The notes beneath the pieces were generated by a model. The model ran no database searches. It was not told the DNA's origin and saw only the letters and a list, made by a program, of their open reading frames with translations. The position numbers and the translations under genes are program-made. From Paragordius varius (Eukaryota > Animalia > Nematomorpha), in the NCBI GenBank assembly GCA_964247055.1, contig OZ176053.1, positions 4,650,001 to 4,714,000 of the forward strand: 64,000 nt of DNA. The letters are read 5' to 3'. Every line of letters begins with the position of its first letter. Position 1 is the stretch's first letter. This document shows positions 1 through 64,000 of this stretch, in pieces.

Positions 1-183
1 TCTGACATGGAACTTTTTTTTCAAAACTAAATTTTGTTTAGATATTTTCGCATATTTATATAATTTTATTAAGATAGAAGCATAAATTTAAATTTGGAAC
101 GTTTCCTTCAGTAGTTTTATAAAAATCCTAATTTATATTTATTCTGGGGTATTTAGATACCCCAATTTAAATCGAAGTGTAAC
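1..183 (+). mobile_element. Partial piggyBac-type MITE (family A), right end
   Basis: Matches the 3' part of the complete copy at 39294-39882 (ctggggtatttagataccccaattt..atcgaagtgt). Cut by the window edge. Confidence 0.75.
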
Positions 184-639
184 ACAATTTGGACATTTTT
201 TTGAAAAATTATTTTGCTTAAATTTAGCATAAAAAGTATTAAAATATCGCAATCACGGTTTGACTACGACGGTTTGCATATTATGTTTCAAAATCTTTTG
301 GTTGAAGATAAATTCTTCTAAAAATAAAATACATCCCTAACTATAAAAATCAAAATACTTGCACATAATTTTAGTTTTCATGGTAAGATCCTTAAGTGTC
401 ATATTTTTGAACACAGCTAAAAAGCCTTGTTTACTTATTATCAACACATAGAGTCGAGATGGCGCAATTAGAGATAAGAATATTTTTTTTATTCTCAATT
501 TGTTGAAGCTTTAATTGTTTTTTAAATCATGAGTATAAAATTGGTTTAAACGGAATTTCTACATATTTAATAATACCTCATTTTTTTGATTTAAATAAAT
601 TTACCTTCAAATATAAGTTAGAAAGCGATTTATTCATCA

Positions 640-3030
640 AAATTTTGAGGTGAGGTATTTTAGCTGCTTCTAATTGTATAGAAAAAGCGTATTTAGTTAA
701 ATATGTTTTTATAACGTTACCGGCATGTTTCAAAATACCATCAAACTTGCTTGAACTAAATTTGAAAAAAAATTATTTGAATATATAATATGCTTTTTTA
801 ATTTTTTATGATACCATAATATTAACAAAAGAGAAATAATCAGGATTATGGTTTAAGTTTGAGCTTACGAGATATTTAAGAAAGATATTTTTATTTATAA
901 CAATTCCATATCAAAAAATCGCAAAATTTGCCCATATTATCTTAATAAATTTTTTCGATGAATGCGCTTAATTATAAAATATCGCTAAAATATTGTATAT
1001 GAAAAAACAATTTTTATCAAATTTTAAATTTAGGATGTGGGCTCAAAAGTCTCAAAATTTTGGACCCGTCTAAAATGCGTTTTTAATAAATTAAACGTCG
1101 AAATGCCGATATTGAGGGATAAAAATTTTAGATATGTGCCAAAGTTTGACATTAAAAGTTTTTTAATAGAGAATTATTTAGGGGTATCGAGTTTTATGGT
1201 TTTCTGAAGCACGATAGAAAGTATATAAATAACTCTAAGATATTATAATAACCCTACTACCATATAATCCGATGAGAATATTTCTATAAGCTCGGATCTT
1301 TGATTAAAATATTTGTTTGGGTAAAAATTTAAATACACATTTTTGTTAAAAACACAATTTATATTAAGTTTTAATAGGTATAATTTAGAAAAACTATTTT
1401 TATACAGTTCACACTATGCTTCAATTTAAGATAATTGGTTTATAAAAATTTGCCATAAATTATATTTTTAAGCTAAATATTTTTTTCTTCGGAAAAAATT
1501 TTTTTTGATGTCATAATTAATAAGCATATATAAAAATTTTGTCGCGCTATCTCAGCTTTTTTGCTTTTAAAAAGAATTTTCTCAGACGGATCAGAAATTT
1601 TGTAACTTTCAGAGCTCCCATCTAAAAAAAAAAATTTTGTAAAATATTGTTTTGCTCTTTTATGTAGTTTATGAATATTAGAGATATTTTTTGAAATAAA
1701 TAAATAAATTTTACCACAAAAACTTTATATAACAAAATGTGCGCAAATTATGTCCTTTTCAGATTTAAAAAGTTACAAAATTGTAAATATCTTTTATAAG
1801 GGCAACCAAAAGCACCATGATAATCTTGATAAAGTTTCCCATCAGAATAAATATTTTTCATCATGTTTTTTATACCACAATTCTTTTTTTAATTGACATA
1901 ACGTGGCGGATCGCTACGTTCCGATACAGCGCAATTACTGAAAAAGTGTTCACTCTTTAAATCCTACGCACCAAATATAACCAATTATGTTACTGTCTAT
2001 AATTCGCTTTAATTAGAAATACCCCATAAAATAATGCTGCTAAAAAATGCAGAAAAACTATGGTGCCAAAAATTTGTGAAGTTTACAATATAACGGAGAT
2101 CATAGAATTCATATTTTTAAAATCAATATCATAAAAATTTTACAAGTTATTAAATTATAAATCCCCAGGAAAAAGACATCTAAGAAAACGTTTTATCAAT
2201 AAAATTAATACTTCTTAACCTTTTAAGGTACAGAGAGATTTTAAAACCTAATACAAATTCGATATTGGGCCAAATTTAAAAATATGCTTTCTTTAGATTT
2301 TAAATCCCATGATTAAAAATATTTTTTTTAAAAAAATTTAAAATGTATTAAACCTCGCCGGCATTAAAAGGCAAATAAATGTATAATATGGTTGAAAAAT
2401 AAGAAAATATACTTTCTAGTGGTATACCAGTATTGATATTAATTTAAAATAAACTGTCTGTGTTAATCGGATTTTAAAGCTTTCCCGGTTCGAAACTCTA
2501 CAAGTCCAAATCTAAACTCTAGAAATTAAAAAAACTGTTAAAATTTATAGTTTTTTAATATAAAAAATAATGCTTGATAATAATTATATTTTAACCTAAA
2601 AATTTCAAAACATTTACAATTTTTATACTTCGATTCCAATTAGTGTGGTGACTCCAGACCATATTTAAAGAAAATAAAAAACTACTGAAAGGAACGGAAT
2701 TTTATTTGCCTCTATGCCTCCAAAATCGGGGATTATAAAAATATATCCTGATGAACTTTATATATGCTGATACTAAAATCGATCAGGATTATCATGGTGC
2801 TTTTGGCTCTTACGAGCACTATGAGAGAATTATTACTTTTGTACTAGCTGCTGCATATCAGAAAATGGCAAAATTTGCTTTTATGAAACAAACATTTTTG
2901 GTGAAAGCTAAATGCTCTATTTCAGCTAAAATTCATTATAGATTTTATATAAAAAGCAAAAAAACATTTTTAAAAATTTATATTTTGGATGTGTCCGAAG
3001 GCCCCAAATTTTTATGTCTCGGTGCGCGAT
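640..3030. repeat. Cluster of decayed arms of a long-inverted-repeat (foldback) family C, plus a degenerate family A piece near 2625-2730
   Basis: Recurring motifs gtgggctc..aaaa..tttgg(c)acccg (about 1037), taagggc..ccaaaagcacc (about 1798) and gaaagctaaatgc (about 2904) also occur at 38150-39200 and 46260-48480. Confidence 0.5.
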
Positions 3031-3666
3031 AAAAATTTTATGCTAAGATGACTAAAAATATTAAAAAATGCATACTTTTTAAAATGTAATAATTAATGTT
3101 TTTTGAATTGTACTCTAAACACACTAAGATATGAACCTCTTTTTCTATATCTTTCGTAGATGCTGAACATAGCTCAGAATATAAAGATTTGTTCGCTAAA
3201 CTTTGTATCATTTTATAAAAAACACAATTTACATTCAACAGAAGTTTGAAAACAAAGATAATAGTAATGATCAGTTTATCCAAATATATAGTTAAAGGCT
3301 CAAACATAAAGGCCAAAAACTTCATACATTTCCTCGCAGAGTATATGAATTTTATGAAGATATTGTTTAACGATTTCGGACCTAGTGTAAGTGCTAACTT
3401 TTGCAATGGTAATTTATTCCATACCTTTAAAATATTTGATTATAACAGACTTGTTTCATTAATTACTCCTTTATCGAAGAACGAAGCGAAAGTGTTGCAT
3501 TTAAGTGTTTAGGTCTGGGGTCCAAAACTACAAAATGTAATCTGGTACAAAAAATGAAAAGATATTGAGGTGTTATAATGGATTTTATACAAAAATTCGC
3601 AATAAAAAAATTAATCTACTTATCAAACAAATTATTTTTCTGAAATATGTTGGGTTTTTATATGAT

Positions 3667-4254
3667 TTAACACTTCGATTCAAATTGGGGTATCTAAATA
3701 CCCCAGACAAAATTTAAATTAAAATTTTTAAAAAACTACTGAAGGAAACGGTCCAAATTTATATTTATACTTCTATCCTGATAAATATTATATAAATATG
3801 CCAAAATATCTTGATAAAATTTTGTTTTGAAAAAAAGTTCCATCTCAAACTACTTCGACGCCATTTTTATTTTAAAAAATTTTTGCAAAATATCGTTTTT
3901 ATTGAATTTTAAGGGTAAAACTAAAGCTAATTTTTTATATAAATTACATCTAACATTGATAGAAATAGATAAAGCGGTTTATTTTGTATTATTTTTTAAT
4001 TTTAAAATTTGACACATGTCACGTTGACGAAATTTTTACCTTTCGGTTTTAGCTCAAAATAAGTAATATCAAGTATTTTTCAATATAATTTTTTTTATAT
4101 TTCGGTGTTTTAATGTTATATAAGTGCAAAATTTTGCCATGGTTTCGATGCCTTCCATACTTTTAAAGTATTTGATTTTAAACAGGCCTGGGGTATCTAA
4201 CTACCCCAATTTGAATCGAAGGACTAAAATGAGTGTGTTGTATCCAAGTGTTAA
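3667..4254 (-). mobile_element. piggyBac-type MITE (family A), complete, about 580 bp
   Basis: TTAA at both ends (3667-3670, 4251-4254). Termini TTAACACTT with internal inverted repeat CGATTCAAATTGGGGTA set off by an asymmetric spacer. Reverse-complement match to 39294-39882. Confidence 0.85.
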
Positions 4255-4346
4255 AAAATTATTTAATATCCTGTATTTCAATAAGGAAAACATCTCAACT
4301 ATTGTATTTCAACAGTTGTTGCAACTCTACCAAATTTAAATTTTTT

Positions 4347-4684
4347 ATGTCGATTGATAAAATTAATTTGTATGACGATATAAAATACATTGCAGAAGAC
4401 CGAAAAAATCAAGAAACTCAAACATGTAGTGAGGTATAAATAGGTTAATTTTAAGCTGGATAATGAAGAGATTTTACGGCTGAGAAAAAGCATTATCGTA
4501 TTATATACTATGGCTGATGACAGAATAAAAGAGATTGCTAAATCAAAAGATAAACTAATGGTTAAAAACACAAAACTTTTAAAAGAAAATAGGGAGTTAA
4601 AACTTGCCATGAAGTAAATGCATTAATTATTTTAGAAAACATGAAGAATCTATATCAAAAGTTATGAATAATTTATCCATATAA
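4347..4684 (+). CDS. Small (97 aa) predicted coiled-coil protein of unknown family, 3 exons
   Basis: Exons 4347-4433, 4456-4613, 4636-4684. Two 22-nt GT-AG introns each remove an in-frame stop. Product MSIDKINLYDDIKYIAEDRKNQETQTCSELDNEEILRLRKSIIVLY...LKLAMKKHEESISKVMNNLSI. No homologue recognised. Confidence 0.65.
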
Positions 4685-4719
4685 ATTAAAAATATAGCCA
4701 AAAAATTTATAAATAAATT

Positions 4720-6427
4720 TTATATTATATTTGGTGGTTCAATGATATTATGTATTTTACGAAATTCATTCAAAGGCATTCGCCAATATTTTTCATAATA
4801 TATTGACATAAGAAAATCGGCTTTGTATCCACAATCTATTGCCCATTGCTGATATTTCTCCAAGTACAATTGTTTTTGTCTAATTAAAAATCGTAAATAT
4901 AAAAAATATATTTAAAAAATAACATTTGTTTTTATTAAAATTTAATATTTATTTCTGTCGGTTAAAGTGACCAGATGACTAATCAATTACAGCATTATTT
5001 CCAGAAATAGGATTCTTTTATGGCTGCGTCGTTATGTATACTTGTTTAAAAAATGATATATGGATCACAACGATGGCAAATAAAATCTTTATGATTTAGT
5101 ATTAAAATAGTAAATCTAAATGGAGGTAGCCTATCTATAACATACCGTTATCGCATATAAGCCATTCCTAAGCTCAAAGCATAACATTATAATATTTCAT
5201 TAATTGGGTTCTCGTAACTGTGTTCAGTAATAATAAGCAGTATTTTTGATTGTAGTTTAATGTTGCCGTTATGTTAACATATGTAATTAACATTTTAGCT
5301 GAAACTTTTTAAAATGCATTATTGAGCGGTTAAACTACTTGCTGTCTTATTTTGATATAAAACCTAGCTAATACTATTTTTGTAGATATAACTTATCCCT
5401 TATACTTTGGTGTAAATCTGAATGGGCCAAATAAGGAGGCTAGAATGCACATGGGAAGGCCTGTTTGAATGGCTTCAACCCATTTGACACAAACTTCACC
5501 CAACATATTTGTGGGCATCCCCAACACCGTGTGTGATAAATCATGGATTTCTCGATACCGTTGCATGATGTAAGCTAATTCAGGATCATTAACAAAATGA
5601 ACAGGTTTTCTTGTGTCAGGACTAACATTCTATAGCCACATAAATTTGATAGAATATACATTTTATTTTTTATTATAGGGTAAGGGTTTAAATTATATAA
5701 ATAGACCCAATGGGGTTCAACATTCATCTTCCAGTGCTCACAATGGCGGATAATTGTTCAGACTAGGTTAAAAAACTATATTGTCAAATGTGATCCTATT
5801 CGACCATTACCATAATTAACGCGTAGTCAAAGTCCAAAGAATAATCTTTTATATTATTTAACACTAAATGGTGAATACCTCGCTATATTAAATACAAATA
5901 AATATATATAAAAACCCGTAGTCAGCTTCTTTATTTTTATAGAAACCAAAACGTTAAGTCCAATGCTTTGTTAATTTGAATAGCCTATATAGGGTTTAAC
6001 ATTATTTTTAATAAAAATATATGACAACCAAAATTATTTTAAATACATGTATTGATAATATATATTTACATTTACTATGTACCATCTAGCGTAATTATAT
6101 CCTAGGGTATCTGTAGGGAGTGAATAGAGTTCATTAAAATCAAAATACATGCTATTAATACGCGGTTTATCTCTTGTCACCTAATTAAATAAATATTACT
6201 GGAGGATTTGGGCACCTTCAATGCTGTTACGAAGTTTTTTTCTTATCTTAATTAAAGAGCGGTTTGCTAAAGTCTCGCCAAAAGTCGCAATCATATCTAC
6301 AACTTCAAATTGTTTTGTTACCATCTCTTTTTGGATCTATCATACAAAGTAAGCCCGAACCAATAGTTAAAACCGTTTTTTGAAGAAAATTCGTTGGTAT
6401 AAATGTAGTGTGTATTGGCGATCCCAT
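4720..6427 (-). CDS. COQ4: Ubiquinone biosynthesis protein COQ4, 5 exons, 229 aa
   Basis: Exons 6427-6322, 6296-6200, 6172-6070, 5629-5406, 4879-4720 (690 nt, open). Contains [59 protein letters not shown] with the HDxxH-x11-E metal motif, and C-terminal IYYEKYW. Missed by the ORF track. Confidence 0.92.
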
Positions 6428-6470
6428 TAGCCATCTGGTTTTACCGTACTAGCTTTTACACACATGTGTC
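6428..6470. promoter_or_regulatory. 43-bp interval between divergent COQ4 and BORCS8 start codons (putative bidirectional promoter or overlapping 5' UTRs)
   Basis: ATG on the minus strand at 6427 and ATG on the plus strand at 6471. Contains the palindrome ACACATGTGT. Confidence 0.55.
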
Positions 6471-6812
6471 ATGAGCAAATTGGAAACAGCAGCGAAAATT
6501 GGTATTTTATTTTTTATTTTAACTAGCTGTGGATAGATTTGTGGAAAATATTGAAATTGTTGCAAATGAACCTTCTCTAGCCCTTTTTAGGATATCTGAA
6601 CATGTTAGAAAATCATTGTTGGAACTCACCAAATCCAAAGTTTTATGTTTTTAATATATTAGTTATCAATTGAAAATACGCATGAAAAGCTGCTGGGAAG
6701 TATGTATGACATCGACTCTTCTATTAATGTATTATCAAAATATGAGAATAGTTTAAAGACTTGTAAAGATATTCATTCAGCGCTACATACTATCGTATCA
6801 AATATAAAATAG
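6471..6812 (+). CDS. BORCS8: BLOC-1-related complex subunit 8 (BORCS8/MEF2BNB), 3 exons, 97 aa
   Basis: Exons 6471-6501, 6527-6639, 6663-6812. Introns are 25 and 23 nt. AVDRFVENIEIVANEPSLALFRISEHVRKSL matches the family motif (human VTDKFTESVYVLANEPSVALYRLQEHVRRSL, from memory). Confidence 0.88.
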
Positions 6813-6841
6813 ATTTATTTATGATAAATGCGTGCAAAAAA

Positions 6842-22288
<15,447 letters not shown>

Positions 22289-22786
22289 TTACGAAATATA
22301 TGATTTAAAAATTGATCTCATTAAAAACTGCAAAATCAGGAGATATATGGATTAGAATATTGAAAGCCGTTTTATCTACATGCGCATTTTGAGTGTTATG
22401 TTTCACATGGCCGTGACCCTATTTTTCAACAAGATATTCCATACATTATCATAATAAGCCAGTCATTATTTTTTAAAAAATAATATAGCTAATATTATGG
22501 GCCTATTTCTCAACTCACGGGTCTCTAGCGGTTTAGAAAATGTTTTGTGCAAAGACAAATGCATCTTGATTGGCAAATTCTTTACAGAGGTCACGATTAC
22601 GACGCATATACAGCTCGCAAATATTTTATAAAGTCTTTTTTTACCGAATCAATAGCATAATTTAGGTCAAGATTTATGAATCCAATCTAAATGCAACCTT
22701 CTAGCTAACAACTTACAAATTAATATAATTCCGTAGAGAGCTTAATATTAAAAAAGGGATGGGCCATTTTCGCAGACCGTTTAAAT

Positions 22787-25700
22787 CAGTGGTACTCAAA
22801 CCGCGGCCCTAAGAGTGCTTAAAAATTGCCCTATGACCAAATTAATTTTATTTTTTATGGATGAATTTTTAAAATAGACATAAACGAATTTTCGACTATT
22901 TAAATTTTAATTTATTTTCTTAAGATATTATTTTGGTATATATACCCAATTTGAAATGGAGAAAATTTTCCTAATTAAAATGATTTCAAAATTTTGGCAC
23001 ACGTTGTTTCTGCTGTATTTTCTTTTCTATTTGGAATTATTGAATTTCTTTTTGGTATTTAAACAGCCTTTCACCCAAACTTGCATATACATATTCTTTT
23101 CAATGTTATCCTGCATCATTTATATAATTCATTCCCATAAAATATTTTCGAGTCAACTTCATTAAATTTCGACCTGTTTTTTTAATGCATAATTAAAATT
23201 ATATTCTAATTTTTTTAAAAAAAATACATAATATTTAAACATAAATTTAAAGAATGACATCTAATGCTAAAAACGTAAATTATTCGATGAAAATCGCACC
23301 CTTAAAAAAAGAATGGGAAGAACAATTCTTTGTCGTTTTAAATAAAAACAGACAATTTACAATACATCATTTTCATAAAATACCAGAAAATCATGAGAAA
23401 AGATATAGCTAACCACATCCGTGACAGAGTATTCAACCGCCGTAAATTCAAAAACCTTCAAAGATATCCCCAGTGATGATTCTTTTGTACACCGTTGTGA
23501 GATAACTAGCCTTAGCAAAAAATAAATAGATTTTTTGTTTTAAGACATGAAATTCTTTTATTTATAAAAGATAACAGAATGACGGGAAATTAATAGTGAC
23601 AAATGGTGGGTTTTATTAGCCTATCTTTGCGACATTACTTATAAATTTAGTATTTTTAAACAAGTCTTCAAGGGAGCAAAATAATAACCAAATTTGCTAA
23701 TAAAATATCTGCTTTTGAAGAAAAATTAATAATATATAAACAAAATTATATAAATAACTCCTATATTTTCCAACAATTATATCGATTCATAAAGAAAATA
23801 TGGAATTTACCGCGAAGATTAATTTAATAATAGACAATCATCTAACATTTAAATGAGATGAAATTCAGATTTAAAGAATTAAGAAATATTAAAATCGCTT
23901 TAAAACTCGTTGAAAATCCATGGCATATGTGTTAATTGGTTATAACCTTAAGTTATATTATTATTATTTATTATATAATTTATATGACATTGTATGTACA
24001 AGTATTCTAATTATAGTTGCCAACTTTATAACCTTAAGTTAAATTATACGACATTGTAGTTAATAAATGTACTTAATTTGAGTTATTAATTCATATGTCG
24101 TCTCTATTCTAAGCGCATTATTGGTGCCGTTAATGGACGAAATTTCCAAAATCAGTATTAACGAATACGATCCAAACACTAATTTTAAACAATACTTAAA
24201 GCACGTGAATCGTATCTTAATCGCTAAAAACATTAATCCAAATGATGAAATATTTAAACTTATTCCTGGCCTATGCAGGACTACGCACAATCTCTAAACT
24301 GGAAAACCAAGCGTTTCCTACGAAAATAGAGGAGATGACATGGGCTCAAATTCAAAAATTGGCAATGCAAATCTTTGCCCCGGACAAAAGCATATGGCTG
24401 AGTCGTAAAGAATTCTTTAAAACAACCAGACAAGAAGGCGAACCAATCATGAGTTATATGGAAAGATTAAAAGTACTAGCTGACGATTGTGATTTTGAAG
24501 GCAATATCTCATACTTATTAAGAGATGTTTTCTTGATAGGACTAAATATGCCAATCCTAGAACGGGAATTACATATAAGATTCCCCACGGGTCAAAATGA
24601 AGGCGAACCAGTGTCACTACAAATGGTAATTGATATGGCGCATTCCCTCGAAGTGATTGAACCGAAGGTGCTGAAAATCCGCCAAGAAAGAACCATACAC
24701 CAAAGAGACTGCCAAAGATGTGGGAAATGTCATGCAATCGATAAATGCAGTGCAAAGGGTCAACGATGCTATAAGTGCGGAAAATACAACCATTTTGCAA
24801 AGTATTGCCGAACCAAATATCCCACCAAACCAGGTATTCGGGCAGTGACAAATTCAACGGGGATGGGCCCAACGATAACAGTGCAACTTAACGGAATAGA
24901 AACATCAATGTTGTTTGACACCGGTGCTGATGTGACAGTTATCAATGAGAGATGCTGGAAATCAACAGGAAAACCACGACTGGAGGTAGGACAAAGACTA
25001 TCCACATACAATAATGAAACTATCCCGACCATGGGTAAAACAGAATTGCGCGTAACAATGAACGGTACGACAAAAACCCTTGAATGTTTAGTAACCGAGG
25101 GAGATCGGCCATTAATTTTTGGTCTCCCTTGGATCCGTGCATTTGCTTTAAATTTACCAGATAATGTGATGATCAATAATATAACTAATAAATCTATATA
25201 TAACCAGTATAATAGGTTGTTCTCGGACGGGTTAGGCTGTCTTAAGGATATGGAGGTATCGATTGTGATAAAAAATAATGCAACACCCAAAATATACCCC
25301 TGCAGGAGAGTTCCCCTACCCCTCCAAGAACGTGTGGAAAAGGAACTAGATAGATTGATAAACCTAGGTGTCTTGAGAAAAATTGGCCCAAATAGGGAGC
25401 GAATATCGTGGGCCACACCAACAGTAAATATATTAAAACTAAATGGCCAAATAAGGATATGTGCGGATTTTCGAATCAGCCTCAATCCTCATTTTCTACC
25501 CGATTCCCACGTAATCCCCACCTTTGTTGAACTAATCTCAAGAACAGCTCAAGGGACAGTTTTTACGTCACTAGACCTGAAGGATGCTTACCTGCAAATT
25601 CCCATAAAACAATCATCACAACCACTACTGACCATAACTACCCATCAAGGTTTTTATTGTTACCAACGACTTCCATTTGGGTTGACTACGGCCCCTCATA

Positions 25701-28700
25701 TATTTCAACGAATCATGGATAATTTGATTGGTGATATACCAGGTATATGTATCTATTTAGATGACATATTAATATCAGGTAAAACAAGAACCGAACATGA
25801 CGCCACATTGACCAGGGTATTGCAACGATTGGAAGCTGCAGGGTTGAAACTGAGCAGAGACAAATTGCAACTTGCCGTTTCATCTGTCAATTACATGGGA
25901 TATGAAATTTCAAAGAATGGAATTCGTCCCACCAATGACAAAATTCAAGCTTTGATCAATTGTCCGAGACCCACCAATAAGACAGAACTAAGATCATTTT
26001 TAGGACTGCTAAACTTTCATGAACGATTCACAAATCTCCATCAAGCGATATGCAACCTCCACAGAAACACAGGTTCAATTAGACCATGGGCCTGGACCGA
26101 GATAGAAGAAGAGGAGTTCCAATCCGCAAAACAACTAATGATAAATTACAATACATTAATACCGTATAACCCAAATTGGCCAATACTAATAGAAACAGAC
26201 GCATCAAACAAGGGATTTGGAGCGATCTTACTACATATTACCCCGGAAGGAAAGCGTTCCATATCATACGCTTCACGCAAATGCACCGATGCCGAAACCA
26301 ATTATTCAACAATAGAGAAAGAAGCAAAAGCTATCACGTATGCTATAGAAAAATTTAAACCATTTATATATGGTAGAAAATTCAAAATTATAACCGACCA
26401 CAAACCACTAATCGGGTTATTTGGTCGAACTCGAAATTTACAAAATATTAATAATGCTAAACTTCTTAGATGGATCTATAAAACATCGGGATACGACTAT
26501 GAAATCGAATATAAAAAAGGGCAAAACAACTTAGCCGACGCTCTATCCAGATTACCAAATAATGATAATACCATGGAGGTGCAAAATGAAGATGATGAGG
26601 TATCACACACGGTAAAATTTTTAACTATGAATAAATTTAATTTAAGTAAAGAGTTAGTGGAGGAGGAGATAAGGTTAGATCCATTGGCAAACAAACTTAA
26701 ATCAGCAATAAGAACAAATGATTGGAGTGATCCAAGTATAAAGGAATTTCTGAAATAAAAAATGAGATTCAAATATACTATAATCTTTTATTTGTAAATG
26801 ACAGATTACTAATACCCACATCCTTGCAGCGGGAGGTAATGAAATTCCTACATACTGGACATAACGGAGCGCAATCGATGAAACAACAAGCAAGACAATC
26901 CATATATTGGCCAAACTTAGAAAAAGATTTAGAAAATTTTGTAGAAACATGTGAACAGTGTCAAAGAAACAAGCCTAATATAAAGGAAAATCCAACGTGG
27001 AAATGAAATTTCAACACCGCGTTGTGGGAGAGAATTCACATCGACATAGCCGGCCCCATAGATGGTTATTTTTGGTTAGTTACCATTGATAGCGCTTCAA
27101 GATGGGTTGAGGTGGATCTACTCAAATCGATAACCTCACAACAATTATTGAATTGTTTAGAAAAACACATGGCCAGATTTGGTTTTCCGAGACAGATAGT
27201 CACTGATAATGGGCCATACTTTACATCCCATGAATTCAGAAGTACCTTACATAATCTTAATATAAAACATATTTTAGTGAGTCCATACCATCCCAAGTCC
27301 AATGGATTGGTTGAAAGATGTATTGCAACCCTCAAATTCAGATATAGAGCTACGAAAACGCAAACAATGCATGCCCACGAGGCAATCAACACGATTTTAT
27401 ATGGCTATCGAAATTCAACACACAGTGCCATTATGAATACACCATCACAAGTCTTTCTGAAGAGACACCCAAATGGTCCGATGTCATGGCTCAAAACACA
27501 AACAACTGAGTTTATCGATAATGAAATAGAACCGACTCGCCAGTTCGTTCCAAGAGAGAAGGTTTTTATAAAAAATGAAATAGAAAAAGGATGGAGGGCA
27601 GGGGAAATATTAGAACGCAGGGGTCCATTGTCATATATGGTAACAGACGAAACAGACAGAGTTCTTAGAAAACACACTGATCAATTAAAACAAAGCATGG
27701 AATGTCCGAGAACAAGCACGCCAGCGCCCGAAACACCAATTAATTCCGAAGAAAATACCTCTACTCCACCAGATCTCGAAGCCGTAAACAATAATATACA
27801 ACCATCGCCGATAGGCATAACCACACAGGATAATAACGTAGCTCCAACAACGAATATAGACATGCCTAAACCCAGGTACCCACAACGCCAGCGAAAACCC
27901 CCAGACCGCTTTACTATAGGGGGAAGATAATGTTAATTGGTTATAACCTTAAGTTATATTATTATTTATTATATAATTTATATGACATTGTATGTACAAG
28001 TATTCTAATTATAGTTGCCAACTTTATAACCTTAAGTTAAATTATACGACTTTGTAGTTAATAAATGTACTTAATTTTAGTTATTAATTCATATGTCGTC
28101 TCTATTCTAAACGCATTAATATGGATATCCAATATTAAGCAAATTGAGCATTTCGGTTTTGATCTGGCGCATATCATTAAAGAATTCATAGATTTAATAA
28201 ATTATTCTAATTTGGAAGCTATAATCAAGAGAATCGTAGAGAAGAAAGATATGTAGAGTTTTGGCAAGATGTGCCAAATAAATATGAAAATATAAAAAAA
28301 TATGATCAAGTCATCTTAATTTTTTTCCCTCTATTTACACGTGTGAGACGGCATATTCAAAAAAGAAGCATGTCAAGAATACATACAGAAATCGTTAAAC
28401 CAATGATCATATGGACGACCTATTAAGATTGGCTTGTTATGAGGCGGAAGCATATTTGTCAAAAATTATTGGTTAATATCATATTAAATGTTGTTATCAA
28501 AATATTTTAATTTTTTAAATTAAATGGTTCAAAACGAGTTTTTAGCTGAATTTACAAGCCATCCGCAAAAAATTCATTGTATTGATTTAGCATAAATATG
28601 TCCATATGTGTCAAATAGCTATGGAATATTTGCCATTATTAGGTTCATGGCCCTCGAAAAAAAAATATATTTTATTTGGCCCGTCAAATTTTTTTGGTGA

Positions 28701-28709
28701 GTACCACTG
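22787..28709 (+). mobile_element. Decayed hAT transposon (GTF2IRD2/SPIN-like transposase remnants) split by a Gypsy insertion
   Basis: TIR CAGTGGTACTCA at both ends. Remnants KKEWEEQFFV (about 23300), KWWVLLAYLCDIT (about 23600) and C-terminal PSIYTCETAYSK..KNTYRNR..DHMDDLLRLA (about 28330-28435). TSD not preserved. Confidence 0.8.
23930..28118 (+). mobile_element. Ty3/Gypsy LTR retrotransposon (Mag-like), full length but inactivated
   Basis: LTRs 23930-24120 and 27931-28118 differ by 3 substitutions and one TTA unit. 5-bp TSD ATATG, PBS TGGTGCCGT, PPT AGGGGGAAGA. Gag CCHC knuckle, protease LFDTGAD, RT YLDD, RNase H ETDAS, integrase HHCC and DDE, GPY/F module. Frameshifts near 24245 and 26755 and a nonsense codon at 27004-27006. 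Confidence 0.96.
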
Positions 28710-29195
28710 ACCCAGATGATCTTAAAGCATGATTTATGGAAAAACGACCAGAATGGACCAGATTTTCAAAAACATTGGAGAATGGCTTGACAGATGTTTT
28801 CCGCAAAAGACAATTTTTTGGCACAGAAAATCTATTAGAGCATCTGTATACCAATGTACAATTTCAAAAATAATATTAATTTCCTATTAAAATTCATAAA
28901 ATAAAAACTTATGACTGCACCTGAATAAAATTATCATAATAAACCGAAAATTGCGTTCTTTTATGTTTGAGACTTTTATTTTTCAATCATAAATATTGCT
29001 CATTTGTATGTATACCCATTATAAAACCATGCGACGATATATGCACCTTAATAATTATCTCAAGATATCGCATATCATTGATTAATTTTAAAATAACATC
29101 ACATAGAGAACAATACGCATACATAATCATTTATTAATTTTATACATGGATTCATTATAAATATTGATATATGACGATATTTTTTAGCAATTAAA

Positions 29196-30670
29196 TTAAT
29201 CTTCAAGTCGGCGGCCTTGACCCCAGGCGTGTCTCCTATGAGCAGATTCGTTATTTGTATCACTTGATTGTGTTGCTGTCCGATAACTGGGTGGCACACC
29301 AAAACCACTAACTCCCCCAACTCGGTTTGGGATATATTTATACCTATATTTAAAGATAAAAAATAAAACAATTTACAGTAAATATGATAAAGAAAGTGGT
29401 ATCTGTAATAATTTGTTTTTTTTCTAAAAGGGATGAACTGAATAAATTGACCTATATTAGTATATAATAGTACCGACAATTTAAATAATATAAATTTAAA
29501 CCAAACAAACGCCATAATTAATGACGCACTTCAATGAATCTTAATATATTTATACAAAATAAAAATAATAGAGATTTAAAGGGGTCGGTTATGCAACAAA
29601 ATATTAGAAAATAAATTGATGAACGTACACGACAATATATATTAAATTAACTTAGTTTCTAATGCATAGAAATCTTTAAAAATGATATGGATAGGTCTTG
29701 GCATTTTATGTATTTAACTTATAGTCGTATTTGTTATACAAGACCATTTATAAATACCAACCAAGATTCAATAAACCCAATAGTTGAGATGAGTAATTTG
29801 ACACATTTTGACATAATTGTATAAATTCATTTATAAAAACAGGTATATCACTTAATTTTTCGGCTGTTTTAATTCTCTTATTTTTAAAAATGAAGATCGC
29901 ATTTATATAAGGATATAAAAAATGTTACAATATATTCGGTGTATCCAAAAATGAACGACCCCCCATTTCTTGAGGATACTTGAATTTGAGAAAAAAGTAT
30001 AAATGCCCCACTAAGATTCCAAGTATTTCACTCATTGCCCTAAAAACTATGAGACTATTTACCCTCCTTGTAATATCATATTGAATCCAGCCAAGACCCA
30101 TGGTAAATATATAGCCTATAATAAAATAAAATTGGTAAAACTTTAAATTGAGTTCCAAACCAAAAAGATACAATCACATCCTTATTTAATTGACACCAAA
30201 CATATAAAATGCTTAAAACCATTGGATCTAATAATAACTAGTATATAACGTAAAAATTATACATATATATCAAAAAACAATCCAATTATCACTAGCATTA
30301 TCCAATTAAATAGGAGTAAGAAAACATAATCCGCAGGTCGGCGTTCATAAGTCCCTGAATATTTCAATTAATATACCTTTTTCTAACTGAGATGAATAAT
30401 TGTAAAGAAAATATATTAATAACAGATAGTGGAATCCAGTAGCAGGTGATAGTGGATAATATAATAATGCAGTTATTGGTCTCCAAATCTATTTATAATT
30501 ATTTTAAAAACTTGAAAATGTTTTATGGTAGGTTCATATAATAATATCATAGCGTATGGTTTTAGTATACCTATTCGTCCTGCCAATGGAAATATTATTG
30601 AGAGAGAAAACCATATTCGTGTAATAATGGGGATTGTTTTAAACCAATCCATCAATTCATTTTGGGCCAT
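29196..30670 (-). CDS. DERL1: Derlin-1 (ERAD rhomboid pseudoprotease), 7 exons, 256 aa
   Basis: Exons 30670-30512, 30488-30377, 30354-30263, 30237-30142, 30115-30063, 30039-29929, 29343-29196 (771 nt). Introns are 23, 22, 25, 26, 23 and 585 nt. Motifs FQIWRPITA, RPADYVFLLLFNW, FWFGTQFKAIYLPW, C-terminal HAWGQGRRL (SHP-box-like). Confidence 0.95.
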
Positions 30671-31028
30671 CCCGTTCGCTTTTCTTTTGAAACGTGGTTG
30701 AAAGATATTATGAAAAATCCGCTGTTATGGATAATATAAAATTATTTATAACTTTCTAAAGTTTTTAGATCTTAACGGTATATAAAATATTTTTATTAAT
30801 CTATTTAAAACAAATTTTGTAATTCGGATATTTAATTTGATGAATTCGCAAAATATCATAATACATCAACCTAAATAACAAAACATTTTCACACTTGATG
30901 GGATACAATATTGACACCGCTATAATTTGGTATACAACAGACTTTAATTTAAACTTAGGATGCTTTATATATTCAAAAATCTTAGTCTGTTTAGCCAAAA
31001 GTCATATTTTAATAATAACTTTATTTTA

Positions 31029-31500
31029 CTCGATTTAAATTAGGGTATCTAAAGCCTCCAGACCATCTTTAAATTATTTTTATTAAATAACCGAAAATGG
31101 TCCTAATTTAAATGCACACTTTTATCTCAATATAAATTATATTGATAAACCAAAACATCTAAATAAAAATTTCTATTCCCTATTTCACGCCATTTCTATT
31201 TCACAACAATTCGCAACATATCGTGTTTTTTTAACGCCAAAGTAAACTTAATATATATAAAAATCACATTTAACATTTATATAAGAAAAATATTTATTTT
31301 TATTCATTTAACTATTACAAATATTTCAGGTTGGCTAGATAGCCTTACATCAAATAAGTAATATTGAGCTATCTTTTAAAAACATTTATATTTTAGTGAT
31401 CAATGTTTTATATTTAGAAATTGATTTTAACAGGCCTGGGGTCCCCAAAGACCACATGATGAACGAGGACGGAAATGATTGTGTTGTATCCAAGTCTTAA
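31029..31500 (-). mobile_element. Degenerate piggyBac-type MITE (family A)
   Basis: Recognisable termini tcgatttaaattagggtatctaaa and aacaggcctgggg...gtgttgtatccaagtcttaa. Confidence 0.6.
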
Positions 31501-31569
31501 CATTCCATTACCTAATAGGTTCTATTTTCCTGAGCATTTGGATTTCGAATATGTCAAAAGTATTTAAAG

Positions 31570-32530
31570 CAGGGGTTGGCAACCTTTTTAAAGGTGAGCC
31601 GTTTTCTAAATAGAAAACTTTAGGCTAGCTGTGATTATTATTAAGGAAATTTGATTCCTTTATATTAAACCTAAAAATATGAGATATCATCTTCTTTACT
31701 CTAATAGTTAAATTATTTTAATGATTAAATTTAATCTGGTTGTGATTTCGATACTGATACTCTCAACAAGTTTTGCAATTTTCATCCGGCACTGTTTTTA
31801 TATTTTGATTCATACCTTAAAAACTTTGTTCGTATAAACAGGTGCTTGAAAAATTCTACATAGATTTGGCAAAATATTTTATGATACTAAATTTTTTATC
31901 TGGTAGACTTTATTAAAATGCAACTAAATTCATCAAAATCATGTTAATTATTTTTAGACTGCGAAGAATTAACCCTGATTGTAAATTTTCTGGTGCTTTT
32001 ACAATATTAGAGTATTTTTTAAAATTTAGTATATTTCTTTATTGTACAAAAAAACATGAAACCGATGACAAAAATTTTCATCCAACACATTTAGTGTTTC
32101 AATAAATTTATGCGAGCCTTATGTTTATCGGTTTTAATTAAAAACGATTGCAAAGTAGAAAAATAAAAATAAACAATTTTATTTTTATTTGGAAACTTTC
32201 TATTTCTCTAAAAAATAGTTAAATTACTTTTTCCTTGCAATGTTTTCTTTTATTCATTTGAATAAGCTGTGATATCAACCAGAAAGCTAAATCTCGTAGC
32301 CAAGGAAAATTGGATTATTCTGGGATATAATTATTTCAGCCAAAAAGATTTGTATTTACTCTATTAACTCAAAGAATCAAAAGTTTCACGCGACTAAGCC
32401 ATTTTACTTCTGTAAATTGTATAACATTGTCATATTATAATTGATCATCCAATAAATTTCTAACCAATTAATGGTTGAAGTTGTCATTGTTTACCAGCCG
32501 CAAAACGCTTACGGTTAAACATTATCTATT
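31570..32530 (-). mobile_element. Decayed hAT transposon fragment
   Basis: Terminus CAGGGGTTGGCAAC at 31570. Minus-strand remnants FTEVKWLSR and WLRDLAFL near 32270-32420. No matching second TIR found. Confidence 0.6.
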
Positions 32531-32540
32531 TTTTTATGTT

Positions 32541-33100
32541 TTAACACTTGGATACATCACATTCATTTTAGTCCTTCGATAATTGGGGTAGTTAAATACC
32601 CCAGGCCTGTTTAAAATTAAATCCTTTACAAAATATGGAGGAATCAAAACCATGGCAAAATTTTGCACTTATATAGCATAATAAACCGAGATATATAAAA
32701 AATTTTATTCAAAAATACTTGATATAGTTTTTTTAAGCCAAAACCGAAAGGTAAAAATTTAGTCCATGTGACATGTTTGCCATGTTAAAATTGAAAAATA
32801 ATACAAAAAAACCGCTTTTTCTATTTCTATCAATGTTAAATGTAATTTAAATAAAAAATTAGCTTAAATTTTCCCCTTAAAATTAAAATAAGACGATATT
32901 TTGCAAAATAAAAATGGCGTCGAAGTAGTTTGACATGAAACTTTTTTTTCAAAACAAATTTTATTTAGATATTTTGGCATATTTATATAATTTTTATTAG
33001 GATGGAATCATAAATTTAAATTGGGACCGTTTCAGTATTTTTTTAAAAATACTAACCAAATTTAGTCTGGGGTATTTAGATACCCCAATTTGAATCAAAG
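32541..33100 (+). mobile_element. piggyBac-type MITE (family A)
   Basis: Starts TTAACACTTGGATAC and is collinear with 39294-39882. Right terminus slightly degenerate. Confidence 0.8.
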
Positions 33101-33958
33101 TAATAAATGCTATGGCGAGCCATATAAAATCACACGATATAAGATATTATCTTAACTTTAAAAATATGCTTTCTTTAGTGTAGGCTAATTATGCAAAAAA
33201 TTTTCCTTTCCAACTTTTTTGCCGCCATTTTTTTCCATATATTTTTTTCGCTAATGCTACAGGCAAGTAATTATTGTTTGAAATTTTAAATAATTATCAG
33301 CTTTCAAGTTCATTTTACCAGCAAATTATTGATTTATTGTTATTTTAGTATCACCTGTTCAATCGAATCATATTTCAGAGCAGTCCCGATAAACTCTAGA
33401 AGTCACAAAAATGTAAAAGGTTTAGCTATTTTGTCTATGAGGAGAATGTTTGATAATTTAGCTGTAGTTTATTTGCGAAATTGTGCTATACAAAACCCTA
33501 AAAGGTAAATAGGACAAAAAAGGGAAAAGATAATGAATATATAAAAGGCATATTTTATTAACATTAGAAAGTCTATCTTTATTGTGCTAGAAACCATGCT
33601 TATTTTCGGTGATTTTTATGGGATGTGTAATTTTCCTCCGAAGATATATCATGCCGCTATATAGTCGTCAAATAAAAATCTTGCTGTAATAGATATTATG
33701 ATCAGGCGCTTTATCTAATAAAAAGCTTAATTGGACCCCTTACATCGCATACACTATATTTAAGTTTATTAGAAAAGTTAGCGGCATATCAAAAAAAAGA
33801 AGCTGGTTTAAACCCACTTTGATATCACAATATAAAATTAGCGGCATGTAGATTGATAATAGCGAAAAAAACTTAAATTACTGTAATTTTTTGATGATTC
33901 ATTTCAAAACATATGTAACCTTTTGCAGCACAAAACTTGGCGGAATATTTTTTGCGCG

Positions 33959-35081
33959 ATGGTTTTAAACGCTAACTGCAAACAACCAAGATATTTCCAA
34001 AACGTATGTTAAAATATTATTTTAGATTTGTATTGAAGGCAATATAGGAAGTGGAAAAACATCTTTTACCAAATGCTTTTTAAACATACCCAATTTCCAA
34101 GTACCGTTTTTAATTATTTTAGGTATGCCCTGAACCCATAGAAAAATGGCGTAACCTCAATGGCTACAATTTGCTGGTTTGTACCTTTATTTATTTCAGG
34201 ATTTATATTACGAAAATCCACAAAAATGGAGTTTTCCGTTTCAAATGTTGGTCCAAAAATCTCTCATGGATATTTTATATAAACCAACTGTATAATTCAT
34301 TTTATAATATTTAATATTTAGGATTGCTTTTACAAAATTATAGAAAGATCTATATATTCAGCCAAATATACCTTTGTAGAAAACATTCGTAAAAAGTTTT
34401 CTTATATTAATGCTATAGTAATAAAATATCAGATGTCGAATATTTGGTTTACACAGAATGGTTTGATTTTTGTTCAAAAGTATTACCATGCCCAATTGAC
34501 CTAGTGGTTTATATAAAAACGGACCCTGAAGTTTGTTATGAACGTATTCAAAATCGCGGTAGACCAGAAGAAGCTCTGGTACCTTTGGTATAATCAACAC
34601 ATTTTTTAAAATAATTATTTGTGAATACTCAATTTTTTTCACTTTTATAGGAATATTTACAAGAATTACATGATCTCCATGAAAATTGGCTTGTTAAAAA
34701 ACAATATAAAGATTTCAAGATCCCAGTTGTGGTGAGAATTTTTTATATGTATTAACTATCTATTTGTTTGCATAGTAAGGCATATTTTATGTTTGGCTTT
34801 AATTTTATTATATGTTATATACAGTATTTTTTTGAATATTAATAGTAATAGTATGTCCCTAAAATTAATTTTTGTCCGGAAAATTATATTTAATATTTTT
34901 TTTATATTTAATTCTTTTACAGACGATTGATGGAAACAAATCTTACGACCAAATAAAACTTGAAGCTCAAAACTTTTACCACACTTTGCTCGACCTAAAT
35001 TTAAATTTACAGAGTAATCAGAATTTATTCAACGATTCCATCAATGCGTCGCGACCCCCTTTACAATCTTTGAACCAATAA
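33959..35081 (+). CDS. Deoxynucleoside kinase (dNK / thymidine kinase 2 family), 8 exons, 248 aa
   Basis: Exons 33959-34003, 34026-34100, 34123-34176, 34200-34289, 34322-34395, 34419-34587, 34651-34731, 34923-35081 (747 nt). Introns are 22, 22, 23, 32, 23, 63 and 191 nt. P-loop IEGNIGSGKT, EPIEKWRN, ERSIYSA, lid RIQNRGRPEE. Confidence 0.93.
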
Positions 35082-35225
35082 CTTATTATTTATAAATACA
35101 TAATATGTATTGTTATTCCATTTTATTTATTTATAATATATTTTAATTAGTAATATTGTGCATTTATCACCCATTGTAAATATCATCATAATAATGAATT
35201 ATAGAATAAAAGACATTTAAATTAT

Positions 35226-35729
35226 TTATTGGAGTTTTAGCTCTGGGAAAAATTTAGATATTAATTCATCATAGGTTTTGGGAAAACATTGAAGCTCTTG
35301 GTCCCACGGATTCCTCTTTGCATCATAATCTCTCCCATACCGATCTTGAAACATTAAATTTAATTGTTTTATCATTAGGGGTGGCATTTCTAATAGCCCA
35401 TTGAAATTTTTGTTTGTAAAATTTTGTGAATATAAATCATACGGGTTTGATGTGTATCGCTTTTCAGCATACATATTACAATTATGGTTAAAGGATGAGT
35501 GTTGTTTCATAACCAACATTTTTTTCTTTCCATTGTTTATAAAATGAGCGTTACTCTTTGGATCAGTATGTGTAAAATACTTATTTGATTCTTTAGGTAA
35601 GTATTTGTGACAGGGATTTGGCTGAGTGCGAATAGTACTAACTCTATTGTACTTGGGGGAGGTATTTTCCTTCCTTTTGCTTTTGTTAAAGAGCGCCCAA
35701 TTAAAGTATTTAATACGTTTGTTATCCAT
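35226..35729 (-). CDS. Hypothetical 167-aa protein (single exon or terminal exon)
   Basis: A 549-nt stop-free frame in very AT-rich DNA, convergent with the kinase. First plausible ATG at 35729 (MDNKRIKYF). No family recognised. Confidence 0.5.
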   Translation of the reverse strand: MDNKRIKYFNWALFNKSKRKENTSPKYNRVSTIRTQPNPCHKYLPKESNKYFTHTDPKSNAHFINNGKKKMLVMKQHSSFNHNCNMYAEKRYTSNPYDLYSQNFTNKNFNGLLEMPPLMIKQLNLMFQDRYGRDYDAKRNPWDQELQCFPKTYDELISKFFPELKLQ

Positions 35730-36894
35730 AGGAATTAAGTCTATCAATGATATACAACTATTTAATAGAACCAATTTTCCAATTGAATTTTAGCGGGAAC
35801 CGGTTTTGTATATGTATTGAGTATTTTTTATATTTATTTAATAACCCAGGATCTATAATTTTAAAACGGGATATTATTATATTTTTACATCCAAAATGAC
35901 ATCTAAATAAATAATTTTACTAAACAATCTCTTTTTTGTTATGGTATTTTAACTAATGATTTTTCATCAAGTTATTAACTATCAATATCCTAAAAAATAT
36001 TCTGTCGATAAATGGTATTTTCACATTTGGTCACATCGATATTTGAGTTAAAATAACAAAACTTTTTGAATTAATTGATTGATAAAAAATTTACGCATGA
36101 ACTTATAGCAATACACAACTTTAAGTATGATAGAAATCTTAATTCTTTTACTAAAGTTACACCTAATCACACTAAAAATTGACGATTTCGAGAAAATATA
36201 AAATTTGGAACCTATAATATTTACCCATTGGTTAATATTTTTAAAAAATATTTTAAGTTTTCAGGGTTTTAATTTCTAACATAAACCCTTTTAATTTCAT
36301 ATATATATATATATATATTTGATAATAACCATATGACATTTTTACAATTAATGTAAAAAACATAAAGCACTTTAAGAATACTAATTCTTAAATTGGACTA
36401 GACATGCTAAAAAAATCGGCCAAAGACATCCAAATTTACCGCACAGTGTTATTGATTGCAATTATTTTCAAAGTATGTATAATGGTTTTTTTATTTATAA
36501 AATTTTAATTATCTTATACCTATGGGGATGTGTTAATGGATGTTCAGCATCCACAAGTTTGAATTAAAATAATAATATTTTTTATCCAAAATTTCGAATG
36601 GAAATCGATTGGAACGAAAAATAGTTGTGCTAATATATAAATCTAAAAATAAATTATACCCAAATTTATGAATAGATTAATTCATAGAAAAAATAATTAG
36701 AATATGCTGTTCTTATGATTATTTAGTTTTATTAACAATAAAATAATAGATTAATGCCCATTTTAAACATTGTAAGATATTTTATTGCTGTTAAAACTTT
36801 ATTTGTATTTAATATCTAACGCATCATATGGATGATACCAAATATTCATCATAAAAATTAAATATTGTTGATAAATACGTTTAAAAAATTTATA

Positions 36895-37150
36895 ATATAT
36901 ATTGAATATTTCATAAACCATTTAGTGATCAAAGACCCAGTCTACTTGAATGGATAAGTCAAAACTTTGTTGGATACCATAAAATTAAGAGAATAATTTT
37001 GCCATATATTTACGATACTAGGGTCATAGTACAGTAATAGGCATTAGGGTAAGTAAAACAGCTTCCAATTTCGACTAAATTAAAATTATAATTTTGTATC
37101 CTAACGATTACATTATGATTACCTACTCTTAATATTCATAAAATTAATAT
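36895..37150 (+). pseudogene. Decayed duplicate of the first part of the ZUP1 terminal exon
   Basis: Collinear with 43762-44030: tttcataaacca, cttgaatggataagtcaa, agggtca(c/t)ag, ataatttt..atcctaacgatt and ctactcttaat are shared. Has indels and stops. Confidence 0.8.
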
Positions 37151-38149
37151 GAATACGTTTCTCCATTCTGTTCTGCCAGTCAATTTTTTAAAGATACTGA
37201 CAAATAAAAAAATTCCATAATTTGCAAAAAAATTTATCTACAATCTTAAAAGCCTAAATCAATATTTTTCCAAACAAATATGTTTTTAATGTCTATGTCT
37301 TCATTTAATAAAAATATACATCATTAATTGTTCGCAGATGGGTTATTTTCTTGGGCCATTAAATTCTTATAAATTTGATTCCGTACAGTCCTATCGGTTC
37401 TTTGTATATATTTTTTAAAATGTGGATAGGCTAGATTTCTTAAATGCACTGCCCATTGATGTTGCATGATGCATATATTAAAAACTCTTTTCGCGCAATC
37501 ACAGCGATTTTGTGTTTATATCTAACCTATATAGAAGGGGCCAAAAATTTGAGACATCCGGAACCTATAGGTGGGAATTAGAAGATTAATATTGTAATGC
37601 TTTTTAAAGATAGTATATGAATTATGATATTTAAGGAATGTATTTAGCATTCTCAAAACAATGTACGCAAATTTAATTTAAATATATGTGGAATTCATCA
37701 AAATTAGATGGATTTTTAATCACTCACAAGGTTTTCCAACCAAAAGCACCAATAGAATCCTGAATCTGGTGTGCACTGTGTACCACACCACTGCGTCTAA
37801 AATCGGGTGTATAAATCCCGGTATACATATTATGATTTAAAAAGAATCAGGATTCTGTTATGCAAATCGGAAAGATATACTTTATTTTTATATCATAATT
37901 TTCTGTTACATGCAAATGTGAAATACATACCTTGGTTATATATCATAACTTTCACCCTTATTTGAATTGTATTATTTTCTATATTTTTTGTGTAATATGT
38001 AAATAATATAACCTTTCTTACTTGAAATTTTATTGATATAATGCAAATTATGTACAACTAAATTTACTATATAAACCCTAAAAAAACCAAATAATAAAAT
38101 TCAGTTCATTCCACATTTCTTTTATTATCTCTTTATCTTAAAAGATAAC

Positions 38150-39200
38150 AGATTCTCATGTGGTTTTGGTTACGAGTAATATAAAAAAGCATTTTTATGG
38201 TAAGCTCAATATCTTAAATTCAAATTAGCGCACTTATTAGTAAAAGCTAAGTGATTTAATTTTAAAATATCATTATAATACATAATAAACTATTTTAAGC
38301 ATAATAATATTTTTACGGCTCCGAACGTCTTTTTTTCGCCCCATTAAAATGGGCTACTACTAAACTAAACGAAAAATCCCGAGATTTTGCGATAAATTTA
38401 TTATATATATATATGCTAGATTATGTCATCAAAAAACATATTTTATAATTCATACTTTGTTAAAGATATTTAATTTTTGGCAGTTGAAGCGTATTTCATA
38501 CTAGTTTGAAGCATGATGGAAACGGTATAATAAAGTAAGATATCATAAAAAAGTTTAAATATAAGATGATGTTGAACATTTGTCCATCCTAAGAGGTTTA
38601 ATTAAAAAATTTTTTTTTATATATTTGTTAAAATTGTGTTTACCACAAAAATTTACACGAATTTAAAAACAAACAACTCTTTTTGAGGTGAGAGAGATAT
38701 TCAGTTCTTCAAAATATATTAAAAAAGTGTTTATAAAATATCTAAAGTGTTTTTACACCGTTTCCACTATGCTTTAAAATACCATAAAACTCGCTTGACT
38801 AAAATTTTAATTTAAATTTTATTTCGGTAACAACTTTTTTTAATGTCAAAATTTAGCACTATTTAGATCTTCTAAACCGTCGCCCTATCACCTTTATTTA
38901 GGAGTACTTGCTCATTTTAGACTGGTAAATCTACGCTAAGATATCTAAAATGTTATATTTTTTAAAATAATGTTCTGCTTTTCATAGGTAGTATATGATA
39001 TATTTTAGCGATATTATTTGTAATGAAGCATTTAGCTTTCAGCAAAAATATTATTTAAAAAATGTGCCCAAATTTTGCCATTTTATATGGCGCACTTACC
39101 TCAAAAGGGTAAATAACTTTCTCATATCTTTCGTAGGGGCCAAAACCAAAAGCACAATAATAATCCTTATACATTTTCCGATTAAAATATATATATTTTA
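38150..39200. mobile_element. About 1-kb foldback element (family C), decayed
   Basis: Left arm (tttgaagcatgatggaaacggt, about 38505) pairs with right arm (accgtttccactatgcttt, about 38757). gcatttagctttc and ggggccaaaaccaaaagcac recur elsewhere in the window. Confidence 0.65.
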
Positions 39201-39293
39201 ACAGGTTATTTTTGTGTTCACGGTGTATATTCAATAAAAGCTTATCAAAATTTATATATTACTCTAATATCTTTTTTAAGCTCCGGTTAATCT

Positions 39294-39882
39294 TTAACAC
39301 TTGGATACAACACATTCATTTTAGTCCTTCAATTCAAATTGGGGTAGTTGGATACCCCAGGCCTGTTTAAAATTAAATACTTTACAAAGTATGGAAGCAA
39401 TCGAAACCATGGCAAAATTTTGCACTTAAATAACATTAATAAACCGAAATATATAAAAAATTTTATTCAAAAATTCTTGATATTACTTATTTTGAGCTAA
39501 AACTGAAAGGTAAAAATTTAGTCAACGTGACATGTGTCAAATTGTAAAATTAAAAAATAATACAAAATTAACCGCTTTTTCTATTTCTATCAATGTTAGA
39601 TGTATTTTTATAAAAAATAAGCTTTAGTTTTACCCTTGAAATTAAATGAAGGCGATATTTTGCAAAATATTTGTGAAATAAAAATGGCGTCGAAGTAGTT
39701 TGATATGGAACTTTTTTTTCAAAACAAAATTTTATCAAGATAATTTGGCATATTTATATAATATTTATCAGGATAGAAGCATAAATTTAAATTGGGACCG
39801 TTTCCTTCAGTAGTTTTTTTAAAAATTTTAATTTAAATTTAGTCTGGGGTATTACATACCCCAATTTGAATCGAAGTGTTAA
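39294..39882 (+). mobile_element. piggyBac-type MITE (family A), complete reference copy
   Basis: TTAA at 39294-39297 and 39879-39882. Asymmetric terminal and subterminal inverted repeats. Confidence 0.88.
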
Positions 39883-40639
39883 TACCCATAGAAATCAGCT
39901 ATGTTCTGATACTGCGTCCGAAATCGGCAAATATATAAAAATGTGAATATAAACATATATGTGCGAATAGAAAAATTTATCAGGAATGGGACTTTGGTTT
40001 TCATTCAGATGATTTTTTAAAATAATTTACATTGTGAGCTTCAAATAAGAAAATGGCAAATTTTTCCCCCATTCTTAAATAGTTTATTTTGGTAAATATG
40101 CTTCATTCGAAAAAATATTATAAACCACTTATAAAATTAATATTTTTATAAAATATTAATTTTGCAACGTGGGCTCCGAACAAAAGCAGTCACAACCATT
40201 TTTTGTAAAAAAATAAATTTGATAGCAATATTTCGTTTGAAAAAATTTATTTAACGATTTACATTATTAAATATTTGGATAATATGGGAAATGACCTCGG
40301 AATTTGTTTTAACATTTTTTCGATTCATTTGCGCTAAATATTTTTGGAATCACAATACTTTAAAAAAATTATATCATGCTATGTTTTTTTAGATATTATT
40401 TATGAGATATTATATCTTTAATCAAAAATTTTAAGGATTATATAAAATGCCATAGAATTGTGCACTACAAAATAAATTGTTGAATGGGAAATCGGATCAG
40501 ACAGAATCTTTACTTAGTATCATCCTTAAAAAAATAAGATAACAGTCAAAATCATAACTGAAATACAATTTTTATCAAAGTTTTTTGGCATTCTCATGGT
40601 GTACAAAAATAGTATTTGAAATAGTAATTTTTTACGCAG

Positions 40640-43600
40640 ATAAAAACAAATGCCCCTATCATATGGACACAATGATAACGCACAATCATATGTGTATTTA
40701 AGATAATCTAGGCAGTCAATGCTGCCTTTAGAATTAATTAATATATCCCAAAATTCGCATTCAAGTTTTTCATCCGATGATTCAAGCAGTAGTGGGAGTT
40801 CTCACAGTTACGGGCCATTACATTCACCCCTTCGCACACCTAGTCCACGGCGAAAAAGTCACCGATCATCCTTGATATCGGGTGTCAAGCTTGCCAGCGG
40901 CTTGCATCGGATTGATGAAACTCCCGGGGATATGAGCTGTATCATGAAGGTTATTGCTCCCAGAAGCCATCGTCAACGTGTATCACCCAATAGTCCTAGC
41001 ACAAAGCGACCACCCTCACCTATTCCTAATCGAAAAATTGTTACTGATAAAGTAAATTCTTGTGAATCAGCCACAAAGTTTATTTTTCCAACTCCCCCAA
41101 ATAAATCATTGGCTAAATTAATTTTAAAGCCCCGCGTTTCTCGTACACATTCTTTGGATAGTATAACAGAAGATTTTGGTGAATTTGATGAAAATTCTGA
41201 AGATGAATCAAAACATTACGACTCAGAAGAACAACTATCTATATCTACCTCCAAATCTGTTAACAATCATCATGCGTTTTTGCATAAACCTATTAATACC
41301 TCTAATAATAACAATAACAATGCAAAAAACAAGGTATGATCTTGTTTAAACATTATTTATACTTAACCCGATAATGATTGTTCTTATTTCAATGTTTAGC
41401 CAACATGCAGCGAATCTTCCACTATTCTCTTAAACGGGTCAAGTTGTGATGAAATGAAAAGTAAATTAGTTTTTATCTCGTGAAAAAAGTCCCAATTATG
41501 TTATATATAATATATTTATTTTTTGATTTAGTAAATCGTGATAAATCTTACTTCCTATGCACTATCCCGGTGACTTATTTTTCAAGCAGCCCCTTTGAAA
41601 GCAATGGGGCTTGTGGCTACAAAAATATTCAAATGTTAGTTTTGTCCATAAAGCAACTCTTAAACTCGTACAAAAAGGATGTTATAACCCCAGAATATTT
41701 GAAATCGCAACAATTTTATCCTCTCTTAGTTGGTAAGATTTATGGATAAAAACTTATTCTAAAATATATAAATTTTTATTCTATTATACTTATCACTAAT
41801 TAAAACATAATATAAACATATTAAATTTAAATGCAACTTATATAATTGTAATTTTTTACCAAATTATGTTACTATGTTAATTTGTGTGTGTATATATGTG
41901 TTGTTTTTATATATAATCAAGGTCTTACCAATTTAACTACTGCTTTTAATTGCACACCAATGTTGTATAAAAAATTATAATATATCGTATAACTAGCGAT
42001 GATAATTAAAACTAATATAAGTAATTTTAATTTAATTAGTATCATTTAATAATAATAAACATTGTTTTTGAACATTTTTATGTTAACTATTTTTCTATTT
42101 GTTTTAATTAGATGTTTCAAAACCCGCACCAGACATTGAATGTATACAGGAAATTATTGAAAGGGCCTGGTCTCAGGGTTGGGATGTCCCAGGATCTCAA
42201 CATTTTGAAAGCAAGTTAAGGGGAACTCATAAATGGATAGGCGCTACAGAAGTTTACACTTTTTTCTCGTACCTGGGCATCAGGTATTTAAATTTATATG
42301 GTTTATATATATATATATACATATATATTAGTAGAGATATTATTAACACATTTCTATAATATTATTAAAGAGTATGTTTTGTAGTTAAAACTAACTCTCT
42401 ACCTTTTTTATGTATTTGCACTATTACAATAAACGAAAACTCTAAATATTATGTTTAATCAAAGTTTAAAGACCTAATTCAATCAAAGTTAAAAGACTTG
42501 GCTGCTTTATAATTTTTTATTTACCATAACTTTTTAACATGTGTATACCGGACGGCTAAAATTTTACTTAGAAAGTCTAAAATCTGAAACATTCTTTTTG
42601 GATGAATCACCACATAGTTATTAACACATTTCAATTTCACCTTTTATATCTATTTGGTATAAAATATCCATTTAATATTTGTTTGATCAAATAACACTTT
42701 TTTAACGTATTTGTTTTATAATTATTTGAAAAAAGTACCTACCGATTTTGTAAAAAAATAATTTTATGCGCATAATAAAGCACCACACATCTATATTTAA
42801 TTTCGCTTGAAGCTACTCATTAAAATCGATTGATAGCTATATAATAATGTATTGATTATAAAAACAGCAATTAGCATAAAATAACTCGTATAATAATAAA
42901 AAATATTGTTAACTAAAAATATAATTGCAAGCGGTTAGATCTGTTAAAAAATATTTTCGGCAAGAAGGGTTTTTTTCACGCTGTGCGAACTTTTTTTCCA
43001 ATTTATTTTATCGATTCCCTAAAATTTTTTTAAGTACTTCAAAATTATTGTTATCAGAAATTTACCAATTTTAAAACAAAATATCGAAAAATTTATATAA
43101 TGACATACAAAAACATGGTTTAGGATGAAAAAATTTAAAAATTGGTTTGCTACATAATACACGGCAATTTCATTAAAACACAAACATCAAGTTTTTATGG
43201 GTTGTAATTAAATTCATTATAGTTCATGCAAACAAAAATTTTATATACATGCGTAATGAAAAAAGTTCGCCGGAATTACATATATTTTATATAGGTTAAA
43301 ATCTGACGCCTAAATCTAATATTTTTTTAATATTTTCAAACAATTACATCGAATGTCGTTATCGATGATTCTATTATTGCCAATAATCTTTCATGATCCT
43401 GATTGAAGAAAATAATATTATAAATTAACTTACGTTTTTTATCCTCTGTTGGCCACATTAACTTTTTGACGTCAACATTATTTTTTAAAAAGAATTTATA
43501 AATATCTATCCATGTGTCGTCAATTTTTTATAAATTAAGAAAAAATAGCGTGTGCATCGTTTTTCATGCATTTACTTTCATTTTCTACGTCGCTTAATAA

Positions 43601-44347
43601 AAGATTGAAGTTAAGCGTAAACGAATTATATTGAATTTCTAAATGTATAAAATTGGTAGTATTATAATAAAAATAAGGTATTATATTTTTTTAGTTATAT
43701 AAAAAATTAAAATATATTATTAATATCATTGTAATTATGGTTTTTTTTCAAATTTTCATAGATGCAATATTGTCGATTTTCATAAACCATCCAATGATCA
43801 AGGACAACACTCAGCTCTCCTTGAATGGATAAGTCAATACTTTTTGGGAAAGCATGATATGAACAGAATTATTTTACCATTTTATTTACAATACCAGGGT
43901 CACAGTTTTACCGTAATTGGCATTCGTGGCACAAAAACATCGTCTGATAAAAATGAAATCATAATTTTAGATCCTAACGATTGCACTAACTACTCTACTA
44001 CTCTTAATAAACATAAAAATCCAAGTATGGATGAATACCACAGGGAATTGGCGGAAGTTAATTCTAATTCACCGTTTAGTAATTTAATATTAATGAACAA
44101 TAAAGATTTAAGCTACAAATGTGTAAAGTATTTTTCATTGAAAGATTTGGTAGCATCCCAGTATCAAATTGTTCATTTTAACTTTGCGACCAAGGATAAT
44201 AATAAATTAACTGATCTTGAAAGCGATGAATCATCCATTACCAATTATAATGATATTATTGAAGATGCAGCAATAAAGTCCAGTGTATTTTTAAGTCAAG
44301 CAGAAAGGGAAATCACAAAGCAATTAAAATCTAGTCGTATACCATAA
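40640..44347 (+). CDS. ZUP1: ZUP1/ZUFSP (C78-family deubiquitinase); 5' end uncertain
   Basis: Exons (40640-40691 tentative), 40712-41333, 41400-41460, 41532-41732, 42112-42283, 43762-44347. Catalytic motifs GACGYKNIQML, KWIGATEV, YLQYQGHSFTVIGI, ILDP and a C-terminal RIP like human KIP. Confidence 0.88.
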
Positions 44348-44526
44348 ATATAATGTCAGAATTTATCTGATATGATGATGTATGAATAATTGCAAATCGA
44401 TACAATGAATTATATCTATTTATGTATTTATTTATTAGTTTATGCATAATAATTTAGATTTATATATTTTTAATATACATTTCTTATGCAAAGCCGGTGT
44501 TTTTTCGGTTATTATACCTTTATACC

Positions 44527-44552
<26 letters not shown>
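44527..44552. repeat. (TA)n microsatellite
   Basis: About 13 TA units. Similar tracts at about 16473, 16553, 36299, 55132 and 59280. Confidence 0.9.
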
Positions 44553-44557
<5 letters not shown>

Positions 44558-45559
44558 ATTTGGTAACATTTGTTAGTTGATCTCTTTACAATTGATTTTT
44601 TATGTTTGTATGATTAATGATAATTGTTCTTGTACGGATACTTATATACTATTGTTTAAAGAGTCATATAATTAGATAGTTTATATCCAAAAAATAAATA
44701 TCATATTAATTTATTTATATTTCAATGTCGGGCTCAAAATCAACGGTCGTACAAAATGGCCATAATATAGCATATATCGGAATTTCTTGTCATGTTGGCT
44801 TTCAATTCATTAAAAAAGTTTAATCATGCTCCCAAAAGTCGGAATAATTTAAAATATATTTTTGAGTGGATGCTTAATATTTTATTATAAATTATTTGGT
44901 GTATTTGAAAAGAGCAAAACAATGTAACTATTCAATTTTGTTTTTTGTACCGTTGAGATTAGCGTCTGTTGAAATAAACGCAGCCGGAAAGCTAATTTTT
45001 ATGAGATAATAGCTTTAAAATCAGTTGATTTTTTTAAAAAAATTAATTTTATCATTTCTTGAGGATAATTTATTTAAAGCTTGTATTAAAGTATACATGT
45101 AATTGAAAAAAATAGAAAAATGTAAAAACATTATATCCAATATTTAATACTACAGAAGATGTCCATTATTTCAGATCAGTCAAAGACTATGAAAGCCGCC
45201 AATTTTTACTTGAGTTGGTAACACAATTTAAATCAAGTAAAGATTAATGGCGAAAGAGTATCAAAATATAATCTTAAATTAAAATATATTTATATAATGA
45301 AAAGTTTTTTTTAAATAATTTCATTTTCTTTGGTTTTCTACCCCAATGTATTTTTATGACACTATCTTAAAAAATAGGTTTTATATGGGGCCCAATAATA
45401 TACTATGTTAAATTGTAAAAAATCCTGATCTCAATCTTTTTGCCGCCAAATATTTTTTTGGATTTTTTCTTTTATCAAAAATTATAAAAATATTTGTGAT
45501 CGAAAAATAAAACTGACTTTGAATGTTCTTTGACAGAAAATTGGGATGATTGTCAACAT

Positions 45560-45900
45560 TGGCCGTCTGATTTAAATTGATTTATAGCCCAAATTGGTTT
45601 TAATAAATCTCTAGAAAGAATCTCTCTCTATGTTAAATGCCACCATATTAATACGTTCTTTGCTAATCGGTGAACCTCTGAGACTCGATTCCATCATGGT
45701 TCTAGTGTATATCGTTTATCACTTTAACTGTTAAATGCGATTCCAAACATAATATATAATACTAAACATTTCACGGGAAACGTTTAGTACATTGCCTTTA
45801 TTTATTTAACCGATTATGCTGGTGGCACTTCTAAAAAACTCCTGTATTCACCCCCACACGACTAAACACGATATGAGTAAACTTCTTCTATCGTCAGTCC
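45560..45900 (-). mobile_element. Possible heavily decayed CR1/L2-like LINE fragment
   Basis: Less AT-rich patch with a faint broken echo of the VWxPHL..LExVQRRFT motif. Weak evidence. Confidence 0.25.
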
Positions 45901-46259
45901 AAAAAAGATCCCATATTTAATTAAACTGTATATCATTTTTTCAAGGAAATTTTCTGAATGTTTCATCCCTACAGACATCTATATATTAAATATGGAATGT
46001 CGGAGCTGAAGCAATTATCTGAGTATACGCTTATCTATAAAATAAACTTTTTTTACATTATAGATGCGTCTAAAGTACCGACTTTTTAAACAGAATTATA
46101 GATAAATATGGGCGATAATATGTACGGGAGCTTATATTGAATTACAATAAATTAAATTTGTTTCTGTATAACGATACTAAACTAAAAGGATGACTAAAAA
46201 CATGCACGAGATGGTACGACATTTTTATTTACACAGTGTCCACAAAAAAGTATTTTAAT

Positions 46260-48480
46260 CAATTATATATGTTCTAATAGGAAAATGTCAGGTTTACCAT
46301 GGTAGTTTTGGCCCTTACGGGTGATTTAAGAAAGATTTACACGTTTGTGGCAAGTGCTCCATATGAGGAAATGACAAAATTTGCGCATATGTATGAATTT
46401 TTTTTGGTGAAAGCTAAATGCTTCATTCCAAAATATCACAAAATATCATAAACATATTAAAAGTAAAAAAATATTTTTTTTAAAAAAATTTAAATCTTAC
46501 ATATGGGCTCCGAAAATATTTTGGCACCCGCCAAAATGGACAATTTTTTTAAAAACGCATAAAAACCGAGATTTTACGACAATATTTTTTAATATGTGGT
46601 AGACATTAAAAAAATATTTTCCGAAAAAATGGATAATTGCTTAAAATTTTAATTTATGGCAAAATTTTCGTAAAGCGAATTCAATGTTTTGAAGCATGGT
46701 GGAAACAGCTTAAAATCACCATAAGATATTATAAAAAGGCTTTTGCTATATAATTCCTGATAATGAACATTTCTATCACATCCGAACTTTTATCTAAAGG
46801 TTTGTTTGTTTGCTTTTAAATTTTGACTTTAAATCGTAAGGATTTTTTGTTGAGATGCAACTTGAATATAACTCAATATTTGTTAATGTAAATTTTAATT
46901 ATAAATATGACCTGGTAGAAATGTTCTGAATTATCTAATTACACAGATCCCCAAATGACTCTGCATGGTAATGGGTCTACGCCAGGGCTGCGCTTTATCG
47001 CCTATTTTATTTAATGCATAATGAAAAACTTACCCGATACAGTCGGCAACATCGGAGGTTGTGATCTAATTTCTATTCAATTATGTAGACGATACGGTTA
47101 TCTTCACAGACAACCCAAGCTCATTATCGATGATACTGCAACATTTTATGAGTGTCAAAAATATGGTCTATACATTAATCTTTCAAAAACAAAAATATTG
47201 CAAAATACCGTTGCTAGCTTCAGTAAATAACTGGCATTCTACTGAAATAGGCAAAAGCTACACATATCTGTGACATAAGAATTGTACTCCCGAGATTAAA
47301 GACCAAAAGGTCACAAGTAATAATAATAAAATTTGGGCATCCTATGCAATTGTTCTCCAACTTTTCTTTACGAGAGTGAAGGTTTTAACCTAAGAACGGA
47401 TAATAAATTTCTTTGATGGGTGTGGAGAAAATCATTCAAAGAAAATGGACGAACAATATAACTACAAACACAATTTTAAATAAAATCTATACCAATATGC
47501 CAACGCTTGGAATGTCCATCCGCACTAATATCCTATTTTGGTCTTATAAGTCTCATTGGAATTGATGTGGAAAAGGTGTATGGTACACTTAAAAGGGGCC
47601 GAAAAAGAATAACGTGGATGGACATTATTCTAAAAAAGCTCAATGTTTTTATTTAAAAATAATCATCAAAAAATATATGATATAGTATATTTGAAAGCAA
47701 AAAATATTAAATAAAACTTGAATTTTTAGATGTGGGCCCGGAAAGTCCCATTTGCTTTGTAAAATGGGTTAGCTCTCTTAAAATAAAAAAATCCCGAGAT
47801 TTCGCGATAAGTTATGCTAGATTATGGCATCAAAAAATCATATTTTTAAACATCTTTTGTTCAAAAATTTAATTTTTAGCGAAATTGATGCTGAATCTCA
47901 AAATTTGGATTTAAATATTCGGTCGTCTTCAAATTTAAGTATAAATTGTTTTTAAGAAAAACCAAAATTAAAAGCAAACGAATTTTCAAATTATAATTCT
48001 GATATAACAGAAACGTTAAGTTTCATCGAATTATGTAGAAAAAGTGTATTTATACCGTTTCCACCATGCTTCAAAATAAACTTGCCTCAGCGAAATTTTG
48101 GTACAAATTTAATTAGCAAATTATCCCTTTTTCGGAATCGTCAAAATGCATATTTTTATTACGCCTTGGCATTTTTATGTTTATTTTAAGATAACTAACC
48201 GAATTTAGGAAGGAAGAAAAAATTGAGACATAAATTTGAAAAATATTGTAGAGCTTGTTATATGTAGTTTATAATGTATTTACTAATATTTTTGGAGTAA
48301 AACATTTAGCTTTCGTTAAAAAAAGATTATTTTACAAAATGTACCAGAATTCCATTTTCTGATATAAAATTATTACCACAAAAGTGTAAATAACTTACTT
48401 AAATCACTCGTAAGGGCCAAAATCAAAAGCACGTAATCTTGATGCATTTATCACTCAAAATACATCAGGATATTTGTGGA
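46260..48480. mobile_element. Foldback element (family C) with internal RTE fragment
   Basis: Left arm (ttttggcccttacg 46305, tttgaagcatggtggaaac 46688) and right arm (ccgtttccaccatgcttcaaaa 48056, cgtaagggccaaaa 48409). Confidence 0.6.
46960..47640 (+). mobile_element. Decayed RTE-like LINE fragment
   Basis: Remnants DDTVIFTD..YGLYINLSKTKIL (about 47090-47200) and KVYGTLKRGRKRITWMD (about 47572-47625). Frameshifted. Confidence 0.7.
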
Positions 48481-48705
48481 CAATATGAATAGTTTATGAT
48501 ATTACTTAGTGATATTTAATGGATCAAAGAACTTATACAAAAAAATTATATAGCAAAATGTAAGCAAAATTTTTACTTTTCTATCACAAAAGTGGTAACA
48601 TTCTTATCTCACTCCTAAGGCCTAAAATCGAAAGTCCATGAGAATCATGATATATTAATCAATCAAATATATTCCTCGGCATACTTCGTGTGTTTGCGTT
48701 ATAGT

Positions 48706-51117
48706 TAAGGTGACCAGATTTTTTGAAGGAAAAAGCGGGACAAATCAGAGAAAGGGGGGGCATGGAGGGGGTACGGCCAAAAATTTTTATACAAAAAATT
48801 TATTGTAATATTTATTTATTTTTAACACAAAAACATTATAAATATAAAAAATTTTATATTGGTTGGTTGAGTGAATGCGTTTTAGCAGATTGTCATAATT
48901 TTTTAAAATATTGTAGAAATCTTCACAAGAATTTGTCAAATTATGTATGACAGATAAAATGGCCTTTAAAGTTTTAACATTCAAATTTAATTTTTCCGAT
49001 GTCCCGACCTGATTTACTGTGGAAAAAACGCGCTCATTAGCAGCGTTGGTTCCAAGTAAAGATAGTGCAAATTCACAATTTTTAAAATATTATTTTATGG
49101 AACATAGTTTGTTTCAAAATGATGAAACATTTCTAACCATTTCTTTTCTACTGTATTTTTTTCTGTTTATAATTTAAGTTTTTCATTATTAATATATTTT
49201 ATAACTAATGATAATTCTGAAAAAAAGATTATTTTCTAAAAGGTTACTTTTTGGGAATTTTCGGGAGATGCAGATGTAACCAAATGATTTTTGAACATCG
49301 CACCAATTAAATTCTGGTTTTAATGATATCCAATAAAACAATTTCATTGAATAGCACCGTCCAGTCTTCCAAATGATCTACAGCTTGTATAAAACATTTT
49401 TATATGGTACAGGATACTTGGGGATAAATTAAGCCTTGTTTTTCTAACTTATTTATAATATTGCGGATGGTTACTGATAAAAATTATTTTCTAACCTTTC
49501 TTGACATTGGAATTTCCGGTTACTAACTTCATTGGCTACTTCGATTCCCGAATTTTTGTCACCTTCTATCAATTTAATAACATGTTGAAAGAGAGAAGCA
49601 TGATTATGTAGGAACTCTAACCATATTTTTGAAGAATCACTTTTAAAAAACTTTTCCAAAGTTTGTTCTGTGAAAAAAAAACGATTTTAAAGGATATTTT
49701 TAAAATTGTTTCTAGAGCTGGCAGAAGAGCTAACCAACGAGTTTTACAATATCCAAGCATTTTTTGATATTGAACTTCTGCATTTTCACAGAATTCTTTA
49801 AGCGTTTCAACTCGTGTGTATATAAAATTAGAAATATATATTAACAACTACATTTTTCACATCTAGGGATAACAAATCAGCAGCTGTTTGAATAGCGTTT
49901 GCGCTGCACACCCAACGTCAATAATGTTTTGATTAAGATTATCTGCTAATTTATGAAAATTATTTTTTGTTCCCCTCCTTGCTTTTCTACCGAAGTTGTA
50001 TTGGTGTTGTCAGCGCAATATGCGATGATTTTGTCATTATTTTTTTCAAGAATATTCATTATTGAAGTAAAAATTATGCTGGAATTTACACCGGGTAGAG
50101 AAATAAAATAAATTTTAATTAAACTCCGGTTTCTGGACCAATATATCGTATTAAAGTGGGAAATAATTTTGTTTCCTGATTTGATACATCAGTCAGCAAA
50201 TCTTTTTGTGTTTCAGAAAATGCATGTGACGAAAGGACATTGCATACAATGGCTTCAGCCTTTGAACGGGCACGAATAACCTGTGAGGTACATTCCATAG
50301 ATCTAAAGGAATGTTTGTAATTAACGGCGTGAAAAGACAAAACGCATTCGGCTAGTCCCAAATTTTTTTCTTCTTTTTCCAAAAGCGGTTTAAAATCGCC
50401 CATTTTGTAGATGATGCCGTCACATCTAAACATCGTTTATGTTTCTGTGTTTTCATATGCTTTGTAATATCATGCTTGCAGCCATGTGCTAGGGTGAATT
50501 CCCCCTCGCATAAAGAACATTTAACAAATGATTCGTTTTTCGTTTTTTTAATAAAAGGAAAATCTTTCATTAATTCATCGTTGAATTTACAACCTCTTTT
50601 TGTACTCATATTTTTAAACTAATATAGGATAAAAAATATAATATTGCCTTAATTTTCTGGAGTAAACGTATAAGCTACCGATTTGTTGTATTAATTTGTT
50701 TTTTTAATAATGTTGGCAGGTAATATAACTAAAATATTAGTATAAAAAAATATTTTATTACCTTAATTTTCTGGAGTAAACGTATAAGCTACCAATTTGT
50801 GGTATTTATTTGTATTTTGATAATGTTGGCAGTAGGATTAGAAAGCAAAATGTATAATCATATGATATATGTTCGAAAAAATAAATATTTTAATTTAAAA
50901 ATAAAAAATCTCAATTTAAAATTAATATAGATTTTAAAGCTAACTAATGATAAAAAATTTAAACGGATAAATAAATTTTTTATAATAAATTTAAATGTAT
51001 TAAAAAAAAATTTTATAATCGTGAAAAAGCGGGACATTTCAAAAACGCAGCGGGACGCGGGACAAAGTGTGAGAAAGCGGGACTGTCCCGCCAAAAGCGG
51101 GACGTCTGGTCACCTTA
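48706..51117 (-). mobile_element. hAT DNA transposon, internally deleted and frameshifted
   Basis: TIR TAAGGTGACCAGA at both ends. Perfect 8-bp TSD GTTATAGT. Subterminal GCGGGAC repeats. Transposase pieces on the minus strand: zinc finger CSLC..H...H (50609-50352), FHAVNYKHSFRSMEC, CKTRWLALLPA. Confidence 0.92.
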
Positions 51118-52606
51118 GTTATAGTGCAATCTCGGCCGTTTTGCCTTAATTTTTAAAACCAATTTTAGTCCAATGAAGACTTTTGTCCACATCTAAAAGA
51201 TAAAATTATGACCACAAATTGTTTTGATTATAAATTTTATTATATTTCTGTTTTGAAATTGAATATATATCTTGTTCAAATCCTGGTCTATTGAAATCAA
51301 ATATCTATTTAAAAATAAAAAGTATTAAATCCATTACAAAAATTTTCATTTTATATTACAGTAAAAGGCGCCAAAAATATTTATAAAACATTGTTCATAC
51401 TTAATATTTTTTAACGTTTTTTGAAAAAATTAAATGCATGAACTAGAATATTGCATCTTACTTCTGTGTTTTTTTTTTCCGCCATGAATATTTCCTATTG
51501 TAATAAATAAATTAACTAGATTTTAAGCAATACAATCCAAAAAGCAATATTTTTCCAAGTTTATAAATTCTTTTTGATAGTAGTTGGATATAGAACTTTT
51601 TCTCATAGCTAAGATTTCTCAAAACTTTTTACCATATTTTAATATTTTTAATTAAAATAAACACATATATTCTAAAAGGAATCTCTCTCTATAATTGGTG
51701 GTTTCTGTTATCCCATTTTATAGTTGGGCTGGGGTATCTATTTGCCTCATTTAAAATAAGAATAAATTTGAGCTGATTATATTTTTAATGTAGAGCAATT
51801 GGCACGAGATTTTTGACCCCTAAACCACAACACCGAGAGAATCCTATGAATTTTCTCAACATAATATATACATTTTTAAATTTTTGCACCCCCGATTTTG
51901 TGACTGTGTATATGAACACTTGATCACATTTTCATTTCTTGCCTGTAATGATGTATTGGGGTAGTTTGATGTCCCAAAACCTTAAATAAATTACTGTTTT
52001 ATAAAGTTATTTTCGTTAAAATTTAAATATCAACCATTATTGTCCTATTTTATATGAAAAAATTATATTTTTCACATTCCAGAGTCTAAAATTGACACGC
52101 CAAAATATGATCAAAATAAATAGGTAATTTAAAATGATATATCAATTATTGCTACTAAAATATAGCCTAGAAACTTTATAAAGTTAATTTATTCACATTT
52201 TCTACCAAATTCACATTTTGCCTGTTAAATAGCGATTTAAAAAATGTGGGCGAAAAGTTTGAAATGAGGATTTTTTTACAATTTTACATTTTAAAATTTA
52301 AAGCATGCGCTTAAAATGTAATTAAAGCATATTTTTGGCAAAAAATTTCAATTTTTTTAGATATTTAAATCTTAAATCGATGAGGAATATAAATATAAAC
52401 ACACATTAAAAACTAACGAATTGAATTTGATATGATTCATTTGCCATAAAAGTTCTGATAACTTTTTAAGATCTGATAGCCTAAAAACCATATAAAAATC
52501 TATATTATTCTAACATCAGGATATTTTTTTACTATGTATACCCAAATAAAACTTTAATAACATTATATTTTATATTTAAGGTGTGAGGACTGCGGAGCTT
52601 CTTATA

Positions 52607-53640
52607 TTAACACTTGGATAAAACACCATTTCAGTCCTTCGATTAAATTTGGGTAGTTGGATACTTCAGGCCTGTTTAAAATTAAATACTCTAAAAAATA
52701 TGGAAGGAATCTAAATCATGGCAAAACTTTGCACCTATACAACATTAATAAACCGAAATATGTATCAAAAATACTTAATATTACTTATTTTAATGTAAAA
52801 CCGGGTAAATATTTAGTCAACGTAACATATGGGCATTGGCTAAATAAAAAAATAATACAAAACCATGTTTTATTTCTATCAATTTTTGATATAGTTTAAA
52901 TAAACAATTAGCCTTAATTTTAACGTTAAAATCCAATAAACCGATATTTTTCAAAAAAATTTGTAAAATAAAAATGACATCCAAGTAGTTTGACATGGAA
53001 CCTTTTTTCCAAAACAAAATTTTATTGAAATATTTTGGCTTTTATTTAATTTTTATTTGGATAAAGACATAATTTTAAATTGGGACTACTTCCTTCAGTA
53101 GTAAAAATATTAATTAAACACTTGGATACAGCATATTCTTTTCAGTCCTTCGATTCAAATTGGGGTAGTTAAAATTTTGCACATATATTACATCAATAAA
53201 CAAAAATACTTAAATTTTAATTACTTGATATTACTTAATTTAAGCTAAACCCGAAAGGTAAACATGACATGTGTGCAATGGTAAAATTGAAAAATAATAC
53301 AAAATAAACCGCTTTTTCTATTTCTATCAATGTCAGATCTAATTTAAATAAAAAATAGCTTTAATTTTATCCTTAAAATTAAATAGAGACAATATTTTGC
53401 AAAAATTTGCAAAATAAAATGGCGCGAAGTAGTTCATGGAACTTTTTTTTGAGAACAAAATTTTATTTCATATATTTTGGCATATTTTAGAAGTATAAAT
53501 TTAATTGGGATCATTTCCTTCAGTGGTTTTTTAAAAATCCTCACTTAAATTTAGTCTGGGGTATTTAAACTCAAATCTGAATCAAAGTGTCAAATTTAGT
53601 CTGGGGTATTTAGATACCCCAATTCGAATCGAAGTGTTAA
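52607..53640 (+). mobile_element. Two tandem piggyBac-type MITEs (family A): 52607-about 53100 (right end lost) and 53114-53640 (right end duplicated)
   Basis: TTAACACTTGGATA starts at 52607 and about 53114. Final terminus ATCGAAGTGTTAA at 53628-53640 is preceded by a second partial copy of the right end. Confidence 0.8.
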
Positions 53641-53685
53641 AAAGTTTTTAAATAAATACTGTGCATCTGTTGATCCGTATGCATT

Positions 53686-54021
53686 ATGTCACGGGCCACT
53701 AGGGCTGAAACACGAAACAAAGCAAAGGAAGATATTAAACGATACATCCAGTTAATTGAACGCGTTAGAAAATGGGAAAAAAAGTGGGTTACGATAGGAG
53801 ATACCAATCTTAAAGTATACAAATGGGTTCCAGTATCCAAGGCAGTTTTCAAATATGACAAAACCAATTTAACAAAAGATCCGCAGTTTTCTACCGATAC
53901 CAATGTTTTATCAAATATGACTGTTTCTTATAACTATCCCAAACGAAGTCTTGGCCTTCTTGATAAGCTATATCCCAAAATTATTAAAAATACTGAGTTA
54001 GCTGTGATGCAAAATGGTTGA
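53686..54021 (+). CDS. BCL7: BCL7-family protein (SWI/SNF BAF subunit), 111 aa, apparently intronless
   Basis: [50 protein letters not shown] matches the conserved BCL7 N-terminal domain. Confidence 0.92.
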
Positions 54022-54157
54022 CAGATATTTAAACATATATCTTATTTGTAAATATATCAAATTTATATATAATATTTTGTTAAATAAATAAAATATCTAG
54101 CTCTGTAATTATAATAAAATTTTTATTGTTTTTTAGTGGAAAACATGGCTTTTAATG

Positions 54158-54431
54158 CAGTGGTACCAAAAAATTTTGCGGGCCACAAGGCATATTTATA
54201 GCGAATACTCGTGTTAAACATTTAAATATATTAAATTAATTAATACATTATATAAAATGGCCATATCCTTGTGTTTTTATCATTGACACTAAAATTAATA
54301 ATAAAATTGGTATTGACCCGCATATGTGTCTTTAATTCTACCATATGAAATTTAAATATTTGCGAAATCGATGGGCAAATTTCAGTTTGAGGGCCTCGTA
54401 AAGCCCGTGAGCAGCGCTTTAAGTACCACTT
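54158..54431. mobile_element. Degenerate hAT MITE related to the 22787 element
   Basis: CAGTGGTACC left end and AGTACCACT right end. TSD only partly matches. Confidence 0.55.
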
Positions 54432-55130
54432 CACTAATGGATAAAATATATTTGTGGATTGCATACTTGATTTATTGGGCGGTTCCCCACATAACGAAAA
54501 TATTATATGTAGTGCACCCGGTGCATAAAACTCAAAACATAGATTTATTTTGATAGGATAACAAGATATTATGGTGCTTTTTTGTACGTAACAAGTCATT
54601 TGAGCATCTACACTCTAATTATTAAAAAATCCGTAAATTTGTTTACATAATGCTGGATAAAATGTTGTTGGTGGAGCTAGACTTATTACAAAATTTTTAT
54701 TAAAATATAGAAAACTATATTTAAAGGGCAGCAAATCAATTATGAGCACTGGTGGTCTTATTTGGACTCAGCTAAATGGGCTGGTGTTCTCAAAACATAG
54801 AAAAAATATTCGAAATTGCCCGATCTATTGGCTAGCTAGATTATAATATTAAAATATAATATTTTTTATAGACCATACTTTGCTTTAAAAATTACATTTT
54901 GCCGAAGCATGTTTATGGTTTTTTGGAGCAAGATGAACAACAAGTAAACAAGTAAAGGGTGTCGGAAGATCGTCGGCCACCTGCCGTCAAGGCAATCCCT
55001 ACCCACCCGTAATGCATTGAGCTTCAGAGCGGGGAAACACATCGGAGGTTGGGGTTGACGTTAGTATCTACATACATAAATAAATGCCTTCATGTTAGAT
55101 GTGTTAATGGGAGTTAGTATAGTTAATAAG

Positions 55131-55166
<36 letters not shown>

Positions 55167-55248
55167 GTTAATATCGCCTTGTTAGGCAGGTAAAAGCAAT
55201 ATTTGAGTTTAAATAACCGTACAAACAGGGTTTGATTATTCCAGAAAG

Positions 55249-55631
55249 CAGGGGCGTACCGATGGGGGTGCATCATGCCCCGGGCGCCGTTATTTAGGGG
55301 CGCCTAAATGATTTTTTAAAATTAAATTTTAATTATGCAAAAATAATAAGAACTTTCAAATGAGATTTTTCAGCAATTTGGGTAATAATCCCTATAATAT
55401 ATACTCTATTATTCACCTAATTAGTACCATTGAATAAATTTAGTATCATATAAATATATATATTTAATAGATTTAAAATATATATGACTGTGCTGTCTTA
55501 TCTATGGTGTTTAGGTTACAACGTTTGTATTTTTTTACTAAATTGTTTTATTGGCTTTTAAAAATAGGGGGGAGGGGGGGCGCCATAAAAGTCTTATGCC
55601 CCGGGCGCCGCAAATGCTCGGTACGCCACTG
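55249..55631 (+). mobile_element. 383-bp hAT MITE
   Basis: TIR CAGGGGCGTACC / GGTACGCCACTG. Perfect TSD CCAGAAAG. Confidence 0.92.
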
Positions 55632-56117
55632 CCAGAAAGTAATGTCAAAGGTCTATGTCGGGTCAAATGTAGAGTTATTTTTAAGCTCTTATCTTTGGTG
55701 TGGAAGGGGGTCTTCTTTTGCTTCTAAATGAGTATGGCCTTTAGGTAAACCAATTTTTTAGATATTAGACATTACAAGCGTCAACGTTACCTCTTCGTGC
55801 GACCATGTTTCAGTTGTACCTTCAACTGGGACGCTAACCCGGGATAAGTGGTCGTTGAGCTTGCTCTGAGCTAAGTCTCAACTCCGACCAACAGAGATGT
55901 CGGAGATTGGTAACCAGCCCTGTTCAAATATCAGCGGCTCCATCATTGCTTCCCAGGATGTCGTCACACAATAATTGGTCAATAGTCTCGTCAGAGTCGC
56001 GTCTTGCATGATTTAGGCTTTCAGTGGTACATTTCTTTCATGGGATATCTGTGGGAAGCAGTCTATATTCTTAACTAACTGTATAGGTGTTTACCATTAA
56101 CAGATTTTGTTGTAAAT

Positions 56118-56782
56118 ATTACATCAATACTAACTGACTTTAACAGAGCGTTGTAAAATAAAATTACATCAATACTAACTGACATTAACAAAGCGTTGTA
56201 AAATAAAGATTTATACCTTAATTACATCAATACTAACCAGGGGCGTACCGAGGGGGGGGCAAGGGGGTGCATCATGCCCCGGGCGCCGTTATTTAGGGGC
56301 GCCTAAATGATTTTTTAAAATATTTTAATTATTCAAAAATAATAAGAACTTTCAAATGTGATTTTTCAGCAATTTAGGTAATAATCCCTATATTATATAC
56401 TCTCTTATTCACCTAATTAGTACCATTGAATAAATTAAGTATCATATAAATAAATATATTTAATAGATTTAAATTTATATGACTGTGCTCTCTTATCTAT
56501 GGTGTTTAGGTTACAACGTTTGTATTTTTTTTACTAAATTGTTTTATTGGCTTTTTAAAAAAAGGGGGGAGGGGCGCCATAAACGTTTTATGCCCCGGGC
56601 GCCGTAAATGCTCGGTACGCCACTGATACTAACTCACATTAACAGAGCGTTGTAAAATAAAATTTATACCTTAATTACATCAATACTAACTGACATTAAC
56701 AAAGCGTTGTAAAATAAAATTTATAATTACATCAATACTAACTGACATTAACAAAGCGTTGTAAAATTAATTTATACCTTAT
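56118..56782. repeat. Minisatellite, five 45-58-bp units, third unit split by a MITE
   Basis: Unit attacatcaatactaactgacattaacaaagcgttgtaaaataaaattt(atacctta). Confidence 0.9.
56238..56625 (+). mobile_element. 388-bp hAT MITE, sister of 55249-55631
   Basis: Same TIRs and nearly the same body. Different perfect TSD ATACTAAC. Confidence 0.92.
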
Positions 56783-58189
56783 CCAGCAGTGGGAATTAAC
56801 CTTAAAATACTACCGACTTCGCAATAGTACCATTCAATCTGGAGCAAAGTATCCGGTTCAAATTTGAATATTGGTAATCAGCCCTCAAATATCAGCGGTT
56901 CCGATGTCATCGTCATATGGCAGGGAAGTTTTGCGTTGGCTTCAAACGGGATAGGATTAGTAAATCTGGTGCGTTTCCACGTTGTCAAGAGCTTAAAGTG
57001 ATCGAGGTTTTCTGGGTATAATCGTAATCGCGTTCATCAGCGCAGCTTCAAGAGCTCAGTTGGCCACAGTTATTGAAGTTTTTTCGGTAAGTTTTAAAGA
57101 TCGGGGTCATTAAGGATTTACAGTCATTGTTCGATTCTAGCCTGGAGAGGATGTTGCGTCAGCCGGTGCCATACATCCGGAGCAAGATGAAACGAGATAA
57201 ACGATCTTTAAGATAACACATTTCCTTCATTTTATGATGCTGAACATTACTATTCTATCTGTTTTCAAATTAAAGATTAATATGCCTTCAAATTAAAATT
57301 TAGGGTTTTTCAAATATTTTCCCCAATTCGAAAGACAACTCTTTAACAACCGAGAGGATAAAAATCTTCTGCATAATTAAATATGTAAAAGATTTTTCCC
57401 ACCTTTTTTAAAATAGGCCTCAATTTTAAAGCGTATGCATTATTTTTTGTGGAATTAAAAATATGTGTGGCTAATATCGTAACTTTTGCGTGTATTTTAA
57501 GAAAAGTAGTCCAATTTGCCTAGGTCCAAAAACTTGACACTTTCGGAGTCCACGAATTTAATTTAATATAATTGTTTTGTTTCTTATTTGATTTCATAAT
57601 ATTTATAATAAAATGCTTTGGTTTAATAGGTTTTACCAAAAAAATTTATTTGATAAAATGTCCATGAATTTGTGACTTTTTATGTAAAGCAATCACTCCT
57701 AAATTAACTATATTGAAGGGTAAGCCTCAAAACCAAAGGCATTATAAAAATACTAATACATTCTTTATCATCTACATGTGGTACTGACTAGAAGAATTTG
57801 AGGGGCCAATAAAATATTTTTGTCTCAAGAGCTGTGCACATATAATTAGACAAATATTACATAGCTGTTTGACACTTATCTATATATTTATATTTTTAAT
57901 TAATGCACCAAGATTTATTTATGCGTTACATATTAATCACAAGTTGATGCCTCTTGTGCAATGTTTTTAAAAATTTTAAATATTAACCAACAATCACTTA
58001 TAAATCTAGTTTAGCATCATGACAGTCTATTAGTGTTACCAATATATATCTTTATTCCATACTTTGCAATTTTTAACAATTATTTTAATTTTAAAAATTT
58101 GAGATATAAAAAGTGTGGCTGTCTTTTAGAAAATATCTAACTTTTATATTTTTAGGTTTTGTCCGTATAGTTTAAATTTTTACTGTATA

Positions 58190-59276
58190 CATTGTGTGCA
58201 AAAAAGAGAGTTTATTTTTTTTCAAAAATTTTTTTTACACGAGATAACTGACTAGCGAATTCATTTGCCGCAAAAATTTTAATTTATTGACGACCTAGTT
58301 TTTGAAATATTGAGAGAAAATCGAAATCGGGCAAAAAGCCAAAATTAGGGATAATCAAGGATAATTCAAAAAATAATGATAAAATTTTAGATATTATATT
58401 ATTATCTCAATAGGAGATATTTTCAATATATAAATAGCCTAAAATCATATGGTTAGGGTTAATAAAATCTCAGCTCAAAAGATTTTTCTTTAAACACACT
58501 TACGACAAAAAAATTTATGAAACTCTATTGAAATATTTTTTTAATTATTTTTTAGCTAAACTTACTATTTCTTAACATTCATATGTTATTCAGTAAATAA
58601 AACAAAAAATATTGTTTTTTATTTTTTCATTTTTTTGTCATCTGGTTTATGAGTATGGAAAAAATTTATACTGTTTTATTTTGGAATTTACATGAGTGGG
58701 AGTTATAAAGTATATAATTTATGCAAAATAGGATCAAAAGTAGTGGAATATCAACCAAAAATTCTTAGAAATCCCTGTGACTGTTTTAAAACAAATTATT
58801 ATTTTATTGGAATTTTTGTAAGGATTGTTGGTTGATATTCCGCTACTTTCACAAATCCTATTTTTCATAAATTATATACTTTATGATTTCCACTTTTAAG
58901 ATTTTAATAGTGAGTTTAGCTTGTAAATAATTTTAAAAATTATTTTATTTAGTCATAAAATTTTTTTTTGTCTTTTGAGTGTTTTAAAAGAAAAACGCTA
59001 TCTTTTGCCTGAAATATAGAACCCTAACTATATGATTTTAGGCTATTTATATATTGAATATATCCTAAAATGATGATAAACCATAATATCTCAAATTTTA
59101 TCATTAATATTTAAATTATCCTTAATTATCCTTAATTTTCACTATTTCCCCGATTTATATATTCTCTCAATATTTCAAAAACTAGGTGGTAAACAAATAA
59201 AAAATTTTATGGTAAATGAATACGCTGGTCATAACATGTAAAAAATTATTTTGTTAAAAAATTTTTGCACACAGTG
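58190..59276. mobile_element. Foldback Tc1/mariner-type MITE (family B), uninterrupted, about 1.09 kb
   Basis: TA-CATTGTGTGCAAAAAA ... TTTTTGCACACAGTG-TA with long inverted arms. Followed by a (TA)n tract. Confidence 0.88.
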
Positions 59277-59311
<35 letters not shown>

Positions 59312-59439
59312 ATGAATAGTAATTTAGGAGAATGTAAAATATCAAAACAACCGAAATTTCTTTTTAAAATACTAAAAAAATATTGAAATAAATATCAGTT
59401 AGTATTTCCAAGCTTTCATTCAATAAAAGAATTATAAAT

Positions 59440-62400
59440 ATGGACAACCTAAGACCAGAAAAAGTACCACTTTTAGGACCGCATGCGGACCATGGGCCCC
59501 GGTTAGAATCTCACCGATCTTTATTACGTCAGATTTTTTATGGCACCCAAACTGTCTATATATATTATTTATCGACATTGTTTTTTAAGATTTTCATTGA
59601 TCTGAAAATTAATCTCGACCATTTTTTGAAACAATGAAAATTACCTAAAGCCAAAAATATCACGATGGCCACATACGGGTGAGCCGTAGTACCGCTTCTA
59701 ACATATAGAGCAAGTTTGATTTTTTTCTTTATCAGGCGTATGTGCAATTTAATCAGGAGATTACAGGAAAATATGCTTTTGCCTATGCATTATCCCAACC
59801 AATTAAACTACAAACCAATAATATTTTAAAAGTATCCATAATTTAATCAATTTTCTTATAAAATTTATATTAAATACGTTTAAAGTTCTCTACATATAAA
59901 ATTAATTTATATATTTTGTAATACGGAATTATACCGTTATGAATATTTCAAGCAAAAAATTTTGTTAAAGAGTCTTTTAATAGGTGTGAATTGTTATCTA
60001 TAAAAAGGTCAAATATAATTGGGATAATCATTTTGTTTTATTTGTTTTATAGTTTTACCCTGTATGTATGTGCTTTAAACTAAATTAAATATTTCCAGAA
60101 GTCATTTTTTTTCGTAAAAATCGGCAAACGTAATCTAGCTTTCTGAATATCATAAACAATTAAATTATATTCGTAATTAATAATTAAGGACATATTTTAA
60201 GTGTCCAAACAATTAATTTTTTAATAAATTGTAACATTAATTAGTGTATCCACCAAAAAGAGAAATTTTAGAGTGCGTGCATACTAAATTTTTAGAGTCA
60301 TATTTTTTGACTCCAGAATTTATCTATAGTGTGTTTCCAATTTTTTGTGTTATATGCCAGAACGTCGTGGGAGCATTACTATTATATATAATTATATCTG
60401 TATTAAAATATTTATGATTTTTGGAAGTGAATGACCTAAGAAGTCTCATCATCTTTTCAAAAGCAGAGCAGACGTATAATTTTCATAAATATGAACAGTA
60501 AATAGATATTTATATTAAATAATTTACTTAATGGCACCAATTTAACCATCCCATATTTAAAAATAGCTTTATACCGACTCCCAAAATCCTCCACTGTGTT
60601 AAATTTTAACTACTTAAACCATTACATATTTCGTTTTTTTAATAAACTTATTCTAACAGTATTTTATTTTTTCTATATTAAGTCAAATTACAACTTATTT
60701 CTCACATTTTCATTTTTTCTACATCATGAATTTCTTCGGTCCTCTAACCTTTTTGACTTATGTTGGATTCATCCTTATCAACCATTATATTTCTGGAGTG
60801 TTTAGTGAATATGATATTGAGCAACTTCCTAAAGGAAAAGCCCAAATTTTAGAATTTTGCTCTAACCTGGTGAATCATGAGGATTTGGACAAAACTTATT
60901 TCCATGGTAAAACATTGGGTTCAAAACATTTAACTAAAAAAATTGGTAAACTCTTAAATGATCTGAATGATATGCAGGATGAAACCTTAAAGAAACTTGC
61001 ACTACATACGTACATAGTGAATGGATTGGTAAATCATTTTTTCACCTTCAGAATTTTCTCTTCGAATTCTATCGAATCAGTTTGATAATTAAAATATCAT
61101 AAAAAATATTGCAGTAATTTTTATAAAAAAGTTGTTGATATGGTATTTTAATATCAACTTTTTCATTAATGATATTATACCATTTGCATTTCAAGAGTGT
61201 TCTTGGACACTTCAAATTGGTCCTTGAAAACTTCCAGTTGGTCCTTAAAACTTTTTAAGTTTTGATTTAACCATAAATTTTGAATGTATTTATTTATTTT
61301 ATTTATTTTTACTTAATTTTCTAGTATGATATATTATTCATTCAAAATTAATAATTTGATTAACATCTAATTTTTCGTTCCTAACTAATTTTTTCTGATT
61401 TAAAATATTATTCAATTATAAATATTTTCCACAAAAAAATGTAATAAATAACCCAGGAATAACATTTTTTTAAATTATGTTGAAATCTTATTAAAATTAA
61501 TATATTCTTAAAAAACTATAAGGATGTACAATTTCTGAATGATCAAAAATGATTAAAAAATATGGTTAAAAAGGAATAGACAAGGTTAATAATAAAATAT
61601 ACTGATGAAACACGGTTTGATAGATAAAAGTTAGAAACAAATTAAAAAAGTTAAAAACCACCCGGAAATGTTCAGGACCAACTTGAAGTACGGTATATAT
61701 TGGATAGATACGTATGGATTTTTGCATTTGAATGATGCGATAGTGGACAAAACCATTTTTAATTAAATATAAAAATGAATTTGATGAACAATAATTATTA
61801 TAATTTATTTTTTAATAACCAGCAGCCTATTTATGCACCGTAATGACAATAAATCATGTAAAGAACCTCAACTTTAAGCTAAATATTTGGTGGTTTAAAA
61901 ATCCATAGTTTACTATACATCGCTTAAAATATTTCTATCCATACATCTAGGTTAATCAAGCTAATGCTTATTTATCAAACAATTTGACTGGTATACCATC
62001 GGTCCGTTCCAACCCGCTTATCGATAAAGAAACGGACTCAATGGTTATGGAATCTTTGAATAATGCATTCGAAGATAAAATGTTTGATGACGATATTTCA
62101 CCCGATGTTTATGTTGATATAGAAAAGTCATACAAGCGCGCCAAAAGATCCCTAATGAAACTCTCTACGGCTCAACAAAAAGGTTAATATTTTAATTGAC
62201 ATAAATATCAATTTATGATTCGAAATTAATATATAATTATGTTAAAGATATTTAATAAGGTTTTCGACTGATGTTGTTATAGGAATGCATTTTCAATTCT
62301 ATAAATATTATGTTTTTAAGGTGTTTCAATGACACCACCCTCGTTAAAAGTTAATGTTCCTCCAAAAGCAATGCTCAATACAAAACCTGTATTTGTTAAA

Positions 62401-63200
62401 ACGCAACCGTTTACGATTAAAAATAGTGGAAAAACAACAAATACTGCTGTCACCAAGAGTCGTGACACCAAGAAAAAACTTACAGCTCCAGAGTATAGAG
62501 AGCTAATGCGTAGACAGGCAATTGATAGACATGTGAAAGCGCTGCAGAAATATAAACCTGGTTGCCCTAGACAACTAGTTCACGCTGAATTTCTACGAAA
62601 AATGGCACAAGAAAAGGTTTGATTATAAAGTCTTGATTAATATTTTTGTTTCGGAATTGTAGGATTTTAATAAAAAATTATTTTACCGACACGCAAGTTT
62701 AGATTACTTCCGATCGATTGCCGATAAAAAAATGTTTAAGTTTTTTTATACTATGGTGTTGTTAAAATTACAGACATTTACACTAGGACCCACTAATGAC
62801 GCCATCATAAAAGCTTTTTCAATTAAGCATTTCAACTATTAAATTAATGATTAACACTTTTTAATATTCGTCGTTTTTGAATGCAACGGTGAAAGATATC
62901 TTGTAGCATTGTGATGGGAAAAGGAGCTCGATGTCCAATAATTTAACAAATACATTCAAAAAATATTTAATTTTTCAGGTATTGGAACTTAAACGATCGA
63001 TGAAAAAGTTAGAGGATAAAATGGTACAAATAGTTCAGGTCCATAACCGAAAAGATAAAATAATGAGCGATCAATTAAAACAAGCCAAAGCAAGTCAAAA
63101 GAAAGGCTGCGCGAATAAAAGTCTCAAGAAAGATATTAGAGTTGGTGCTTCATCTCCATCTAAATCACCAAAGATTACAACTAACAAAAAATCTAGATAG
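59440..63200 (+). CDS. Unidentified multi-exon gene: hydrophobic middle segment, basic coiled-coil C-terminus; 5' exons tentative
   Basis: Better-supported exons: 60660(?)-61028, 61951-62182, 62321-62616, 62979-63200, with phases agreeing. Tentative 5' exons: 59440-59553, 59651-59678, 59709-59713, 59736-59831, 60330-60399, 60428-60473, 60567-60597. The full model is 1509 nt and open. Confidence 0.5.
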
Positions 63201-64000
63201 ATAGTTTTTGTTCTTTACAATATTTTTGAAACCTTATTTTTACATATTTTATTATACTATACTGAACTTAGCGCTGCATACTAATGTCACACCACTTTAT
63301 TTATTATAAGCCGTTTTGGGAATTAGTTACAATAGATATTTTATTTTCATTACATAAAACTTTAATGGTAAAATAAATTATATATGGTAATCTGTATCAA
63401 ATTATAATTAGCATAATGTGACCCAGCGAAACTTTTCCAAAGATTAATAATTTTAGAAAATTATATATCTTATTTATTGTTACAACGGTTATATATTTTT
63501 TCGGATATATCTGATAAAATAATTTATTTGCCATTAAAATCGGTACAGTTTAAATAAATCAAATTTTATCGCGTTGTCAATATAAGAAAATCTTAAATCT
63601 AATTGATGGATCATGGCACGTATAGTGAGCCCTCCTATAAGGACCACCCCTCAAAATAGTTTCAAATAAACAGCGCCTGTTAACTGATTAGTTCATACTA
63701 ATATTATGAACTCCTTCGATTTTTAAATAAGGCCCAAATTATTAAGTCATTATCATTCAAAATTAAAAACTTCTTCTCACTAACATACAAGTTTTTAGGG
63801 ATGATACCCTCCTAATGAGCAGAAAATAATAAAAAATTATTAATTATATATGATATTTTCAATAATTTGTAGAATTCATTTAATAAATTTAATAAAATTT
63901 GAATAAATAATTTTATTTTTCTTTATTTTTTAATAAAGAACCATATACGTATATAATTACTATTTACAGAATAAATGGTATATGGCAATATTTTTATTTG

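Follow-up and report, generated by a model that had tools for sequence, protein, structure and literature searches.

The minimum length of an animal intron has long been set at approx. 30–40 nt. A stretch of 64,000 nucleotides from Paragordius varius (contig OZ176053.1, positions 4,650,001 to 4,714,000; hereafter the window) raises the question of whether an animal of the phylum Nematomorpha removes introns considerably shorter than this, and if so, where such introns came from and what kind of spliceosome handles them. The original prediction had pointed to 15 segments of 22–27 nt and one of 32 nt that interrupt the reading frames of five genes; here we evaluate these segments from their sequence, from homology, and from RNA and DNA read contigs.

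Sequence features of the short segments and the genes that carry them

Read in the direction of its gene, each of the 16 segments starts with GT and ends with AG, as had been claimed, and their lengths are 22 nt (five segments), 23 nt (five), 25 nt (three), 26, 27 and 32 nt. Beyond these dinucleotides the splice motifs are reduced, i.e., GTa at the 5' end and little past AG at the 3' end, without a polypyrimidine tract, and the interior is merely AT-rich. Position +3 is A in 11 segments and T in five (GT[A/T] in 16/16 versus 0.68 in the chance GT..AG background), and position −3 has T 12 times, with C and A twice each (YAG in 14/16 versus 0.48); at position +5, G appears in just two of the 16, that is, without preference. 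The G+C content of the introns is 0.18, compared with 0.34 in chance GT..AG segments and 32% in the exons. The motif T[TC]AA[TC] is present in nine of the 16, with its A located 4–13 nt (mostly 7–13) before the 3' end; its enrichment is marginal when composition is controlled (P = 0.06 in a shuffling test and 0.007 in a comparison with low-GC decoys), which leaves TTAAT a marginal candidate for the branch site. Retention of any of the 16 segments leads to a premature stop, a property expected from the earlier claim that almost all of them shift the frame or contain stops. This same property also biased which introns could be noticed in the first place. Only one of the 16 lengths is a multiple of three, a deficit that is uninterpretable because only frame-breaking introns were noticeable.

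A restored reading frame is by itself weak evidence, since GT..AG pairs spaced 22–27 nt are common by chance (approx. 10 per kb per strand in the DNA of the window) and spurious chains are easily built. A script that chained spliced ORFs under lax rules produced many spurious ORFs of more than 100 aa in the window, and its output was discarded as evidence because of this abundance. The case rests on homology, conserved intron positions and the spacing of RNA contigs. From the continuity of Pfam profile positions across the junctions in Derlin-1, the deoxynucleoside kinase (dNK), COQ4 and BORCS8, 12 segments are predicted as introns with strong support. The claim that the segments restore the frames of five genes stands for these four, and is putative for the fifth, gene A, for which no homologue was found. 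Within the window, 15 of approx. 35 homology-supported introns measure 22–27 nt, and the others range from 32 nt to kilobases.

The Derlin-1 gene (29196..30670, minus strand) encodes 256 aa in a clean ORF distributed in seven exons (30512–30670, 30377–30488, 30263–30354, 30142–30237, 30063–30115, 29929–30039 and 29196–29343). These are separated by five micro-introns at 30489–30511 (23 nt), 30355–30376 (22 nt), 30238–30262 (25 nt), 30116–30141 (26 nt) and 30040–30062 (23 nt), and by a long intron of 585 nt (29344–29928), beyond which lies the seventh exon that was missed in the original prediction. Successive exons match positions 1–41, 42–75, 77–106, 107–138 and 158–187 of the DER1 profile, the 17-aa exon before the last match being too short to scan; all five micro-introns are covered in this way. 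Between residues 4 and 202 of the spliced window protein, the alignment with fish derlin-1 is gap-free and the identity 59% (57% for the full-length protein, with gaps at the ends only).

The dNK gene (33959..35081, plus strand) is of the insect dNK type, and its eight exons encode 248 aa in a clean ORF; among solved structures, those of insect deoxynucleoside kinases come closest to it. Its short introns are located at 34004–34025 (22 nt), 34101–34122 (22 nt), 34177–34199 (23 nt), 34290–34321 (32 nt) and 34396–34418 (23 nt). The gene continues past the extent first assigned to it, with introns of 63 nt (34588–34650) and 191 nt (34732–34922). Its profile runs over the exons as 1–24, an 18-aa exon, 44–68, 78–96 and 99–152, and covers the last four of the short introns. 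COQ4 (4720..6427, minus strand) has five exons, a clean ORF of 229 aa, and GT-AG ends at all four introns, two of them short (6297–6321, 25 nt; 6173–6199, 27 nt) and two long (5630–6069, 440 nt; 4880–5405, 526 nt); the supposed separate gene B turned out to be the 5' portion of COQ4. The Coq4 profile matches 3–29, 32–62, 64–93, 98–173 and 164–221 on the successive exons. The last exon, which is variable, shows 59% identity with P0051, a fragment from Gordionus, versus 33–38% with 14 other COQ4 proteins; exon 4 is too conserved to separate taxa. BORCS8 (6471..6812, plus strand; three exons, 97 aa) contains introns at 6502–6526 (25 nt) and 6640–6662 (23 nt), the second of which is covered by the profile (13–46 on exon 2 and 51–93 on exon 3). 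For the first, the basis is a 10-aa first exon bearing the ATG together with the restored frame. This intron and the dNK intron at 34004–34025 are moderately supported, each joining a short ATG-bearing first exon that lies outside the profiles.

Gene A (4347..4684, plus strand) is a putative coiled-coil ORF of 97 aa with two candidate micro-introns of 22 nt each (4434–4455 and 4614–4635), which are regarded as putative. The reading in which gene A is no gene, and the two candidates are GT..AG pairs that occur by chance in non-coding sequence, is rather doubtful but one to be taken seriously, given that no Pfam family or homologue was found, that the protein atlas returned generic coiled-coil look-alikes only, and that spurious spliced ORFs of approx. 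100 aa are plentiful in the window under lax chaining. Nevertheless, both candidates are exactly 22 nt long and AT-rich, with a GTA start and TTAAT placed as in the verified introns; the ORF has an ATG start and a coherent coiled-coil composition, and the gene lies tail to tail with COQ4, as expected of a compact gene pair.

Evidence from RNA and from a second DNA sample

In the indexed public RNA runs, the window's own sequence was almost entirely absent (0.00 of the sampled words). Read contigs were compared over 29800–34900, i.e., the Derlin-1 and dNK region, and Derlin mRNA contigs that are 80–90% alike to the window were present in three RNA runs that carry the same species label (X6, X7 and X8; depth 300–560). 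All five micro-introns are missing from these Derlin contigs, and the spacing equals that of the exon-only sequence to the base. At the joint 30038>30141, found in the three runs, 102 letters are skipped and 53 lie between, so that the 53-nt exon is kept and 23 + 26 nt are gone. At the joint 30198>30609, found in X6 and X8, 410 letters are skipped with 340 between, which corresponds to the loss of 25 + 22 + 23 nt; the X7 contig stops at 30198. In X6, the 584 letters of the record equal the exon-only length counted from the ATG. Judging from their divergence, these contigs appear to stem from a relative or a paralogue and not from the window's own strain. At a likeness of 80–90%, they reveal the mature mRNA of a relative, rather than the excision of the window's segments themselves; the window's own transcripts would be spliced at the same sites.

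DNA contigs from a sample with a second organism label (organism B) extend across seven of the introns; two of the three contigs are gap-free, and the other has a single gap. Between this DNA and the window, five of the six listed differences in the dNK exons are synonymous third positions in the spliced frame.

Origin and splicing of the short introns

The conservation of intron positions was compared in Derlin-1. The introns of the window gene are located at (residue, phase) 53,0; 90,1; 121,0; 153,0; 170,2 and 207,2, and those of fish derlin-1 at 51,0; 88,1; 119,0; 151,0; 168,2 and 205,2. With an offset of two residues, the position and phase of all six introns are the same, including that of the 585-nt intron, and four exons (112, 96, 53 and 111 nt) have exactly the same length in the fish gene. 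At the matching sites, in the same order, the fish introns measure 2690, 846, 657, 85, 79 and 207 nt. Tick introns, with lengths of 3.6–7.6 kb, match four, and probably all five, of the Derlin-1 micro-introns. These correspondences suggest that the Derlin-1 micro-introns are ancient introns that shrank.

The segments have the sequence anatomy of introns, their genes are colinear with orthologues, positions and phases are conserved, and the segments are present under two DNA labels and absent from closely related mRNA. It is very likely that they are genuine U2-type GT-AG introns, reduced to 22–27 nt from ordinary introns of the bilaterian ancestor. In this proposal, the ancestral introns would have lost most of their length by deletion, to a floor of approx. 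22 nt, and other introns of the same genes would have been kept long or lengthened by transposon insertion. Recognition would occur across the intron (intron definition), through a minimal 5' GT[A/T], a 3' [T/C]AG and a very low G+C content, with the branch adenosine probably located 7–13 nt from the 3' end. The cutting would be carried out by the ordinary spliceosome, as has been proposed for myxobolids, Dicyema and ciliates.

The presence of micro-introns alongside kilobase introns in DNA rich in transposable elements (TEs), another point of the original prediction, was borne out: introns of 440–585 nt are found in the same genes and kilobase introns in the neighbouring gene for alanyl-tRNA synthetase (AlaRS; 6845..22288, minus strand), which spans approx. 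15.4 kb. The junction of the first AlaRS intron was read (22013–22069, 57 nt), the later ones range from hundreds of nucleotides to kilobases, and one of the AlaRS introns contains a LINE reverse-transcriptase ORF (approx. 17702–19557). The tRNA-synt_2c profile matches successive AlaRS ORF pieces at 1–40, 41–100, 143–208, 208–259, 298–348, 383–423 and 481–515. The matches of a gypsy pol ORF come from insects, nematodes, rotifers and flatworms at 28–48% identity (best approx. 36%) and do not point to any one taxon. At 48.8–50.6 kb, hAT-like ORF pieces offered no profile continuity usable for seeking micro-introns in a transposon, and neither Rfam models (snRNAs included) nor a tRNA scan gave hits in the window. 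The genome report of Gordionus gives 26.9% G+C and 63.8% repeats, values that resemble those of the window's genome.

A different view, which goes back to the original prediction, is that lariats of approx. 22 nt require a remodelled spliceosome, with changes in U1/U2/U6, SF1, U2AF, Prp8 and other components. In yeast and human the distance between the 5' splice site and the branch point is normally more than 40 nt; here it would be at most approx. 15 nt, and the 5' signal is without the usual G at +5. Still, this requirement seems unlikely. The long introns of Derlin-1, COQ4 and dNK also have GT-AG ends, and the introns of 440–585 nt and of kilobase length carry GTA..YAG ends like those of the short ones; since the same transcripts contain both size classes with the same ends, one machinery must serve both. 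Moreover, myxozoans with introns of 22–27 nt retain the canonical branch-binding region of U2 as well as U2AF1/2, and the same is true for Stentor, so that no special machine need be assumed (PMC13644364). As for the idea that the segments are insertions that shift the frame of pseudogenes, or errors introduced by assembly or polishing, it is highly improbable: short AT-rich segments are of the type that long-read errors could yield, and GT..AG pairs at this spacing are frequent by chance, but in at least 12 cases the GT..AG boundaries match precisely the points where homology is interrupted, the Derlin-1 positions and phases coincide with those of fish and tick, the segments recur in differently labelled DNA with synonymous dNK substitutions in the spliced frame, and abundant mRNA of a relative has the exon-only length to the base.

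Significance and comparison with known short-intron systems

With the segments taken as shrunken ancestral introns removed by an ordinary spliceosome, the novelty lies in the lineage and in the type of genome, given that introns shorter than 30 nt were already known in animals. Nematomorpha would probably be the third independent animal lineage with such introns, and the first with a repeat-rich genome of 200–300 Mb, in which introns of 22 nt and of kilobases would be excised from a single pre-mRNA by one and the same spliceosome. If this is correct, extreme intron shrinkage is possible without genome compaction, and there is a natural system in which the way the spliceosome measures the distance from the 5' splice site to the branch point is directly testable with 22-nt and kilobase introns of one transcript. 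To our knowledge, standard gene finders and BUSCO-type searches model neither such introns nor the exons of 17–37 aa between them. The COQ4 model of Gordionus is a 91-aa fragment that begins inside exon 4, downstream of the sites of the window's micro-introns, and this truncation fits the blindness of gene finders to micro-introns, although it should be taken as a lead. If the introns are real, hairworm gene sets, claims of gene loss and phylogenomic matrices would have to be re-annotated with introns allowed down to approx. 18 nt. Our literature search retrieved no paper on hairworm introns.

The list of known cases in the original prediction is out of date: besides Dicyema, it should now include the myxobolid Myxozoa, since a report of September 2026 described introns of less than 30 nt in these two parasitic animal lineages and predicted more (PMC13644364). 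The median intron is 27 bp in Henneguya salminicola and 22 bp in Thelohanellus kitauei and Myxobolus rasmusseni (PMC13644364). Features common to the myxobolids and the window are animal GT-AG introns of 20–27 nt, which lie at conserved sites with conserved exons on either side, a 5' signal cut to GTa with little beyond AG at the 3' end, the clustering of short introns within genes, an AT-rich genome (29% G+C; 27–29% for the shared AT-richness) and a parasitic life. On the other hand, theirs are fast-evolving cnidarian genomes, described as compact and with relatively few TEs, whereas the window shows moderately conserved genes of bilaterian type (probably ecdysozoan), abundant TEs, long introns within the same genes and kilobase ones in their neighbours, and a frequent TAG (12/16). 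A Derlin-1 that is 57–59% identical to vertebrate derlin-1 is unlike the fast-evolving proteins of myxozoans and dicyemids, and an AlaRS gene that extends over 15 kb, with introns full of TEs, is not expected of a compact genome. The view that the window's genome is that of a myxobolid or a dicyemid, and its introns therefore no novelty, is very unlikely; the COQ4 exon and the genome style shared with Gordionus, which suggest a relative of that hairworm, and a kinase closest to insect dNK also count against it.

For Dicyema japonicum, introns of approx. 26 bp are attributed to Lu et al. 2019 and Zverkov et al. 2019, as cited in PMC13644364. Dicyema is likewise a bilaterian with introns shorter than 30 nt, a conserved exon-intron structure and reduced splice signals; nevertheless, the dicyemid body consists of approx. 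30 cells and the genome is small and reduced, with short introns as the norm, in contrast with the two size classes found inside single genes of the window (22–27 nt versus 440–585 nt and up). Among protists, tiny introns are known from Paramecium (20–35 nt), Stentor (15–16 nt) and the Bigelowiella nucleomorph (18–21 nt). These systems resemble the window in the length class, in the premature stop that results from retention and in a spliceosome presumed to be canonical. They differ in their nearly unimodal distribution of tiny introns and their gene-dense genomes, while the window combines the standard genetic code and animal genes with ancient metazoan intron positions.

Gene models and profile continuity

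Originally, 16 tiny introns (15 of 22-27 nt and one of 32 nt) were predicted in five genes: five in Derlin-1 (29196-30670, minus strand), four plus the 32-nt one in a deoxynucleoside kinase gene (dNK, 33959-35081, plus strand), two in COQ4 (4720-6427, minus strand), two in BORCS8 (6471-6812, plus strand), and two (4434-4455 and 4614-4635) in gene A, a putative small coiled-coil ORF (4347-4684, plus strand). Read on the strand of its own gene, each of the 16 segments has GT..AG ends, and any of them causes a premature stop if retained, as predicted. These ends alone mean little, because in the window DNA GT..AG pairs at 22-27 nt spacing occur by chance at about 10 per kb per strand, and the chaining of spliced ORFs by a permissive script, rejected as evidence, produced dozens of spurious "spliced ORFs". 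The premature stops also say little, since only frame-breaking introns could have been noticed in the first place.

Homology is the decisive evidence for these introns. Exons were scanned one by one against Pfam, and the profile coordinates of neighbouring exons were compared. For the DER1, dNK, Coq4 and BORCS8 profiles, the coordinates run on from exon to exon without loss or overlap: 1-41, 42-75, 77-106, 107-138, a 17-residue exon below the scannable size, and 158-187 for DER1; 1-24, an 18-residue exon, 44-68, 78-96 and 99-152 for dNK; 3-29, 32-62, 64-93, 98-173 and 164-221 for Coq4; 13-46 and 51-93 for BORCS8. The models of three of the genes have clean ORFs with GT-AG at each intron, i.e., Derlin-1 (7 exons, 256 residues; introns of 23, 22, 25, 26, 23 and 585 nt from 5' to 3'), COQ4 (5 exons, 229 residues; 25, 27, 440 and 526 nt), and dNK (8 exons, 248 residues; 22, 22, 23, 32, 23, 63 and 191 nt). 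The segment previously considered a separate gene (gene B) is actually the 5' part of COQ4. Given the contiguous profile coordinates across the junctions and the clean spliced models, 12 of the 16 introns are strongly supported as genuine. The first introns of dNK (34004-34025) and BORCS8 (6502-6526) are moderately supported, since the short first exons fall outside the profiles. Both 22-nt putative introns of gene A are unverified; searches with this ORF found neither a Pfam family nor a homologue, and its only matches were generic coiled-coil proteins.

At its variable last exon, COQ4 shares 59% identity with P0051, a COQ4 fragment from the hairworm Gordionus, against 33-38% for 14 further COQ4 proteins from animals. 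The Gordionus genome is reported to have 26.9% G+C and 63.8% repeats, values that match this DNA. Among solved structures, insect dNKs are nearest to the kinase, and Derlin-1 is conserved far better than expected for myxozoans or dicyemids. A nematomorph origin of this DNA is likely. The annotated P0051 has 91 residues and begins within exon 4, at an internal Met; compared with window positions 4720-5629, it is devoid of the N-terminal part, the region where the COQ4 of the window has its two micro-introns. Published hairworm annotation may break at such introns.

Derlin-1 intron positions, RNA and a second DNA sample

With Derlin exon 1 as query, a search of protein representatives retrieved full-length derlins. 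The best matches to the complete spliced protein are the derlin-1 of fish (Carassius) and frog, with 59% and 57% identity, respectively, along residues 4-202 of the window protein and zero gaps. The exons of the fish gene were mapped exactly, and its introns, given as (codon, phase), are located at (51,0), (88,1), (110,0), (119,0), (151,0), (168,2) and (205,2); those of the window gene are at (53,0), (90,1), (121,0), (153,0), (170,2) and (207,2). After a two-residue N-terminal offset, every window intron coincides in position and phase with a fish intron, leaving one of the seven fish introns unmatched, and exons of 112, 96, 53 and 111 nt are common to both genes. At the six matching sites the fish introns measure 2690, 846, 657, 85, 79 and 207 nt. 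In a derlin-1-like gene of a tick, at least four of the five Derlin micro-intron positions, and probably the fifth, are shared, with introns of 3.6-7.6 kb at the matching positions. Because the fish and tick positions and phases coincide, the Derlin-1 micro-introns are very probably orthologues of ordinary bilaterian introns reduced in length, and are neither insertions nor chance segments.

The window's own 31-mers, as sampled, are virtually absent from the indexed RNA runs. Three RNA runs under the same species label (X6, X7 and X8) were aligned to the window at 80% likeness, and each gave a single abundant Derlin contig (depth 300-560, pieces 80-90% alike). All three have a joint 30038>30141 at which 53 record letters stand against 102 in the window, i.e., the 53-nt exon 30063-30115 is retained and the 23-nt and 26-nt introns are missing. 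In X6 and X8, the joint 30198>30609 skips 410 letters with 340 between, which equals 410 - (25+22+23); the X7 contig stops at 30198. The X6 record counts 584 letters between the start codon (30670) and 29968, which is the length of the exons alone to the base. These contigs probably represent mature Derlin mRNA of a diverged relative, of a sibling species filed under the wrong name, or of a paralogue; they are not the window's transcript, so that they bear witness to colinearity and not to the act of cutting. In the aligned Derlin CDS pieces (29968-30670) the three runs differ from the window by 12-20%, with zero window 31-mers; for these reasons, a single species name seems to cover RNA and genome of different species or of lineages separated by a deep split.

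Micro-introns exist in independent genomic DNA, since contigs of a differently labelled DNA run (X5) span them, covering 30225-30482, 33998-34350 and 34347-34665 with 0, 1 and 0 gaps, respectively. Among six listed dNK exon differences between the window and X5, read in the spliced frame, five change a third codon position and leave the residue unaltered, and the sixth is a Leu>Met replacement.

Long introns and genomic surroundings

The predicted coexistence of tiny and long introns was borne out: introns reach 585 nt in Derlin-1, 526 nt in COQ4 and kilobases in the alanyl-tRNA synthetase gene (AlaRS, 6845-22288, minus strand). Derlin-1, COQ4 and dNK all have their micro-introns on the 5' side and their long introns on the 3' side, an order opposite to the usual rule of a long first intron. 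The first intron of AlaRS has 57 nt and later ones reach kilobases, one of them with a LINE-type reverse-transcriptase ORF (17702-19557, minus strand), and the peptidase-C78 gene (approx. 41.4-44.3 kb, plus strand) has introns of approx. 0.4 and 1.4 kb.

These ordinary animal genes, together with the first exon of BCL7 (from 53686, plus strand), lie on both strands of DNA with 24-39% G+C per 2-kb step, mostly around 27%. Although TEs abound around them, genes lie close together: gene A and COQ4 are tail to tail with ends 35 nt apart (4684-4720), and COQ4 and BORCS8 are head to head with start codons 43 nt apart (6427-6471), which suggests a shared bidirectional promoter. A gypsy-type retrotransposon (24221-27927, plus strand) shows long open gag-pol frames in pieces of 845 and 307 residues and a G+C content of 37-39%, above the host DNA; its best matches are elements of insects and nematodes, at an identity of only about 36%. 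Remnants of a hAT-like transposase (48790-50618, minus strand), with weak Dimer_Tnp_hAT and zinc-finger matches, are scattered among ORF pieces in different frames; the breaks may reflect either decay or micro-introns of the host type. Between Derlin-1 and dNK, a very high-copy repeat (32536-33219) has a summed contig word depth of 6,700-25,000 in X5 versus 3-18 in most of its flanks, as well as numerous internal joints and variants in the X5 contigs; the repeat probably represents a TE in dispersed copies or a satellite-like element.

Splice signals and comparison with known cases

The 16 introns have lengths of 22 (five), 23 (five), 25 (three), 26, 27 and 32 nt. Their G+C content of 18% is below that of the flanking exons (32%) and of GT..AG segments arising by chance (34%). 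At +3 there is A in 11 and T in five, never G or C; G is not preferred at +5, and position -3 is T in 12, C in two and A in two. A T[TC]AA[TC] motif is present in nine of the 16 and would place its candidate branch A, in most of them, 7-13 nt upstream of the 3' end. With composition taken into account, the motif exceeds expectation only marginally (shuffling, P 0.06; low-GC decoys, P 0.007), and as a putative branch-site motif it is a lead only.

PMC13644364 (Mol Biol Evol, September 2026) describes introns shorter than 30 nt in myxobolid Myxozoa; in 51 animal genomes, Dicyema japonicum is the only other case. These cases combine reduced splice signals with canonical U2 snRNA and U2AF. Further lineages were predicted in that study, with no mention of Nematomorpha. 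The word "intron" is absent from the Gordionus genome paper and from a comparative hairworm preprint, and intron length is not treated in the top-ranked literature pairing hairworm genera with intron-length terms. Therefore the kind is already known in animals and the lineage appears to be new. The introns described here are real micro-introns of ancient origin, and what is added is the match of Derlin-1 positions and phases to fish and tick, a Derlin RNA spacing exact to the base, and the comparison with a second DNA sample. By analogy with the published cases, the remodelled spliceosome originally proposed would not be needed. The splice signals are reduced to the same degree as described for myxobolids and Dicyema; in contrast with those cases, here the genome is large and TE-rich, and long introns are present in the same genes.
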